A program made the position numbers and the translations under genes. The notes beneath the pieces are model-generated. The model saw nothing but the letters and a program-made list of their open reading frames with translations, did no database searches and had not been told where the DNA came from. DNA of 63,194 nucleotides, filler included, from Candidatus Woesearchaeota archaeon (GTDB lineage: Archaea > Nanobdellota > Nanobdellia > Woesearchaeales > J072), in the NCBI GenBank assembly GCA_003695265.1. It is 9 parts of 9 records of this genome, joined end to end, with 100 filler letters (N's around TTAATTAATTAA, not from the genome) between each part and the next. Parts side by side here need not be neighbours in the genome. Positions count along the whole stretch, not along the records: positions 1 to 12,464 come from RFII01000094.1; 8 more parts are not named here. The stretch is one strand, 5' to 3'. Numbering within the stretch: the stretch's first letter is position 1; every line of letters starts with the position of its first letter. Shown piece after piece: positions 1 to 63,194 of the stretch.

Positions 1-396
1 CTCTGGCGAGGCGCATGTAGCCCTTGAACCAGAGGTGTCCGAATGGGACTTCCCTTTAAAATCCGAAAGGATGGGGGACGCAGGGAATTGAAACATCTTA
101 GTACCTGCAGGAAAAGAAACCAACAGGGATGCTGTTAGTAAGGGCGACTGAAAGCAGCACAAGGCAAACCGAATCTGCTGCAGAAATGCAGTAGGCATGT
201 GGTGTTTGGACCGCAACATGGGGCCTCGTGAGTGATCTGAAGTCTTCTGGAAAGAAGCACCGCAGAGGGTGATAGTCCCGTAAGAAAAGCTCAAAGGTTC
301 CTAGCGAGTTCCAGAGTAGCGCCTCTTGGATATGAGGTGTGAATGTGGGAGACATCAACTTCCAACCTTAAATACGTTTTGAGACCGATAGCGAAG

Positions 397-427
<31 letters not shown>

Positions 428-1066
428 TTGATAGGGAGTGAAAAGACCCTGAAACCTAACAGTTACAGTGAGGTACTGCTCGAAAGAGTTGTGCCGTGCG
501 TTTCGAATAACGTGCCAGGGAGTTTAGATCTGTGGCAAGATTAACCTGAAAAGGGGTAATCATAGGGAAACCAACAAACTCGCAGTTTTACGAGGAGTGG
601 GGTGTGAAAGCGCCTAAAGTCACAGGTCTATGACCCGAAACCGGACGATCTAACCCAGGGTAGGGTGAAGCGGAGGTAAAACTTCGTGGAGGCCCGAAGA
701 GGTTCTACGGGCAAGTGTTCTTCTAACCTTGGGCTAGGGGTGAAAAGCCAATCGAGTTCGGTGATAGCTGGTTCCTGCCGAAGTTGGCCGAAGTCAAGTC
801 TCAGACGAGACAGCTAGAATGGTAGAGATACGGATTGGGGGTTTAGGCCTGGAAACAGGTCGGCTCCTCGTCCAACTCCGAATATTCTAGCGTTGTAGAC
901 TCTGAGAAACGGGGGCTCGGGGTAAGCTTGAGTTCCGAGAGGGGAACAACCCAGACTGCAGTTAAGGCCTCTAAGTGCTGATTAAGTGTTAAAGGGTGAA
1001 CAGTGTTTACAGCCATAGACAGCGAGGAGGTTGGCTTAGAAGCAGCCATCCTATAATAAGTGCGTA

Positions 1067-1109
1067 TACTTGGCTACGTTTCTTTAAGAAATGGAGCCTT
1101 GCTCGCAAG
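1067..1109 (+). other. 43-nt BHB intron in 23S H44 loop (about E. coli 1095)
   Basis: Interrupts GCGTA|ACAGCT; central helix TGCG/CGCA with 3-nt bulges TA|T and AG|A. Confidence 0.85.
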
Positions 1110-2260
1110 ACAGCTTACTTGTCAAGGTTGTAAGCCTGGAAGATGGACGAGGCTAAATCAGCCGCCGATACTGCAGACAACCGAAAGGTTAGTGGTAGGC
1201 AGGCGTTCTGGAAGAGCAGAAGCATCTCTGAGAAGAGGTGTGGATCTTTCAGAAATGAAAATCCTGGTGAGAGTAAGAGCAGAGTAGTGTGAGAATCACT
1301 ACCACCAAAAGGGCAAGGGTTCCTTGACAATGAAGTTCAGTCAAGGGTAAGTCGATCCTAACCAAGCTCGTAATGGGAGCAAAGGGAAAGGGAAGCAGGT
1401 TAATATTCCTGCACTATTCAAATATACGCGGCGACGCAAGTCGTGCTTCCGACGCTTCCGGATAGGCTAACACAAACCATCGTTTGTGTCAACTGTGATA
1501 AATCAGGGGAGTATTGTAATGATGAGAACCTGATTAAACGCAGGATGAGTATGGCGTATGCTGTATTTAGCTGATTCCAGGAGCCCGTGAAAAGGGAGCA
1601 CGAAAAGATTTTGAATAATCGTACCCAGAACCAGTACAGGTGCCCCTAGGTGAGAAGCCTAAGGTGTGAGGGATTAATCTAATTGAGGGAATTCGGCAAA
1701 TTGGCCCCGTACCTTCGGAATAAGGGGTCCCTGCGGTAGTTGTTGCATGACAGCCATTGCAGGGCTCAGTGACTAGGGGGGTCCGACTGTTTAACAAAAA
1801 CTTAACTTCCTGCTAGCCCGCGAGGGTGTGTATAGGAGGTGAAGCCTGCCCAGTGTCAGTACTTAAAACTCCATTCCAATGGAGCTAAGAGCTGACAAAC
1901 GGCGGGGGTAACTATAACTCTCTTAAGGTAGCGTAATACCTTGTCGTTTGAATGACGACTTGCACGAATGGCGTAACGAGATCCCCACTGTCCCCAATTA
2001 GAATCCCCTGAAAACTCCTTTCCGGTGCAAAGGCCGGAGATCTCCAGTGGGAAGCGAAGACCCCGTGAAACTTTACTGTAGCCTGTAGTTGCGATGTGAG
2101 GCTTGGTGTGCAGTGTAAGTGGGAGCTGCTAAGTCACAGTCGTCAGGTTGTGAATAGGCGTCGATGAGACACCACTCTCCAAATCTTATGTCGCTAACTC
2201 TCAACGAGAGGACATCTATAGGTGGACAGTTTGGCTGGGGTGGCACCCTGCTGAAACGAT

Positions 2261-2314
2261 TTTGGGAGCTTGCTAAAGCAGTCAAAAACAGATTCAAGCA
2301 AACTCTGGCGTTAT
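2261..2314 (+). other. 54-nt BHB intron in 23S H81 loop
   Basis: Removal restores CCCTGCTGAAACGATATCAGCAGGG; central helix AACG/CGTT, bulges AT|T and AT|A. Confidence 0.88.
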
Positions 2315-2352
2315 ATCAGCAGGGCCCAAAGGTTGGCTCACCCGATTCAGAA

Positions 2353-2392
2353 ACATTTGGCGAAGGCAAATATGCCAGCGCCAAAGCTGAGC
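2353..2392 (+). other. 40-nt BHB intron in 23S H84 loop
   Basis: Removal restores CCCGATTCAGAAATTCGGG; central helix TCAG/CTGA; intron hairpin TTTGGCG/CGCCAAA. Confidence 0.85.
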
Positions 2393-2560
2393 ATTCGGGG
2401 TAGAGTGCAAGAGCAAAAGCCAGCCTGATTGGGTTTCTAATAAGATGAAATCCAAACGCGAAAGCGTGGTCTAGCGAACTCCTAAACCTCCTTGATGGGG
2501 GTTAGGAATGACCGAAAAGTTACTCCGGGGATAACAGAGTTGTCGCGCCCAAGAGCTCAA

Positions 2561-2599
2561 AAGCTTTTGTCAAGGCTTACTTGGCGAAAGTGTGGGTTG
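2561..2599 (+). other. 39-nt BHB intron in 23S H89 loop
   Basis: Removal restores AAGAGCTCAAATCGAC; central helix GCTC/GGGT with G-U pairs; 12-bp intron hairpin. Confidence 0.85.
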
Positions 2600-2656
2600 A
2601 TCGACGGCGCGGCTTGCTACATCGATGTCGGCTCTTCCTATCCTGGCCGTGCAGAA

Positions 2657-2702
2657 ATCTGCCCAGCTCACTTTTTGAGGGGTGAACTGGGTTTGATTGT
2701 AT
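2657..2702 (+). other. 46-nt BHB intron in 23S H91 loop
   Basis: Removal restores GGCCGTGCAGAAGCGGCC; central helix GCAG/TTGT; intron hairpin GCCCAG..CTGGGT. Confidence 0.83.
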
Positions 2703-3252
2703 GCGGCCAAGGGTGGGGGTGTTCACCCATTAAAAGGGATCGTGAGCTGGGTTCAGAACGCTGTGAGGCAGTTTGTTTGATATCTACTGGAGATGTTCAG
2801 TGTCTGAGGGGAAGGGCCTTCTAGTACGAGAGGAACGAAGGCTCGAGGCCACTGGTCTACCGGTTATCCGATAGGGTACGCCGGGCAGCTACGCCTTAAG
2901 GGATAAGTGCTGAAAGCATCTAAGCACGAAACCCTCCTCGAAAAGAGACACAGGAACTCCCATAAAAGATGGGTTTGATGGAACCGGTGTGTAAGCTTCA
3001 AGGTAACGAGAAGTTTAGCATGCGGTCCCCAATCGTTCCGCTTCAACTTGCTTTTTGCACGGCTTTTCTTTTTTATTCTAATTTTTTAATGTTGTTTAAG
3101 AGTCGGAAGAAAAACGAATTTTCTTGGATAATTGTATTAAATTTGAGCAAAGTACTGTTTTTTCATTCTCAAAAAGATTGTTAGCAAATTTAAATGTTAA
3201 TTTAATAATCTATCAAAACACTTAAATCCAACCTTGGATTACTTATTTTAAA

Positions 3253-4236
3253 ATGATATGCTTGGGTATTGAGAGCACAGCACACACGTTCGGCGTTGGC
3301 ATTGTGAATGATAAAGGCCAAATCCTTGCTAATGAAAAGGATGCTTATACCACAAAAAGTGGAGGTCTCATACCAAACAAGCTAGCAGAGCATCACGTTG
3401 AGTGCTGTGATGCTGTTTGGAAAAACGCTTTGAGAAAAGCAAAGCTCTCAATGAAAGACATTGATGTTGTTTCTTATTCTGCTTCTCCTGGATTAGGGCA
3501 TGCTTTGCGGATTGGAGCAATGTTTGCGAGAAGCATAGCAAAGATTTACAAAAAGCCTTTGGTAGGGTGCAACCATTGCATTGCGCATCTTGAGATAGGT
3601 AGGATGATTTCAAGAGCAAAGGATCCTGTGCTGCTTTACGTTTCAGGCGTGAACACACAGGTAATTGCCTATGAGTCAGGAAAATACAGGATTTTTGGAG
3701 AAACATTAGATCAAGGAATAGGTAATTTTCTTGACAGTTTTGCAAGACATATCGGATTGGGGTTTCCAGGTGGTCCAAAAATAGCAGAGCTTGCCAAGAA
3801 AGGAAAGAATTACATCGAACTGCCTTACACTGTTAAAGGAATGGATGTCAGCTTCGGCGGCTTGTTAACAAATGTGAAGCAAAAATATGATTCTGGAAAA
3901 TACAAAGTTGAAGACATCTGCTTTTCAATACAGGAAACTGTTTTTGCGATGCTGACAGAAGTCAGCGAAAGAGCTCTGGCTCATTGCAACAAGGACGAGC
4001 TTGTTCTTGGAGGAGGAGTTGCGTGCAATACCCGCCTGCAAGAAATGGTCAAGATTATGTGCAGTGAACGAAAAGCAAAATGTTACATACCAGAAAACAG
4101 GTTATTGGTGGATAATGCAGCCATGATTGCATGGCTCGGATTAATAATGTTTAAAGCTGGCAATTCTGTAAAGCCGAAAGAAGCTGGGATTAATCCTTAT
4201 GAAAGAACAGATGATGTAAGAGTGAATTGGAGATAA
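3253..4236 (+). CDS. kae1: tRNA N6-adenosine threonylcarbamoyltransferase Kae1 (stand-alone, no Bud32 fusion)
   Basis: LGIESTAHT, NHCIAHLE, GETLD, GGVACN, DNAAMIAW motifs. Confidence 0.96.
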   Translation: MICLGIESTAHTFGVGIVNDKGQILANEKDAYTTKSGGLIPNKLAEHHVECCDAVWKNALRKAKLSMKDIDVVSYSASPGLGHALRIGAMFARSIAKIYKKPLVGCNHCIAHLEIGRMISRAKDPVLLYVSGVNTQVIAYESGKYRIFGETLDQGIGNFLDSFARHIGLGFPGGPKIAELAKKGKNYIELPYTVKGMDVSFGGLLTNVKQKYDSGKYKVEDICFSIQETVFAMLTEVSERALAHCNKDELVLGGGVACNTRLQEMVKIMCSERKAKCYIPENRLLVDNAAMIAWLGLIMFKAGNSVKPKEAGINPYERTDDVRVNWR

Positions 4237-4289
4237 ATATGAAGTATATAAGCAAAGTTTTTATATAAAAAATCCTTTTTATAGATTTC

Positions 4290-4436
4290 ATGAAGCATAA
4301 ATGTGAGGTGTGCGGAAGCAATAATGCCACTTTAATGTGTGCTGCTTGCGGAAGAAGAATTTGCCAAAACTGCTGTAATCCTGCAAAAATCTGCCTGAAT
4401 TGCCAGAAAAGAGTTGTGGTTCAGGATAATTATTAA
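4290..4436 (+). CDS. 48-aa zinc-finger microprotein
   Basis: Manually translated MKHKCEVCG...[12 protein letters not shown]...CLNCQKR; four CxxC pairs; below the ORF-track size cut-off. Confidence 0.7.
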
Positions 4437-6319
4437 GATCTCTTAATCTTTCTAAGTATGTCCTCTTTTTTATTCCAATCCAGTGCGTTTTCTAAAACCT
4501 GGACAATGTTAGAAACAGGGATTATTTTTATCCTTTTAAGGCTTTGCTCATCAATCACTATGTCTTTGAGGTTTGATTCAGGAACGATAACCTTTTTCAG
4601 GCCTGCTTCTATTGCTGCTTCCACTTTTGAAGAGACGCCGCCAACAGGAAGGACTTCTCCCCTTACAGACAAAGATCCTGTCATTGCAGTGTCCTGCTTT
4701 ACAGGTATCCTCTTCAATGCAGAGATTATTGACACGGCAACTGCAATGCTTGCAGAGTCTCCCTCAACACCCTCATAAGTTTGCAAGAACTGAACGTAAA
4801 TGTCATAAGTCTCTTTTATATCCTCACCAAAATATTTTTTTATGATTGCAGAAACATTCTTTACAGCCTCCTTTGCAATATCACCGAGTTTTCCCGTAGC
4901 AACTATTTCCTTTTCTTTTCCGCCAGGAGTTACCTCAGACTCAATTGGGAGGATTATACCTGAGTAGGCGTCTTCACCGCCAATGACGGCAAGCCCGTTC
5001 ACCCTTCCTACAATGTTTCCTTTTGTCAGGATTATTTCATATTCCTTTCTTTTCTCAATGTACTTATCTGCTATTTGCTGCTCAAGAGTTCTTGCTATTT
5101 TTAACGCTTTTTTGACATGCTTCTCACTAACCACTTTAGCTTTTTCCTCAATTGCAAGATCTCCGGCAGCTCTTACAACACCGCCTAGGTCGCGCAGCCT
5201 TAATGTTAAATGGCCTTTCCTGTTAGCCCTCCTTCTCGCTTCTTCAATTATTGAGATAACAGCTGATTTAGAGAAGTGAGGTATTTTTTTATCTTTAGAG
5301 ACTTCCTGCGCAACAAACTTTGCTATTTTGAAACGGTTCTCAGCATTGTCTTCTATGGTATCATCCATGTAAACCTCATAACCATAACCCCGAATCCTCG
5401 ACCTCAAAGCAGGATGCATGTGCTTGATTGTTTCATAATTGCCAGCCGCAACTAGGATAAATTTACATGGGACTGGCTCAGTCCTCACCATTGCTCCGGC
5501 TGACCTTTCACTCTGGCCTGTTATGGCATATTTTCCTTCCTGCAGGGCAGTAAGAAGCTCCTGCTGAGTGGCTGGCTGCAGAGTTGCGATTTCATCAACG
5601 AAAAGAACGCCCATATGAGCTTTATGAATCATTCCAGCAACAACCCTTTCATGGGCTGGAGTGCCCAAGCCTCCTGTTTGGAAAGGGTCATGCAGCACAT
5701 CACCGAGTAAAGCCCCTGCATGGGCTCCTGTAGCGTCAAAAAAAGGAGAGGATTCCTTGTTAAAATTATCAACTATGAGTTTAGGAACATGATTTCTTTT
5801 CTGCCCCATTCTTTGGCCTAAGTTTATGAACATAACAAAAGCTGCAAGAAACAACATGGCTCCAACAAAAAAGGCAGAGAACATTATTGCTGCAGCAGTG
5901 ATTCCAAACTCGTCCTTGTAATGAGAGAGAGCCCACCAAGGCGCTATCATAGTTATTATAGCAAGAATGAACAAGAACACGTTTTGGTTTTTGAAAATAT
6001 TCATGGACTGCATCCTAGCCCTCATAACAAATTCTCTTCCCTTGCCTGCAGGCATAGTCCTTATCAACGGCTGATTCTCATCATTAGGGTTAAAAAATGA
6101 GAGGACATCAACTAATTTTTCTTTAGGCAAAAGCTCTGCCAAAGCCATGCCAAGCATTGATTTTCCAGTGCCAGGCTCTCCAATTAACAAAACATGCCTT
6201 CTCTGCTGGGCAGCTTTCCGTATTATGTTAACTGCTTTTTCCTGCCCAATAACCTGCTCGATTATTTTTTTAGAAACCTTTATCTCAGCGGTTGTCTTAA
6301 AGTTGAGTTCTTTTACCAT
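4433..6319 (-). CDS. lonB: Archaeal membrane-anchored Lon protease LonB
   Basis: Walker A GEPGTGKS, two TM segments inside the AAA+ domain, GDSAS catalytic Ser, VGGVSSK. Confidence 0.96.
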
Positions 6320-6444
6320 TGTTCAAAAAGCATGAAAAGGTAGTATTTAAAATTTGTTAAAAAACAGCAAAGTTTTTTATGAATTTAAACGAATTTGTTG
6401 CAAAAAAGTTAAGTTTTTATTTTATAAGTAATTTCTTGTCCAAA

Positions 6445-6612
6445 ATGCTGGGGTCAATACTAAAAATCGCAGCAGGATTTTTCGCAGTATTGCTGGTGAT
6501 TAATATTGTTTTGCTTGCAACAGGAAAAATCAGTGTTAAGGTGTTTTGGCTCCTCATAATATTGATTGGTTTTATCGCTTGGAAGGTAATTCCCTTGTTC
6601 AAGAGTGAATAA
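6445..6612 (+). CDS. Small 2-TM membrane protein
   Basis: ATG at 6445, two hydrophobic segments. Confidence 0.55.
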   Translation: MLGSILKIAAGFFAVLLVINIVLLATGKISVKVFWLLIILIGFIAWKVIPLFKSE

Positions 6613-6671
6613 GGGGGTTCAAGGGGGCGCAGCCCCATTGTAAAAATTAATCTCAAAAAAATATGCTCAGC

Positions 6672-6756
6672 AGTCATGTGGTGTAGCAACCTAACTGGTT
6701 ACGCTCGGTTAACACGCAAATGACAAGTGGGGTGTAAGTAAGCTTTAACCCCACTA
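6672..6756 (+). ncRNA. tRNA-like 5' fragment with BHB intron, followed by a hairpin (possible split tRNA piece or pseudogene)
   Basis: AGTCATG-TG-GTGT-AGC|18-nt insert|CGGTTA-ACAC gives a D-arm; no anticodon or T arm follows. Confidence 0.4.
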
Positions 6757-6775
6757 ACAAAAAATCACATTCAAT

Positions 6776-6865
6776 AGCCCTGTGGTGTAGCGGCCAATCA
6801 TCTCGGACTCTGGCAGCTTTTGCTGGAGAAATCCGAGGACCTCGGTTCGAATCCGAGCAGGGCTA
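6776..6865 (+). tRNA. tRNA-Gln(CTG) with 17-nt canonical 37/38 intron (6814-6830)
   Basis: Acceptor AGCCCTG/CAGGGCT, anticodon stem TCGGA/TCCGA, GGTTCGAATCC, BHB CTCT/GGAG. Confidence 0.95.
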
Positions 6866-6965
6866 TTATTTCTTTTAGTATTTTCAATCATAGTAAAAAA
6901 AATCTCGTAATTGTTTCGAATTAAAAAGCAAAACAAACTTATTAATTAGGCGATAATTCTTTATA

Positions 6966-7304
6966 ATGAAAGACTCTGATATTTTAAGGGCAGCTCTTAT
7001 CAGCGGCGTTATTGGAATAATAATTCTTTTTATTATTTTAGACAATGCAAGAATAGAAGAAAAGAATATTTGGGAATTGAATTCATGCAATAAAGAAGAA
7101 ACTGTTAAGATAAGAGGGGTTATTGATGAAATAGAATACAGTAGCTCATCAACAATTATGAAGGTTTCACAGAAAAACATTTTAGTGGTTATTGCCTTTG
7201 GAAATGTTTCAGCGCAAAAAGGGGATTACGTAAAAATTATTGGAAAAATTAATGATGAAGGAAAACTTGTTGCAGAAGAGGTTAAAGTCTTAAAGCCAAA
7301 TTAA
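6966..7304 (+). CDS. Membrane-anchored OB-fold protein
   Basis: N-terminal TM; VKIRGVI...GDYVKIIGKI OB-fold pattern. Confidence 0.7.
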   Translation: MKDSDILRAALISGVIGIIILFIILDNARIEEKNIWELNSCNKEETVKIRGVIDEIEYSSSSTIMKVSQKNILVVIAFGNVSAQKGDYVKIIGKINDEGKLVAEEVKVLKPN

Positions 7305-7348
7305 AAAAACAACAAAATTTAAATACCAATACACGCTAAATTTAATTT

Positions 7349-8011
7349 ATGAAGAGGAAAAGAGGAGACTACAAAGAGAGGTTACAATTATTGCAGCGCT
7401 ACATAAGGCTGTGCGAGAATTACAAGGAAACAGTGAAAAGAACGCACGACGACATTCTGGGCATGCTTTTAGACGAGGAAATAACGTATTATGAGTATGA
7501 GAGGATGATGAATCACGCGTTTAAAGGCAAGAAGCCAGAAGAGTGGAACAGGTACTATGATGAGCTGATCTCAAGGTACAAAAAAGAGGTCAGAGAGATA
7601 AGGCTTAACCAAGGACTTGACATTGCTGCGCTAGCCCTTGTTTTCTTAATAGCGCTCGTGCCTGCGTACTGGGCAACAACCAACAATCTGCAAACAACAG
7701 GCCTAAAAGGAGCAATTATTAATAATGATTTTCCTGTTAATGAACCTCCAAAAATCAAGAGTTACAAGCCGGAAATGCCTAATCCTACAATAAGGCCGGG
7801 CCAGACAGCAGCTTTCAGTGTCGAGGCTGAGGACCCGGAAGGAGGAAACATTAATTACGAATGGTATCTTGACGGAAGGCTGGAAAGCAAAGAAAAAATA
7901 TTCACTTATTCTCCCACAAGAGAGGACTTGGGGTATCACACAGCAGAAGTTATGGTCTTCGACCCTGAAGAACAATTTGACCATTTCTCGTGGGACGTCC
8001 AAGTAAAGTAA
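7349..8011 (+). CDS. Membrane protein with C-terminal PKD/Ig-like domain
   Basis: Central TM; NEPPKI...AEDPEGGNINYEWYLDG. Confidence 0.7.
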   Translation: MKRKRGDYKERLQLLQRYIRLCENYKETVKRTHDDILGMLLDEEITYYEYERMMNHAFKGKKPEEWNRYYDELISRYKKEVREIRLNQGLDIAALALVFLIALVPAYWATTNNLQTTGLKGAIINNDFPVNEPPKIKSYKPEMPNPTIRPGQTAAFSVEAEDPEGGNINYEWYLDGRLESKEKIFTYSPTREDLGYHTAEVMVFDPEEQFDHFSWDVQVK

Positions 8012-8103
8012 GCAGACAATTACAATTTTCTTCGTTGCAAAAAAAGTTATTAATTTAATAGTATTGAATAAACTTTAAATAAGCAGATTCACACAACTAG
8101 TTC

Positions 8104-9486
8104 ATGGTCGACCAGAACTTGATTAATTACATTAGAGACCAGCTTGCGCGGGGCTACTCTGTCAACGTGCTTAGGGATTACCTCATAAGGTATGGTTATG
8201 ACCCAAGAACAGTTGATGAGGCGTTCCGCGCAATTTACACTCCTCCACAGCAAAAAAGCATTAATGCAAAAAACTTGATTCTAGCAGTTATTTTCATTAT
8301 TGGAATTATAGGGTTAGTTTTCACAATAATAAACTTGAAACAAAGCACGCCGAAGCTCTTGGACTTAAGGAGTGAGCCTGTTAATTCCGCTGTTGAGCCA
8401 GGGGACGACCTTGAGTTTATAGTGGAAATCACGAGCCAGGGCTCAAGCAAGAGGTATGATGTTATCCTAAAGCATGAGCTTATCGAGCTTGCCTCCGGCA
8501 AAAAGATTTCAACAAAGGAGGAGTCAACTGCTATTGAGACAAGCGCTTCAAAGCATGTTACAATAGAAATCCCTGGCACTGCAAAGTCTGGAAAATACAG
8601 TTTGAGAACAGAGGCAAGTTATGACGACAAAAAAGCAGTTTCTAGCTTCACGTTCCAGGTCGTGAAAAAAGGGCAGGAAATAATTGAGACTTGCGATGAC
8701 GGCATCAAAAACCAAGGAGAAAAAGGTGTTGATTGTGGCGGACCATGCAAAGCATGCCAAACAGCAAGCTGTAATGATAATATTAAGAACCAAGGAGAGC
8801 AAGGAATAGACTGCGGCGGACCATGCAGCAGGGAATGCGCAGAAGAGCCGACATGCAATGACGGCATCAAAAACCAAGGAGAAACAGGAATAGACTGCGG
8901 CGGACCATGCAAAGCATGCAAAGCAAAGCTCCCGAAAATGGGCATGCGAGAAATACTGGAAAAAGTAAAAGAAACAGCTGAAGAAAGCCCTGAAGAAGCA
9001 GCAGAATACTGCGAGCAGCTTTCAAGCTACAACAAGGACAGCTGCTACAGGATAATAGCAGAGGAAAGCGGCAACAGCAATTACTGCAGTTTCATAGAAT
9101 CCCCACAGAAAAAAGACTCATGCTACTTTTCATTCATATTAAAGGATGACCTGTCCGTGTGTGGCCTGATACAAAGCGAGAACCTCAGGAGAAGCTGCGG
9201 CTCAATGGGAAACTTGGCTCAAGTCAGCAACATAATCGGTGAGGATGGAGAGCCAAATATTGAGGAACTCAAGAGATTGTTCAATATCAGCGTAAACCTC
9301 ACGCAGAAGAGCTATGACAAGATTGACATAATAAGGAATGGCATGAATTCAGGAGCTAGTGATGAGGAAATCCTAATGATGCTGAGAATGCAGATCAACC
9401 AGCAGAACATAGGGTACCTTAACCTCATAAAGGATTACATAAGAGAAGGGAAAACAAATGATGAGATACTGGAACTGCTGTCATAG
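8104..9486 (+). CDS. Membrane-anchored Cys-rich protein (Ig-like domain, 3x CxDxIKNQGExGxDCGGPC repeats)
   Basis: 460-aa ORF, TM near residues 58-77, repeats visible in protein and DNA. Confidence 0.85.
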   Translation: MVDQNLINYIRDQLARGYSVNVLRDYLIRYGYDPRTVDEAFRAIYTPPQQKSINAKNLILAVIFIIGIIGLVFTIINLKQSTPKLLDLRSEPVNSAVEPGDDLEFIVEITSQGSSKRYDVILKHELIELASGKKISTKEESTAIETSASKHVTIEIPGTAKSGKYSLRTEASYDDKKAVSSFTFQVVKKGQEIIETCDDGIKNQGEKGVDCGGPCKACQTASCNDNIKNQGEQGIDCGGPCSRECAEEPTCNDGIKNQGETGIDCGGPCKACKAKLPKMGMREILEKVKETAEESPEEAAEYCEQLSSYNKDSCYRIIAEESGNSNYCSFIESPQKKDSCYFSFILKDDLSVCGLIQSENLRRSCGSMGNLAQVSNIIGEDGEPNIEELKRLFNISVNLTQKSYDKIDIIRNGMNSGASDEEILMMLRMQINQQNIGYLNLIKDYIREGKTNDEILELLS

Positions 9487-9967
9487 GAAAACAGCTCAGT
9501 CAAGAATTTTCGTGTTTGTGATTTCAGCAGTTATTCTTTTACTCATAATCGCGTTTGGCAATTACGCAATTAAGAGCTTTGAATCAAGAAAAGAGCAAGC
9601 AAACGTGATTGTCGCAAAAACAGAGCTTGACAGCAAGTTAAGCCAAATCAAGAATTATATTGGAAGGTCAACAACAATCACTGTCAACATTGAGCCTTAC
9701 AAAGAAGTGTGCTTTGTCGATTATGAGAAAAGCTCTTTTCCACCAGTAAAGATAAGCTCCACTCTTGCAAAGAGCCTCATTGAGGAAGAGGAAAGAACTT
9801 CAAGAAAGGATAACGCGCTGCTAATATCAGATGAAGGTGTTGAGTTTTTCCACATTGATGGAATAAGCCTTAACAAAAAGGTTGCTTGCTTAAAGGCAGA
9901 AAATGGGATTGTGTCAATAAAAGCAGAAGGCAGAGGGTCATCTGTCATGATAGGAGGCAGCATATGA
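9461..9967 (+). CDS. Hypothetical protein with archaeal class III (pilin-like) signal peptide
   Basis: RKTAQ followed by a hydrophobic stretch; start uncertain. Confidence 0.65.
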   Translation: MRYWNCCHRKTAQSRIFVFVISAVILLLIIAFGNYAIKSFESRKEQANVIVAKTELDSKLSQIKNYIGRSTTITVNIEPYKEVCFVDYEKSSFPPVKISSTLAKSLIEEEERTSRKDNALLISDEGVEFFHIDGISLNKKVACLKAENGIVSIKAEGRGSSVMIGGSI

Positions 9968-11217
9968 AAGCAGTCTACTTGCTTGCTTTTGTATTGTTAG
10001 CGCAGCCTGTTCTTGGCCTGCAAACAGAGATTGAGCCTAGCGTTATGACTTACGTTTATTTTGACATGCCCGAAAGCCAGTTTATTGATACTTATGTATG
10101 TGATTATAATGGCTCGCAATGCATTGCTTACCTAAAGTTTGACTTACAGGATTTTATGGTTAAGAAAGCAGAGTTAATGCTTGAGATTGAAAATATTAAG
10201 GGCTCACCAACAACAAGCGTTACTGTTAGCAGCCTTAAACAACCAATAAATGATGTGACTTGGCATGAGGTAACAAAAAACATAGATAATTACAAAAAAA
10301 TTAGAGCGAACATAACAGAAGGAACAAACATAATACAAGTAACAGGAATTGACTTGAAAAACGGGCTGGCAATAATCACAGAAGAGCAAAACCAAGTGAA
10401 AAGAATTAAGAAATCATCACTCAAAATAATATATGAGCCAGTAAGGCAGGAGTGCGAATTAATAAGCGCTGAGTGGGCTAAAGCATTTGCTGTTGAGGGA
10501 CAAACAGTAAAGATGATAATAAACAGCAAAGGATGCCTGGGCAAGCAAGCAACAATAAGGGTTTATGAGAACGGCCTTTTCTTTGACCAGCAGGTTTACG
10601 AAACAACAGAAATAATTTCCAATAACAAGTTTGAAGCTGACTGGATAATTATGTTCTTGGAAAAGCTGCTTGACAAGACAGACTATTACTTCACAGCAAC
10701 AATCGGCAGACAAAGCAAAAGTTCTGGAACGCTCAGCGTGAAGCCACTTTCAGAGGAAATTATCGAAAGCAAAACACCTTATGAGAAAATATTAGAAATA
10801 AAAAATATGGCAAAAGAGAACGAGTTCTTGGCAACTAAGCTGTGCAACGAATTTGAGTCTGAGCACACAAGAGACACATGCTTCAAAAGGCTTGGAGAAG
10901 AAACAGCCAAGCTAAGATTCTGCAGGAGGATAAAGTCTGACGCAAAAAGGGACGCCTGCCTTTTAAACATATTTTTATTGGATAATAAGTTCTCCTGCGA
11001 TGAGATTTCTGACAAGCAATTAGCAACAAACTGCTATTTTATTTACTTATTGCAGAGATCAGGGAAAAACGCCAGCAATCTCCTTGATTTTGACCTCGAG
11101 CAGGAATTACAGAAAAAAAAGGTGAAGTTTTCTTTAAGAGCATTTATTCCTTTGGCGGCACTGATAATCATTTTGTTAATCATTTATTACGTGAAGCGCG
11201 GCCGCAGAACAGAATAA
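9964..11217 (+). CDS. Secreted, C-terminally anchored Cys-repeat protein
   Basis: Signal peptide MKAVYLLAFVLLAQP, CxxIxxxxxRDxC repeats, C-terminal TM; ATGA overlap with upstream gene. Confidence 0.8.
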   Translation: MKAVYLLAFVLLAQPVLGLQTEIEPSVMTYVYFDMPESQFIDTYVCDYNGSQCIAYLKFDLQDFMVKKAELMLEIENIKGSPTTSVTVSSLKQPINDVTWHEVTKNIDNYKKIRANITEGTNIIQVTGIDLKNGLAIITEEQNQVKRIKKSSLKIIYEPVRQECELISAEWAKAFAVEGQTVKMIINSKGCLGKQATIRVYENGLFFDQQVYETTEIISNNKFEADWIIMFLEKLLDKTDYYFTATIGRQSKSSGTLSVKPLSEEIIESKTPYEKILEIKNMAKENEFLATKLCNEFESEHTRDTCFKRLGEETAKLRFCRRIKSDAKRDACLLNIFLLDNKFSCDEISDKQLATNCYFIYLLQRSGKNASNLLDFDLEQELQKKKVKFSLRAFIPLAALIIILLIIYYVKRGRRTE

Positions 11218-12464
11218 AAAGTCTTAGAATAGTTTTCAAGCTTTCCAAGCTCTTCCATCTCATCGAGGCACGGCGGCGTAACAAACCTTACAATATTAAA
11301 CTCGACCTGTTTGTCACTAGCTAATTCAGCGCGGCTGACCCTCCAATATCCTCCTGTGTTGTTGTTGATGTAAACGCCGCCCATCATCGCAGGAATCATT
11401 TCTATGTCATCTTCTGGGATGTACTCATCAACTAGAATACAGCCCCACCCCTTACATATGTGCTTGCATTTCTTTGGTATTACAAAGCCGTTGTTGTCAG
11501 TATAAATTATTGTAACATCATACTTGCCAGGCACAAGCCTAATTCCTATTGGCTTGTTATAATTACTTGAGTCTATCCTGAAGCTTTGGGAAAAAGAAGG
11601 AACGTAAGGAGTTTCCTTCACCCTTTTGATATTAATCATAAGGCTGTCATTGACTGACAAATTATCAGGTGTTTCTGGAAACATAATTATAGGGCCAAAA
11701 CCATTAGGATACGCCCAATACATTGAGTACTTATTCACAGTAAAGTTCTTTGTTATGAAAGGCTCAAGGTAAACGTCGCCTATATCTAAAGGCTGGCCTG
11801 GAAGCGTTGAAACACCCATCACTTTCTTTTTCATATAACCTTCTTTCTCAAAAACCAAATGCCCACCAATGCACATTGGGAAAGTTGAGGAAAATGTATG
11901 ATTTTCAGTTGTTCCAATAAAGCAAGTGTCATAATCGCCACAAGCAAAATAAACAGAAACGCCTTCTAGCATGGAATCATCGCTTGCGTCCTTAACGTTG
12001 AACGTGACGTTTCCGCTCACTGCCTGGTCAAAATCGCAGAACATGCTCTTTGTAATGTTCCTTATTGGAACAACTTGGGTGTTGTTTGGGTTGTTCTGAT
12101 CAGGCACTTCCATCTCGCCGGGAAGGTTGTAAGTGACATGATTGTAATCCCATGGCCCAAGAGTGCCGTTGCCATAAAGCCATGAAGTCAAGTCAATATT
12201 GTCGCGTATATTAGCCTCTAAAGCAATGAAAAAAGAGTATCCCTTAGAAGTGTAAGGAGAGTCACTAAAGGCAGAGTCATCCCTTATTTCAACAATTACT
12301 GGTATTGAGAGATCGTAAAAGAACTCGTAATAATTTGTTTGCGAAGGAGGAAGAATGCCCATAGGGTAACTTGTGACTTGGGTTTCAGGCTCCAGAAGCT
12401 CGTCATTCCTCGGGCTTATCTCAAAGTAAAACGGCCAGCCAAGATAAATGAACCTTACTGAAAG
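11187..12464 (-). CDS. Hypothetical extracellular protein (5'-partial at contig edge)
   Basis: Open frame running into the gap; beta-sandwich-like segments. Confidence 0.75.
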   Translation of the reverse strand, partial: LSVRFIYLGWPFYFEISPRNDELLEPETQVTSYPMGILPPSQTNYYEFFYDLSIPVIVEIRDDSAFSDSPYTSKGYSFFIALEANIRDNIDLTSWLYGNGTLGPWDYNHVTYNLPGEMEVPDQNNPNNTQVVPIRNITKSMFCDFDQAVSGNVTFNVKDASDDSMLEGVSVYFACGDYDTCFIGTTENHTFSSTFPMCIGGHLVFEKEGYMKKKVMGVSTLPGQPLDIGDVYLEPFITKNFTVNKYSMYWAYPNGFGPIIMFPETPDNLSVNDSLMINIKRVKETPYVPSFSQSFRIDSSNYNKPIGIRLVPGKYDVTIIYTDNNGFVIPKKCKHICKGWGCILVDEYIPEDDIEMIPAMMGGVYINNNTGGYWRVSRAELASDKQVEFNIVRFVTPPCLDEMEELGKLENYSKTFYSVLRPRFT

Positions 12465-12631
12465 NNNNNNNNNNNNNNNNNNNNNNNNNNNNNNNNNNNN
12501 NNNNNNNNTTAATTAATTAANNNNNNNNNNNNNNNNNNNNNNNNNNNNNNNNNNNNNNNNNNNNAATAATTTTAAAATAATTTTTTTATTATTTTTATAA
12601 AAAACTTTATAAAAACTGTTTTTTATGATTT

Positions 12632-13153
12632 TTAGGGCAAGCGCTTCAACTGCTTTAGCAAGTAATTATCTTCTCCGGAAATAGTCTCGTCCTCTTTCTG
12701 CTCCACCTCGACAGGCTTTTTCTTCTCTTCTCTCATGCCAATAGTACTCGTTTGGTCTTTCAGCATCATCTCAACCGTGGACATTTCCTCCTCGTTCAGC
12801 TGCTTCGGAGCCCACTTAAAGCTTAGGTTGTCGTTCTGCATTCTTGGAATTATATGAACAAGGAAATGCGGCACGTCTTGACCTGCAGCCACTCCGTTCT
12901 GGATTATTATGTTAGTGCCTTGAGCGTGCAGCGCCTCAAAAACAGCTATTGAAATCTTGTTAACCACTTTGAACAAGTGCTCAAACAAAGGGTCAGGAAC
13001 CATCTCAATAATTGAGAAATGCTCCTTAGGCATAACTAATATGTGGCCTAAAGAGGCTGGCTTAGCAGTCAGGCAGGCAAAAACCTTGTCATCTTCATAG
13101 ACGACCTTTGCTGCTTTCTGCTCAATTTTTTTGCATATCTCGCAGTTGCTCAT
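12632..13153 (-). CDS. HIT family protein (degenerate triad)
   Basis: CEIC, GHILVMPKEH, NGVAAGQDVPHFLVHIIPR. Confidence 0.9.
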   Translation of the reverse strand: MSNCEICKKIEQKAAKVVYEDDKVFACLTAKPASLGHILVMPKEHFSIIEMVPDPLFEHLFKVVNKISIAVFEALHAQGTNIIIQNGVAAGQDVPHFLVHIIPRMQNDNLSFKWAPKQLNEEEMSTVEMMLKDQTSTIGMREEKKKPVEVEQKEDETISGEDNYLLKQLKRLP

Positions 13154-13154
13154 T

Positions 13155-14096
13155 TTAACCAAACATTTGTGAAAGTGTGTCTAAATCAATAAGCTTGTTA
13201 TTATTGTCCTCTTTCTTTCCATTCTTTCTTTTCTCGTCTAGATCAGCAAATTCTTCGTAATTCTTATTCACGCATTTGCAGGGCTGCTTGAAATGCTCCT
13301 CTGCCTCTTCCGCTGATGAGAAAACCAGCCTGTTCTCGTCAGAAATGTTCTGCGCGAACGGGCAGTTAACAGTATGGTACTTGTCTGATTTCTTGCTAGA
13401 AACGTACTCTTTCTCAGCTTTCTCTCCAGTTTCTTCCTCTTTAATCTCCTCAATCTCTTCTTCTGAAGCTTCTTCTTTCTGCTCTTCTTGTGTTAACCCT
13501 TGCTTTTCTTTTTTCAATTCCTCCACGGACTCCTTTATTATGCTCTGGACGTCAATGCTTTCCTTTACAGGCTTTTCCTCGAATTCTGCCTCGACAACGC
13601 CCTGCTTAATGCCAAAAACAGAATTCACTCTCGGAAGAAGCATCTTATGCAGTTTGTCCAGCTCTTCAGGTGCTATGAACTGCTTGGGAATCTTAAAGCA
13701 TGACACATCGTCGCCCTCTTTTCTTGGAATTATGTGAATCATGAAATGCGGCGCCTGCTGTCCTGCGGCAACGCCGTTAGCCACGAAAATGTTTGTTCCT
13801 TTTGCCTGCAAGCCCCGGAGCATGGCCTGAGAAATGTGCTTTGCAATCCTGAACATGTGCGCTATCAGGTCTTCTGGCATCTGCGGCATTATAGCATAAT
13901 GCTCCTTTGGTATCAGAAGAGTATGCCCAGGATTAGCAGGGTTAATGTCAAGAATTCCGAGAACCTTGTCATCTTCAAACACCTTTTTGGACTGAACCCT
14001 TCCATGTGCTATGTGGCAGAAAATACAGTTCTTTTTCTGGAGCTCTGCAATCTGCTCAGGGCTCATGTTTTTCAGGTCTTCCTGGCTGACTTCCAT
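13155..14096 (-). CDS. HIT family protein with acidic linker and C-terminal Ada-like metal-binding module
   Basis: CIFC, GHTLLIPKEH, GQQAPHFMIHIIPR; YVSSKKSDKYHTVNC...PCKC. Confidence 0.9.
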   Translation of the reverse strand: MEVSQEDLKNMSPEQIAELQKKNCIFCHIAHGRVQSKKVFEDDKVLGILDINPANPGHTLLIPKEHYAIMPQMPEDLIAHMFRIAKHISQAMLRGLQAKGTNIFVANGVAAGQQAPHFMIHIIPRKEGDDVSCFKIPKQFIAPEELDKLHKMLLPRVNSVFGIKQGVVEAEFEEKPVKESIDVQSIIKESVEELKKEKQGLTQEEQKEEASEEEIEEIKEEETGEKAEKEYVSSKKSDKYHTVNCPFAQNISDENRLVFSSAEEAEEHFKQPCKCVNKNYEEFADLDEKRKNGKKEDNNNKLIDLDTLSQMFG

Positions 14097-14187
14097 TATT
14101 ATTAACTTTGGTTGATAGCTATATAAATCTTTTCCAGAAAAATACCAAAAGATATAAATATGAGTTCCTTTACTTGTATAGATAAAT

Positions 14188-14358
14188 ATGGCAAGAATGG
14201 GTGCTTCTAAAACAAAAGTGTCAATGACAATAGATAAAGACGTCTATGACCAATTCCGCAATTACTGCAAGCAGAACGGTATGAAAGTCAGCTCTAAAGT
14301 TGAATTGCTCATGAAAGAAACTGTTAAGAACCCGACTCTCAAAAAATACCTGGAATAA
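14188..14358 (+). CDS. Small ribbon-helix-helix (CopG-like) DNA-binding protein
   Basis: Manually translated 56 aa: KTKVSMTIDKDVYDQFRNYCKQNGMKVSSKVELLM. Confidence 0.7.
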   Translation: MARMGASKTKVSMTIDKDVYDQFRNYCKQNGMKVSSKVELLMKETVKNPTLKKYLE

Positions 14359-14601
14359 ATCAAGCTCATAATATCATAAATTATTATTAATCACAGAAGT
14401 GCGTCGCAATCATGTACTTATTTAGGGGTGTATTCAAAGAAAGAGGTAGGCTTGTTTTCTCTAGGTATAATATTCTCTGCAATAACATTCACTTTTCGCG
14501 GCGCGCTTCTGCCTTATTCTCAAGAGTAAGGCAGGGGCGTTTATGCTTACTAATATATCATACATTTATAAAAAGAGGGGATAAATATCCTATTTGCTGA
14601 A

Positions 14602-15993
14602 TTGAATATCAAGATAATACTGAAAACGCTCGTGGTTTTTTCTTTATTAATTGTTTATGCTAATTCTGTTACTGCGAATAGTTTTGCCTATTATACTTAT
14701 GGTGGTCTTGATCCTGGGCCTTGTAATTTTGATAATTGCACTAGTCAAGCATCAGGACCAGGTGGAGAAGTTAATAACAATTCTTTTAATGATAATTGTG
14801 GAAGTTTTTTTGATTGTGTATGGAATGCAACCTGTTACAAATCTGGATCATCAATTATAATGGAAGGGGAAGATATAGATAATATATCTACAGGAGATAT
14901 TCACATAGCTGTTTGCCAGACTGGAGTACCAGGAGTTTGGAGAGATATGGATTCAATACCAAATGATTTGTCACGATGGTGCACTCCTTTTAGCTTGTCA
15001 GACTCTACTTCAACAACATTCAAGCTTCCTTGTTATTATTGCAATGTTACCTCAGGTGAAGAGCCTGGATTCGGACCAGGCGAATATGACATAAATGAGC
15101 CCTGGATTCTTGCTGAGACCGGCTTGAACAAATCACAAGCTCCGCAGTGCTGCGGCGATGACTCAGGAGAGTTTGAGCGAAACAACTCCTGCTTACCTGG
15201 TGCATGCAACCCAGGTTATACACAAAGCAATATTTTTGTGTGCTGCGACAAGGCAACTGACTGCGTTTCAAACGCCTCAAGCGCATTCCCAAAATGCTAT
15301 GACGAGTTCACAGTAATGGACGCTGACGGCTTTGGAGGCAATGAGAGGTGTGTTAACGGCAGATGGGCTGACAACACTGTGCCGACATGCAATATTGAAT
15401 GGATAAACGTTGATTCTGGCAGCGGCTATGTTTCTGGCACGAACAAGATGTGGTACAATCCGTCTGCTATTGGTTCTTTTACTGTGAACGCAAGCTATTC
15501 TGATTCCGGGCCGCTAGTTTCGCCGCTTAACACAACAACGTTTCCTTACACGACGAGCGCTGGCACAACTTTTTATTTTGGTGCAGGCGAAGAAGGCTCT
15601 GCTAATAGGAGCTGGCAATATAACTGGAACACTGGAAGCACAGAATCAAGCAACTTCTCAGTATTAGTTAATGATTCGCACAACAATATAGGTAATTGCA
15701 CTTTTGAAGTCATTTTAGACAATCAGGGCGCTTCTGGCGGAAGCGTTTCTTACACAAACGGCTATGTTACCAGCTCTACTCTAACAATAACTTTGAATAA
15801 CGGGGTAGACAATCCTGGCGGCTCAGGCCTTGCTTATGTCCAGCTTCAGAGGAAGCAGGCAGTGCTTAGCGGTGGGAGTTGCGGCGCTTATGGTGCTTGG
15901 AGCGATGTGGGGTCGCAGACTCTTGGCCAAACCTCATATGATGATGCTGTCAGCACAGCCACTTGCTATAAGTACCAATACCAAGTAACAGAC
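14602..15993 (+). CDS. Secreted Cys-rich surface glycoprotein (3'-partial)
   Basis: Signal peptide, CCGDD motif, many N-x-S/T sequons, Ig-like segments; runs into gap. Confidence 0.8.
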
Positions 15994-16093
15994 NNNNNNN
16001 NNNNNNNNNNNNNNNNNNNNNNNNNNNNNNNNNNNNNTTAATTAATTAANNNNNNNNNNNNNNNNNNNNNNNNNNNNNNNNNNNNNNNNNNNN

Positions 16094-16514
16094 GATAATT
16101 ATAGATTAAATCAGCTTTTTCTCTTCTGTTTATCAACTCATAAAATTTTTTCGCATAATAAAGAGGAAGAATTGGGATTCTTAGGCCTTCCCATAAAATT
16201 TCTTCTGTTTTGTCAAACATGTTTAGTTTCCTGTCACCATAAGAATTTATTTCAACTTCAAAGCCGTTGATCTTGCAAACCAGTGAAAAACCATTTATTT
16301 TTTTGCTGAAAAAATCCTTAACAATAAATTTCTTCAAGGCATTTCTAAAAACATTAATTCCCTCATCATCAGTGGTTATGTCAAGGTCACGAACAGAAAC
16401 ACCAACACCTTGAATCCTAAGGTTTGCGCTTCCCTCAAGCCTCCAAACACATTTTTTGGATTGAAGGCTGTTTAAAATGATCTGCAAAATTTCTTTTATG
16501 TCCTTTTCATCCAT
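16094..16514 (-). CDS. Nucleotidyltransferase-like protein (3'-partial)
   Basis: EGSANL...RDLDI matches the Pol-beta superfamily GS..DxD pattern. Confidence 0.7.
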
Positions 16515-16548
16515 AACATCAAAAAGAAATATTTTTTCTTATTAAAAC

Positions 16549-17961
16549 TTATTTCCCACTTTTCAATGCATTCAGGATTTCTGACATGACATAGCCAAGA
16601 TGAGCCCTGTTTGTGAAGTCAATCTTGTCAACGTTAAGCCTTAATACAGGCCCTTTGTGATAGCCGAAGCTTCTGACTCTTTCAGCATAAGTTTCGTATT
16701 CGCCATGCAAGAAATGAATCTCTTCGAGAGTCCATCCGCCTTCAACCTCCATTGCAATGTTTCTTTCTTGGATGCGTTTCCAAGCCAGCTGCGGGCTTCC
16801 CTCAAGAACTATTAATAGGTCTGCCTGCGGCAATTCACCCATTATCTTCCTGAATTCAGCATGAAGAATGTCATACTCGCTCTCTGTCAGAATGCCCTGC
16901 ACTTTGAACATGTTGCAGAAAGTCAGCAAGTCCTCTGGCATTGACCTGTCCTTTACGTAAGAGCCGTCGCCGCTCTTTCCCTTTCTTCTCTGCTCTGCCC
17001 GCATTTGGAATAGGTAGCGCTGAAGGTCAAAACAGTATTTTGGCTTGTTCCCTAAAAATTGTTCTAACAATGGGTTTTCTTCTGGGGCTTCGTACAGCCC
17101 GTTAATTCCTAGTGCGTTTGCCAGCATCTTTGCAAGAGTTGTTTTGCCCAACCCAATATTGCCTGCAATGGTTATCAGGCTTGGGTTGGAATGGAGGTAT
17201 GCCTCTAATTCGTGCTCAACCTCAATCGAGCGAAGAACTGCTTCTGTGCTAGGTATAGTAACCCATTCGCCGATGCCAGGAGTCAAAGATGTGAGGCCTG
17301 GAATAGATTTTACTTTATCGGCTATTTGCCTTGCTGTTTCCTCGAAAAAGTCTGTTTCATTCATGTCCTGGTTTGCATTTATTACTAAAACAGGGCTTGC
17401 GTCATAAGATACAATCCATTCCTCATAAAGCTCGTTTAAAGTAGCAATGTATTCTCTAGGTATTGCCTGCTCAGCGCCCCTCCCGCGGTTTGCAATCCTT
17501 TCCATCAGCGTGTCAACATCAGCTTTTAGATATACAAGAAGGTCTGGTGGAGGAATGCGAGCGCTCATCAACCGGAATGTTTTCTCATAAATCGCGAACT
17601 GCTCAGGAGTCATGTTTCCTTGAATGCGCTGAGCCTTACCAAAAATATGATAATCCTCCCTAAGTGTTCTGTCCTCTAAAACAATTCCTTTGTGGCGAGC
17701 AATCTCATCCTGCCTGCGCAGCCTTTCATTGAGGAACTCAACCTGGAACTCAAAAGCATATCTTTCTGGGTTTTCATAAAAATTTTGGAGGCTTGCAGGC
17801 TTAAACTCCTCAAGCAATGCCAGAACTTTCCTTTCTATGCGAGGATTAACATCAAGAAGCTCAAGAAGAATCTCATCAAGAGGAGTAGAAGAGGCAGCCT
17901 TTACAAACGTAGATTTGCCTACGCCAATATTGCCTGCTATTCCTATGTGCAGCTCAGCTAT
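16549..17961 (-). CDS. Tandem (two-domain) deoxynucleoside kinase; start uncertain
   Basis: Two P-loops (GNIGVGKS upstream of the track start; GNIGLGKT), DRT/DRS motifs, two lid segments (RIANRGR, RIQERNI). Confidence 0.88.
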   Translation of the reverse strand: MAELHIGIAGNIGVGKSTFVKAASSTPLDEILLELLDVNPRIERKVLALLEEFKPASLQNFYENPERYAFEFQVEFLNERLRRQDEIARHKGIVLEDRTLREDYHIFGKAQRIQGNMTPEQFAIYEKTFRLMSARIPPPDLLVYLKADVDTLMERIANRGRGAEQAIPREYIATLNELYEEWIVSYDASPVLVINANQDMNETDFFEETARQIADKVKSIPGLTSLTPGIGEWVTIPSTEAVLRSIEVEHELEAYLHSNPSLITIAGNIGLGKTTLAKMLANALGINGLYEAPEENPLLEQFLGNKPKYCFDLQRYLFQMRAEQRRKGKSGDGSYVKDRSMPEDLLTFCNMFKVQGILTESEYDILHAEFRKIMGELPQADLLIVLEGSPQLAWKRIQERNIAMEVEGGWTLEEIHFLHGEYETYAERVRSFGYHKGPVLRLNVDKIDFTNRAHLGYVMSEILNALKSGK

Positions 17962-18062
17962 TCCATCACACCCCCCAAAAACATTTGTGTGATATCTTTA
18001 ATAAATGGATTTCTGTGATAGAAAATATTTATTATAAGATAGGATTAACATATTTTAAAAAT

Positions 18063-18674
18063 TCAAACTATCCCCCTCATCTTCAGCTCAAGAACCAAAT
18101 CCTCTATTCTCTTCAAGTCCCACCTGACCGCATCGTATTTTTTGCGCAAATCAGAGTTTCTGAAGTCAAATTTGGAAAGCTGAAAGTACAACGAGTCCAC
18201 AAAATCCTTTATTCTCACCACTTCAGAATATTTTCCTTTTATAGCAAGATTTACTGCTTTTCTCACCATTTCACCGGAAAGGTCGCAGACACCAAGCAGA
18301 TAATGCTCCGGATCAACATTAAGCTCTTTTGAGGTTGGAAGCCTGCCGTTTTTCTCAAGATGGTAATAGCACACCGCCTCCACGTACTCTTGAACTGCAA
18401 CCCTGTAAAAGCCTTCGGAAAAAAGCTTGTGGTTTCCTATCTTATTGACTTTTGCAAGGGTTTCTTTCATCTTGTCAACAAGGGCTTTGGCAGCTTGGCC
18501 GCGGTTAACCGCGTTTATTATCTGCTTTGAAAGCTTCAAAACATTACGGGTCTGCTTTATCATAACTTCCCTGTCAGAATCATACTTTTCAACATACTTG
18601 CACAGATCTGCAAAATCTTTTTTATTAATAACATGTGATTTCATTATGGCACCCTTGCCTTTAGCAAACTTCAA
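18063..18674 (-). CDS. Translin/Trax family protein
   Basis: DSDREVMIK, QEYVEA, YLLGVCDLSGEMVR, LRKKYD. Confidence 0.9.
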   Translation of the reverse strand: MKFAKGKGAIMKSHVINKKDFADLCKYVEKYDSDREVMIKQTRNVLKLSKQIINAVNRGQAAKALVDKMKETLAKVNKIGNHKLFSEGFYRVAVQEYVEAVCYYHLEKNGRLPTSKELNVDPEHYLLGVCDLSGEMVRKAVNLAIKGKYSEVVRIKDFVDSLYFQLSKFDFRNSDLRKKYDAVRWDLKRIEDLVLELKMRGIV

Positions 18675-18878
18675 TGACTATATAAACTTTTTTATAAAAA
18701 TATTTTACTGCTTTATAGACTATAAAAAAACAAAACATTTATANNNNNNNNNNNNNNNNNNNNNNNNNNNNNNNNNNNNNNNNNNNNTTAATTAATTAAN
18801 NNNNNNNNNNNNNNNNNNNNNNNNNNNNNNNNNNNNNNNNNNNATTATATAAACTGATTATATTATATATAAATGCTC

Positions 18879-19223
18879 ATGGCATTCAAACAAGTTATTC
18901 TGGTCAGGCAAGACCTCAAAATGCCTAAAGGCAAATTGGCTGCTCAAGTAGCTCACGCGTCAGTCGAGGCTGTTGAAAAATCTTGTGAGGACAATATTAA
19001 AAAATGGAAAAGAGGCGGAGCAAAAAAAGTCGTTCTTAAAGTTGCTGACCTAAAAGAATTAAAGAAGTACCAGAACCTTGCAAAGAAGGCAAAGCTTGCA
19101 AATGCTTTAATTAGGGATGCCGGCAGGACTTTCCTTATTCCAGGAACAGTAACATGCTTGGCTATTGGCCCGGACGAAGAGGAAAAGATTGATTCTGTGA
19201 CAGGCCAGCTTTCCATGTTGTAA
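18879..19223 (+). CDS. pth2: Peptidyl-tRNA hydrolase 2
   Basis: KQVILVRQDLKMPKGKLAAQVAHA, DAGRT, TCLAIGP. Confidence 0.96.
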   Translation: MAFKQVILVRQDLKMPKGKLAAQVAHASVEAVEKSCEDNIKKWKRGGAKKVVLKVADLKELKKYQNLAKKAKLANALIRDAGRTFLIPGTVTCLAIGPDEEEKIDSVTGQLSML

Positions 19224-19268
19224 TTATTTAAAGAAATCAAGTAAGGAATGTTCTTTCTAAAAAAAAAA

Positions 19269-19422
19269 GGCTCTGATGAAAGTCTCAGTTTTTCGTGACC
19301 GTCGCTGTCTTTGCAAGCATTGTTTGTAAAACAAAGAATGCTTTGACACGACGGAGCCTCGCAGTCTTGCGAGGCGTAGTAGGTCACGAAAAACAAATTA
19401 AAGAGACTTTTTCATCAGAGCC
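19269..19422. mobile_element. 154-bp MITE-like or highly structured element with long terminal inverted repeats
   Basis: GGCTCTGATGAAAGTCTC...GAGACTTTTTCATCAGAGCC plus nested inner IR GTTTTTCGTGACC/GGTCACGAAAAAC. Confidence 0.6.
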
Positions 19423-19489
19423 TAAAAAAAAGATTTAAATATAAGATAATCCAGAAAACTAAGGATACTAACTAAAAAGGTGGTTTTTC

Positions 19490-20023
19490 ATGGACATACA
19501 CATTCATGTAGAGAAAAAACATCTCTTTGTTCTTGGAATAATATTTCTTATTTCTGGAGCAATAGTTGTTTTGGCTAGTCTTGACACTAGTCAGCCGTGG
19601 CATTCATTGCAGCAAATCGCGAAAAGCAGTTCAGACACGGTTTCCGTAGATAATGATGGAAACGGAAAAATTGATAATGCTGACAACTCTGATAAACTTA
19701 ACAGCCATAATACTTCATATTTTCAGAAAGACATCGGAAATGATTGTGCGGCAAACAAATATGTTTACGGCGTTTATGATAATGGAACGCTGAAGTGTAG
19801 AAATGATACAGTTGGTGGTAGTTCTTTAGAAGCTTATTGGACTGATTATAGTAATTGTGACTGTGTTGCAAGTGCGCCCCCCTGCCAAGCAGGTGAAGTA
19901 AGGATAGATGTTGCGCAAATGGATTGCCTTGGTCAGGGTTATGCTTGCTGTGGAAATTATGACCATTATTCTGGTGAAAATAATTTTTGCAAAAAGAAGA
20001 GTAAATGTTTAAAGATAGTCTGA
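19490..20023 (+). CDS. Membrane-anchored Cys-rich hypothetical protein
   Basis: GGTGG RBS, N-terminal TM, Cys-rich C-terminus. Confidence 0.75.
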   Translation: MDIHIHVEKKHLFVLGIIFLISGAIVVLASLDTSQPWHSLQQIAKSSSDTVSVDNDGNGKIDNADNSDKLNSHNTSYFQKDIGNDCAANKYVYGVYDNGTLKCRNDTVGGSSLEAYWTDYSNCDCVASAPPCQAGEVRIDVAQMDCLGQGYACCGNYDHYSGENNFCKKKSKCLKIV

Positions 20024-20224
20024 ATTATTAACACTTTTAAATCATACTAAGTTTATGAATTAATATTGTTTTTCATAACTTATTCATATTTGTTTTTTCA
20101 TAAATAGGGTGTGCTTGTAGGATTACGAGAATTATTTACGGAAAAGATTAATAGGTAAGTTAATCCAATTTTATATTTTTTATTCAAAAGTTTTAAATAG
20201 CCTTTTGTTCTTAACAAATTCTTG

Positions 20225-21334
20225 ATGAAAAAAGAGGTTGTTGATTACTTAAAGGAGCAGTTAAGAAAAGGGTTTTCTGAGGAGCAGTTGCGCGCAGCCC
20301 TGAAGAGTGAAGGATATGATGACAAAGATATTGATGATACTTTCAGAGAAATAAAGAATAAAGAAAATGATGAGATTAGTAAAACGGTTTTTATCTATCT
20401 GGGAGTGTTTGTAGTTTTTGGCATTATAAGCGCTTTTCTGTTAAAACTTTCAGGGCTAACCCAAGAATTCTTTATGAGGATAACAAGCTCGTTCTTTGCC
20501 CTTGTTCAAGGAAATGCAGAAGTAAGCTTTTTGCTCGTGTTTCTTGGAATAATCTCAGCTTCGGTTTCGTTAGCTTCGTTTTTCGCTTTTAACCTCAGAG
20601 TTGGAAGAATGCATTATTTCGCATTAGTTTCTGCTGCTTTGGTCTCAATAACAGCAGGGTTGTTGGCAGGATTCACTCTTGCGGAAATATTCGTTTTTCT
20701 AGCTTCATTAGCAACTTTACTCTTCTTCAGCTACAACACTGAAACGCTTAGGAAAACATACAAGACTTTGCATGTTTTTAGGCTAGCATCGCATAATGTT
20801 TCTTCTGCGTGGAAAGTTTTTGGGGTTGCCATTGCGGTTTTTGTCTTTATAACCTTAACGAATGATCATAGTTATGTTAATAATGAATTCAATGTTATTT
20901 CGCAAAAGCTTATTGGAGGAAATATTTCTGACATCAATGAGATTCAGCGCATAAATAACGAAATCCAGTTAAACAACACCCTGCAGCTGCTAGAAGTAAT
21001 GGAAAACCTTATAGCCTTCCACTTAGTGAACGACTCAACTCTGAGCGATGAGGAAAGGTCATTCAGGTACGCCAACATACAGGAAAGCATAAGAAAGGCG
21101 GATGAGCAGATAAAGAAAGACTTGATAAATGAATACAACAAGCAAGTCAATTCCGCAGAGCAAAAAGAGGCTGGCATAAAGGCAAAAAGAGTTTTGGAAG
21201 CAGTGAAAAAGGTTTATCCGATAATGACTGCTTTTACTGTTTTCATCATAATTGAGGTTTTCGGATTTTTTGTAAAGGTTTTCACAGCTTTGTTCTCATT
21301 CATTATTTGGCAGTTCTTCGAGAAAAAGGGATAA
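20225..21334 (+). CDS. Multi-pass membrane protein
   Basis: Several TM segments; N-terminal helical module YLKEQLRKGFSEEQLRAAL. Confidence 0.8.
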   Translation: MKKEVVDYLKEQLRKGFSEEQLRAALKSEGYDDKDIDDTFREIKNKENDEISKTVFIYLGVFVVFGIISAFLLKLSGLTQEFFMRITSSFFALVQGNAEVSFLLVFLGIISASVSLASFFAFNLRVGRMHYFALVSAALVSITAGLLAGFTLAEIFVFLASLATLLFFSYNTETLRKTYKTLHVFRLASHNVSSAWKVFGVAIAVFVFITLTNDHSYVNNEFNVISQKLIGGNISDINEIQRINNEIQLNNTLQLLEVMENLIAFHLVNDSTLSDEERSFRYANIQESIRKADEQIKKDLINEYNKQVNSAEQKEAGIKAKRVLEAVKKVYPIMTAFTVFIIIEVFGFFVKVFTALFSFIIWQFFEKKG

Positions 21335-21432
21335 AGTCAATTTTGTTGAGTTAGGAAACTATAAAGATTTTTAGTCCCACCCCCACCATCCCCCACAAAC
21401 ACCAAATCAATCTCACTTAAGCTGGCTTAACC
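21330..21432 (-). repeat. Dispersed MITE-like repeat, copy 1
   Basis: Reverse complement carries GGTTAAGCCAGCTTAA, GGGTGGGACTAAA and CAACAAAATTGAC blocks. Confidence 0.7.
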
Positions 21433-21478
21433 AAAAAAGGGTGAGATTTAAATAGAAGAAGAATTCTTCCTTAAAACC

Positions 21479-22957
21479 ATGGACGAAGAAAACAGGCTTA
21501 TTCAGGAGAGAAAAAGGAAGTTAAAAGAGATTAGGGAATTAGGAATAAACCCTTATGCTTACAGATTTGACCAGAAAAACAAGGCGCAGGAAATCCTTGA
21601 AAAGTTCAAAGGCTTGAAGAGAGAGGAAAAGACAAGAGCAAAGGTTAAGGTTGCTGGAAGAATAATAGCTTTGCGCAGAATGGGCAGGGCCAGCTTCATG
21701 CACCTCCAAGACGGCACTGGAAGGATTCAGCTTTACGTGAGGGAAGATGAAGTCGGAAAAGGCAAGTACAAGCTCTTAAAAAAGCTTGACATTGGCGACA
21801 TAATAGGCGCTGAAGGAAGTGTTTTCAAGACAAAGACAGGCGAGGTTACTGTTTATGTTTCAGAGTACGAGCTATTGACAAAAAGCCTTAGGCCGCTTCC
21901 TGAAAAGTTCCACGGCTTAAAAGATACGGAATTAAGGTACAGGGAGAGGTACGTTGACTTGATAGTTAATCCTGAAGTCAAGAAGAAATTCATTATAAGA
22001 ACAAAGATTTATGACGCGATGAGGGAATTCCTGCAGAAAGAGGGCTTTTTGGAGGTGGAAACTCCTACTTTACAACCAATTTATGGAGGAGCAAGCGCAA
22101 AGCCTTTTATAACAAAGCACAACGCACTTAATATGAACTTATACCTCAGGATTTCCAATGAGCTCTACTTAAAAAGGCTTATCGTAGGCGGGTTTGACAA
22201 GGTTTTTGAGTTCTGCAAGGACTTCAGGAATGAGGGCATAGACACAAAGCACAATCCTGAATTCTCAATGATGGAAACAATGTCGGCTTATGACAATTAT
22301 ATTGACAGCATGGACAGGACTGAAAGGATGCTCGCGTACATAGCAAAAAAGGTTTTGGGCACAACAAAAATAAAGTATCAGGGAAAGACGATTGACCTTG
22401 CGCCGCCGTTCAAAAGAGTGAGAATGGTTGAAGCCGTTAAGAAAGAGACAGGATATGATTTCCTAAAGGTTAAGAGTGTTGAAGAAGCCAGAAAAATTGC
22501 GCGCGAGCTAAGAGTTGAAATAACAGACGATATGGGTGTAGGCTCAATACTTGCAGAAATTTGCAGTGAGAAATGCGAGCCAAAGTTCGTCCAGCCCACT
22601 ATTTTGTATGATTACCCTGTTGAGGTTTCTTCCTTGGCAAAGCCCTGCAAGGACAACCCTAAATTCACAGAGCGCTTCGAGCTGATTATCTGCGGAATGG
22701 AGATAGGCAACATGTATTCTGAGCTTAACGACCCAGAAGTGCTTAGGAACAACTGGAAAAAACAAGAAGAACTCTTGAGGAAAGGCGATGAGGAAGCTGA
22801 GAGAACTGATGAGGACTTCTTAAAGGCGTTGGAGTATGGAATGCCACCAACGTCAGGAATAGGCATAGGCATGGACCGCCTTACAATGCTCTTCACAGAC
22901 TCTGACTCCATAAGAGAAGTGATTTTTTTCCCTACGCTAAAGCCTGTCAATAAATAA
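21479..22957 (+). CDS. lysS: Lysyl-tRNA synthetase, class II
   Basis: N-terminal OB domain, YRERYVDL, FRNEGID..HNPEF, YGMPPTSGIGIGMDRL. Confidence 0.97.
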   Translation: MDEENRLIQERKRKLKEIRELGINPYAYRFDQKNKAQEILEKFKGLKREEKTRAKVKVAGRIIALRRMGRASFMHLQDGTGRIQLYVREDEVGKGKYKLLKKLDIGDIIGAEGSVFKTKTGEVTVYVSEYELLTKSLRPLPEKFHGLKDTELRYRERYVDLIVNPEVKKKFIIRTKIYDAMREFLQKEGFLEVETPTLQPIYGGASAKPFITKHNALNMNLYLRISNELYLKRLIVGGFDKVFEFCKDFRNEGIDTKHNPEFSMMETMSAYDNYIDSMDRTERMLAYIAKKVLGTTKIKYQGKTIDLAPPFKRVRMVEAVKKETGYDFLKVKSVEEARKIARELRVEITDDMGVGSILAEICSEKCEPKFVQPTILYDYPVEVSSLAKPCKDNPKFTERFELIICGMEIGNMYSELNDPEVLRNNWKKQEELLRKGDEEAERTDEDFLKALEYGMPPTSGIGIGMDRLTMLFTDSDSIREVIFFPTLKPVNK

Positions 22958-23172
22958 TTTGTTTTTTTTATTTATTGGAGGAANNNNNNNNNNNNNNNNN
23001 NNNNNNNNNNNNNNNNNNNNNNNNNNNTTAATTAATTAANNNNNNNNNNNNNNNNNNNNNNNNNNNNNNNNNNNNNNNNNNNNATAAAATAATATGCTTT
23101 TGTTATGCGCTCAAAAAATAAACAAAATATTAAGAAACATTTATAAATTCTGAAATCAATATAACCAGTAAT

Positions 23173-23316
23173 ATGGTACAAGACTTGTCTAATGTAAAAA
23201 TGTGCCCTCAGTGCGGAAGCTCGAACACTTTGTACAATGATAAGAATAACGAATTAATATGTCATGATTGTCGAAATATCTTCTCTGAGCTGCCTGATGA
23301 TAATAAAAATAAGTGA
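23173..23316 (+). CDS. 47-aa TFIIB-type zinc-ribbon microprotein
   Basis: Manually translated CPQCGSSNTLYNDKNNELICHDC. Confidence 0.7.
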   Translation: MVQDLSNVKMCPQCGSSNTLYNDKNNELICHDCRNIFSELPDDNKNK

Positions 23317-23383
23317 AGCAAACACACCCTTTCTTTTGCATAATATTTATATATGCCTTTAAAATATTTTTTATCGTCTAAAT

Positions 23384-23521
23384 GCCGCAGTCGCATAACC
23401 TGGTATTGCGCCGGCCTTGAGTCAATGCACGAAAGCCGGTTTCCCTCTGGGATGTCCCGGTTCAAAGACAGCGGTCAAAGCGGCGGCGTTCTGACCGCTG
23501 ATGAAAGTCCGGGCTGCGGCG
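23384..23521 (+). tRNA. tRNA-Ser(TGA) with two introns (23422-23433 at 37/38; 23467-23507 at 59/60)
   Basis: Acceptor GCCGCAG/CTGCGGC, anticodon stem CCGGC/GCCGG, long variable arm, T-loop TTCAAA|T with BHB TTCA/TGAA. Confidence 0.92.
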
Positions 23522-23643
23522 TCATAAATCCAATAGGGGTGATATGAATAAACATAATACTGCTAATAATCAGTGTTTTATTATGTTTTGAGGGATTCAG
23601 GTATTTTATAAGCTGGCTTAATCAAAATAAATCTTATAAAAGA

Positions 23644-24399
23644 ATGAAGGGAGCAGATCCTGTCTTTATTAAACGGGGCAGGATTGGAGTTTTAATGTTT
23701 CATGGATTCACATCCACTCCTCAGGAAATGCATTACCTCGCTGATTTCCTCGCAAAAAATAATTACAGCGTAGCAATTCCTCTTCTTAAGGGTCATGGCA
23801 CAGATGCGAGAGACCTTGCCAGGACAAAAGTTAAGGATTGGCTTGATTCTGTCATGCCGGCTTACCTCGAGCTGAGAAAGCACTGTGACAAAATCTTTCT
23901 TGGTGGAAGTTCTTTTGGGGCGAACCTTGCAGTGATTCTCAGCCAGAAGATTAAGGTTGACGGGCTTTTGCTTTTAGCAATGCCAGCATATTTTAGAAGA
24001 GAGAAAACCATTAGGAGAGCTCTGCCTTTTCTTTCAATTATAAAGCGCATCAGGCCTTTCCCTAAAAAGCCTTACCTTGGGCAATATGAACATATTTATA
24101 AAAAAAAGTTGCATTATGACGTGTTCCCCCTTAATTGCGCTAAAGACGTTATTAATACAATTGCTTTGTCTCGGAAATTGCTTCCTAAAATACATGTTCC
24201 AACCTTGGTGATGCAGTCTGATTCTGACCACCAAATAACTAAAGAGAATGCTGTTTTTATATATAACCATTTGGGAACTAAGCACAAGCACTTGTTTTTT
24301 GTCCCTAACGCGTATCATGTTTTCATAATGGACAAGAACAGGAACATGGCTTTTAAAGAGATTAATAACTTCATTAAAAAGTATGGAGCTGAAAAATGA
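23644..24399 (+). CDS. Alpha/beta hydrolase (carboxylesterase/monoacylglycerol lipase-like)
   Basis: HGFTSTP, GHGT, GSSFG nucleophile elbow, D and H triad residues. Confidence 0.9.
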   Translation: MKGADPVFIKRGRIGVLMFHGFTSTPQEMHYLADFLAKNNYSVAIPLLKGHGTDARDLARTKVKDWLDSVMPAYLELRKHCDKIFLGGSSFGANLAVILSQKIKVDGLLLLAMPAYFRREKTIRRALPFLSIIKRIRPFPKKPYLGQYEHIYKKKLHYDVFPLNCAKDVINTIALSRKLLPKIHVPTLVMQSDSDHQITKENAVFIYNHLGTKHKHLFFVPNAYHVFIMDKNRNMAFKEINNFIKKYGAEK

Positions 24400-25043
24400 T
24401 GCGTTATGACCTTCACCTTCACACGAATATTTCTAGATGCGCCAGCATGAGAATGACTCCTGAGACAATTCTTAAGATTGCAAAAAGAAAGGGTCTTGAC
24501 GGCATTGCCCCTCTTGATCATAATACTATAAAGGGAAGCTTGAGGGTTGCTAAATCTAACAAAGACAAGGATTTTGAGGTGATAACCGCGAACGAAGTTA
24601 AAACGCAGTACGGCGATGTTATCATTTATTATATTAATGAGGATCCTCCTAGCAATGACTTGTTTGAGCTTCTTGACTTCGCAAAGGAAATCGATGCTGT
24701 TGTGTCTATTGCGCATCCCTTCCGCTTCATGCCGCACCTCCACTTTAATTATCCTATCCGCAAAATCGCAAATAAGATTCATGCAGTAGAGTGCCTTAAC
24801 TCAAGAACGCTTCCTTTTGAGAACAAAAAGGCTGTCAGAATTGCTGATGAGCTCAATCTGGCGAAGACTGCAGGCTCAGACGCACATTTTCCCTTTGAAA
24901 TCGGGCGAGGATACGCGGTGTTTTATGATGATTTTAGAACTGCAGTAAAAAAACGTAAAATTTCTGTTGGAGGAAATTCTTTGGCTTATCTTCCTGGAAA
25001 TTTCTTGACATTTATTAAAAGAAGACTTCAAATACAAATTTAA
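24396..25043 (+). CDS. PHP domain phosphoesterase
   Basis: DLHLHT, DHN, AHPF, GSDAH. Confidence 0.9.
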   Translation: MMRYDLHLHTNISRCASMRMTPETILKIAKRKGLDGIAPLDHNTIKGSLRVAKSNKDKDFEVITANEVKTQYGDVIIYYINEDPPSNDLFELLDFAKEIDAVVSIAHPFRFMPHLHFNYPIRKIANKIHAVECLNSRTLPFENKKAVRIADELNLAKTAGSDAHFPFEIGRGYAVFYDDFRTAVKKRKISVGGNSLAYLPGNFLTFIKRRLQIQI

Positions 25044-25059
25044 TACGTTGTTTATAATA

Positions 25060-25659
25060 TCACTTGAAGCCTGCCTTTTCTATGAGGCGCTTTGCGTAAA
25101 TCATTCTTTGGACAGAACCAATAAAAGCCACTGTTGATATTATTATCAAAGAAACTCTATAAACAATTTCTTCTTGGTAAATGCTTATCACAACAAGGGA
25201 TAAAATTAAAAGTATGAACCTGTCAATCCTTTCTCCAACAGCAGGCCATTCCTCATTGCTTATTTGAACTACTTGCGCAACCCTTGCTTTTCCGTACGTT
25301 ACAAGCATGCTGGTAGAAATGGCTAAGAACGCCTCAACTCCATAGCCGAGAAGCGCAAAGCCAAGATAAATTATGATTTCTGCAATCCTGTCAACCATTG
25401 CATCCAGGTAATTCCCGAATTTTGTTGCTTTTTTGCCAGCTCGTGCCATGGCGCCGTCAAGCAAGTCACATAACCCTGTCAGAATCACGAACATTAAGGC
25501 TAGGACATTCTCTTGCTTGGTTATAAAGAAAGATGATATTATTGATAGAACGATGGCTGATAAGGTAATAGCGTTTGGTGGTATTCCTGTCTTATTAACA
25601 GAACGCCCAAGACTCAGAAGAATCCTTTTTGTCTTCTTTCTTAAGTATTGGCCTAGCAT
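25060..25659 (-). CDS. CDP-alcohol phosphatidyltransferase
   Basis: PNAIT; DLLDGAMAR...GNYLDAMVD signature. Confidence 0.93.
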   Translation of the reverse strand: MLGQYLRKKTKRILLSLGRSVNKTGIPPNAITLSAIVLSIISSFFITKQENVLALMFVILTGLCDLLDGAMARAGKKATKFGNYLDAMVDRIAEIIIYLGFALLGYGVEAFLAISTSMLVTYGKARVAQVVQISNEEWPAVGERIDRFILLILSLVVISIYQEEIVYRVSLIIISTVAFIGSVQRMIYAKRLIEKAGFK

Positions 25660-25823
25660 TTTTTTGCCTTTTCCTTAAGCAAAACAGGTATTCCTTCTTT
25701 TATCTCATACCAGACAGAGCAGTTTTTGCAAATTAATCCAGTTTTTGTTTCGTTATATACTAAGTCTCCTTTGCATATTGGGCAAGCGAGAATCTGAAAA
25801 AGCTTTTTAGGAATTTCTGCCAT
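25653..25823 (-). CDS. Trm112-like protein
   Basis: Manually translated 56 aa: ILACPICKGDL...LICKNC..WYEIKEGIPVLL. Confidence 0.85.
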   Translation of the reverse strand: MAEIPKKLFQILACPICKGDLVYNETKTGLICKNCSVWYEIKEGIPVLLKEKAKKC

Positions 25824-26032
25824 AAAAAACGAAAATGTTAATCTCTTTTTTTAAAGTTTGCGAAAATTTTTTTAAACGAACCACAACAATTTTTTCTCGT
25901 CGATAAACAACAAAAAAACAGAAACCTTTATATATAACATCATCATCTCCTTTAAAAAATTATTGTTTTTGTCGGGAATAATTGGTTGGCATTACTAATA
26001 AATCATAAAAAAACGTGTTTATTGGGTGGTTC

Positions 26033-26962
26033 ATGATGGTAAAGTACGTCAAAAAATGCCCTGAATGTAATGGAATAAACTTGTTCTGGAACAAGGATCG
26101 TGGAGAAGTAATTTGCAAGGACTGCGGCCTTGTTTTAGAGGAGAAAATGGTTGATTTTGGCCAGGAATGGCGTGATTTCTCTGATGAAGGAGATGAGTCA
26201 AGGGCAAGGGCGGGTGCTCCGAGCACTTACACTCAGTTCGATCAAGGCTTAGGAACAGAGGTCGGAAGAAAGGCTGACATTTATCAACTTGACCGCAAGT
26301 CAAAGAACAAGTTCTTCAGGCTTAGAAAATGGCAGTACAGGATAAGCACCGCTATCGAAAGAAACCTTAAACTTGCTCTTGCAGAGCTTAAAAGAGTGTC
26401 ATCATACTTAAAGCTTCCAAAATCAGTTGAGGAGGAAGCAGCAAAGATTTACACTCTTGCTGTCCAGCGCGGTCTTGTAAGAGGCAGGTCAATGGAATCT
26501 GTTGTTGCTGGGGCTTTGTATGCTGCGTGCAGGCGGCATGAGGTTCCGAGAACATTGGATGAGCTCAGCGAAGCCTCCAGCATTGAAAAGAAGGAGGTCG
26601 GGAGGACTTACCGCTTTATCACGAGAGAGCTCGGCATAAACATTCTGCCCAGCAACCCCGCGGATTATATTCCAAGGTTTGCGTCTGCATTAAAGCTGAG
26701 CGCAGAAACCCAGTCAAGGTCTATTGAAATAATTGAGAAGGCGCAGAAGGCAGAGCTTACCTCAGGCAGAGGCCCCACAGGAATAGCAGCTGCCGGCCTT
26801 TACGTTTCAGCATTAATAAACGGCGAGAAAAGAACGCAGCGTGAGGTTGCTGACGTTGCCGGCGTAACAGAAGTAACCATTAGAAACCGTTATAAGGAAT
26901 TGCTTGAAAGGCTTGACCTGGAAAAGGAAATCAAAAAGACAAAAAAGAAGCGCAAAGACTAA
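26033..26962 (+). CDS. tfb: Transcription initiation factor IIB (TFB)
   Basis: Zn ribbon CPEC..CKDCG, EWRDF, two cyclin repeats, TQREVA..AGVTEVTIRNRYKEL. Confidence 0.97.
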   Translation: MMVKYVKKCPECNGINLFWNKDRGEVICKDCGLVLEEKMVDFGQEWRDFSDEGDESRARAGAPSTYTQFDQGLGTEVGRKADIYQLDRKSKNKFFRLRKWQYRISTAIERNLKLALAELKRVSSYLKLPKSVEEEAAKIYTLAVQRGLVRGRSMESVVAGALYAACRRHEVPRTLDELSEASSIEKKEVGRTYRFITRELGINILPSNPADYIPRFASALKLSAETQSRSIEIIEKAQKAELTSGRGPTGIAAAGLYVSALINGEKRTQREVADVAGVTEVTIRNRYKELLERLDLEKEIKKTKKKRKD

Positions 26963-27038
26963 ATATTATTGTTCAATCTTAATTTTTTTTCTAAAAGTGG
27001 TGATACTCGTTAGTGTTCATAATTTTTGGTGGTTTACA

Positions 27039-27323
27039 ATGGCAAGATTAACTGATTCAAGAAAGGGAGCGGCTGGAGTTTTGTTGTTGGCGTTAATAGT
27101 GGCTATAATAATTTATGGGATTGTGACTGTTTCCCAAAGAGAATGCAGCCGCGATTCGCACTGCAAGGAGGGCTATTACTGCGGCTCAGACTTCAAGTGC
27201 CACCAGCACAAGACTTACGAGGTGAACAACAATTTCTTAGCCCCATCAATAATACTTGGCATTGCTATCATAATTGCTGCTCTAATAATAAAAGACAAGC
27301 TGCCCTCATTCACGAGGAAATAA
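27039..27323 (+). CDS. Small 2-TM protein with Cys-rich loop
   Basis: TM, CSRDSHCKEGYYCGSDFKC, TM. Confidence 0.7.
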   Translation: MARLTDSRKGAAGVLLLALIVAIIIYGIVTVSQRECSRDSHCKEGYYCGSDFKCHQHKTYEVNNNFLAPSIILGIAIIIAALIIKDKLPSFTRK

Positions 27324-27621
27324 ACTCCTTGAACAGGAATTTCTTTAAGTTTACCCTGTTCTTTTTAACTATGACTCCTTCTTTCCTAAGCATTTCAGCC
27401 TTTTTTCTTTGGCCTAATGCGAATCCCCCTAAAGAGCCGTCACTCCTCACTACGCGGTGGCAAGGCACTTTTGGCGAGTAAGGGTTTTTGTGCAGGGCTT
27501 GGCCTACTGCTCTGTAAGCTTTAGAATTCATTGCTTGTGCGATTTGCTTGTAAGTGCTTACCTTTCCTTTCGGAATCCTCTTTGTTATCTCATACACTTT
27601 TTTTTCGAATTCAGTCGGCAT
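27310..27621 (-). CDS. ogt: Methylated-DNA-protein-cysteine methyltransferase (MGMT)
   Basis: IPKGKVSTY, RAVGQAL, VPCHRVV. Confidence 0.93.
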   Translation of the reverse strand: MPTEFEKKVYEITKRIPKGKVSTYKQIAQAMNSKAYRAVGQALHKNPYSPKVPCHRVVRSDGSLGGFALGQRKKAEMLRKEGVIVKKNRVNLKKFLFKEFISS

Positions 27622-27661
27622 AAATAATAATAAGGCAAAACAGGTTTATAAATGTATTATG

Positions 27662-28558
27662 TTAACTTTTCTCATAAACTTTATCCCCTTCATATTCACA
27701 GAATCCCCTCATTAGAGTACTGCTTGGCCTTATGTAACGAGAGCTGAGATCTATCAATTTCTCAGCTGTTTCTCCCAGCCTCAAGCTGAAGGCTTCCCTG
27801 ACATAATGCCAGATTGTGTCAGCAGCTATTCTTTGGGCATCACCAGGGCTTTTTGCGTCTAATGTTTCCATGTTATGCCTCCTGTCAGCAATCTTTATTA
27901 ACATTATATCAAGAACATATTTTGAATTCTCTTTTGCCCTCCCAAATTTTTCTCGGCATCTTTCATATATTCCATTAGGGGTGTCACCCCATCTTTTTAC
28001 CTCTTCATCTCTTACACTCATTCCTTCAATCATTATTCTTTCCTCTATGCCGAGCTCACTTTCAATAAGTTCGGGAGTTATTTTTGGGTTCTTTTCCAGC
28101 AAGTCATGGCCCAGCGCAGCTCTCAAGCCGACTTCTGGCTTTAAACCTCGGCTGTTCCTGTTTTCGTTGGTTGATAAATACTCGTTTAGAATGTCTAAGT
28201 AATAAATAGCTGTTCTCTCTGCATGCTCTAAGAAAGGAGCGCCGTTTTGCCTGTATACTCCCCTATATCCTCTTTCTGCAAAGTCCCATGCTTCTCGCAC
28301 ATAGGATTTGTCCAATCCAGGTATCCTCTGCTCTACTTCTTCCCAGAATCTTTCAAATCTCCTGTTTAAATTCAAGCCAACCTTAAGCCTGTTCTTGAGT
28401 TCACCAGCAGGGAGAAAGCTAGCAATAATATTAGTAAGGCTTATTCTACTGCCTTCTTCTTGCACTCTTTGCGAATCTTCCATCCCCCTCACAAGAAGTG
28501 GTATGTTTTTCTCGTTTTTAAATCTTGCTAATAATATTTCTTTTTTATACCAAAGCAA
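27662..28558 (-). CDS. RelA/SpoT-type HD domain protein (hydrolase domain only)
   Basis: RQNGAPFLEH, AALGHDLLE, IKIADRRHNMETL. Confidence 0.8.
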   Translation of the reverse strand: MLWYKKEILLARFKNEKNIPLLVRGMEDSQRVQEEGSRISLTNIIASFLPAGELKNRLKVGLNLNRRFERFWEEVEQRIPGLDKSYVREAWDFAERGYRGVYRQNGAPFLEHAERTAIYYLDILNEYLSTNENRNSRGLKPEVGLRAALGHDLLEKNPKITPELIESELGIEERIMIEGMSVRDEEVKRWGDTPNGIYERCREKFGRAKENSKYVLDIMLIKIADRRHNMETLDAKSPGDAQRIAADTIWHYVREAFSLRLGETAEKLIDLSSRYIRPSSTLMRGFCEYEGDKVYEKS

Positions 28559-28786
28559 TAATTTTTTTGAGAGCGCTTCTTTTTAATGTTCTCTTGTACT
28601 CTTGTGCAAGTCTTTTCATTTTTTCTTTGTCAAATCCTAAGCCTTTTCTGTTAAGTATTTTCTCAACTTGTTCTGATATCAGAAATTGGCAGAACTGCGT
28701 AACATTTTTTGGCTTTTTGGTATAATGGCACCTTTCAAAATCTATCATTACAGGTTTTCCTTTCTCAACAATAATATGTTTTACAG
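28545..28786 (-). CDS. Hypothetical protein (5'-partial)
   Basis: Frame at contig edge: IDFERC...PKNVTQF, resembling a kinase-fold C-terminus. Confidence 0.5.
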
Positions 28787-28979
28787 NNNNNNNNNNNNNN
28801 NNNNNNNNNNNNNNNNNNNNNNNNNNNNNNTTAATTAATTAANNNNNNNNNNNNNNNNNNNNNNNNNNNNNNNNNNNNNNNNNNNNGTTTAAGCTTATGT
28901 TATTAGCTTTTTAATAAGATAATTTTATTGCATGAATATGACATAAGTTATTTAAAGTTAATATGATATTACAATTCTT

Positions 28980-30929
28980 ATGAAAAGAGGCGCGTCTCAG
29001 ATTGACTGGGTTATAAGCATGGCAATTTTCCTTATTTACCTTGCATGGTTCTTTATTTTCATAAGCCCTTTGACAACGCAGCCTGAGAGGTTTTCTTCTC
29101 TTATATCAATAATTGACGAGAATTTTAAGGAAAGTGTTTTGTGGGATGTTGAGAAGCTTCCAATAATTGTCAGTTCTCCGAAGGATTTTGAATTGGCGCC
29201 TGTGATTATTGATTTTGGGTTTAATTGGACTCCCAGCAATTCACGATTCAGTGATGGCACGCCTTTTGTTGTTGAGGATGGAAAAATGTTCTTTCTGAAA
29301 GATCTTTCTAATGGGAGCAACGTGTTTTGGCTGAGCCATTCTGATTATGAGTATGAGCCTCCTGATTTCTTTTTTGATCTTGAGGCTAATGAGACTGAAG
29401 CTAACACGCCGACATTTAGGATTATGACAGACTTTTACATTCTTAAAAGACTTGTGTTCAAGGCTGTTGAGAGGATTCACTCAGCAAAGTATTACATTAA
29501 CGGCGTTGAGATTGAGGGAATGCTGCAGAACACAAGTTTTTATACAAACGGAATTTTTGCTAGGTATGATGCTTACACTGATCCTTTAACGCACACGAGC
29601 AGGGTTTTCGCTGATAACACAATAGTTTATTCGGAAATAAAGATGCAGGATGCGGCTTTGCCTGTTAATTTTTCGATGGGTTTTGAGCTGTTCAGCTACG
29701 CTAATTATTACAGCGACAACAGTTTTTTTGGCTCTTTTGACTTTTCCAGGAATCAGTGCTACAATTATTCTTCTAATAGCATAGACTTTTACAATGCTTT
29801 TGGTGGATTGGGTTTTGGTTTTGACAGAAAAGTTAATTTCAGCTTTTGCACTACTAATGAAACAAGGCTTTTCTTAAATATGAGTTTTCCTGTTTATGAT
29901 AATGCAACTTATGTAATAATAGCGCATAATGGAAGTTATGATGATTTCTTCTCAACACTCCCCTTGTTTGAGATATGGGGCTCAGACCAGGGAAGCATTT
30001 GCAGCCAGCTTCCTCCGGGAGAAATGTTTCTGAACGGGTCTGTAGCGTATTATTACAGATCGAACAGTGATGATGCAATGCTGGATGAGATGGAGGGTCT
30101 GCAGGCTGACGTGTTTGTTGAGGATGATCCCTTGTTTGGTTTAGATGCTCTTTTAAGCAGCATTTATAATTATGACTTGGTGGTTTTTGAGAACCCGCAC
30201 TTCCCAGGAAGCCTTAATGAAAAGGCCAGAATTGAGCCTTATGTTAGGAAAGGTGGCATTGTCATTATTTCAGGCCACCCTGACGTTGACATGTTGAACG
30301 TTACTTTTACCACTGATGTTATAAGCCCTAGGCGCGCAACAATAATTAGTGATGAGCCGCCACTAAGCTTGGCGCTGGGCGACCAAATCCTTTTTTCTGA
30401 TTCTGTATTTGTGGTTAATAATTCAAACACGAGCAACGCTTCAATAATTGCAGAGTATGATAATGGTGATGTTGCTATTATGAGATGGGATTTTGCAAAC
30501 GGAACAGCTTTTTACTTCAGCGACTTTGACACTGATTATCATGGCGGTACGATTCAGGATGAAGTGCAGAACGCAATAGCGGAAATGGTCGGCGTGCTTT
30601 GCTATCCTTACTTAGAGCAGAGAAACAATGAGGTTGGAATAGTAAGGAGGGTGTCAGGGTTTTCAGAGGAGAAGCTTCTGAATTTCTCAAATCAAAGCTA
30701 TGAAGGTTTGAAGCTTGATTGGAATTATCCCCTGCCAAGGGAATTCCAGATAGAGATATATAATTCAACTTTGGCTGAGTACAAGACAGGTGTGGGCGAA
30801 TTGTTTTTTTCTTTTGGCAAGAACCAGAATGATCCGACAGCAAAAGTTTTTGTTAGGAGTGAAGAAGACCATATTGTGGATGAGCAGGGAAATTCTTTTC
30901 CTGCGGCTTTAAGCATAAAGGTGTGGTAA
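28980..30929 (+). CDS. Large extracellular protein with class III (pilin-like) signal peptide
   Basis: MKRGASQIDWVISMAIFL; ends ...IKVW. Confidence 0.82.
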   Translation: MKRGASQIDWVISMAIFLIYLAWFFIFISPLTTQPERFSSLISIIDENFKESVLWDVEKLPIIVSSPKDFELAPVIIDFGFNWTPSNSRFSDGTPFVVEDGKMFFLKDLSNGSNVFWLSHSDYEYEPPDFFFDLEANETEANTPTFRIMTDFYILKRLVFKAVERIHSAKYYINGVEIEGMLQNTSFYTNGIFARYDAYTDPLTHTSRVFADNTIVYSEIKMQDAALPVNFSMGFELFSYANYYSDNSFFGSFDFSRNQCYNYSSNSIDFYNAFGGLGFGFDRKVNFSFCTTNETRLFLNMSFPVYDNATYVIIAHNGSYDDFFSTLPLFEIWGSDQGSICSQLPPGEMFLNGSVAYYYRSNSDDAMLDEMEGLQADVFVEDDPLFGLDALLSSIYNYDLVVFENPHFPGSLNEKARIEPYVRKGGIVIISGHPDVDMLNVTFTTDVISPRRATIISDEPPLSLALGDQILFSDSVFVVNNSNTSNASIIAEYDNGDVAIMRWDFANGTAFYFSDFDTDYHGGTIQDEVQNAIAEMVGVLCYPYLEQRNNEVGIVRRVSGFSEEKLLNFSNQSYEGLKLDWNYPLPREFQIEIYNSTLAEYKTGVGELFFSFGKNQNDPTAKVFVRSEEDHIVDEQGNSFPAALSIKVW

Positions 30930-30930
30930 T

Positions 30931-31338
30931 ATGAAGAGTGATAAGAATGGGTTTGTCAGGACTTTGGAGGCAATACTTGCCCTGCTTATAACTTTACTCT
31001 TTGTTATTTTTGTAGTGCCATCAAAGTCAGCGCCGAGCTATGAGGAGAAAGGTGTAGAAGTGCTGAAGCCGTTAGAGCAGGACTCTGATTTCAGGAATTA
31101 TGTTATTGGATTGGACAATAATTGTGTAAGAAGGAGTGATGGCATACCCCTAAATGATAAAATTAATAAATACTTGCCGCCTGTTTATGATTATGTTGTG
31201 TGCGTTTCGTACAAGGGTGATCTCGCAAGCCTGAACCTTCCGGAAAAGCACGTTTTTGTTGATTCATTGCTTGTTTCAGCAAACCTGAGCGTTTACGACC
31301 CAAAGATAATTCGTTTGTATTATTGGACTGCAGAATGA
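30931..31338 (+). CDS. Pilin-like protein with class III signal peptide
   Basis: KNGFVRTLEAILA hydrophobic N-terminus; coupled to upstream gene. Confidence 0.75.
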   Translation: MKSDKNGFVRTLEAILALLITLLFVIFVVPSKSAPSYEEKGVEVLKPLEQDSDFRNYVIGLDNNCVRRSDGIPLNDKINKYLPPVYDYVVCVSYKGDLASLNLPEKHVFVDSLLVSANLSVYDPKIIRLYYWTAE

Positions 31339-31562
31339 AGATTGAGATTGATACTAGGAATCCTGAAGAGATAAGGAAAGCCATAAAGGTTTTGTCAGCT
31401 CTTCTCGAGGAAGAAAAAGGAGATGGTAATTTCTCAGTTAATGAAGAATCCAGCAGTGCTTTTGGAAGCATGTTCTCTAATGACAACGCTTCTGCTGGGC
31501 AGAGAAGTCAGGATGGTGTAGGAGAGAAAAAGCCGGAGAAGCCGAGGATTATCCAATATTAA
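31335..31562 (+). CDS. Small hypothetical protein
   Basis: ATGA overlap; MKIEIDT...IIQY. Confidence 0.65.
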   Translation: MKIEIDTRNPEEIRKAIKVLSALLEEEKGDGNFSVNEESSSAFGSMFSNDNASAGQRSQDGVGEKKPEKPRIIQY

Positions 31563-31586
31563 AAATTGTTAAACGGGTTAAAGGGA

Positions 31587-32207
31587 TTAAAGCTCGATTA
31601 TTTTTCCGCTCTTTCCAACGTTTATGACGCGAGTCTTCCCAATTTTTTCTTCTATGCCTTCTGCTTCGTGCACGTGGCTGCACAGGAGTATGTCAGGCTT
31701 TAAGGTGTCAATTGCTTTTCTTACACCAGTGCTTCCTGGAAAGAATTTTGTGAAGCGCTCAATCTTGGTCCCTGCTGGGTGGACATGAGTTACCATTATC
31801 TTCTTGTTAAGGTATTTTATTCTATTGAACCCTTCCTTGAGGAGCTTTAGTATTTCATCTTCTCTCAGCTGCTCTAAGCCTATGTTCGCACCTCCGCACC
31901 CGAAAATTCCAACATCCTTGTACCTTACTGAGTAGCCGTGAATGTTTTTTATGTCATATAATTCTGCTAGGAAATCAGCCGTGGCAAATGTTTCGTGGTT
32001 TCCTGGTATTAGCAGGACTTTCTTCTTGTTTTTCACAAAGGGGCCTATGAGGTTTTCTGTTGACTGCTCTGCATATGTTATGTCGCCGCAAAGCACGACT
32101 AAGTCAACGTTTTCTTTTTTTGCTTTTTCAGCGAGCTTTTTTGCCAGGCCTGTGTCTCCGTGAATGTCTCCTGCGGCAAGAATCTTTAGCTTTTCTTTTT
32201 TTGCCAT
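31587..32207 (-). CDS. Calcineurin-like metallophosphoesterase
   Basis: DIHG, GDI, GNHE, HVHE. Confidence 0.92.
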   Translation of the reverse strand: MAKKEKLKILAAGDIHGDTGLAKKLAEKAKKENVDLVVLCGDITYAEQSTENLIGPFVKNKKKVLLIPGNHETFATADFLAELYDIKNIHGYSVRYKDVGIFGCGGANIGLEQLREDEILKLLKEGFNRIKYLNKKIMVTHVHPAGTKIERFTKFFPGSTGVRKAIDTLKPDILLCSHVHEAEGIEEKIGKTRVINVGKSGKIIEL

Positions 32208-32243
32208 TTTAATAGGACAAAAAAGAATGAGATTATAAATATT

Positions 32244-32819
32244 TTACCGTTCAACAATGCTTACCTTTTCTTCATGCAGTTTGATTAGCTTGGACGGCCT
32301 TCCGTCAATTTTTCCTGTGTAAATCATGAAATCAACGTTTTTTTTGATTTCAGAGTCGAGGTCTTCTAGAGATGTCATGAATCTTTTTCCAGCAATATTG
32401 GCTGATGTTGTCACTATTGGTATTCCAAGCTCTTTTACAAAGTCAGATATCCAGTGCTGCGGTATTCTAACACCTAAAGTATTCAGCCCGTTATTCAGTT
32501 GTTTTGGAACAAGATTTTTGTTTTTCAGTTTGAGGATTAGGGTGTATGGTCCTGGAAGCTTCTCAACCCATTCCTTCTCTTTTTCTCCTACTTCGCAGTT
32601 CTGGTAAATCCATTCCTTTGAGGGAGCTATAACAGAGAATGGGTTTGTGTTTCTTTTTTTTATTTTCCTAATTTTTTTCACGCATTCCTCGTCTAAGCCG
32701 TTGCACCCAATCCCATAAATTGTGTCTGTTGGGTAAATGAATATGCTTCCTTCTCTTATGAGCTTCATCAGCTTGTGCTTTTCATACTCAACTTCGTCTT
32801 TTGACAAGGTTCTCATCAT
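32244..32819 (-). CDS. tsaC: Threonylcarbamoyl-AMP synthase (YrdC/Sua5, short form)
   Basis: YPTDTIYGIGC, KKR..NP, PGPYT, TTSAN. Confidence 0.92.
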   Translation of the reverse strand: MMRTLSKDEVEYEKHKLMKLIREGSIFIYPTDTIYGIGCNGLDEECVKKIRKIKKRNTNPFSVIAPSKEWIYQNCEVGEKEKEWVEKLPGPYTLILKLKNKNLVPKQLNNGLNTLGVRIPQHWISDFVKELGIPIVTTSANIAGKRFMTSLEDLDSEIKKNVDFMIYTGKIDGRPSKLIKLHEEKVSIVER

Positions 32820-32980
32820 TTTTCTAAGAGAATGTTTAACTGTATTTAAATATTAACCCATATATTTTATATAATGAACCTCTAATGAACCAAATAATCA
32901 ACCAAACCCATTTTTGTTTATTACTTATAAGTGATAAAAATAGAAAGATTTAAATAGCCGAATTACTTATTATTCTTAGT

Positions 32981-33281
32981 ATGGAAGTTTTGGAGCAGGA
33001 TGTTGAAACGCGGACAAAGACTGTGTTATTTCAGGTTAGGGAGCTTGCCGACCTTTACGCTCTAAAGACTCTTTATGATTTCTTGTCTGAGCACTTGCCA
33101 GAGAACGGGCTTAATGCCAACCTGTTTTTTGGCGGCTCTATCAATACAGAGCGCTCCAGAGAGGTCCTGGCTTCTTCTCCAACAGCTGAGCAGTTAAATG
33201 ATTCAATCGATGCTGTGGTTGGATGCTATTCTGACATAGGTGATTGTGGAGACTTATCCATTGACATATCAATCTTGAAAA
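32981..33281 (+). CDS. Hypothetical protein (3'-partial)
   Basis: ORF running into gap; FFGGS..DIGD could be nucleotidyltransferase-like. Confidence 0.5.
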
Positions 33282-33381
33282 NNNNNNNNNNNNNNNNNNN
33301 NNNNNNNNNNNNNNNNNNNNNNNNNTTAATTAATTAANNNNNNNNNNNNNNNNNNNNNNNNNNNNNNNNNNNNNNNNNNNN

Positions 33382-34279
33382 CACTTATGCTGGAAATATT
33401 GAGAACTTAAAACAAATAGAAAACCACCCAAATTACAAGTTTGTGCAAGGAGACATTTGTGATACAAAACTTGTTAATCAGCTCGTTAAAAGGGTTGATG
33501 CTGTTGTTCATTTCGCTGCAGAGAGCCATGTTGACAGGTCAATACTTAAGTCAGATGTTTTCATAAGGACTAACGTTCTTGGAACACATATTCTCCTGGA
33601 AGCGGCAAGAATTAACGGAAATAAAAGATTCCATCACATTTCAACTGATGAAGTCTTTGGCTCCCTCGGAAAAGAAGGCAAATTCAATGAAAAAACACCT
33701 TATAATCCAAGAAGCCCATATTCTGCCAGTAAAGCAGCCTCTGACCACTTGGCAAGGGCTTATTTTCACACTTACAACCTTCCTGTAACAATAACTAATT
33801 GCTCTAACAATTATGGTCCTTACCAGTTTCCTGAAAAGCTTATCCCTCTCTTTATCACAAATTTGCTGGAAGGAAAAAAGCTGCCTCTTTATGGTGACGG
33901 CCTTAACGTTAGAGACTGGCTGCATGTTGAGGATCACTGCGAGGCAATTGATTTGGTTCTTCACGAAGGGAAACTGGGAGAAACTTATTGTGTCGGCGGC
34001 AATGCAGAAAAAACAAACCTTGAGATAACATGGCTTATCCTCAGCGCTTTTGGTAAAGGAGAAGATTTTATCCAGTTTGTTGAGGACAGGAAAGGGCATG
34101 ATCGAAGGTACGCAATAGACTCCACTAAAATTCAGGAAGAGCTTGGCTGGAGACCAAAGCACACTTTTGAGCAGGGCATGAGAGAAACAATTCAATGGTA
34201 CAAAGACAATCAGGAATGGTGGAAAAAGCTAAAAGACAGGAAATTTGAGGAGTTTGAAATCAAGAAATACAAAAAATGA
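33382..34279 (+). CDS. rmlB: dTDP-glucose 4,6-dehydratase (5'-partial)
   Basis: TYAGN, HFAAESHVDRS, STDEVFG, YSASK, DRRYAID. Confidence 0.96.
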
Positions 34280-35106
34280 GGAAAATCCTTGTCCTTGGCG
34301 CTAGCGGAATGCTTGGAAATGATTTAATGAAGGCCTTTGCTGATCTTAACTTAACAGGGTGGAGCTCAAAGAATATTGACATAACTAATGAAAAACAAGT
34401 GAATGAGAGACTCAGTAAATTAAATCCTGGTATTGTAATAAATGCAGCTGCTTACACTGATGTTGACGGCTGCGAAACAAACAAGGAAGCTGCCATGAAA
34501 ATAAATGGCAAGGCTGTTGGTTACATAGCAAAAGCTTGTAAGAAAACTAATTCAATTCTAGTCCACATAAGCACTGATTACGTTTTTGACGGTAATAAAC
34601 AAGATGGCTACAAAGAAGATGATGATCCAAACCCAATTAATGTTTATGGAGCTTCTAAACTTTTAGGAGAGCAGAGTTTAATAAAAAACATGAATAAGTA
34701 TTACCTTGTTCGGACTTCTTGGCTGTTCGGCGTTAACGGAAAGAATTTTGTTGAAACCATTCTTAGATTAGCTGGTGAGAAGAATGAGATAAATGTTGTT
34801 GATGATCAGTTTGGTTCTCCTACTTATACTTTAGACTTGGCAAATGAGATAAGAAAACTAATTGAATCAGAAAAAGATTTCGGCATTTACCACGTAACAA
34901 ACTCTGGCCATTGCAGTTGGTATGAATTTGCTAAAGAGATTGTTAAATTATCATGCAACAATTGTAAGATAAACCCAATACCCACAGAGAAATACCCTTT
35001 GCCTGCGAAAAGGCCGAAATGCTCAATTTTGCTAAACACAAAATTAAATACTGGAATGAGGCACTGGAAAGATGCCTTAAAAGATTATATGGAGGTTAGA
35101 AAATGA
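34276..35106 (+). CDS. rmlD: dTDP-4-dehydrorhamnose reductase
   Basis: GASGMLG, NAAAYTDVD, STDYVFDG, YGASK, DQFGSPT. Confidence 0.96.
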   Translation: MRKILVLGASGMLGNDLMKAFADLNLTGWSSKNIDITNEKQVNERLSKLNPGIVINAAAYTDVDGCETNKEAAMKINGKAVGYIAKACKKTNSILVHISTDYVFDGNKQDGYKEDDDPNPINVYGASKLLGEQSLIKNMNKYYLVRTSWLFGVNGKNFVETILRLAGEKNEINVVDDQFGSPTYTLDLANEIRKLIESEKDFGIYHVTNSGHCSWYEFAKEIVKLSCNNCKINPIPTEKYPLPAKRPKCSILLNTKLNTGMRHWKDALKDYMEVRK

Positions 35107-35816
35107 AAGGAGTTGTTTTGGCTGGAGGCACAGGCTCAAGACTGATGCCCTGCACCAAAGTAACGAACAAGCATTTGCTGCCTGTTTATAATAAGCCTAT
35201 GATCTATTATCCACTGCAGACTTTAATTGACGCTGGCATAAAAGAAATCTTAATAGTTTCTGGGCCAGGCCATGCAGGCCATTTCCTCAATCTTTTGGGC
35301 TCTGGCAGCGAGTTTGGGGTTAAGTTTACCTATGAAATACAAGAAGAGGCAGGAGGTATAGCACAGGCCCTTGGATTAGCAGAGGATTTTGCTGATAATG
35401 AAGCAGTTGCAGTCATTCTTGGCGATAACGTTTTTGAGGATAATTTCAAGGAAGAAATTCAATCATTCAAAAAAGGAGCGAAGATTTTCATAAAAGAGGT
35501 TCCTGACCCGCACAGGTTTGGCGTTGTAGAGCTTGAAGGCGATAAAGTAATTGGCATAGAAGAAAAGCCGAAGAACCCTAAATCAAATTATTGCGTTACA
35601 GGATTATACATTTATGACAATGAGGTTTTTGACGTAATCAAAACGCTTAAGCCTTCTGAAAGGGGTGAATTAGAAATAACTGATGTTAATAATCATTACA
35701 TTGATAAAGGCAAGATGACTGCTGTTAAGGTTAAGGGCTTTTGGAGTGACGCAGGAACGTTTGACAGCTTGCTCAGGGCAAGTATTTTGGTAAAACAAAA
35801 ATTAAATAAAAATTAA
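35103..35816 (+). CDS. rmlA: Glucose-1-phosphate thymidylyltransferase
   Basis: LAGGTGSRL, KHLLPVYNKPMI, EEKP, RGELEITD. Confidence 0.93.
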   Translation: MKGVVLAGGTGSRLMPCTKVTNKHLLPVYNKPMIYYPLQTLIDAGIKEILIVSGPGHAGHFLNLLGSGSEFGVKFTYEIQEEAGGIAQALGLAEDFADNEAVAVILGDNVFEDNFKEEIQSFKKGAKIFIKEVPDPHRFGVVELEGDKVIGIEEKPKNPKSNYCVTGLYIYDNEVFDVIKTLKPSERGELEITDVNNHYIDKGKMTAVKVKGFWSDAGTFDSLLRASILVKQKLNKN

Positions 35817-36131
35817 TCATTTCTTTATTTCCTTTCTCAGCATTTTCATCTCTTCTAGCTGGTCCTGTATTATTTTTTTCAGCAGCCTTGTCTCTTCTGC
35901 GTGCTCTTTTATCACAACACTGAGCTCCTCTTTCTGGTTTTCGTTGACTGCCGTGATTATGATAAGGAATATTAGGATCAGCCACAGGAAGACTGCTGAG
36001 AACACCTCCCAGCCTATCCTGTAACCAGTGATTATTAGCTCTCTTTGTATGAGCCAAAGCCCGAGAGCAGCTATTATGAAGCCTACTGGAAGAAGTATCC
36101 ACTCGAAAACATTGACTTTTCTCTTAGCCAT
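35817..36131 (-). CDS. Small 2-TM protein with coiled-coil tail
   Basis: Two TM segments; GGGTGG RBS. Confidence 0.7.
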   Translation of the reverse strand: MAKRKVNVFEWILLPVGFIIAALGLWLIQRELIITGYRIGWEVFSAVFLWLILIFLIIITAVNENQKEELSVVIKEHAEETRLLKKIIQDQLEEMKMLRKEIKK

Positions 36132-36147
36132 TAAACCACCCCTTTTG

Positions 36148-37044
36148 TTAAGTGATTATTAATGAATTATCTCTGCTTATTAAATCTTTCCCAAAAAACG
36201 TTGTTTTTGGTGATGAGCTTTCCAATATCATTTCAAAAAAGCTTTTCTTTTTTTCATGCTTTTTTATGACTGCTGTCTCGTTTATTCTTGACTCAATATA
36301 CCTTATTACTTCTTTTTTTCCGCCCAGCTCGTCAACTAGGCCGAGCTCTTTCGCCTCAGCTCCGAGAAAAAACCTTCCATCCCTGATTTTTTTGACTTGC
36401 TCGTCGCTGAGGTTTCTGTTCTCCTTTACTGACTCAATAAAGAATTCATGCACTTTGTCAAGGTATTCCTGGAATATTTCCTTTTCTTCATCGCTCAGCT
36501 TCCTGAAAGGGCTTCCTATGTCCTTGTGCTCTCCAGCCACGAGCCTCTGGTATGAGACGTTGTAATCCTGCAGGAGGCCTGAGAACTCGAGGTAGCTTGA
36601 TATCACGCCGATGCTTCCTGTTATTGACATCCTGTTCGCAACAATGTAATCAGAGCTGCTCGCAACCCAGTAAGCTCCGCTTGCTCCGCTCTCCCTTATC
36701 CAGGCAACAACAGGCTTTTCCGCGTCTTTCACTGCTCGTGCTATTTCGTCAGAGGCGACTGCTGATCCGCCAGGGCTGTTTATCTCAAGGATTATTGCCT
36801 TGATTAATGGGTTCTTGTCAGCCTTTTCTATTAGCTCAACTACTTCGTCTGAGCTCGTGACTTTCTCTTTGAAGTAGCCTGTCTCAGAGTTAGCCCTTAT
36901 CACTCCTGTTATTGGGATTTGTGAGACGTTGCCTGTTTCTGTGCTGAAAAAGCTTGCTATGACAGCGCTGACTGCCCAGATTATGAGCACTATTAAAAGC
37001 ATTGTTTTCCATCTTGTTTTACGGCGTCCAAACATGGTACTCAA
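36148..37044 (-). CDS. sppA: Signal peptide peptidase SppA (S49)
   Basis: INSPGG, ASGAYW, TGSIGV, GLVDELG. Confidence 0.93.
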   Translation of the reverse strand: MSTMFGRRKTRWKTMLLIVLIIWAVSAVIASFFSTETGNVSQIPITGVIRANSETGYFKEKVTSSDEVVELIEKADKNPLIKAIILEINSPGGSAVASDEIARAVKDAEKPVVAWIRESGASGAYWVASSSDYIVANRMSITGSIGVISSYLEFSGLLQDYNVSYQRLVAGEHKDIGSPFRKLSDEEKEIFQEYLDKVHEFFIESVKENRNLSDEQVKKIRDGRFFLGAEAKELGLVDELGGKKEVIRYIESRINETAVIKKHEKKKSFFEMILESSSPKTTFFGKDLISRDNSLIIT

Positions 37045-37495
37045 CTGTCTCTGTTTTTGACAAAATCTCGCTCAGCCTCTTGTTCTTAAATATCAAAAAT
37101 ACTGGGTCGAGGAACATGAGTATTACAAAGGGGAAAAAAGGCACTATCTCAAGGTTTCTGACAACAGCCTGCCAGAGTTTTAAACTTTTTGGTTTTACGT
37201 GAATTCTCATCACGTATTTGCCTATCGTCTGGTTTGTTTTCCATTCCAATAGCGCGAAATACATTACTGCAAGAGCAGAAACGCTTATCATAACCCCATA
37301 AACCCTGCTTAAGTAGTCAGGATTGCTTATAAGGAATTCATAAGTCTCTGCAAACGTTGAGGCGTTCGTGAATATTTCTCCAATAGCATTCCTGAATGGA
37401 CTAATCACAATTAGGTTTATTATTGACAGGTCAATTACGAATGCTAAGGCCCTCTTCCAAAGCGAAGCGGTCATCTCATGCATTGACACTTTCAT
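37019..37495 (-). CDS. RDD family membrane protein
   Basis: ASLWKRALAFVID, QTIGK, LSEILSKT. Confidence 0.85.
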   Translation of the reverse strand: MKVSMHEMTASLWKRALAFVIDLSIINLIVISPFRNAIGEIFTNASTFAETYEFLISNPDYLSRVYGVMISVSALAVMYFALLEWKTNQTIGKYVMRIHVKPKSLKLWQAVVRNLEIVPFFPFVILMFLDPVFLIFKNKRLSEILSKTETVEYHVWTP

Positions 37496-37569
37496 GGGTT
37501 ATGCAATATGTCATTCATATTTAAAACTATTGGCAAAATATTTATAGCGGAGCATAAAACCACGCTTTT

Positions 37570-38439
37570 ATGGAATACTGCGACTTGCAAATTCATTCAA
37601 CAGCGTCTGACGGCAGCTTAACGCCCTTCCAACTAGTCAAGAAAGCAAAAGAGCTTGGCTTGAAAGCAATTTCTATAACAGACCATGATACCATAGCAGG
37701 ATTGGATGAGGCAATCCAAGCTGGCAAAGAATTTGGCGTGGAAATCATTCCAGGAGTCGAGCTTAGCGTAAAGTTTCACGGCAAAGAGATTCATTTGCTA
37801 GGCTACATGTTTGACAAGGACAACGCTTTTCTAAGGAAAAAGCTGGGTGAATTCCAGAAAAAAAGGGTTGGGAGGATTAAAAGAATCGTTGAGAAAGTGA
37901 ATTCTTACTTAGTAAAAGAAGGCAAGCCAACCCTTGACTTTAATGAAATGATTAAAGGAGTGTCTGGCTCTGCTGCAAGGCCTCACTTAGCAAGGTACAT
38001 GGTCAAGAAAGGGCTTGTCAAGGATTGGGATGAGGCTTTTGACAAGTACCTTGTGAGGTTCAATTCTCCTAAGTACAATCTCAGTGTTGAAGAGGCTGTT
38101 GAACTAATGGCTAAAAGCGGCGGAAAGCTTTTCATAGCACATCCTGGCTCTGCAAGAAAGTCATTAACAGAAATAACTCCTGACTTAAATGCGCAGAAAA
38201 AACTTATCAGGGAATTGGCAGGTCTTGGAATTAAAGGAATTGAATGTTATTACCCTGACCATGATGAGAAGGCCAAAAGCTTTTACTTGTCAACAGCAAA
38301 AGAGCTCGGCTTATTAACTTCAGGAGGCTCTGACTGGCACGGGCCTGATTCACCACATTCAATGATGGGCTCAATAAAAGCGCCGTATAACCTTATTTTA
38401 AAAATAAAAAGGGGTTCAAAGGAGCATCCTCTTTTGTAA
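37570..38439 (+). CDS. PHP domain protein (TrpH/YciV-like)
   Basis: DLQIHSTASDG, ITDHD, HLLGY, RPHLA, GGSDWHG. Confidence 0.92.
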   Translation: MEYCDLQIHSTASDGSLTPFQLVKKAKELGLKAISITDHDTIAGLDEAIQAGKEFGVEIIPGVELSVKFHGKEIHLLGYMFDKDNAFLRKKLGEFQKKRVGRIKRIVEKVNSYLVKEGKPTLDFNEMIKGVSGSAARPHLARYMVKKGLVKDWDEAFDKYLVRFNSPKYNLSVEEAVELMAKSGGKLFIAHPGSARKSLTEITPDLNAQKKLIRELAGLGIKGIECYYPDHDEKAKSFYLSTAKELGLLTSGGSDWHGPDSPHSMMGSIKAPYNLILKIKRGSKEHPLL

Positions 38440-38519
38440 AAAATAAAAAATTTAAAAACTAATTTTATGTTTTCTTTACCCAAAACCTTATAAACTCCCA
38501 TATTTTTTTATTGTGAAAG

Positions 38520-38870
38520 ATGTATAAAAAGCATAAAAAAGACAACCTGTCACCAGAAGAAAGAATTCAGGAAGAGATAAGAAGAGTCAAGCTGCCCAGA
38601 GGAAATCAAACCTTTGGAATACTTGAGCAGAGATTAGGAGCAAGCAGGATGAGGGTGCGCTGCTTGGACGGAAAAACAAGGGTTTGCAGGGTTCCTGGTA
38701 GGCTAAAGAGGCGACTCTGGGTGAGAGAAGGGGACATACTGTTAATTGAGCCGTGGGACTTGAGCGGCGACGAAAAGGGAGATGTTATTTTTAAGTACAA
38801 GCCAAGCCAGATAGGTTTCCTAAAAAGGAAAGGCTTGCTGAAAGGATTGGATGAGTTTGAAGAGTTCTAG
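38520..38870 (+). CDS. eif1a: Translation initiation factor aIF-1A
   Basis: VRCLDGKTRVCRVPGRLKRRLWVREGD. Confidence 0.95.
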   Translation: MYKKHKKDNLSPEERIQEEIRRVKLPRGNQTFGILEQRLGASRMRVRCLDGKTRVCRVPGRLKRRLWVREGDILLIEPWDLSGDEKGDVIFKYKPSQIGFLKRKGLLKGLDEFEEF

Positions 38871-39643
38871 TGTGTGAGATATGCTGTTAGAAGAGCAATT
38901 GCAAAAACCGTGTTTATCAAGAACCCTTTCCTGACCTTTTCCTTGTTCTCTTTGCCGAGCAAAAACACGAGAATTGAAACCGCTAAGTAGCCGCCTAAAT
39001 GCGCAAAATGGCCTATGTTGTCATTAGTTGGAAGAAGCACTCCTGTTATGTCCAAAATTATTGCAGACCATCCAAGAATTATTACAGGGATTGGTATTCC
39101 AAAGATAAATGTGAAGTAAAACGGGTCAATGAGGATTGCGGTCGAGATTAATCCTGCTATTGCGCCGCTAGCCCCTATCCCTCCCTGGCCGAACAGCGCA
39201 GCAAAAAAAGAGGATATTATTGCTGACCCAAAATAAATTATGAGCATGAGGAAAGGGCCGAGCCTTTTCTCAACAATCCTTCCGAACACGAACAGGAACA
39301 GCATGTTTCCTGCGAGGTGCAAAAGGCTTGCGTGCAAAAACCAGGAGCTTGCCATTGGAGCAAAGTTAAGCTGCGCTAATTGCTCGGGCCTGAACGCGTA
39401 TTGCAACAACTGCTTTTCGCTGATAAAGAACACTTCAGCAATAAAAACAAGAATATTAATTATTATAAGAGTTGCTGTAGTCTTGGCAGCTAACAAAAAT
39501 CTTGCTAAATCCCTGACTGGCTCAAGCAGTACTCCCAGCTTCTCCTTCCCTAGCAAAACCTTAATCAGCGTTAGCGGCAAGAGAAGAATAAATAAAACCT
39601 GCTTTAACGTGAATTTTGCCTCTGACTCAATCTCTTTTTTCAT
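38867..39643 (-). CDS. Rhomboid intramembrane serine protease
   Basis: HLAGNM, GASGA, AHLGG. Confidence 0.93.
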   Translation of the reverse strand: MKKEIESEAKFTLKQVLFILLLPLTLIKVLLGKEKLGVLLEPVRDLARFLLAAKTTATLIIINILVFIAEVFFISEKQLLQYAFRPEQLAQLNFAPMASSWFLHASLLHLAGNMLFLFVFGRIVEKRLGPFLMLIIYFGSAIISSFFAALFGQGGIGASGAIAGLISTAILIDPFYFTFIFGIPIPVIILGWSAIILDITGVLLPTNDNIGHFAHLGGYLAVSILVFLLGKENKEKVRKGFLINTVFAIALLTAYLTH

Positions 39644-39715
39644 ACTGAGAAAATAATCTGCCTTGTTTATTAAATTTCCGACATTTTTATATATTTTTCA
39701 AGATTCTTTCAGCTT

Positions 39716-40444
39716 ATGGGTTTTAAAGAAGAATTTGATAATGCTTTAAAAGACAAAAAGGTGGTTGTTTTCTCAGCAGACTGCGAAATAAGGTATAGCG
39801 GCCGTGCAGAGAGCTTCCTTCCAAGAGGTGACCGCATAATCATAATAAAGTCTGACAAAACCCTCCTTATCCACCAGCCCCATGGCAACAACCCTATAAA
39901 TTACATGAAATCAAACACAAGGCACTCCTTAGCAGAGGAAAACGGAGTCTTGCGGTTAAAAAGCGAGAACCCCTTCCTGAAAGAATACTTGGATGCTGTG
40001 CTTTACAAAGTGCATTTCTTCCAAGCAGCCAAGCTTGAGGACAGCCAAAAGCTTCAATTGGCAGGCTCAGAAAAGGACATGTCTGACATGATTTACAATA
40101 ATCCTGAGCTGATTGAGGAAGGCTTTAAGCCGCTGACAAGGGAAGAGCACACTAAGTACGGCTTCATAGATGTTTTTGGTTATGACAAGAACAATAATTT
40201 GGTTGTCGTGGAGTGCAAGCGCTACACTGGTGACTTGCAGGCAGTCACTCAGCTGAGGCGTTACGTGGAAAAAATTAAGAAGGCAAAAGGCCTGCAAAAG
40301 GTTAGGGGCATTCTAGCATGCCCAAAAATCAGCCCGAATGCCCTAAAGATGCTTACAGACTGGAATTTCAGCTATAAGCGAATTAACCCTCCTAAAAAGC
40401 TTGACATTGACAAGGCCCAGTTGAGAATGGATGAATTCAACTAA
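39716..40444 (+). CDS. nucS: Mismatch-specific endonuclease NucS/EndoMS
   Basis: CEIRYSGRA, LLIHQ, IDVFG..VVVECKR, QLRRY. Confidence 0.93.
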   Translation: MGFKEEFDNALKDKKVVVFSADCEIRYSGRAESFLPRGDRIIIIKSDKTLLIHQPHGNNPINYMKSNTRHSLAEENGVLRLKSENPFLKEYLDAVLYKVHFFQAAKLEDSQKLQLAGSEKDMSDMIYNNPELIEEGFKPLTREEHTKYGFIDVFGYDKNNNLVVVECKRYTGDLQAVTQLRRYVEKIKKAKGLQKVRGILACPKISPNALKMLTDWNFSYKRINPPKKLDIDKAQLRMDEFN

Positions 40445-40585
40445 AACATTTCTATAACCTTTTCTTAAGATAACTCTCAAATCTAATTTTATTGGATTTA
40501 ACAATCCCTAAACTTAGACTGTCATTATAATATTACCACTACAGAATAAAAAACTTTATATAATAGTTTCCTATAAGGTTATACC

Positions 40586-41197
40586 ATGAGGGGTGGATCA
40601 TACTTTTTCATGCTTTTAGTAATTGCTCTTAACCTATTTGGGATATTGCACATAATGCTTGGATTAAGCCAAAAATTCTTTGTTGATCAGGCATTGTTCG
40701 CGTTTCTTCTTGTTATAGCTTCTTTCGTGATGTTTGTTCTTATTGCCAACAACAAGGAGGCCGCGTGGCTATTCTCCGCATTACTATTTATTTTGTTGCT
40801 TGTTAACGTTGTTTACCTCCATTTTGTTGTTAATTCAAGAATCCTTAACATTCTCCTATTGTTTGATGCAATAACCTTCCTAATAACAGTAACTCTGCTA
40901 AGGGAAGGTGGTCAAGAAGTTGTGATAATACCTAATATGCCAAGAAAGTCAAACGAGCTTAAAAGAGAGCTCGGTCTTAATGAAGCAAATGCAGAAGAGC
41001 AAAAAATAATTATAGAGGAAATAAAGCCGCAAAAAAAGGCTGTTTACATTGCAGGGAAAAACTCAAAACTGTATCATGCTTCCTCATGCAGCTACGCAAA
41101 AAACCTGAAAAGTAAAATATTCCTAAGAGACAAGGGGGAGGCAAGGAGAAAAAAGCTGAAGCCGCACAGATGCGTTAAAAAACAAGGAAAAATTTAA
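40586..41197 (+). CDS. 4-TM membrane protein with C-terminal Ada-like metal-binding module
   Basis: Four TMs; YIAGKNSKLYHASSCSYAKNL...PHRC. Confidence 0.75.
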   Translation: MRGGSYFFMLLVIALNLFGILHIMLGLSQKFFVDQALFAFLLVIASFVMFVLIANNKEAAWLFSALLFILLLVNVVYLHFVVNSRILNILLLFDAITFLITVTLLREGGQEVVIIPNMPRKSNELKRELGLNEANAEEQKIIIEEIKPQKKAVYIAGKNSKLYHASSCSYAKNLKSKIFLRDKGEARRKKLKPHRCVKKQGKI

Positions 41198-41220
41198 ATA
41201 CTTAATAACCTTATAATGGG

Positions 41221-41317
41221 TTGTTGGCGAGGTAATTTAGAATATTGGTTATGAAAATAACCAATAAGAAAATTGTTCGAAAGAACAAATTTCAATTCTA
41301 AACCTAGACGCCAACAA
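41221..41317 (+). ncRNA. Candidate structured RNA (three-way junction with two GAAA tetraloops)
   Basis: TTGTTGGCG/CGCCAACAA closing stem; TATTGGTTAT-GAAA-ATAACCAATA; TTGTTC-GAAA-GAACAA. Confidence 0.5.
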
Positions 41318-41379
41318 AGCTTTCTTCACTGGACAAACACGCGCAACAGATTTAAGCTTAAGAATAATACACTCATTTC

Positions 41380-42174
41380 ATGATAAGGAACTCTTTCATT
41401 TTCTTGCCAAAAATTGACAGGAAAACAGAGGAATCAATATGGAAGCAGGGCATAACAACATGGACTGACTTCATATCCGCTTCCAGAATCAAAGGAGTTT
41501 CTCAAAAAAGAAAATTCGTTTATGACAGAATTTTGAAAAAAGCAGTTAAGGCACTTCTTAACTCAGACTCAACATTTTTTCTAGGCTTGCCCTCATCTGA
41601 GAACTGGAGATTATATGAAATGTTTAAGGATGAGGCCTGTTACCTTGACATCGAGGCAAGCGGAACACGAAATAATTCCTTTGTGACAGTAATAGGAATA
41701 TATGACGGTTTTGAAACAAAAATTATGGTAAAAGACGTGAACCTGGACTTTAAGCAATTAAAGAAAGAATTGGAGAAGTACAAGCTTATCATTACTTTTA
41801 ACGGATCCTCTTTTGACATACCTTTCCTGAAAAAGCGCTTCCCAGAGCTTCTGCCAGAAATCCCAAATTTTGACTTGAAAACAGCCTGTCTCAGAATCGG
41901 GCTTGAAGGTGGGCTTAAAATAATTGAGAAGCAGCTCGGCATTAAAAGAAGCGGCTTGGTTGAAAGGCTTTATGGTGGAGACATCCTTCTCTTGTGGAAG
42001 ATGTTCAGAGGAAGCCGAGATCCTTACTACTTGGATTTGCTTATTGAATACAATGAGTATGATGTCATTAATCTTAAGCTAATAGCAGAGCGCGTTGTGA
42101 GTGAGCTTAAGAAACAGCACTTAAAGCTGCTTAATCATAATCATGCATGTCATAAACACCTGACACGTTCTTGA
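41380..42174 (+). CDS. RNase H-like (YprB/DnaQ-type) exonuclease
   Basis: YLDIEA, ITFNGSSFDIPFL, GGLK, YNEYD. Confidence 0.88.
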   Translation: MIRNSFIFLPKIDRKTEESIWKQGITTWTDFISASRIKGVSQKRKFVYDRILKKAVKALLNSDSTFFLGLPSSENWRLYEMFKDEACYLDIEASGTRNNSFVTVIGIYDGFETKIMVKDVNLDFKQLKKELEKYKLIITFNGSSFDIPFLKKRFPELLPEIPNFDLKTACLRIGLEGGLKIIEKQLGIKRSGLVERLYGGDILLLWKMFRGSRDPYYLDLLIEYNEYDVINLKLIAERVVSELKKQHLKLLNHNHACHKHLTRS

Positions 42175-42916
42175 TGTTTTCGCCTTTGCTGTTGTAAATA
42201 TTTATTTTTATAGTCTTCTCACCGCTCATGTCAATAAAAGGCCTTGAGCCAGCGCTTCCAACTATCTTAAACTTTTCATTAGCCACCTCAAAAACTCCTG
42301 AGTAATTCTCTCCTGAAGCAATCGCAGGAATGCTGAACACCCCATACACTTCATCCCTTATAAATGTTGAAGTGCTGCTGTCCCAAATAGTAAGGTTAGC
42401 ATTTAACCTTGCCGTCTCATTCAGGCCGTTGATTATTGTAAGGTTAATTCCCTGCAGCAAGAATTGCTCTTCGTTAGTATCCACAAAAATTTTTGGGTCG
42501 CCCATAATCACTTCTATTTCTCCTGAGAGCTTTGGCTTTTCATGGCATTCATCATCATACCAGTACCCCCCGCACACTCCTCCGCAGTCTATTCCTGTCT
42601 CATTCTGGTCTTTTATGCCGTTGTCACAGCTAGGGCACGCAGGGCAAGGCCCTCCACAATCTATGCCTTCTTCACCCTGGTTTTTTATGCCATCAACGCA
42701 TGTCGCTTTTGGCAGGCTTTCATTGCCTGTTTCTACTGTCCTGTTGCTTTCTTTTGTTACTATTTGCGGCGCAGCATTAACGCAGGGCTCTGGCTTAGGG
42801 CATTCCTTATCCTTTGTTAACTGCATTATGAGCAGAACAAGAAGCATAATAATGACAATACTATAAATTACTCTTTCAATATGAATTGGTTTTATGACGA
42901 TGTCAATCTCTGCCAT
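42131..42916 (-). CDS. Membrane-anchored protein with 2x CxxGIKxQxExGIDCGG repeats
   Basis: N-terminal TM; same repeat type as 8104-9486. Confidence 0.8.
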   Translation of the reverse strand: MAEIDIVIKPIHIERVIYSIVIIMLLVLLIMQLTKDKECPKPEPCVNAAPQIVTKESNRTVETGNESLPKATCVDGIKNQGEEGIDCGGPCPACPSCDNGIKDQNETGIDCGGVCGGYWYDDECHEKPKLSGEIEVIMGDPKIFVDTNEEQFLLQGINLTIINGLNETARLNANLTIWDSSTSTFIRDEVYGVFSIPAIASGENYSGVFEVANEKFKIVGSAGSRPFIDMSGEKTIKINIYNSKGENIKNVSGVYDMHDYD

Positions 42917-42961
42917 TACAAAAGAATTGGAATAACTCCTTTTTAAAACTTTTTATTTATG

Positions 42962-43074
42962 GGTGCTTAAGCTTAAGGGAGAAAGCTTTCGTGCATGGGG
43001 TGATGTGGGCGGGACTAAAAATTTTGTAATTTTCTAAGAAACAAATTTCCCAGCACAGCAAAATTTACTTAACC
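42962..43074 (+). repeat. Dispersed MITE-like repeat, copy 2
   Basis: AGCTTAA...GGGGTGATGTGGGCGGGACTAAA...CAGCAAAATTTACTTAACC; flanks TTATTTATG/TTATTTTTG. Confidence 0.7.
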
Positions 43075-43095
43075 TTATTTTTGAAAAAAATTTTG

Positions 43096-44385
43096 TTATT
43101 TGTCCAGCCCAAAAACCCTGTCAATGTCCTCTTCTGTTATTGACTTGAACTCAAAATTTTTCGATTTACTGTTTTGCCTGCTTGTGTTTCTCTCCTTGTT
43201 CTGCTTTTCTTCTTTTTTCTTTTTTTTGTCTTCTTTCTGCTCTGCTTTTTTGCCTTCCTCTTTTTCAGACCTAATATATAATGGCTGAACTGCTGTTTTG
43301 CGAGCTTCTTTTATTAACTTCTTGCTCTCTTCTTTTGAGAAGCCATCATCTTTTAAAACTGCCTCAATATCTTGTTCTGAAAACCCTTCTTCTATTGAGT
43401 GCTTTACGAACTCAAGCGCTTTTTTCTCATCAATTTTTTTCTCCCGCTCTTTCCTGTCTAAATGTATCCTTATAGCAAAAATTTTATCCTTTTTTTTCTT
43501 TTTCTCTTTTGGTTTTTCTGTTTTTTTAGACTCTGCTTTGCTTTGTTCTTTTGCAATTTCATTCATGACTGGTTCTTCTCTTTTTGGAGCGGGTAGTTTT
43601 TCCTTGTCTAATGAAAGCCTCACAGCTTTGTCATAGCATAAAGAGAGTATTCTTCTAGGGTTTCTCTCTCCTTTCTCATATATTTCTTTCAGGTTTTTGT
43701 CGCTGAAAGGGTAAATGTCTGTTCCTCCAACGTACTGAATCCTTTTTCTTATCATTTCCCTTATCTCATCATAAGACATTCCTTTAAGAACAATCTTAAG
43801 CTGATCTTTGCCGAGCCTGCTGATATTTGAGTTTTTCACCAGCTGCGCTGAGCCGGAAGCTATTATTTTGCAGTCAACACCAAGCTCCCTAAGTCTTTTT
43901 ATCCCCTCAATGTTTACGTCGCTTATTGGTTGGATATCATCAATGAGAAGAACGAGCTGCTTTTTTTTCAGACTTTTCTGCTGTCTTCTCAAAATAAAAT
44001 AGTTCATGTTTGATTTTATGCTTTGAGCATCAAGCCTTATGCTCGGTCTTTCCAGGTTTTTCTCGAGAAGAGTAATATACCTTTGTATTATCCTTCCCAT
44101 AAGCTTGTTTTGGTTTGACGCGCTCGGTATAAAGAACACCTTCATTTTTTTGCTGTAACCCTTTAATTCGTTCTTAAGCCAGAAAATCAGTGTCGTTTTT
44201 CCTGTGCCCTGCTCTCCAGTTATGGTTCCTAGGTTAAGGTTCTTTATAAAAAACAGGTTTATTCTTTTCCTGTACTCCTCATAGCCTGATATGAATTCCT
44301 CTATAGGCATTAGTATCTTGTCCTGAAAAGGATTGTCCTTCCAGCCCAATTCCTTGTCCCATTCCAAAATGAGCTTTGACACCAT
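43096..44385 (-). CDS. P-loop ATPase (ExeA-like AAA+) with charged C-terminal region
   Basis: GWKDNPF, GEQGTGKT, LLIDD, NPRRIL. Confidence 0.82.
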   Translation of the reverse strand: MVSKLILEWDKELGWKDNPFQDKILMPIEEFISGYEEYRKRINLFFIKNLNLGTITGEQGTGKTTLIFWLKNELKGYSKKMKVFFIPSASNQNKLMGRIIQRYITLLEKNLERPSIRLDAQSIKSNMNYFILRRQQKSLKKKQLVLLIDDIQPISDVNIEGIKRLRELGVDCKIIASGSAQLVKNSNISRLGKDQLKIVLKGMSYDEIREMIRKRIQYVGGTDIYPFSDKNLKEIYEKGERNPRRILSLCYDKAVRLSLDKEKLPAPKREEPVMNEIAKEQSKAESKKTEKPKEKKKKKDKIFAIRIHLDRKEREKKIDEKKALEFVKHSIEEGFSEQDIEAVLKDDGFSKEESKKLIKEARKTAVQPLYIRSEKEEGKKAEQKEDKKKKKEEKQNKERNTSRQNSKSKNFEFKSITEEDIDRVFGLDK

Positions 44386-44431
44386 TTACACTTCTTATTG
44401 TTTGTATCAGCATTATAAAGTTTTCTATTGT

Positions 44432-45028
44432 TCACCTATTCATAACTTCGCTCAGCCTGTATTTGAAGCTTACAGTACTTATGCCGTCCACAAAAAAGAA
44501 AGTAAGAGCGTCTGTTCTTGGGTTAATCGGCTGGTAAGAAATAGCCCCAACATTTTTTTCTCCAAGCTCCATGACTCTGTCATTGAACAATGGGTAATCT
44601 CCATAACCCTTGCTTATTGGCATATACTTCCAGCCAAAGCTGTCCACCACATAAGATGATTTTGATATTGTTGTTTCCTTTGGCTTCCTGCTTAAGTGCT
44701 CAACTTCCACAAAAGCAGTTACTAATAATTTTCCATTATCCAGTTTAACAATGAGTTTTACTAAGGTTATCTTCCTCTTAACATTAGTGTTCCTGTCTTC
44801 AATAACAGCTGTTTTGCCGACATAGTACTCGTTTTGCCCGGCATGTATTGACAGGTTTTCTTCAAGTTCTTTAATTAAGCCTTTAATATTGGTTTCGTCT
44901 GTTTCATTTACTTTTTCTTTTAATTCTTCTGCAGAAGAAACATCATTAGCAATATTCCCTGTTTTGCCTGAGCATGACACTGTAAAAATCAAAAGCACAA
45001 TCAAAATAGCAAAAAGCACAACTCTCAT
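44432..45028 (-). CDS. Lipoprotein-like secreted protein
   Basis: Signal peptide ending VSCS; beta-rich domain. Confidence 0.7.
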   Translation of the reverse strand: MRVVLFAILIVLLIFTVSCSGKTGNIANDVSSAEELKEKVNETDETNIKGLIKELEENLSIHAGQNEYYVGKTAVIEDRNTNVKRKITLVKLIVKLDNGKLLVTAFVEVEHLSRKPKETTISKSSYVVDSFGWKYMPISKGYGDYPLFNDRVMELGEKNVGAISYQPINPRTDALTFFFVDGISTVSFKYRLSEVMNR

Positions 45029-45124
45029 GTTAACCTCTCAACTAATGTTATGGAATTTCATGTTTAATAATCTTTTGAAAAACTCGGCTCTCGTGAAAAA
45101 TCTCTTTATTCTGCCTTTTTTATA

Positions 45125-45241
45125 GGATTAAGCCAGCTTAACTGTGATAATTCTTGGTGGTTAGGGGTGGTGTGGGTGGGACTAAACACTTTTACAATCT
45201 TTTTAACACACCAAATTTCAAACAACAAAATCGGCTTAACC
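45125..45241 (+). repeat. Dispersed MITE-like repeat, copy 3
   Basis: GGATTAAGCCAGCTTAA...GGGGTGGTGTGGGTGGGACTAAA...CAACAAAATCGGCTTAACC; terminal IR. Confidence 0.72.
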
Positions 45242-45287
45242 TTTAATGAGTAAATTATTTAAGCAAACGAATAATCTCTAATAAGTT

Positions 45288-45734
45288 ATGGTCAGCAGGA
45301 GACTTGTCTTTTACTCAGTGCCTTTGCTTTCAGTCATTATTCTAGGAATAATTTTTATTATGAACGAGCCCAAGCTTACAGGAATGGTTGTTTACAGAGA
45401 CGTTGCTGATTTCAATGTTAGCGTTTCCACAGCAGAGGGCGAACTACTGCCAGAAGGCACAATGATTGTTGTAAGGATTGATAATCACACAGCAGAAATG
45501 CCGCTGAAAGATTTCATTAACAAGTCCGGTGGTGTTTTCCAGAGAGAGTACGGCAGCTCGTCAGTTGTGGATTACACTGGATGGGGTTACATTGGAAATC
45601 ACACTTACACCCTCAGCATTCAGGAATTTAACATGACTCCTTTTTTAAATGCGGGCAGCCACACTGCTTTTATAGCTCTTGAATACAATGGAGAAACAAT
45701 CTCAAATAGTAATAAGTCTTTTAGCGTAGTTTAG
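45288..45734 (+). CDS. Membrane-anchored hypothetical protein
   Basis: N-terminal TM followed by LTGMVV. Confidence 0.7.
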   Translation: MVSRRLVFYSVPLLSVIILGIIFIMNEPKLTGMVVYRDVADFNVSVSTAEGELLPEGTMIVVRIDNHTAEMPLKDFINKSGGVFQREYGSSSVVDYTGWGYIGNHTYTLSIQEFNMTPFLNAGSHTAFIALEYNGETISNSNKSFSVV

Positions 45735-46293
45735 GAGGCTCTTTTGAGGCTGGTTTTCTTGCTTCTGCCTTTACCTTTTTTTGTTTGCTGTGCCTTATTT
45801 TCCTCAAGAATTTTGACGTGTGTTTGTCCAAGTCAAGAAAGCTCTTTGCCTCTTTCTTTAGGAGTGACGAAGCCGACCTTCCAAAAGCAATGACTTCTGT
45901 CCTGCAGCCGAGGGAGTCCAAGTATTCTAATAACTCCTTAAAGTCGCCGTCCCCGCTTACCAAAACCAAAGTGTCAAGTTTTGACGCAAGCTTCATTGCA
46001 TCCATCGCAATTCCAACATCCCAGTCGCCTTTTTTTGCTCCGCCGTAAAAAGTCTGAAGGTCTTTTGACCTCACCTCGTACCCTATTTTCTCCAGGGCCT
46101 CAAAAAAGTTCTCCTCGTCCTTTATGTCTGACTTTATCACGTAACAGATTGCTCTTATGAGCTTTCTTCCCTTCACAGCCTCTTTAAGTATGGCGCTGAA
46201 ATCAACTTTTGCGTTGTACAAGGCTCTTGCAGAATAATACAAATTTTGGACATCAACCAGGACTCCGACGCGCTGGTCCTTATGCTTTGTCAT
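45721..46293 (-). CDS. NYN domain (LabA/DUF88) PIN-like nuclease
   Basis: VDVQNL, KGDWDVGIAMD, VSGDGDF. Confidence 0.92.
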   Translation of the reverse strand: MTKHKDQRVGVLVDVQNLYYSARALYNAKVDFSAILKEAVKGRKLIRAICYVIKSDIKDEENFFEALEKIGYEVRSKDLQTFYGGAKKGDWDVGIAMDAMKLASKLDTLVLVSGDGDFKELLEYLDSLGCRTEVIAFGRSASSLLKKEAKSFLDLDKHTSKFLRKIRHSKQKKVKAEARKPASKEPPKLR

Positions 46294-46533
46294 TTTATCA
46301 CCTTTTTTCTTATTTAGGGTGCGTTGTTTAAATACTTTGCTTTATACTTTTGTTTTTATTATACAATTTTTATTATACAATATACAATTATATTTATAAA
46401 ACTATTTTTTTTCGAAAAAATGGATTAAACCAANNNNNNNNNNNNNNNNNNNNNNNNNNNNNNNNNNNNNNNNNNNNTTAATTAATTAANNNNNNNNNNN
46501 NNNNNNNNNNNNNNNNNNNNNNNNNNNNNNNNN

Positions 46534-46684
46534 AAGCAGAACCAACGCCAGTAGCGCTTTCAGAAGCAACACTAACACCACTCCTCAAATTACGCTCAAC
46601 ACCAGAAACGCCAGCCCTCTCACCAACCTGCAAACACGCGCTTATGAGGATTAAAGCAAACAATAATGCGAAGATCAGCCTCAT
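46534..46684 (-). CDS. Lipoprotein N-terminal fragment (3'-partial)
   Basis: Signal peptide with ISAC lipobox, runs into gap. Confidence 0.45.
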
Positions 46685-46755
46685 TTTTATATCAAAGAAG
46701 ATTAGTAGGAGTATTTATTTAAATAATTTGCTAAAAAAAAAGAAAGAAAAAAAAT

Positions 46756-48303
46756 TTAGCAGTAATCCTCGCACTCTGGCGGTATTGTGCCAAAGCAGAG
46801 GCATGGCGGCCTGTTCTTGTCAAGAACAGTAATTTTTACTGTTGCTTTTGATTTTGCTTTTCCGTCAGAAGCTGTTATTGTCACTTCATAAACTCCTGCG
46901 TCGTCATAGCCTGTTTGTTTTGTGCTTGAAGTCATCCAGCCCGAATACTCAACAGTCACGTCATCGCCGTCAGGGTCAGACACTTCCGGCTCAAGCACAA
47001 CAGTGTCGCCTTCTGTAACTTCTATTTCCTTATCAATGTTGATGACTGGAGGTGCGTTCAAAGAGTTAACGATTATTGTTACTTCCTTTTCTGTTGCGAG
47101 GGAGCCGTCGCTTGCAGTGACTGTCACTGTGTAAGTGCCAGCGTCTCCTTCTTTTGTCTGCCACTCGCCGAACTCATCGAGCGGCTCTTCAAAGCTTATT
47201 GTGACTTCGTCTCCGTCAGGGTCATATACTTCTGGCTCGACAACAACTGTGTCTCCTTCTATGACGGCAACGTTTTTGAGCTTTTCAAAGACTGGAGCCC
47301 TATTGACGTTGTTAACAATAACTTTGACTTTTTGCGATGTTTCTTTTTTGCCGTCGCTTGCTGTTACAGTGACGAAGTGCTCTCCAGCATCATCATAACC
47401 TGTTTTTTTAGTGTCAGATGTCATCCAGCCGGAATACTTAATTGTAACGTCATCGCCGTCTGGGTCGGTTGCTTTTGCAACGATTTTGACTGTGTCGCCT
47501 TCATCAACTTCGATGTCCTCAATCTCCTCGAGGACTGGAGCTTTGTTCTTGCTTTCAACTATTACTAAAACGTCCTGGCTTGTGCTTAGGACGCCGTCAG
47601 AAGCTGTTATTGTAACAACGTATTTTCCGGCGTCTCCTTCTTTTGTCTGCCACTCGCCGTTCTCATCAAACGGTTCGCTAAAAGTATATTCGATTGGGTC
47701 TCCGTCAGGATCAGTTGCTTTTAGGTCGGGGAAGCTTGCTAGTTCGCCCTCTACAAAAGTGAATGTTGGCAGTCCTTCAGTTTCTTTCTCAACAGAAACC
47801 TCTTCCTCGACAGGAGCCTCTTCTTCAGAAACATTTTCCTCAACAGCAACTTTTTCCTCGACCTCTTCTTCAGCAGGAGCTTCCTCGACACTGGTTTCTT
47901 CTTCAGCAGGAGCTTCGGGCGCTGTTTCTTCTCCTCCTGTTAATTTGCTAAGCTTTTCTTTCTTTGAATCAATAATGCTCTGCACAGCCGCGATCATTGA
48001 CTCGTCAGCACCCGCATCTCTTAAGTCGTTAAGCTTTTGCTCCAATTGCTCGATATCATTTTTTAAGGATTCTATCATTTCAGCATCAGAAACAATTTCT
48101 TCTTTTGGCTGCTCTTCTTGGGTTTGTTCCTCAACCAAAACCTCTTCAGCCTCTTCTTCAACAGACATTGAGGTTAAGGAGGAGGGGCATATGCCTGCTT
48201 TTCCAAAGCCTCCGAAATAGCGGCACCCACCAACGTATATTATTGCCAGAATCAATATTATTATAACAAATTTCTTAAACTCGTTTGCTCCTTTTTTAGT
48301 CAT
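46756..48303 (-). CDS. Acidic surface protein with four cadherin/Ig-like repeats
   Basis: DPDGD..VTASDG..NxAP repeated four times; N-terminal TM. Confidence 0.88.
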   Translation of the reverse strand: MTKKGANEFKKFVIIILILAIIYVGGCRYFGGFGKAGICPSSLTSMSVEEEAEEVLVEEQTQEEQPKEEIVSDAEMIESLKNDIEQLEQKLNDLRDAGADESMIAAVQSIIDSKKEKLSKLTGGEETAPEAPAEEETSVEEAPAEEEVEEKVAVEENVSEEEAPVEEEVSVEKETEGLPTFTFVEGELASFPDLKATDPDGDPIEYTFSEPFDENGEWQTKEGDAGKYVVTITASDGVLSTSQDVLVIVESKNKAPVLEEIEDIEVDEGDTVKIVAKATDPDGDDVTIKYSGWMTSDTKKTGYDDAGEHFVTVTASDGKKETSQKVKVIVNNVNRAPVFEKLKNVAVIEGDTVVVEPEVYDPDGDEVTISFEEPLDEFGEWQTKEGDAGTYTVTVTASDGSLATEKEVTIIVNSLNAPPVINIDKEIEVTEGDTVVLEPEVSDPDGDDVTVEYSGWMTSSTKQTGYDDAGVYEVTITASDGKAKSKATVKITVLDKNRPPCLCFGTIPPECEDYC

Positions 48304-48429
48304 GTGGAAACACCTCTCACCAAGATTAAAATTATTTATTTTTAAGGAGGTACTATTATTTAAACTTTACGGTAGTAATACTCATTTTCTCCTCTAAGTT
48401 AGTTATAACTATCTGGTATTAAAAACACA

Positions 48430-48542
48430 GGCTAAATCAATTTTGTTGTGTTAAAGATTTGTTCTATTAGAAAAATTATATTGCTTTGTCCCGCCCGCAC
48501 CACCCAAGCATGAAAGCTTGCCACAATTAAGCTGGCTGTGCC
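48430..48542 (-). repeat. Dispersed MITE-like repeat, copy 4
   Basis: TCAATTTTGTTG...GTCCCGCCCGCACCACCC...TTAAGCTGGC; flanks AAAAACACA/AAAAACACC. Confidence 0.7.
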
Positions 48543-48587
48543 AAAAACACCAAAAATTTATATAATTGCACGTGCTTATTATTTATT

Positions 48588-48707
48588 ATGAAAGTTGATT
48601 TTAACACTGTTGCCTCTTACTTTAATGGGTTAAGCAGAAACCAGCAGCTTGCCTGGGCTGCTATCGGGCTGGGAATATTGCTGATTATTTTAAGCAGATT
48701 TCTCTAA
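48588..48707 (+). CDS. 39-aa single-TM microprotein
   Basis: Manually translated MKVDFNTVASYFNGLSRNQQLAWAAIGLGILLIILSRFL. Confidence 0.5.
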   Translation: MKVDFNTVASYFNGLSRNQQLAWAAIGLGILLIILSRFL

Positions 48708-49439
48708 TTCTTTCATGCTGCCTATGAAAAATATCCTGTTAATGACTGTTGCTAATGGCAGAAGAAGCAATGCAAAGCCTAAGACAACGAAGTGCGCGTT
48801 GAAAGCCAGATAAATTAGGAAGAAGACAGGAATGTAAATGATTATCATGATTAAGTACATTAAAAGCATCTTGTGGATTTTTGTCAGGCCTAAAACAAGC
48901 CCTTTTTTTATTGTTTGTAGAATGCGGTCATGCTTAAGCATTGCAAGCGTTGCCAGCAGGAAATGCGCTAGGACAAGAAGGGTTATGACAAGCACAACAT
49001 ACATTGGGATGATCCTGCCTTCTGTTATAAGCGTTTTGAGTGATGCTTTTATTATGGCTTGGGATGTTAGCGCCATAGCAGCAAAGAAGATTAATGAAAC
49101 AATCCCAAAGTTTAGGTAAGTGTAAAAAAACTCTCTTGATTTCATCTTCCTGAATAGCCTGTGGGTGAGAGCCCACACAAGCCCGTTCAGGATTATGAAG
49201 CTGAGAACTGTCAGGATGAGGTTTGTTCTTAAGTAGTTTGCCGCTTCCTTTAATTTTCGTGAAATGAGGAGAGGGTCCTTGCCAAGAAAGCTCGCCTCTG
49301 GCATTTCACCCTTATCAGCCTTTCCCAGGTACTCGTAGATTGCCTGGCTGCTCTCAAACATTTTCGGCTGGTATACTAACTGAGTTGTTACGAATGCGGA
49401 GCAGAATAACAATTGCGCTAGGATGATTAGCAAGAACAA
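48690..49439 (-). CDS. Multi-pass membrane protein (probably 5'-partial)
   Basis: Several TM segments; start lies near the contig edge. Confidence 0.75.
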   Translation of the reverse strand: MFLLIILAQLLFCSAFVTTQLVYQPKMFESSQAIYEYLGKADKGEMPEASFLGKDPLLISRKLKEAANYLRTNLILTVLSFIILNGLVWALTHRLFRKMKSREFFYTYLNFGIVSLIFFAAMALTSQAIIKASLKTLITEGRIIPMYVVLVITLLVLAHFLLATLAMLKHDRILQTIKKGLVLGLTKIHKMLLMYLIMIIIYIPVFFLIYLAFNAHFVVLGFALLLLPLATVINRIFFIGSMKELEKSA

Positions 49440-49589
49440 GTTCTTGTTTTTTTTTATGATGCGAAAAAAGTTTTTTTTAAAAAAAAAAANNNNNNNNNNN
49501 NNNNNNNNNNNNNNNNNNNNNNNNNNNNNNNNNTTAATTAATTAANNNNNNNNNNNNNNNNNNNNNNNNNNNNNNNNNNNNNNNNNNNN

Positions 49590-49862
49590 ATAGTGGCTTA
49601 TGCGATGCAGCTGGGAGAAGAAGACGGAATAAGAAGAGAAGGGCTGAGAATACAAGAAAGAATAGGAGTTGAAATGAGAAACAAGTATGGAATATCTGTC
49701 AACGGACAAGCTGTTAGAGGAGAAGAAAAACTCTCAGACTACCTCAGAGACGCGACTTCTGCGTCAGGAAGGAATTACCTTGAAGCAGAGATCATAGTGG
49801 CAGCAAGGCAGGAAGGCGCAAGTCCTCTGGAGTACAGTTTAAGAGGATACAGGTTAAGGTAA
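49590..49862 (+). CDS. Putative ubiquitin-like (beta-grasp) protein, 5'-partial, with C-terminal extension
   Basis: YGISVNGQAV..EKLSDY pattern, terminal strand EIIVAARQEG then 14 extra residues; context of JAB and E1 genes. Confidence 0.55.
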   Translation: MVAYAMQLGEEDGIRREGLRIQERIGVEMRNKYGISVNGQAVRGEEKLSDYLRDATSASGRNYLEAEIIVAARQEGASPLEYSLRGYRLR

Positions 49863-49882
49863 TCAAGAACAGCAGCAGGAAG

Positions 49883-51196
49883 ATGGGAATAAAAACCTTT
49901 TTTTCAGACTTGGCAGAAAGGGGGCCTCTCTTAATTGTTGGGGAAGAGGCTTACCTAGTTAATTCCAGGCCGAGCCCGAGCAATGGAAACAACCTTATTA
50001 CTTTCGGAAACGCAAACCTGGAATTAGTGCCAGCAGGAACTCTGTCAGACCTTGTCAGGTTTTACAAGCACCACATGGCAGACCAAATCTACGCTGAAAA
50101 AAAGGAGTTCATTGAAGAAAGAGTTGATCAAGGATTTATGACAGCAGAAGAGCGTGAAAGAGAAATTGGAGACAGGAAACTGTTCTCATTCATAGTGAAT
50201 GAGCTCATGCCTTATTTAAGCGGCCACAAAGAGGACATAAGCGAATTGCTTGGCGAAGAAATAGAAAGGCAGCAGATAACAGAAAAAGATGAAGTTGATG
50301 AGGAAGAGCTCTTAGAAAATCTTGAGCGCGTGAAAAGAGAACTGAGGGGAGAGCAGGAAAGGTATGCTAAAGCAGAGTTCCAAGGAGACACCACTGACGA
50401 AGTTTCATACTTAAGGAGCCTTTTGCAAGGAGACGTGCTGGCTTTAAGCGGAATAGTTTACAAGCTGGAAAAGTCAAGAAACCCACAAATAATAATCTCA
50501 GTCAAAGGGTCATTGGACCAATATGACCTTAGAGAAATAGGAAGAGTGGAGGACATTGATGAGGAATATGCGCGCTTCCTCTCGTGGAGGTCAAGGCTTG
50601 AGGCTATTGACGAATTCACGGATTACATAAAAGCTGTCCAGAGAATTAGGCTTGAAGCGACTAAGGACCTTGACAAAATAATGCAGTTAAGGGAATTCAA
50701 TGATGGGGATGTGGGATTCCTAAGGCATGAAGGGGATGTTTATGTTTATCAGATAATACCACCTTTTGCCATGCTTGACCCGAGGCCGACAAAGAAAGGC
50801 GTTGCTTATGAGTTCCCAAGGCTAAGGGTTGGGATGCGAATACAATATGAAGATGGCAGAATTTATTTAGACGAGCCCGTGCTGTTTGAGGCGGAATGGC
50901 ATCCGTTTACTGAAATGGAGAATGCAGAATTCCAGCATCTTTGCGGGGGGCATGTTCCTCCAAGGAACGGCTCTGAAGTTGAGTGGGTTGCAAAAGCGCT
51001 GGATGATGCGAAGAATTTGGTAATGAACGGTTTAACGCCGGGAAGCATCAGAGAGCACGGCGGAGACAAGAAGTATGGGGGCAGATATTTTGGTATTAGC
51101 TTAGACGAAAAGCTGGCTCCAAGAAAAATCAGTGAGAAAGAAGCGCGCAGAAAAGGGCTGCTAATTACGAACAGGTGGGACTGGAGGGATGATTGA
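49883..51196 (+). CDS. Putative E2-like protein with N-terminal coiled-coil region
   Basis: C-terminal YEFPRL...WHPF...HLCGG; only Cys in 437 aa; operon context. Confidence 0.55.
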   Translation: MGIKTFFSDLAERGPLLIVGEEAYLVNSRPSPSNGNNLITFGNANLELVPAGTLSDLVRFYKHHMADQIYAEKKEFIEERVDQGFMTAEEREREIGDRKLFSFIVNELMPYLSGHKEDISELLGEEIERQQITEKDEVDEEELLENLERVKRELRGEQERYAKAEFQGDTTDEVSYLRSLLQGDVLALSGIVYKLEKSRNPQIIISVKGSLDQYDLREIGRVEDIDEEYARFLSWRSRLEAIDEFTDYIKAVQRIRLEATKDLDKIMQLREFNDGDVGFLRHEGDVYVYQIIPPFAMLDPRPTKKGVAYEFPRLRVGMRIQYEDGRIYLDEPVLFEAEWHPFTEMENAEFQHLCGGHVPPRNGSEVEWVAKALDDAKNLVMNGLTPGSIREHGGDKKYGGRYFGISLDEKLAPRKISEKEARRKGLLITNRWDWRDD

Positions 51197-52490
51197 AATG
51201 GCAGATGAGTTGGAAGAATTACTGCAAAGCTCGGAAACAGGAAGAAGAATAACTCCAAGGGAGATAATTCCGGGAGTTGTGCCTTTCACAGAAGGAGCCT
51301 ACAAAAAAGCAGACATGATCGGGCCAATCATAAAAGAGCTTACAGGAAGGGACCTTGAGTGGTCTGCGTTCATGCTTGCACAGCAGGGCGATCCTAATTA
51401 TGTTGTAAGGGACCTTTTGCTACAAGAGGGACAGGACATAAGGTTTGGGAATGTTGAGATAAAAGGGGAAGACGTTGCAAGGGCAAGCGCAAAAGTACAG
51501 GAAAGAAACCAGAAAGAAGGAACAAACTTTTATGTTATTGGATGGATTCACGGCCATGGAAGAAGTTTTTTAGTGCCTTCCACTACAGACAGACAAAATT
51601 TTGAGACTGTAATTAATTCTGTTGCCCTGAACACAGAGCAGCATGTTTTGGTGCCTTTAAGATTAATAGAAACCGAAGCCGTGAGAAAAATGAGAAATGG
51701 AAGAATTATTCAAACAGGGAGAGCTGTTGAGGACGCTGTTATCGAGTATTCCCTAAGGGAAGATGCGCGATTGAGAAGTCTGTTAAGAAGGCATGGAATC
51801 GAGTTTGAGGAAGGTGAAGAAAGAGAAAAAGCGCTCTCATTATTGTACTCGTTATTAGGAGCAACAAGTATAGAATACCAGCAGGCCAACATATTTGGCT
51901 TCTCATATTTTGTAATAATGAACAACAGGCACGAAAAGCCTTATGCAGCAATAGCCTGGGCTTCTGAGAGAGCCATTACAAGGACGAGAAGAGCAGAGCT
52001 TATTGAAGGCCTTGAAATTAAAAGAGTTGCTGCTGGGAATGACATAGTTGTAAGTGAGGAATCCCTAGAGCAAGAAATAAGAGACAATATTGACCTGCCG
52101 AAGAAAGGATTATTCTCATTGTTTGGCACTTATGAAGGGGGGAGTTATTGGGATGGCGGATATTCTGGTGGAAGAGGGCAACCATATTGGGGAAGAGGAG
52201 CCCATGAACACGCATTCTGGATGTCAAGAGAGCTTTTGAGAACATTGGAGGGCAGAATCAGTGAGTGTGAAGACCCAGAAGACAAGTCAAAGATGAGAGA
52301 AGTAAAATCATTAGTAGAAATGCTGGGGAAGGTTGAGAGGGCCAGAACAAGAAATGCCCAAATGGAAATTATTGACTCTTATTTCAGGAGGAACTACGGC
52401 TGGCAGCCTGCTGAGGAGCAGGAAACAGACGAGCTTCTTGGCAGAGAACCAAACTCTCCTGATTACAAAGGAGGAGGCAAAAAAGAATGA
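51189..52490 (+). CDS. JAB/JAMM (MPN+) metalloprotease
   Basis: LEWSAFML plus exact HxHx7Sx2D motif (GWIHGHGRSFLVPSTTD). Confidence 0.85.
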   Translation: MIEMADELEELLQSSETGRRITPREIIPGVVPFTEGAYKKADMIGPIIKELTGRDLEWSAFMLAQQGDPNYVVRDLLLQEGQDIRFGNVEIKGEDVARASAKVQERNQKEGTNFYVIGWIHGHGRSFLVPSTTDRQNFETVINSVALNTEQHVLVPLRLIETEAVRKMRNGRIIQTGRAVEDAVIEYSLREDARLRSLLRRHGIEFEEGEEREKALSLLYSLLGATSIEYQQANIFGFSYFVIMNNRHEKPYAAIAWASERAITRTRRAELIEGLEIKRVAAGNDIVVSEESLEQEIRDNIDLPKKGLFSLFGTYEGGSYWDGGYSGGRGQPYWGRGAHEHAFWMSRELLRTLEGRISECEDPEDKSKMREVKSLVEMLGKVERARTRNAQMEIIDSYFRRNYGWQPAEEQETDELLGREPNSPDYKGGGKKE

Positions 52491-53962
52491 CAGCAGAAAA
52501 AAACATTCACAGGTACGACCGTCAGAACCTAATTAGGGGTTGGGACCAGGAAAAACTGACAAGAGGTATTGTCACGATAATCGGGTCTGATGCCTTAGCT
52601 AGGTATGTGGCTCTTCCGCTAGCAGCGCTTGGCGTAGGAACAATAAGAATAATAGACTCTTCTGAAGGCGAAGAGAAAGACAGGCTGCTTGACATTCCGC
52701 TTAGAGGGGATTCAAGAGCAAAAACGTTAGAGGACGCTCTAAGAAGAATCAATCCGGAAATAGAGGTTATGGGAATAAACTCTGACCTGACGGCAAGGGC
52801 GGCCCAGTATTTTTTGGAGGGAAGCGATGTTGTGGTTGACGCAACAAATGATATCACATCAAAAAGCCACGCTTTAGAATACCATTTAAGGACAGGAACG
52901 CCTCTCTTCAGCGCGTCTTCCGACACTACAAAGGGAAAGATTGTGATGGCGAATGGAGATCCTCAGCCAATAATTCTTATGCCAATGTTTAGGGGAGCAG
53001 AGCAGGGCGACCTTGTTTCCCTTGAGCTTGGCGGCGTGCTTGCAGAAGAAGTGAAGAAAGTGCTTATGCAACAGGGAAGCCCCCTGGCAATAATTTATAA
53101 TTATAATTTGGAGTCAAACGAGAGGTTCGGGTTTGCGTCAGACAGGGAATTAAGGGAAACGGCTGATGCTTTCAGAGGCAAAAAAATACTCATGGTGGGA
53201 GCAGGAGCCCTTGGGTGCTTTTTAGGCCCTGCAACTATTACCAGTATGTCTCCTGGAAGGATTGACATAATGGATTATGACACAATAGAAGACCACAACC
53301 TTAACAGGCAGGTATGTTTTTATGACGCTGTCGGCAGGCTAAAGGCTGAGAGGCTAGCACAAACCTTAGAAGCAATGTCAAGAGGCGGAACAGAAATAAG
53401 GGCTTTGGTTGAGAAATTTACAGAGGAGTTTCAGCCAGATGTTGAGTACGACCTAATATTTGACGCTGTTGACAGCTTCTTCACAAAAGCAATACTACAT
53501 AATTACGCAAAAGAGCATGGAATTCCAATAATAAGCGGCGGAACTGACTACAGGGCCTCAACAGTAATGGTTTACAAACCAGGAGAAACGTCCTGTTTTG
53601 ACTGCCAGATAAACCTCACAGAGCTTGCTGTTAAGGCTGAAATTATTAGAAGGACAAGCTGCTTGCAGGCGCCTGACCCTTCTGTGATAATGACTAACCA
53701 GGTAGCAGGAGCTTTAATGGTTGCAGAAGCCAGGAGCGTCCTAAGGCCTGACCTTTACGGCAGGCCTGTGAATGGTCCTATAAGGTTTATTTCAGACTTT
53801 GACTCAAGAGGGGGCGTTAATGAATTAGAGTCAGTATGTAGCTGCCACACAAGAGGGCCGAGCAGAATAGAACTTCCAGATCCGGAAAGGGTGAGAATTG
53901 AGGAAAGAGAGGTTGACGGCCAAATAGTTAAAGAAGTATATATTGACGGAAAGAGGCTATAA
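52487..53962 (+). CDS. E1-like ThiF enzyme with tandem inactive and active adenylation domains
   Basis: RYDRQ and degenerate GSDALA in domain 1; GAGALG, DTIEDHNLNRQ, DAVD, CFDC, RTSC, CSC in domain 2. Confidence 0.9.
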   Translation: MTAEKNIHRYDRQNLIRGWDQEKLTRGIVTIIGSDALARYVALPLAALGVGTIRIIDSSEGEEKDRLLDIPLRGDSRAKTLEDALRRINPEIEVMGINSDLTARAAQYFLEGSDVVVDATNDITSKSHALEYHLRTGTPLFSASSDTTKGKIVMANGDPQPIILMPMFRGAEQGDLVSLELGGVLAEEVKKVLMQQGSPLAIIYNYNLESNERFGFASDRELRETADAFRGKKILMVGAGALGCFLGPATITSMSPGRIDIMDYDTIEDHNLNRQVCFYDAVGRLKAERLAQTLEAMSRGGTEIRALVEKFTEEFQPDVEYDLIFDAVDSFFTKAILHNYAKEHGIPIISGGTDYRASTVMVYKPGETSCFDCQINLTELAVKAEIIRRTSCLQAPDPSVIMTNQVAGALMVAEARSVLRPDLYGRPVNGPIRFISDFDSRGGVNELESVCSCHTRGPSRIELPDPERVRIEEREVDGQIVKEVYIDGKRL

Positions 53963-53963
53963 A

Positions 53964-55559
53964 ATGAGAGAGGGAATTGACCTGCTGGACGAACTTGAGG
54001 AAGAAGAAACAATTGCAGAAGTTGTGAACTTAGCTGCAAACACAGATCCTGTTAGGAAAATTGCTAGAATACTTGAATCACAAAAACCGGATTTCGATTT
54101 TGAGATTGAAGAAGGAATAAGCATAAGCTCAGCAAGCTTAGCGTATTATTTTGGGAAAGGACTAAGCAAAACACAGTTATCTGAAATTATAAGGAAGAAT
54201 GGAGACCAATCATTCTTAGCAGCATTGTATTCACAGACAGACTCTGAATCAGTAATAACATGCCTTTTGCCAGCAGCATCGCCAGTCCATGTCTTGAAAC
54301 AATACTTGAGCTTAAGGAATCTGCCCCAGCCAGAACAGGAAGAAGAAAATCCTGTGTTGCAATACACAAATACCAGTTTTACAGCTTCTCTTGCGGCGCA
54401 GGAGCTTCTCCAAGCACTTCCTTTTGTTGAAGAGCAGCTAGAAAGGATAATGAGCCCAAGCGATTTAAGGGATGTCATATTGTTTTCACAAATGGTCTTA
54501 TCAGCAGAAGACAAGAATTTAAGAACAGAGCTTGAAGCTCTTGCAGCACAAGAAGGCTTGACAGCTAGAGAAATGCTTGACAGGGGCGCAAGGATATATT
54601 TCTCAGAAACATTCCCTTCATATTTCGCTTTAGTTGAATCAGCACAACAAGAAGAAGTTGACAAAGATGTTGCTAAGCAGGCCTTAAAAGAACTGTTTGG
54701 AGACAGCTTAAAGACTTACGAGCAGGCGGCATGTCTGTCAGAGCTTGTGGATGATCCCAAAATTGTTAGTAATATATTCTCTTGGCTTGACAAGCAAAAG
54801 ATAATGCATGAATTCAGAGAAGACAAGAAAAAGCACGAGGAATCACAGCCCAACTTTTTTGAGACGTTCAAGGCTATTGTCTCTGAGTATTTCAAACAAA
54901 ATGGGTTAAATGCAGATGAAGAGTGTTTTTTCAGGCCGGCAGAAAAAGATGATTATGAAAAAGGCCGCAAGTTCAGGGTAAGCCCAAAAAGCGAGTTTTA
55001 TTATGACTATAAAGGTGTTTTAGGTACTGCAGCGGGTTGTACATGTGGAAGACAAGTATGGAAAATTAATTTTGATGGTGATGGCAGATGCCTTCCTTTC
55101 CCAGAATTAGAAGTTGCTATTTCCTTAGATGAATTCCTTCCGAAGAGCGGCAGATTAAGCCATAGAGGCTATGAGCAGCTCTGCACAGAGTTTATGCTGG
55201 AACACTTAATAGAAAGACCCGAGTTTGAAGTGGGGGATAAAGTAGAGGTTGTGAACAGCGGAACAAATTATCTCTATACAAAAGATGGAAGCTGGGGCTA
55301 TGTAGAGAGAATCACGGAAGATCAGATTGACATTGAGTTCCACCACTTAACAGGCGAACACCATACAACGCCAGTAACATTTGATATTAAAAAAGAGCAT
55401 GTCAGATCATTAGAGGAAAGAAAGCCGCAAGAAGATGAAACAGCAAGATTCCTGCAAATAAAACAAGAGATAGAAAGCGCTGGAGAAGTTGGCGCTTATC
55501 TCACAAGACACAGGGCAATTAGGCTTATAGAGGAAAGGCTGAACGCAATTTTTGAATAA
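53964..55559 (+). CDS. Hypothetical protein: helical N-terminus, C-terminal SH3/KOW-like barrels
   Basis: Long ORF starting 1 nt after E1 stop; FEVGDKVEVV...GYVERI..QIDIEF. Confidence 0.75.
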   Translation: MREGIDLLDELEEEETIAEVVNLAANTDPVRKIARILESQKPDFDFEIEEGISISSASLAYYFGKGLSKTQLSEIIRKNGDQSFLAALYSQTDSESVITCLLPAASPVHVLKQYLSLRNLPQPEQEEENPVLQYTNTSFTASLAAQELLQALPFVEEQLERIMSPSDLRDVILFSQMVLSAEDKNLRTELEALAAQEGLTAREMLDRGARIYFSETFPSYFALVESAQQEEVDKDVAKQALKELFGDSLKTYEQAACLSELVDDPKIVSNIFSWLDKQKIMHEFREDKKKHEESQPNFFETFKAIVSEYFKQNGLNADEECFFRPAEKDDYEKGRKFRVSPKSEFYYDYKGVLGTAAGCTCGRQVWKINFDGDGRCLPFPELEVAISLDEFLPKSGRLSHRGYEQLCTEFMLEHLIERPEFEVGDKVEVVNSGTNYLYTKDGSWGYVERITEDQIDIEFHHLTGEHHTTPVTFDIKKEHVRSLEERKPQEDETARFLQIKQEIESAGEVGAYLTRHRAIRLIEERLNAIFE

Positions 55560-55580
55560 GAAGATAGGAGAGGATATAAA

Positions 55581-56234
55581 ATGGCAGACAAAAGATTGGT
55601 TGAAAGGCTTGTTCAGTTTGAATGCGACTTGGACAGCAAGGTTTTAGAAGAATCCATGGAGATTGAGAATTGGCTTGAAGTTGAAGCTCCAGCAATGAAC
55701 AAATTAAGGGGGATTATTGAAGAGAAATATTCGAGAAAAGCCCAGGAAAAAATTAACAGGGCGCTTTACACTGGAAAAACAAGAGCGCCTATTAAAGAGA
55801 GGATTATGATTTATTTATTTTTAGGAAAGCAAGGAGTGCAAGAAGATGAGTATTTCAGAAGAGAAAAACACGAGCTCAGAAAGCTTGTGATAGAAGAAGC
55901 GCAGAATTTAGCAAACGGCAGCCCATTAACCAGAGAGCAGTTCGAGGAGGCTTTTGCTCATGCCATAAGCAGGTTCGGCGTTCAGAGATTCAGGGATTCA
56001 GAAATGGGGCCTTATCATCTTGCAGAGCAGTTCCTAGGAAAATTAGTGGGGATTACTGAAAGGCAGCTCGAACGCAGGCCTCACAAAGCAGAAAAGTATG
56101 AGACACAAATCAAGATTTATAATGCTCTGAGGCGTCTAGGCTTCAGGTGGGTTAATGGATTCATAAATCAGGTGTTAGAGATACGTGAAAAGTATAATGG
56201 AGACAGGAGTGCAGAACAATGGCAGGCAAGATAA
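55581..56234 (+). CDS. Hypothetical alpha-helical protein
   Basis: 217 aa, GAGGA RBS, in operon. Confidence 0.75.
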   Translation: MADKRLVERLVQFECDLDSKVLEESMEIENWLEVEAPAMNKLRGIIEEKYSRKAQEKINRALYTGKTRAPIKERIMIYLFLGKQGVQEDEYFRREKHELRKLVIEEAQNLANGSPLTREQFEEAFAHAISRFGVQRFRDSEMGPYHLAEQFLGKLVGITERQLERRPHKAEKYETQIKIYNALRRLGFRWVNGFINQVLEIREKYNGDRSAEQWQAR

Positions 56235-56548
56235 ACCCAAGAAACTTTGTGATAAGAAAGCACCACAGGCATGACTTAAGGGACTGGATCAGGGCAAACT
56301 TCCCTTTTATAGAGGAGAAAAGCACGTTCAATTATGGTCCTGAAGACTTCAAGATGCTTGAGGAAAGAGCAGATGAGATATACGATGCGTGCAGAAAAGT
56401 TGAGGAAATAGACTTAAGAGCTAAGTCAAGCTACGCTGATTATTACAAAGAAGACTGGGATAGAATAAGGACAGCATACGAGAAAAGAGACTTTGTGGAA
56501 ATGGCCTACGCCCTAAAAACACTTGTAGATGCAATTGATGCTGAGTAG
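56219..56548 (+). CDS. Hypothetical protein
   Basis: 109 aa, GGAG RBS, overlaps upstream gene. Confidence 0.72.
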   Translation: MAGKINPRNFVIRKHHRHDLRDWIRANFPFIEEKSTFNYGPEDFKMLEERADEIYDACRKVEEIDLRAKSSYADYYKEDWDRIRTAYEKRDFVEMAYALKTLVDAIDAE

Positions 56549-56559
56549 GTAAATAAAAA

Positions 56560-57324
56560 ATGAATGAGGAGCCAGAACTTCAATACGTGAAAGGAGGACC
56601 AGAACCAGGTGGTAAAGTAATGATATACGGCGAACTAGTTAGAGAAGGGTTGGAAAACAAAGTTTATCTTGCAATAAATGCCCAGAATATTGTGATGAAT
56701 ATTGAGGATATGATACCACCATTTATGAGAAAGATACCAGGATTAGAGGAACTGATTAAAAGTGGTTTTGAAGAAAAAAATTTTGTCGCTTCTAAGGTAA
56801 CACCCAGAATTTTTAATGATGACTCATTCATTGAGGAATATGATGGTGATGTTATTAGCGTTGGGAAGGTCAAATCAGAGAGTGAAGCGTCAAGCTTAAT
56901 AAACAATGTTTTAATTGCTTATATTAGAAGGTTTGTTTCGAATTTCAGTGATAAGAGAAAAACTACAGAAAGTGGGAAAAAAGTAGAAGTTCTTCCAAGG
57001 CTTGAAAAACATTATTCAGATATAAAGTCGGAAGAAGAATTAGAAGGATTATTAACAAGAAAGATTGAGAGTTATTCAGGCTGCCTTTCCCAAGGAGATA
57101 ATGAATCAGCTTCAGAAATCTCACTGCAACTCAGGCTGTTTGCAGAAAACACACCTATCAGCGCGCAGGTCGAGGCAATGCTAAGGAATGCAAGGAGCAA
57201 CCATAAAGAAAAAGATAATATTCAAAGATTACTTGTCAAAGAATGTGGCGCTATTTACAGAGAGAATTATGAATTAGCTGCTAGGATAAGAGATCAGATT
57301 CGTAATTTGCAAAACCTTAAATAA
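56560..57324 (+). CDS. Hypothetical protein with C-terminal UVR (UvrB/C) motif
   Basis: AIYRENYELAARIRDQIRNL. Confidence 0.75.
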   Translation: MNEEPELQYVKGGPEPGGKVMIYGELVREGLENKVYLAINAQNIVMNIEDMIPPFMRKIPGLEELIKSGFEEKNFVASKVTPRIFNDDSFIEEYDGDVISVGKVKSESEASSLINNVLIAYIRRFVSNFSDKRKTTESGKKVEVLPRLEKHYSDIKSEEELEGLLTRKIESYSGCLSQGDNESASEISLQLRLFAENTPISAQVEAMLRNARSNHKEKDNIQRLLVKECGAIYRENYELAARIRDQIRNLQNLK

Positions 57325-57347
57325 TAATTTGCATTAATTATTTAATC

Positions 57348-58130
57348 ATGATAAAAGTAGGCTTTATAGGCGCAGGAAACATGGCAGGAGCCATGATAAA
57401 ATCTTTGATTTCTAATAATTTCACAAATTCAATCGTTGCTAGCGACATAAATGAAGACAAATTAAAGAGTTTAAGGAATGAGTTAGGAATCAGCACGACA
57501 ACAAACAATCAGGAGGTTGTTGATTCTGCTGAAATGATCGTGATAGCGGTTAAGCCGCAGCACATTGATGATGCCCTGTCAGGAATAAAAGTAAATGAGC
57601 AAATCATGATTTCAATTGCTGCTGGCATTCCGTTGTCAAAACTGTTAAGGTATGTGCCGAGGGCTGTGCGCGTAATGCCAAACACCCCAGCCCTAGTTGG
57701 GGAAATGGCAGGAGCTTACGCGTTCTCAGAAGGTTTTAATGAAGAAGAAAAAAAGCTTGTAAAAGAATTCCTCGGCGTGTTCGGAACAGTTTTTGAGCTG
57801 GAAGAAAAGCACATTGACGCTGTTACTGCGCTGTCCGGCTCTGGACCTGGGTTTCTTGCTTATTTGTTGCAGGGATTCCTGAGCAAAGCTGTTGAGCTGG
57901 GATTAAACAAAGACATTGCCTATGAGCTCTGCCTCAAGACGATGAAAGGCACTGCAGAGCTTCTAAGCAGAAAAAATCTCAACCCGGAAGATCTTATAAG
58001 AATGGTCGCTTCAAAAGGAGGCACAACAGAAGCAGGCTTAAAAGTCTTAGAAGAAAAAGAAGTTCAGAGAATTCTCGGAGAATGCCTGGAAGCAGCTCAT
58101 AAAAGAAGCAAAGAGCTTGGAAAAAATTAA
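57348..58130 (+). CDS. proC: Pyrroline-5-carboxylate reductase
   Basis: GFIGAGNMA, AVKPQ, RVMPNTP, ALSGSGP, SKGGTT. Confidence 0.96.
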   Translation: MIKVGFIGAGNMAGAMIKSLISNNFTNSIVASDINEDKLKSLRNELGISTTTNNQEVVDSAEMIVIAVKPQHIDDALSGIKVNEQIMISIAAGIPLSKLLRYVPRAVRVMPNTPALVGEMAGAYAFSEGFNEEEKKLVKEFLGVFGTVFELEEKHIDAVTALSGSGPGFLAYLLQGFLSKAVELGLNKDIAYELCLKTMKGTAELLSRKNLNPEDLIRMVASKGGTTEAGLKVLEEKEVQRILGECLEAAHKRSKELGKN

Positions 58131-58131
58131 G

Positions 58132-58749
58132 TCAATGCCCTGCTTCAATTTTTCTTTGCAATTCCAGCAAATCAGCCACTTGCACGTAAGCGCCGCCGCG
58201 ATCCCTTAATTTGGCTATTCCCTCAGGTATTAATAAGCCGCGCTCGTTCCTGACAATATCAGACACTTCGTGAGGAAAGTTCTGCCAGTCAGTCTTTGGT
58301 TCAACAAAGTAATCAGGCCTTATTCCGCCCTTATGCTTGTCTTTCCTCCAATACAAGACAGCAAACCTTGCGTTTTCTGTCACTAAACTAAGCTCTGACA
58401 TTATGCGCTTATGAGTGCTTCCAGTATCAACTATGTCCTCAATAATCAAAACCTTATCATTAGGAGTGAGCCGTTCCTTAAAAGAGCCTAAGCCATCAAG
58501 CCTGACAGCCTCGTTCTCCCCAGGCCTTTGGTATGATCTGGCCTTAAAAGGCATATGATAAATATCTGTATGGCCGAAAGCCTCAAACAATTCAATGATC
58601 AGAGGAGCAATAAGGCTGCATCCCCCTTTCCAAACAGCGCCTATAGCGGTTGGGATGTAAGGCTCAGGATGTATTTCATTGCCCTGGTATATTTGAAGGA
58701 AAAGCCTTACAGTATCTTGCTCGATCTGCTCTAAACTTAAGTGCTGCAT
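58132..58749 (-). CDS. Type I phosphoribosyltransferase (purine salvage-like)
   Basis: VLIIEDIVDTGST PRPP loop; PDYF..WQNFPHE. Confidence 0.85.
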   Translation of the reverse strand: MQHLSLEQIEQDTVRLFLQIYQGNEIHPEPYIPTAIGAVWKGGCSLIAPLIIELFEAFGHTDIYHMPFKARSYQRPGENEAVRLDGLGSFKERLTPNDKVLIIEDIVDTGSTHKRIMSELSLVTENARFAVLYWRKDKHKGGIRPDYFVEPKTDWQNFPHEVSDIVRNERGLLIPEGIAKLRDRGGAYVQVADLLELQRKIEAGH

Positions 58750-58904
58750 AATTGTGGGGATTATTAGATTATTAATTATTAAAAAGCTTTTCTGTGATTA
58801 ATGAAATATTTTCTGCAAATGAGTTCTAAGTTCTTACAAGGATATTAAAACACATTAATTTCTGAGAAAAAAGAAAAAGAATAAAGTCAAAGAAGAGAGA
58901 AAAA

Positions 58905-61900
58905 TTATATGTTAATATCTGCTCTATATTCTATGTACTCTTTTCTCATGATTGGTGAGCCGCCCCCATGATGGCAGCCCTCATTTACAGTGCCGTCACA
59001 ATCATCATCATAGGAAGTTGAGCATACTTCCGCATGGCCTGGATTCACCCCTGACTTGGAATCATCACAGTCGCATACAGCGCCATAACCATCAGTGTCA
59101 CCATCTGTCTGGTTCGGGTTGTAATCTGCAGGGCAGTTGTCGCAAACATCACCAACGCCATCAAAATCATTATCTGCTTGATCAGGATTATAATCATAAA
59201 CACAATTATCCAGAGCATCACCAACGCCGTCCGTGTCAAAATCTGTCTGAACCAATTTATTGGTTATATTAGTGGACTTGCCATCGTATAAGACATAACC
59301 TATAATATTGTAAAATGAGATATTCTCATCTGCTGTTGTATTCCACAAATCAACGAAGCTGGTTGAGTCGGATAAATTGGAGATGTTATGATTGAATTCT
59401 CCTGACAGATTTCCAGTCGAATTGTATATTTTTATTCTGGCAACGCCTGTTATGTTCATAGTGCCAGTATTATTTACTGTCAAATTAATCCTAATGCTGT
59501 CTCCTGGATTGAATATTTCAGGGACGGCTGTCATAGAGACTTCTGCAGAAGAAACCCCCACCCTGAACGCAGCGCTCGTCTTATCTAATATGTTTCCAGA
59601 AGTGTCTATCAAAGAAACTTCCACTGTGTAGTAATCCTGCTCAAACCCGGCAGTATCCCATTGCAAAGAGAGAGAAGCTGTTCTATCCAAGCCTGTCAAA
59701 GTGTTAAGTGGAATGCCATCCACAACCCTTCCTGTCGGGTACTGTTTTATAACTGCATTTACAACAATGTTTTGGGTTTCTGTATTGTTAACAATGACAG
59801 TTACATTGACAATATCACCTGGATTGTACTCGTCCTTGTCTGTTGAAACGTCAATTATCTCTGCCTGCGATACAATGTAATCAACATGGAAGGTGTAATC
59901 CCTGTAAAACTTGACATCTGTGGTTAGGGCATTGTAATAGAAAGGATATATTATCAGCATTAGTTTGGTGCTGTTCGGCTCATTTATAACTTTCCAGTCA
60001 TATTCCTTTTCAGGATACCACTCATGAACAGCCATGGAAAAATCATCAATAGGATCAGAAGAAATCTCATTTATTGTCATGGGAATATTCAGTCCGGTGT
60101 CAGTAACCATGCCTGTTTTTGATGTCATTGAGACATTTTGTATCTTGTAGCCCTTTGGGTATTCAACAAATTCATAATAATATGGAACTGCACTCTTGTT
60201 TTCCTCGTGCAGCCAGAATCCTCCCGGAATCCTCACATAATCAAAGTTTCCCATAACTGTTACGTTGTAGAAAGGGACTGAGATATTGATGTCTGCTCCT
60301 GTGAACTGTGATGAATAATAATGCTGTGTAGACTGCATTGAAGCTGTGCCGCCGCCTATCTTCCCATATTTTGGATTTCCGAAAAGGTTGTACTCGTACA
60401 CCCAGTATTTTTCTGGCTCATCTTGGAGGCATAACATAATTTCTTGATTTTCATAGGCCCTACCAATACTGTCAAATTGTGGTTCCCAATAATCTGCAAA
60501 GAAGCTCTCTCCAACATCATGGTTTATATTCATTGAAGAAACTTCTGTAGAGCCTATGTAGACTGCAGCGTTTCTATCAAGAAACGCCTCGACCAAAGAT
60601 TCGTCATTGCTTGACTCGTAATCAGCGGTCGTGCATGAAACAACAAGGGCTACAGGCGTTGAGTTGCTGAAGTTGACGTGGGGCATGTTCCAGATGCTTA
60701 TAGGCCCGGAAGCATGAGGGTTGCCGTGAGCAAATATGAAAACCAGATCCTTGTTAGTAGCATTTGCGGCAAACGCATCAAAGGCTGCGCCCTCAAAAAA
60801 AATGTCGGAGAAGTGAATAGTCCCTGACATGTCACTTGCTATGATTAATTCATCTTTCGCGTCTCCAACAAAATCTGCTGCGGCAAAACCATCATTCATG
60901 AGGGAGCCAAAGCTTTGAATTTTGCCTTCCCATGTTAGTGTGCCATTCAACAAGTCTATGACATTCCACAGGTGAATCTCATTCAGCACATCATCTACTT
61001 GAGCTATCAATTCTTTTCCCATACCCTTAAAGTCTCCGGTAAGGAGGCGATTGCCGTTATAGCCAAGAAAATACAAATCCGTAGCTAAGGGATAGGTGTA
61101 AATGTGAATGATATTAGTGTTATGGTCTTCTATTATAATATCATCTTTGGTGTCTCCAAGAACGTCGCCGACAGCAAAGCCGTCGCCCTGGCTGAATATG
61201 GTTGGGTATCCATCAAGAAAGTCTCCCGAGCCGTTCAATATATCAATATAGCCTGTCTGATCGCCTGCCACAAGTATTTCGTCCTTTACATCTCCCAAAA
61301 TGTTGCCAACAGCAAAGCCGTTGCCTGCAGTGAAGCCGCCGTCAAACGAATTAAGTGGTGTTCCGTTTGAATTCCCGTCAAATATGTTGATAATGTGGGT
61401 TTGGTCGCCTGCAACAAGAATCTCATCTTTTTCATCTCCCAAAACATCACCAACAGCAAAGCCGTCGTTTGTCGTGTACATTCCGTCAAAAGAATGAAGC
61501 TCGTTGCCGTTTGCGTCAAATATGTGAATGACATTAGTTATGTCGTCCGCAACAAGAATTTCATTTTTGCTGTCTCCAAGAACATCACCAACAGCAAAGC
61601 CGTCGCCAATATTAAAGCCTCCGCTGAAAGAAGTGAAGAAACGAAAATCTTCTGTGTCAACCCTAGCAACATTCACCCCTTTATTGATTAGTTTGCTTTG
61701 AAGCGTGTCTGCTGCATCTAAATGAAGAAAGTAATAATTCCCAACGCCTGTGAAAAGCAAGGCATCAGAATAATCAAACCCATAGCCATGATTTCCCATC
61801 AAAACATTAACACTCGTCTGAATCGCGTTTCTCAAGTCCTTTGCCTTATTTCCAATAACGCGGCCTAGAGCAAGTTCAGGAGTACAGTCTGAGTCGTAAT

Positions 61901-63194
61901 CTGAGAAGAACTGGTCGCTAAGTTTTATAGTATCATATGTTTTATTATCCATCTTAACATTGAAGCCCGTAACTGTTATTGAAGGAAAAATCTCTGTTTC
62001 GCCAACAATAAGAAGGTATCCTTTATACCCATTTGAAAACATATAACTCATCTGCTTTGCCCACGCCCCACCTGGTGTGATCAGGTTGTGGAAAGTCTTG
62101 TAATTTGTGCTTTTCCCAAACTCAATGTAGCCAAGAACGCCATTCTCCAAACTCGCAAGCTCTGCCATTGAGGATAAGAGGAGGTTTTCCTCGTCAAAGC
62201 CAATAGAGCTATTGCCGAGTGCGAATAAGGCTTTGGGATCTGTTGTTATAAGATAATCCGAAACCCTGAGAGCGGCCTTGTAAGCGCTCGCTATGCTAAC
62301 ATTAAACACTGTCTTTGATACTACATAACTCATAATATCTGAATACATTGTGTGGTTTAATGAATACCATTCCAAATAAATATGATGACCTATGACAGGG
62401 CCTGGAGGCCTGGGATACATCAGCACGGGAACCGCTGTAAAAGACAATGTTTTCGTCTGCCCTGGAGAAATCGTCCCGTTTACGTAAATGTCAGATGAGG
62501 TCATCCTTGAAGTAGGGTAATAAGTAGCGATGTATTTGTCACCAGTGCTGTTTGAGACGTATGTTATTGGTTGGAACCTCATCAGAAAATCCTTCACAAC
62601 AACATCCACAGCATCGGCATTGCCCACATTCTTTATTTCTACTGCTATCAAAAACTGGTTTCCGTTCTGGTACACATAGTGATCAGTAACAATAAGTATA
62701 GGCTGCTCTCGCTCCGGCGGAGAGGGTATTGCTGAGAGATTAATGCTTTCATTCACCGCCTGTATTTTGTTGTCTGTGTCCATTACTTCAATAACTGCAT
62801 CATAAATGCCAAGGGTCTGGTTGGCCACGTTCCACTGCAGGGTTATATTAGCGCTTTTCGGATATTCTGGCTCGAATGAATGAAAATCAACGTAACTGCC
62901 GTTTATGTACAGGCGGGCAGAATCCAATCCCACATCATCGCTTATTGATGCTGTAACATTAATCTTTCCTGAAGTATTATCATAAACGTAGCTTAGCATC
63001 CTGACTGCTGGCGGCGCCAAGTCTTTGATGTTATAAACAGTAAAACGCAGGATGTCTGATGAAGTCAATTGGCTGAGGTCATACGCCCTTGCTTCAAGCT
63101 CATAATCGCCATTCTCATACATTGTTGTGTTCATTTCCCATTCAAAATCTGAGTAGGCAGTATGCACAAGCGTGCCATTAAGGAAAAACTCCAC
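58905..63194 (-). CDS. Large extracellular C25 (gingipain-like) cysteine peptidase with Ig-like, FG-GAP-like and TSP3-like repeats (5'-partial)
   Basis: YLLIVG, PELALGR, FAHG...VSC dyad, YNLFGNP; repeats FAVGDVLGDxKDEILVA; DGVGDALDNC..YNPDQAD. Confidence 0.85.
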   Translation of the reverse strand: MEFFLNGTLVHTAYSDFEWEMNTTMYENGDYELEARAYDLSQLTSSDILRFTVYNIKDLAPPAVRMLSYVYDNTSGKINVTASISDDVGLDSARLYINGSYVDFHSFEPEYPKSANITLQWNVANQTLGIYDAVIEVMDTDNKIQAVNESINLSAIPSPPEREQPILIVTDHYVYQNGNQFLIAVEIKNVGNADAVDVVVKDFLMRFQPITYVSNSTGDKYIATYYPTSRMTSSDIYVNGTISPGQTKTLSFTAVPVLMYPRPPGPVIGHHIYLEWYSLNHTMYSDIMSYVVSKTVFNVSIASAYKAALRVSDYLITTDPKALFALGNSSIGFDEENLLLSSMAELASLENGVLGYIEFGKSTNYKTFHNLITPGGAWAKQMSYMFSNGYKGYLLIVGETEIFPSITVTGFNVKMDNKTYDTIKLSDQFFSDYDSDCTPELALGRVIGNKAKDLRNAIQTSVNVLMGNHGYGFDYSDALLFTGVGNYYFLHLDAADTLQSKLINKGVNVARVDTEDFRFFTSFSGGFNIGDGFAVGDVLGDSKNEILVADDITNVIHIFDANGNELHSFDGMYTTNDGFAVGDVLGDEKDEILVAGDQTHIINIFDGNSNGTPLNSFDGGFTAGNGFAVGNILGDVKDEILVAGDQTGYIDILNGSGDFLDGYPTIFSQGDGFAVGDVLGDTKDDIIIEDHNTNIIHIYTYPLATDLYFLGYNGNRLLTGDFKGMGKELIAQVDDVLNEIHLWNVIDLLNGTLTWEGKIQSFGSLMNDGFAAADFVGDAKDELIIASDMSGTIHFSDIFFEGAAFDAFAANATNKDLVFIFAHGNPHASGPISIWNMPHVNFSNSTPVALVVSCTTADYESSNDESLVEAFLDRNAAVYIGSTEVSSMNINHDVGESFFADYWEPQFDSIGRAYENQEIMLCLQDEPEKYWVYEYNLFGNPKYGKIGGGTASMQSTQHYYSSQFTGADINISVPFYNVTVMGNFDYVRIPGGFWLHEENKSAVPYYYEFVEYPKGYKIQNVSMTSKTGMVTDTGLNIPMTINEISSDPIDDFSMAVHEWYPEKEYDWKVINEPNSTKLMLIIYPFYYNALTTDVKFYRDYTFHVDYIVSQAEIIDVSTDKDEYNPGDIVNVTVIVNNTETQNIVVNAVIKQYPTGRVVDGIPLNTLTGLDRTASLSLQWDTAGFEQDYYTVEVSLIDTSGNILDKTSAAFRVGVSSAEVSMTAVPEIFNPGDSIRINLTVNNTGTMNITGVARIKIYNSTGNLSGEFNHNISNLSDSTSFVDLWNTTADENISFYNIIGYVLYDGKSTNITNKLVQTDFDTDGVGDALDNCVYDYNPDQADNDFDGVGDVCDNCPADYNPNQTDGDTDGYGAVCDCDDSKSGVNPGHAEVCSTSYDDDCDGTVNEGCHHGGGSPIMRKEYIEYRADINI

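Follow-up and report, generated by a model that had tools for sequence, protein, structure and literature searches.

Five candidate BHB mini-introns in the 23S rRNA gene of a Woesearchaeales-like archaeon

Inserts in the 23S rRNA gene

The window, a 63,194-nucleotide stretch of DNA in which contigs of one archaeal genome are joined by N spacers, begins with contig C46 (its first 12,464 bases), which carries the single 23S rRNA gene copy of the assembly (C46:1-3052). The genome amounts to 1.06 Mb in 103 contigs and is 94.6% complete. The host is probably a Woesearchaeales-like DPANN archaeon, from an order that holds many small-genome families, and its 23S rRNA gene is 76-81% identical to those of two Candidatus Woesearchaeota records. 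The contig start truncates the gene at its 5' end, where ~75 model positions are missing, and the 23S span minus the five inserts is 2830 nt. No 16S rRNA gene was found in a search of the genome contigs. A Kae1/TsaD gene (PF00814, window 3253-4236) lies directly 3' of the 23S rRNA gene, and the 5S rRNA gene, which is without an insert, is on contig C64. Thus, the rRNA genes appear to be unlinked on the downstream side of the 23S rRNA gene. At gathering score, Rfam recognized only the 23S rRNA gene and one tRNA over the window. The features of interest are as follows.

1..3052, + strand: 23S rRNA gene, host of the inserts; Rfam RF02540, model 76-2987, 2504 bits
1067..1109, + strand: insert in the GTPase-associated centre loop (H44); 43 nt, after E. 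coli A1095; central helix 1061-1064/1104-1107
2261..2314, + strand: insert in H81; 54 nt, after E. coli ~2272; central helix 2255-2258/2309-2312
2353..2392, + strand: insert in the H84 loop; 40 nt, after E. coli 2310; central helix 2347-2350/2387-2390
2561..2599, + strand: insert at the H89 tip; 39 nt, after E. coli 2477; helix 2555-2558/2594-2597, with two G-U pairs
2657..2702, + strand: insert at the H91 tip; 46 nt, after E. coli 2534; helix 2651-2654/2697-2700, with three G-U pairs

The first-pass annotation had marked these five places as inserts whose removal restores the conserved sequence. In a MAFFT alignment of the window 23S rRNA gene with those of 35 relatives and E. coli, all five were clean gaps in the homologues, and excision restored the conserved sequence to the base in 5/5 cases. 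E. coli positions 1095, ~2272, 2310, 2477, and 2534 are taken here to lie in helices H44, H81, H84, H89, and H91, respectively. The inserts sit in invariant stretches, not in a variable region, with 38-1151 nt between neighbors.

A 4-bp central helix exactly at each junction had also been claimed. To score it, pairs were counted between exon positions -6 to -3 and intron positions -6 to -3, the latter counted from the intron end. At the register originally given, the helix had four of four possible pairs (4/4) in all five inserts, whereas none of eight slid registers reached 4/4 and shuffled inserts did so in 1.2-3.1% of draws. The inserts that begin at 2261, 2353, and 2561 have alternative cuts that are equivalent in sequence, and 4/4 pairing was obtained only with the cut originally stated. 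This result upholds the claim for all five junctions.

The helices that close the two bulges vary among the five junctions. The H81 motif is a strict hBHBh' motif, and two others are near-strict: H89, with two exon-side pairs, and H84, with a U-U beside the 3' bulge. However, the motifs at H44, with only one exon-side pair, and at H91, with no adjacent exon-side pair, are relaxed on the exon side, and a proper exon-side helix is missing at these two sites in all homologues. Relaxed motifs of the hBH, HBh', and BHL types are recognized within this class of intron. The description of each insert as a hairpin stood for four inserts but only weakly for the fifth. Against mononucleotide shuffles, folding z scores were -2.4 for H44, -4.3 for H84, -3.8 for H89, and -4.1 for H91. 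The H81 insert had a z score of only -1.2 and is therefore a weak hairpin.

Predicted probabilities for the central pairs were 0.78-0.97 for H44, H81, H84, and H89 and 0.06-0.19 for H91. The predicted local fold at H91 favors another structure, and the BHB form lies 3.1 kcal/mol above it. The case is weakest for this insert, which is likely a BHB intron of the relaxed type.

Occurrence of inserts in relatives

The order sample comprised 135 loci from 134 genomes. It combined 35 of 39 first-matched relatives, four short matches being excluded, with 100 places taken from the 150 that a second search listed; 140 further matches of that search lay beyond the listing. Places excluded from the second set were genomes already included, unpublished genomes, several loci short of upstream sequence, and the last few entries.

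Inserts were present at the 2477 site in 32/121 relatives and at the 2534 site in 21/129, but they were rare at ~2272 (3/116) and 2310 (4/116) and occurred in none of the 105 order loci that cover the A1095 site. Alignment to related LSU genes, which had been suggested as a check on whether the sites are new, thus showed two of the sites to be common in the order and the other three to be rare in or absent from the sample. All relatives' inserts at ~2272, 2310, and 2477 had 4/4 helices, as did 19 of those at 2534, the other two having 3/4. Pooled over the four sites, 58 of 60 inserts in relatives kept the complete helix. Slid registers gave 4/4 in at most 4 of 33 cases. As a negative control, the group I-type inserts at position 1931, which are present in 25/110 relatives, are 265-798 nt long, and lack a BHB helix, were scored in the same way, and 4/4 pairing was found in 0/25. 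At the H91 site, helix formation was predicted in 15 of the 21 relatives. Inserts at E. coli 2013 (which contains N), at E. coli 2166, and in 5' variable regions were judged not to be BHB inserts.

The H44 site was searched more widely with a pattern that specified 20-50 extra bases and demanded no pairing. It matched 3 loci in species genomes and 13 in metagenomes. One match, in a Ferroplasmaceae record (DAUP01000061.1), was excluded because it consisted of a brief duplication that included two N and probably arose during assembly. All 15 remaining loci (13 distinct) had 4/4 helices, one of them via a change on both sides, and the six inserts at other sites within the matched loci were also 4/4 in 6/6 cases. 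A phylum-wide pattern for the H89 site matched insert-free 23S rRNA genes and chance sites; it was too loose and therefore was used in no count.

Changes in the exon are matched by changes in the junction bases of the intron. For example, at the 2477 site, exon GTTC was found with intron GAAY in 5/5 inserts, which lie in four separate tree lineages, and exon GCTC was found with intron G[AG]GY in 28/28, the window insert included. There were three different exon/intron 4-mer pairs at ~2272, each a matched swap, and further matched swaps were TTAG/CTAA at 2310 and AGCG/CGCT at 1095. The insert bodies in relatives were 23-137 nt long (median, 38 nt), and those at ~2272, 2477, and 2534 had little or no similarity to the window inserts (best z, 3.2). 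The H84 insert was homologous in sequence to the four 2310 inserts of relatives (similarity z, 6.3-10.1). The uniform 4/4 pairing at the H44 loci and the covariation of junction bases with the exon are the strongest evidence obtained, and they suggest that selection maintains the exon-intron helix rather than the insert body. Locus counts overstate the number of events because kin are not independent.

Candidate inserts were also seen at other 23S sites in loci L163, L173, L140, L039, and L161. They include inserts at ~784 and ~1323 (L163), at ~281 and, with 1055 nt, at ~471 (L173), at 2566 (genome G335), near 1934-1938 (164 nt; G038), and at 2477 (238 nt; L161). These are leads only, since for several the score is the highest of 13 registers tried. 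In another relative (locus L103, G372:C18:6940-10820), E. coli position 2450, next to the catalytic A2451, is followed by an insert of 678 nt. This insert has a 4/4 BHB helix and a LAGLIDADG_3 open reading frame (ORF), the makeup of a classic mobile BHB intron. Also in this gene, the 1931 site holds a 766-nt insert with a LAGLIDADG_1 ORF, and the H89 site (2477), 27 nt from 2450, holds an insert of 80 nt.

Sequencing runs

DNA run X1 holds 57% of the words sampled from the genome. A contig from this run spans 1037-1337 and contains the H44 insert with 0 differences; its 30 letters on the left side are one too few for the bridging rule applied. None of the X1 contigs listed covered the other four inserts, and depth at 99% likeness was zero over 2307-2373. 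Thus, support from DNA reads, which the first-pass annotation had named as a point on which the inserts could fail, was obtained for the H44 insert but not for the other four.

One 170-nt X1 contig matches 2396-2538 with 1 difference, and past the match it reads through an H84 that lacks an insert and has another stem. It may come from a close strain without the intron or from another organism. Run X1 also has a 255-letter loose end behind 1930 that looks like the beginning of a group I-type 1931 insert. If this end and the insert-free H84 contig belong to a near-identical strain, then intron content differs between very close relatives.

Six RNA runs (X2, X3, X7, X16, X18, and X4) yielded only short conserved 23S pieces of other organisms. 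Joints in these runs at 2559/2600 and 2656/2703 were rejected as splicing of this gene because the RNA contigs come from other organisms, in which the homologues are uninterrupted.

Splicing enzymes and tRNA genes

The genome encodes one EndA of 190 amino acids (PF01974 and PF02778, C17:456-1028), and phmmer found no second subunit in the genome. Five relatives also had one EndA match each. The Tyr, His, and Lys residues align with those of the M. jannaschii enzyme, and among solved structures the N. equitans alpha subunit is the closest. The catalytic Tyr-His spacing is ten residues, as in M. jannaschii; the 5-6 residues inserted in the N. equitans and ARMAN-2 enzymes are missing, as is any N-terminal insert. 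RtcB is also encoded (PF01139, on contig C87).

Only 8 tRNAs in the genome were above the Rfam cutoff, whereas a stem-pairing search rebuilt 24 distinct tRNA genes. The T loop was interrupted by an insert of 15-139 nt in 15 of these, 13 of the 15 at a 4/4 BHB register; the other nine, with an intact T loop, were 85-174 nt long. Thus, EndA has many further candidate substrates in this genome. No significant sequence was shared by the rRNA and tRNA introns, with longest common words of 8-10 nt, in comparisons that included a genome-wide BLAST in which two of the five rRNA inserts were among the matches listed.

ARAGORN called a Pyl(CUA) tRNA at window 6776-6865. With a 17-nt intron at 6814-6830, the anticodon is CUG, and this tRNA is likely tRNA-Gln(CUG), because only that register gives a 4/4 BHB helix.

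One family of 92-nt T-loop introns was found at C44:10878-10969, C84:3586-3677, C65:3-94, C26:6467-6558, C85:5100-5193, C30:1050-1138, and C33:6098-6185; four of these loci are 97-98% identical, and the other three are 77-89% identical. Related sequence occurs on C76, C75, and C27 as well as at C44:19342-19412, where it borders the 5' end of the match to RNase P RNA. On the basis of these copies, the family may be repetitive at the DNA level and also serve as an intron. Some T-loop inserts appear to be nested.

Pieces that resemble tRNA 5' ends lie just upstream of intact tRNA genes at window 6668-6755, C84:3282-3365, and C32:3343-3513. Part of the window piece recurs within D-loop inserts in tRNA genes of C13, C22, and C75, and the hairpin at the end of the piece recurs on C84 and C27. 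Such pieces may represent split-tRNA halves, pseudogenes, or traces left by moving introns.

Insert number and genome-wide intron load

Among the 104 relatives whose 23S sequence spans all five sites, 64 had no mini-insert, 29 had one, 8 had two, 2 had three, and 1 had four, counts that include a sixth site, at 2566, met once. The five in the window gene are therefore the highest number, and the earlier judgment that this density is unusual stands to that extent. However, mini-introns as such are common in the order, with at least one in 40/104 of these relatives.

The distribution of the inserts was compared with a tree of 101 insert-free 23S sequences (a quick IQ-TREE analysis, in which deep branches are weak). 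There were 21 changes for 27 carriers at 2477 (shuffled-label mean, 23.9) and 17 changes for 17 carriers at 2534 (shuffled-label mean, 15.9), with gains and losses counted together. Each of the rare sites had 4 changes for 4 carriers, and the carriers were scattered, close to shuffled labels. The hosts of the H84 intron family lie far apart on the tree. Homology in such distant hosts would fit either lateral transfer or an ancient origin followed by many losses.

Inserts at different 23S sites co-occur beyond chance. With the window excluded and kinship ignored, the observed sum of squares was reached in 0/20,000 permutations (p < 0.0001), and genomes with three or more inserts were in excess (p 0.0024). 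The number of Rfam-visible tRNAs was also lower in genomes with more inserts. In a sample of 60 hand-picked relatives, with at most 67 candidates scored per genome, the median was 9 tRNAs in genomes with at least two 23S mini-inserts (n=12), 17 in those with one (n=14), and 28 in those with none (n=34). The gap persisted among genomes at least 94% complete (6 versus 32, p 0.0002), though the Rfam count is a proxy: interruption of the missing tRNAs was demonstrated in the window genome only, and the high-load genomes are more fragmented. The five-insert count tracks the genome-wide intron load.

A broader scenario can be put forward tentatively. Woesearchaeales-like archaea might undergo bursts of ORF-less BHB introns in both rRNA and tRNA genes, the introns spreading between lineages without a homing endonuclease, and a single-subunit EndA without the known long loops might cut relaxed motifs such as those at A1095 and H91, which would overturn the rule that enzymes of this sort require strict ones. 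The co-occurrence of 23S introns, the low Rfam tRNA counts, the scattered H84 family, and the near-identical T-loop introns point toward such bursts, but we think the scenario as a whole more doubtful than probable.

Nature of the inserts

The gene sequences suggest that all five inserts are, with very high probability, ORF-less BHB introns that would be cut by EndA in the two bulges and sealed by RtcB, with release of small hairpin RNAs. This is also the class proposed in the first-pass annotation, and the conserved register, the covariation, and the presence of EndA and RtcB are all consistent with it. EndA would cleave after the second base of each bulge, RtcB would ligate the exons to give a normal 23S rRNA, and the hairpin RNAs released would probably be circular. 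Removal would be expected early in 50S assembly, because in H44 the BHB helix takes up exon bases that presumably are paired in the mature helix. The introns might be near-neutral passengers, repeatedly gained and lost, that pile up in genomes passing through a general burst of stable-RNA introns. They might be gained by gene conversion from the intron-bearing rDNA of other lineages or by hitch-hiking with a homing-endonuclease intron. The proposed cleavage, ligation, and timing follow established archaeal biochemistry (PMC7714728, PMC4090602, and PMC5829648).

Other classes of element were considered. A search with one LAGLIDADG family, PF14528, had no match in the genome, and inserts of 39-54 nt are not homing introns. 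They are also too short for a group I intron, whose catalytic core, with helices P1-P9, takes up at least about 200 nt. C/D box guide RNAs were rejected: there was no box C in the five inserts, the one CTGA is the BHB helix itself, and the longest antisense match of an insert to the 23S rRNA was 6-10 nt, versus the 10-12 nt of a guide element.

It is possible that some or all of the inserts are expansion segments retained in the mature rRNA, with the H91 insert the likeliest to be retained or slowly spliced, but we consider this quite improbable. Retention would be in keeping with the predicted H91 fold, in which the native helix is kept and lengthened by the insert, and the sections of PMC5829648 on relaxed motifs suggest that an EndA without long loops may splice such motifs poorly. 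However, a retained segment would have no reason to keep a 4-bp exon pairing at a fixed offset through compensatory changes, and true variable-region inserts, at E. coli 2166 in two genomes, show only 1 of 4 pairs. Even among the H91-site relatives, the great majority have the complete helix, most are predicted to form it, and the carriers are scattered on the tree. The conserved register, the compensatory changes, the patchy distribution on the tree, and the presence of both EndA and RtcB in the genome lead us to favor BHB introns over expansion segments. A marginally less probable alternative is that EndA cuts the inserts but some junctions stay unligated, giving a fragmented mature 23S rRNA like that produced by bacterial intervening sequences. 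All five sites are loops, which might in principle tolerate a nick. Yet RtcB is encoded, removal at the stated cuts leaves the conserved sequence exact at every base, and the inserts occupy invariant functional loops, whereas bacterial intervening sequences occupy variable helices.

That the inserts are artefacts of assembly or binning is scarcely credible, although the assembly is in 103 contigs, no listed X1 contig covers four of the inserts, one X1 contig has an insert-free H84, and one H44-pattern match proved to be a duplication with N. The same junctions are occupied in dozens of independent genomes, in four of which the insert is homologous to the H84 insert. Furthermore, the H44 insert is identical in the X1 contig, and an artefact would not follow the BHB register. 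The evidence that runs against excision of BHB introns by EndA includes the predicted H91 fold, the 3/4 pairing in 2/21 of the H91-site relatives, and relaxed motifs in a genome whose EndA lacks long loops. How a single-subunit EndA that lacks the known long loops could cut the relaxed H44 and H91 motifs is a puzzle.

If the inserts are BHB introns, five cut-and-seal events in the most conserved LSU loops, including the A1095 loop, would have to precede a working ribosome in this archaeon. The inserts found across the order offer a natural set of strict and relaxed substrates for testing the single-subunit DPANN EndA and a tractable system for studying how ORF-less archaeal introns are gained. 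Such inserts also have practical consequences. They disrupt rRNA probes and primers, and standard tools miss the tRNA genes that carry them, as the difference between the Rfam and rebuilt tRNA counts illustrates.

Comparison with known introns

Archaeal 23S introns are known near positions 1085, 1927, 1952, and 2552, none of which is one of these five sites. Staphylothermus marinus has ORF-less 23S introns of about 55 nt, whereas Desulfurococcus, Pyrobaculum, and Aeropyrum have 23S introns with homing endonucleases. The window inserts share with these a 23S host gene and BHB junctions and differ in lineage. A literature search that lay outside most subscription journals found no listing of the five sites and no survey of BHB introns in Woesearchaeota 23S rRNA genes.

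Group I introns provide another point of comparison. In LSU genes of archaea recovered from metagenomes, Nawrocki, Jones and Eddy (2018; PMC6125680) noted BHB introns alongside group I introns, and they placed Woesearchaeota among the hosts of LSU 1931 group I introns. The main text of that paper gives no BHB positions or counts, which are in its Figure 1, and the supplement as available is without the term "BHB." The gene is the same, and relatives of the window archaeon share the 1931 inserts; in contrast, the window 23S rRNA gene has no group I intron.

The non-canonical and transposed tRNA introns of Thermoproteales and ARMAN-2, which have (alpha-beta)2 and epsilon2 EndA, respectively, resemble those of this genome in their genome-wide BHB load, their 59/60 T-loop and D-loop positions, and the near-identical copies across tRNA genes, as far as the relevant parts of PMC3239211, PMC5829648, and PMC4090602 describe them. 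In those parts of PMC5829648 and PMC3239211, the long EndA inserts of N. equitans and ARMAN-2 are tied to cleavage of relaxed motifs. The EndA of the window genome is unlike these enzymes in its single 190-amino-acid subunit, its M. jannaschii-like spacing, and its lack of the 5-6 residue insert.

The closest parallel is with the small (<50 nt) hairpin BHB introns that Jay and Inskeep (2015; PMC4496867) described in 16S rRNA genes of Thermoproteales, Desulfurococcales, and Aigarchaeota. As presented in the portions of that paper considered here, those introns, like the window inserts, are ORF-less hairpins with BHB junction cores at conserved loci, with unrelated bodies at a single locus, and their excision is attributed to the tRNA splicing endonuclease, as proposed here. 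The same portions describe co-conversion beside a homing-endonuclease intron in Pyrobaculum 16S rRNA (Pog.S1205/S1213), whereas the window 23S rRNA gene has no neighboring homing-endonuclease intron that could explain co-conversion. Judged by their sequences, the window introns thus appear to belong to an already known kind, the small hairpin class of archaeal BHB rRNA introns. Three features stand out: no gene in the order sample has a higher count, the count is linked to the intron load of the genome as a whole, and relaxed motifs occur with an EndA without long loops; and compared with the introns in PMC4496867, as presented there, these are in the 23S rRNA of a Woesearchaeales-like DPANN archaeon, five in one gene.

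What the first reader, a model, noticed from the sequence alone, without database searches (positions are those of the whole stretch)
52487..53962. E1 with Uba1-like inactive plus active adenylation domains in one chain
Seen: domain 1 keeps RYDRQ but has a degenerate nucleotide loop (GSDALA) and lacks NLNRQ. Domain 2 has GAGALG, NLNRQ, a Zn site (CFDC..CSC) and a crossover-loop Cys (RTSC). Known: MoeB/ThiF/UbaA are single-domain homodimers, while eukaryotic Uba1 is an inactive/active pseudo-dimer. Inference: a compact 491-aa pseudo-heterodimeric, thioester-forming E1, informative for E1 evolution.
Basis: partly seen in the sequence, partly recalled or inferred. Interest (0 to 1): 0.8.

Follow-up and report, generated by a model that had tools for sequence, protein, structure and literature searches.

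The report
Archaeal ubiquitin-tagging operon, duplicated E1
This gene encodes a two-halved enzyme that likely activates a ubiquitin-like tag within a four-gene protein-tagging kit found in about a fifth of related small archaea, and some Asgard-group genomes carry the same kit with a single-domain enzyme, which would make the step from a one-domain to a two-halved activating enzyme testable.

Summary
Observation confirmed: a 491-aa ORF with two ThiF-fold halves. The N-half keeps only the RYDRQ helix; the C-half keeps all adenylation motifs and Cys392 (204 of 204 non-redundant homologues). The model superposes on Uba1/6/7 and on bacterial BilD.

Not found in ten literature searches is the family. 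The E1 ends a conserved operon (β-grasp tag, E2-like protein, JAB peptidase, E1), present in 80 of 401 genomes of the window's order and 9 of 201 Desulfobacterota-group genomes. It has no helical CYS domain; its tag and E2-like protein show no profile similarity to BilA or BilB. Some copies, including two of the closest relatives, add an ARC/Mpa-like or ClpX-like AAA+ ATPase.

Among 251 Asgard-phylum genomes, six carry the tandem E1 and six a single-domain E1 with every motif in one chain, beside the same E2 and JAB families. The mixture-model tree separates the family plus BilD's active half from eukaryotic E1s; AU tests do not reject the alternatives. Thioester formation and targets are untested. 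The scan noted a similar cassette in another genome before.

The parts
52487..53962 (+). Tandem-ThiF E1, 491 aa: inactive adenylation domain (about residues 5-210) plus active adenylation domain (about 211-460) and a short C-terminal hairpin
   Evidence: start overlaps the JAB stop (ATGA, 52487-52490)
52511..52525 (+). RYDRQ of the inactive half; Arg12 is the likely arginine lent to the active site (equivalence to MoeB Arg14 and Uba1 Arg21 is recalled; BilD Arg9 is from the preprint)
   Evidence: Arg12 199/204
53660..53662 (+). Cys392, predicted catalytic cysteine on the crossover loop; only 4-7 residues separate it from the next conserved segment, so no CYS domain is inserted
   Evidence: 204/204; model secondary structure
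53594..53845 (+). Predicted Zn site: Cys370, Cys373, Cys451, Cys453
   Evidence: sequence; both pairs kept in 102 of 204 homologues
49593..49862 (+). Ubiquitin-like tag gene, 5'-truncated by the contig start at 49590; ends QEG|A plus tail (Gly at 49815-49817, 14 residues follow)
   Evidence: 67% identical to the complete L082 tag, whose model is a β-grasp; Gly in 52 of 57; a read contig runs past the contig start
49883..51196 (+). E2-like protein, 437 aa: ~265-aa N-terminal extension plus C-terminal domain with HPF...LC (His340, Cys354)
   Evidence: Cys 104/106, His 92/106; fold support weak: Atlas TM 0.42-0.51 to Prok-E2_D/RWD clusters; no Pfam or PDB sequence hit
51189..52490 (+). JAB/MPN metallopeptidase, 433 aa: Glu57, HGH...S..D at 121-134
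   Evidence: PADLOC JAB E 0.002; Pfam Prok-JAB E 0.074; motif in 110 of 120 homologues
53943..55559 (+). Accessory protein (538 aa, likely start ATG 53964) with two small β-rich, SH3/KOW-like domains (fold name inferred, not tested); follows the E1 in the closest relatives
   Evidence: the second domain recurs inside E2 and JAB homologues (12 proteins, 11 loci)
55581..57324 (+). Three further co-oriented ORFs (217 aa unknown; 109 aa of a family found beside other copies of the E1; 254 aa with a UVR motif); membership in the system not shown

Best explanation
The gene encodes a tandem-ThiF E1 that likely activates the β-grasp tag of its own four-gene operon and likely hands it, through a thioester on Cys392, to the neighbouring E2-like protein for attachment to target proteins. 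Steps: (1) the JAB peptidase trims the tail after the conserved Gly (inferred from BilC precedent and from tails of 1-14 residues); (2) the active half adenylates that Gly, with Arg12 lent by the inactive half, so one chain does the work of a MoeB-type homodimer at a single site (architecture shown by model and conservation; chemistry inferred); (3) Cys392 on a short crossover loop, as in non-canonical E1s such as Atg7, takes the tag (inferred); (4) transfer to Cys354 of the E2-like protein, whose long variable N-terminal part probably selects targets in place of an E3 (inferred); (5) in the sub-lineage of this window an ARC/Mpa-like AAA+ ATPase probably unfolds or extracts tagged proteins (inferred from gene order in relatives; the window's own upstream DNA is missing). 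The most likely role is an accessory conflict or antiviral function rather than core housekeeping. The two halves most likely arose by duplication and division of labour in a lineage separate from eukaryotic Uba1, possibly shared with Bil.
For: Operon conservation in 38 non-redundant loci with at least 7 kb upstream and 5 kb downstream (of 111 non-redundant, 123 in all): tag 37, E2-like 37, JAB 36, all three 34. In 14 further loci of the order: JAB 14, E2-like 13, tag 13. Catalytic residues kept together: E1 Cys 204/204, E2 Cys 104/106, JAB motif 110/120, tag Gly 52/57. Tag model: best Foldseek hit is Caldiarchaeum ubiquitin (E 6.6e-4); the 50 listed VIA rows (Z 5.5-6.8) are dominated by ubiquitin-like/β-grasp chains. 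No other ThiF-family gene in the 94.6%-complete own genome apart from a second copy of this family. AAA+ on the same strand within 7 kb in 26 of the 38 loci (ClpX-like 20, ARC-like 6, never both; families named). Two of the closest complete relatives read ARC-tag-E2-JAB-E1-accessory (L082; L169); a third (L081) has no such ATPase and L001's contig ends just before the tag. Patchy spread: 80 of 401 genomes in 68 of 258 genera, up to 4 copies per genome. Single-domain E1s with RYxRQ, GAGALG, NLNRQ, CxxC, the family's S-C-x4-P-x-P-S-V segment and CxC in one chain, next to the same E2 (E 1e-11 to 1e-14) and JAB (E 1e-26 to 1e-34) families, in 6 Asgard-phylum loci; their N-terminal helix resembles the inactive half and their C-terminal segment the active half. 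Mixture tree: family plus BilD active halves split from eukaryotic halves, MoeB and canonical Asgard E1s at 99/93.
Against: No biochemistry. The E2 assignment rests on a motif, operon position and weak structure hits; profile searches of PDB and Pfam found nothing and hhalign to two UBC domains gave only E 0.067, with the Cys in register. A crossover-loop Cys can be conserved without forming a thioester (MoeB Cys187, recalled). The AAA+ link is not core: 13 of the 26 positive loci are one Desulfobacterota-like lineage (13 of 25 in the others); 0 of 10 order loci chosen only for contig length had one within about 8 kb; ARC-like genes occur in only 5 of 401 genomes and ClpX-like in 33 of 401, against 80 with the E1; none was found in the window's own genome. 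No PADLOC system model covers the tag or E2 and no defence-island context was shown. AU tests do not reject grouping with eukaryotic halves (p 0.157 and 0.35), and the tree holding the active halves with BilD scored higher than the free LG+G4 tree (p 0.646). The single-domain form could be a collapse of the tandem rather than an ancestor; 3 of its 6 loci show no adjacent tag gene.
Confidence: 0.72

Rival explanations
1. The system is a deep, slowly evolving branch of Bil: same ancestral duplication and same antiviral tagging, with Bil having later gained the helical CYS domain and diverged.
For: Same gene order tag-E2-JAB-E1. BilD active halves group with the family's active halves in the mixture tree (91/95), and the constrained tree scored higher. 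A Bil-like E1 on a Natrinema plasmid also lacks a helical CYS insert (L183).
Against: hhalign: inactive half vs BilD inactive half score 29 (E 0.001) against 184 for MoeB; E2-like vs BilB E 0.65; tag vs BilA E 0.15 (six Bil-like operons). No PF14459 match in the own genome (positive control pNGR234a E 3.9e-79). His lies before the E2 Cys here, after it in BilB. BilD is not among the best 60 of 108 PDB hits of the family profile. The quick LG+G4 tree put BilD with eukaryotic E1s instead (95). BilD branches are long.
Confidence: 0.35
2. The family shares its duplication with eukaryotic Uba1 and Aos1/Uba2 and is a surviving minimal precursor of canonical E1s.
For: Top structural hits are Uba1/6/7; top sequence hits are Uba2 and Uba1; tandem copies occur in 6 of 251 Asgard-phylum genomes; AU tests do not reject it (p 0.31 and 0.42; 0.157 and 0.35).
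Against: Eukaryotic halves score higher against single-domain helarchaeal E1s (149 and 244) than against the family's halves (92 and 175). Both mixture trees and the quick tree with single-domain members put eukaryotic halves with canonical Asgard-type E1s, apart from the family. Structural similarity is expected of any IAD-AAD pseudo-dimer, and the predictor has seen Uba1.
Confidence: 0.12
3. A housekeeping proteolysis tag, working like Pup or sampylation, that delivers proteins to a protease through the ARC- or ClpX-like ATPase.
For: ARC-like neighbours match TIGR03689 (E 1e-113 to 1e-125 for three, 3e-31 for one, all below cut-off) and ClpX-like neighbours NF003745 (E 1e-77 to 1e-89, below cut-off); the two are mutually exclusive.
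Against: 80% of the order's sampled genomes lack the system and most copies lack the ATPase. The 13 ARC-like proteins do not end in the proteasome-docking tail recalled for Mpa, and most of the 16 ClpX-like ones show no IGF-like loop or N-terminal zinc domain (motifs recalled).
Confidence: 0.2
4. An adenylation-only, sulfur-transfer enzyme of the MoeB/ThiF/Uba4 kind, with Cys392 dispensable.
For: Both halves are closest in profile to MoeB-like proteins (scores 184 and 304); databases name the homologues ThiF/MoeB adenylyltransferases.
Against: All NCBIfam ThiF/MoeB/UbaA scores are below cut-off; the recurring partners are an E2-like protein and a JAB rather than cofactor enzymes; the tag's closest fold hit is ubiquitin.
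Confidence: 0.06

Closest known systems
BilABCD Types I and II (BilD; PDB 8tz0, 8tyz; bioRxiv 10.1101/2023.09.26.559546)
   Same: Gene order Ubl-E2-JAB-E1; single-chain inactive+active adenylation domains; arginine lent by the inactive half; four-Cys Zn site; tag with a tail after a conserved Gly; no E3 gene seen.
   Different: No ~80-residue helical CYS domain; E2-like protein 310-680 aa with His before Cys and no profile similarity to BilB; tag with a two-helix and hairpin insertion and no similarity to BilA; inactive half still clearly ThiF-like; mainly archaeal; some copies carry an AAA+ ATPase; a single-domain form exists.
Canonical eukaryotic E1s (Uba1, Uba6, Uba7; Aos1-Uba2; NAE1-Uba3)
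   Same: Pseudo-symmetric IAD/AAD core (Z 33-35 over about 420 residues); crossover-loop Zn site as in SUMO and NEDD8 E1s.
   Different: No FCCH, SCCH or UFD; 491 aa against about 1000; not grouped with them in the best trees.
Non-canonical E1s and prokaryotic ThiF family (Atg7, Uba4, Uba5, MoeB, ThiF, UbaA, Cap2)
   Same: Cysteine on a short crossover loop (Atg7 Cys507, passage read in PMC12355090); highest profile similarity is to MoeB.
   Different: Those are homodimers with two sites; this is a single-site tandem with a cognate E2-like partner on a separate gene.
Canonical archaeal ubiquitin system (Caldiarchaeum/Asgard Ub-E1-E2-RING; PMC5654768, passages)
   Same: Archaeal operon with β-grasp tag, E1, E2 and JAB; the tag's best Foldseek hit is Caldiarchaeum ubiquitin.
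   Different: That E1 has one adenylation domain plus a ubiquitin-like domain, and its partners are eukaryote-like by sequence. L212 shows such an operon, and its E1 falls outside this family in the trees.
PRTRC and Bub operons; Pup-proteasome ARC/Mpa
   Same: E2-like domain nearest to Prok-E2_D clusters; ARC-like ATPase beside some copies.
   Different: Bub uses oxyesters and its E1 lacks the Cys (PMC11601596); PRTRC ThiF matches only weakly (E 8.8e-6); Pup is not a β-grasp and uses no E1 (recalled).

Membership tests
BilABCD | Gene order Ubl-E2-JAB-E1 | tested here: met
   window order; the order varies in relatives, e.g. E1-Ubl-E2-X-ClpX-JAB in Desulfobacterales
BilABCD | E1 with tandem IAD and AAD | tested here: met
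BilABCD | Helical CYS domain (~80 aa) inserted in the crossover loop | tested here: not met
   12-24 residues between the second Zn Cys position and Cys392, and 4-7 after it, in 204 of 204
BilABCD | BilB-type E2 (Cys followed by a catalytic His) | tested here: not met
   His lies 9-15 residues before the Cys in 91 of 92 scored; hhalign to six BilB-like proteins E 0.65 and 0.33
Type II BilD | PF14459 N-terminal domain | tested here: not met
   no match in the own genome or 301 Desulfobacterota-phylum genomes; positive control on pNGR234a
BilABCD | Common ancestry of the E1 with BilD | tested here: inconclusive
   91/95 grouping of active halves; other placement; AU p 0.70 and 0.65
BilABCD | Antiviral conjugation to a virion protein | not testable with these tools
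   needs experiments
Canonical eukaryotic E1 | FCCH, SCCH and UFD domains | tested here: not met
   model elements and length; the alignment skips about 500 residues of Uba1
Canonical eukaryotic E1 | Monophyly of each half with eukaryotic IAD and AAD | tested here: inconclusive
   best trees separate them; AU p 0.157-0.42
MoeB/ThiF/UbaA equivalogs | Single domain; NCBIfam cut-off | tested here: not met
   two domains; TIGR02356 139 of 275 bits, NF047750 78 of 450
E1 superfamily (thioester-forming) | Covalent E1~Ubl thioester | not testable with these tools
   inferred from the invariant Cys392 and partner Cys354
UBC/E2 fold (neighbour 49883-51196) | UBC fold with HPN-like motif before the catalytic Cys | tested here: inconclusive
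   motif kept; Atlas TM 0.42-0.51 on a low-confidence model; no sequence-level hit

The most novel reading that the evidence does not exclude
An undescribed, mainly archaeal ubiquitin-like conjugation system records, within one operon family, the step from a homodimeric single-domain E1 (kept in some Asgard-phylum genomes) to a single-chain inactive/active pseudo-dimer, independently of eukaryotic Uba1, and in part of its range couples the tag to recruited bacterial-type AAA+ unfoldases: a convergent, minimal ubiquitin-unfoldase pathway in DPANN archaea.
Probability: 0.35. Interest if true: 0.85.

Novelty: new variant of a known kind. Interest (0 to 1): 0.66.

Why it matters
How one-site canonical E1s arose from two-site MoeB-like homodimers is usually argued from end points. 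Here one family offers both states with the same partners, plus a design not found in the papers searched: a canonical-type IAD-AAD core with a non-canonical crossover-loop cysteine. A 254-296-aa single-domain enzyme and a 410-490-aa tandem enzyme can be compared directly in vitro. It also points to a complete E1-E2-tag-peptidase kit in about 20% of sampled genomes of one DPANN order, where the tag and E2-like genes escape Pfam, NCBIfam and PADLOC and the E1 is mis-annotated as a cofactor-biosynthesis adenylyltransferase. The architecture as such does not overturn anything, because BilD already showed it in bacteria.

Tried and rejected
Complex prediction of the L082 E1 with its tag: no answer, score 0.00, controls not folded; not evidence either way. 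No RNA holder listed for the operon. Atlas search with the L001 tag: no usable hit. Sequence profiles of the tag and of the E2-like domain against PDB and Pfam: nothing meaningful. hhalign of the tag profile with a single-domain-operon tag (L211): E 0.44, so homology of those small Gly-Gly proteins to the family tag is only suggested by position and tail. Viral contigs: one weak locus (E 1e-6). Plasmids: the 25 listed of 81 hits are MoeB-like or unannotated at about 25-30% identity. Longer-protein search: 18 hits, all eukaryote-type E1s by Pfam; no fused form of this family seen. Shorter-protein search (30-234 aa): mostly contig-end fragments and TcdA-like proteins; no split form shown; the 254-296-aa single-domain form lies largely outside the length windows. 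The profile search over 1.84 billion representatives was not available, so the family's full range is open. First trees without the single-domain members were unresolved and changed with the model. Two planned AU tests (both family halves together; inactive halves with BilD) did not run in time. Left out of trees: most family rows (26, then 14, then 12 of 33 diverse representatives), BilD inactive halves in the last tree, TcdA-like rows. The idea that the AAA+ ATPase is a core component was rejected. The Bil supplement opened was a mass-spectrometry table; the operon list (Supplementary Table 1) was not read and could in principle hold members of this family. Literature searches that found no description of this family; the library lacks most subscription papers. 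Borg and jumbo-ECE papers (passages) concern SAMP/ThiF proteins, not this operon.
Full report
Observation. Pfam ThiF matches both halves. The AlphaFold2 model (pLDDT 94) superposes across both halves on Uba1, Uba6 and Uba7 (Z 33-35) and on BilD (Z 33.4, rmsd 3.2 A, 388 residues). In 204 non-redundant full-length homologues, Cys392 is invariant, Arg12 is kept in 199, the C-half adenylation residues in 202-204, the N-half never has NLNRQ, and the four-Cys Zn site is complete in 102. A 6690-bp contig of a public run spans the gene without gaps.

The architecture is known. The Chambers preprint (10.1101/2023.09.26.559546; parts 1-2 of 7 and passages read) describes BilD as IAD plus AAD plus an ~80-residue CYS domain, with Arg9 from the IAD and a four-Cys Zn site. 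The Bub preprint (PMC11601596, part 1 of 7) says both Bil types have this. The window's E1 differs in having no CYS domain: Cys392 sits on a short crossover loop, as described for Atg7 (PMC12355090, passages).

Context. The contig starts at 49590, inside a small ORF ending QEGA plus tail. Then follow a 437-aa ORF with HPF...LC, a 433-aa JAB protein and the E1, with overlapping or adjacent stops and starts. Named homologues are Woesearchaeota, Pacearchaeota, Nanoarchaeota, Aenigmarchaeota and Desulfobacterota, with a few other lineages. Among 38 non-redundant loci with enough flank, 37 have the small protein, 37 the E2-like protein, 36 the JAB and 34 all three (the profiles were built from these same neighbourhoods). 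The small protein of L082 (67% identical to the window's fragment) folds as a β-grasp with a helical insertion; its best Foldseek hit is Caldiarchaeum ubiquitin, and its Gly is kept in 52 of 57. The E2-like Cys is kept in 104 of 106 and the JAB motif in 110 of 120. The E2 fold itself is weakly supported (negative).

Spread. The E1 is in 80 of 401 genomes of the window's order (the tally includes the own genome and one genome flagged unpublished), 9 of 201 genomes of the phylum of a Desulfobacteraceae locus (including that genome) and 13 of 251 of the phylum of a Helarchaeota locus. The own genome has a second, truncated copy with a JAB on contig C47 and no other ThiF gene.

AAA+ partners. An ARC/Mpa-like or ClpX-like gene lies on the same strand within 7 kb in 26 of the 38 loci, never both. 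Thirteen of these are one bacterial lineage; the others give 13 of 25. In the order sample, ARC-like genes occur in 5 of 401 genomes (4 with the E1, 2 adjacent) and ClpX-like in 33 of 401 (13 with the E1, 4 near it; three of the 33 are flagged unpublished) (overlaps counted by hand). None of 10 loci picked only for contig length had one nearby. Two of the closest complete relatives (L082, L169) read ARC-tag-E2-JAB-E1-accessory, while L081 has no such ATPase; a similar gene may sit in this genome's gap, but none was found in it. The ATPase is accessory.

The Asgard result. Of the 13 matches, six are tandem E1s (L200-L205) followed upstream by JAB and, where the contig allows, E2-like and small genes. 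Six (L206-L211) are 254-296-aa single-domain E1s carrying RYxRQ, GAGALG, NLNRQ, CxxC, the family's cysteine segment and CxC in one chain, directly after the same E2-like and JAB families; three have an adjacent small Gly-Gly protein. One (L212) is the canonical Asgard ubiquitin operon. One single-domain locus lies on a 4.36-Mb contig and one tandem locus on a 410-kb contig, which argues against mis-binning for those. Segment scores show the single-domain form resembling the inactive half in the N-terminal helix (1.95 against -0.06 for the active half) and the active half in the C-terminal segment (1.2 against 0.01 for MoeB). That is the pattern expected from duplication with division of labour, but also from collapse of a tandem.

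Ancestry. By profile, the family's inactive half is closest to MoeB (184) and its own active half (174), not to eukaryotic (90) or BilD (29) inactive halves; eukaryotic halves are closest to single-domain helarchaeal E1s (BilD-like sequences from six plasmid operons). With the single-domain members, the quick LG+G4 tree gives one family clade (SH-aLRT 92) and puts BilD with eukaryotes. The mixture tree gives single-domain plus inactive halves (97/80), active halves plus BilD (91/95), and a 99/93 split from eukaryotes, MoeB and canonical Asgard E1s. AU tests on 160-165 columns reject nothing. I read this as: probably not the Uba1 duplication; shared with Bil or independent about equally.

Mechanism. 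JAB trimming, adenylation at one site with a lent arginine, thioester on Cys392, transfer to the E2-like Cys and attachment to targets are all inferred from conservation and from Bil precedent; none is shown. Patchy spread, paralogue expansion, E2-like lengths of 311-683 aa, JAB lengths of 261-1033 aa and a small domain shuffled among E2, JAB and accessory genes favour an accessory conflict role. The complex prediction gave no answer and is not used.

Novelty. Ten searches found no description of this family. Iyer 2006 (PMC1779556, passages) lists operon types 6a-6d in the passages shown, none matching. The Bil operon table was not seen. The scan's own notes hold a similar archaeal cassette from another genome, which is not independent evidence. 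Verdict: a real feature, a new variant of a known kind; interest 0.66.

Noticed in passing
G000:C47:3-2732 and G000:C77:1699-2244: Second copy of the system in the own genome (5'-truncated E1 with THRQ in place of NLNRQ, JAB, an HTH regulator-like gene) and, elsewhere, a 181-aa E2-like ORF with no cysteine after its HP motif.
   Followed up: partly
window 53943-55559; L002, L006, L007, L081, L082, L084, L093, L100, L103, L001: A ~60-aa β-rich domain (SH3/KOW-like by eye) is shuffled between E2-like, JAB and accessory proteins of the operon: 12 proteins in 11 loci. Candidate target- or adaptor-binding module.
   Followed up: partly
window 56219-56548; L098, L099, L108, L129, L170: A small unnamed family to which the window's 109-aa ORF belongs is expanded around the E1 in operons where no E2-like gene was detected; it may replace the E2 or be a substrate.
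   Followed up: no
window 56560-57324: 254-aa ORF with a C-terminal UVR motif (Pfam E 3e-6; weak McsA hit); such motifs bind AAA+ ATPases in ClpC/McsA (recalled).
   Followed up: no
L183:1785-4547 (Natrinema zhouii plasmid): Bil-like four-gene operon in a haloarchaeon whose E1 has a short acidic crossover insert instead of a helical CYS domain.
   Followed up: partly
L012, L102, L112, L125, L143, L190, L192, L193, L195: Sub-lineages place the operon beside a Ser/Thr kinase, a pyruvate-kinase-like protein and NAD salvage genes (NAD synthase, NAPRTase, cytidylyltransferase-like).
   Followed up: partly
L069 (Poseidoniales record): Two ~520-aa ThiF-containing ORFs in one locus, possibly a two-subunit E1-like pair.
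   Followed up: no
L004, L095, L113: Tandem paralogues of the E2-like gene (up to four) and of the JAB gene around one E1.
   Followed up: no
window 49490-49589: N-run with a TTAATTAATTAA spacer: the window joins separate contigs here, so genes left of 49590 are not known neighbours of the operon.
   Followed up: yes
window 46756-48303 (-): 515-aa predicted surface protein with Ig/PKD-like repeats.
   Followed up: no
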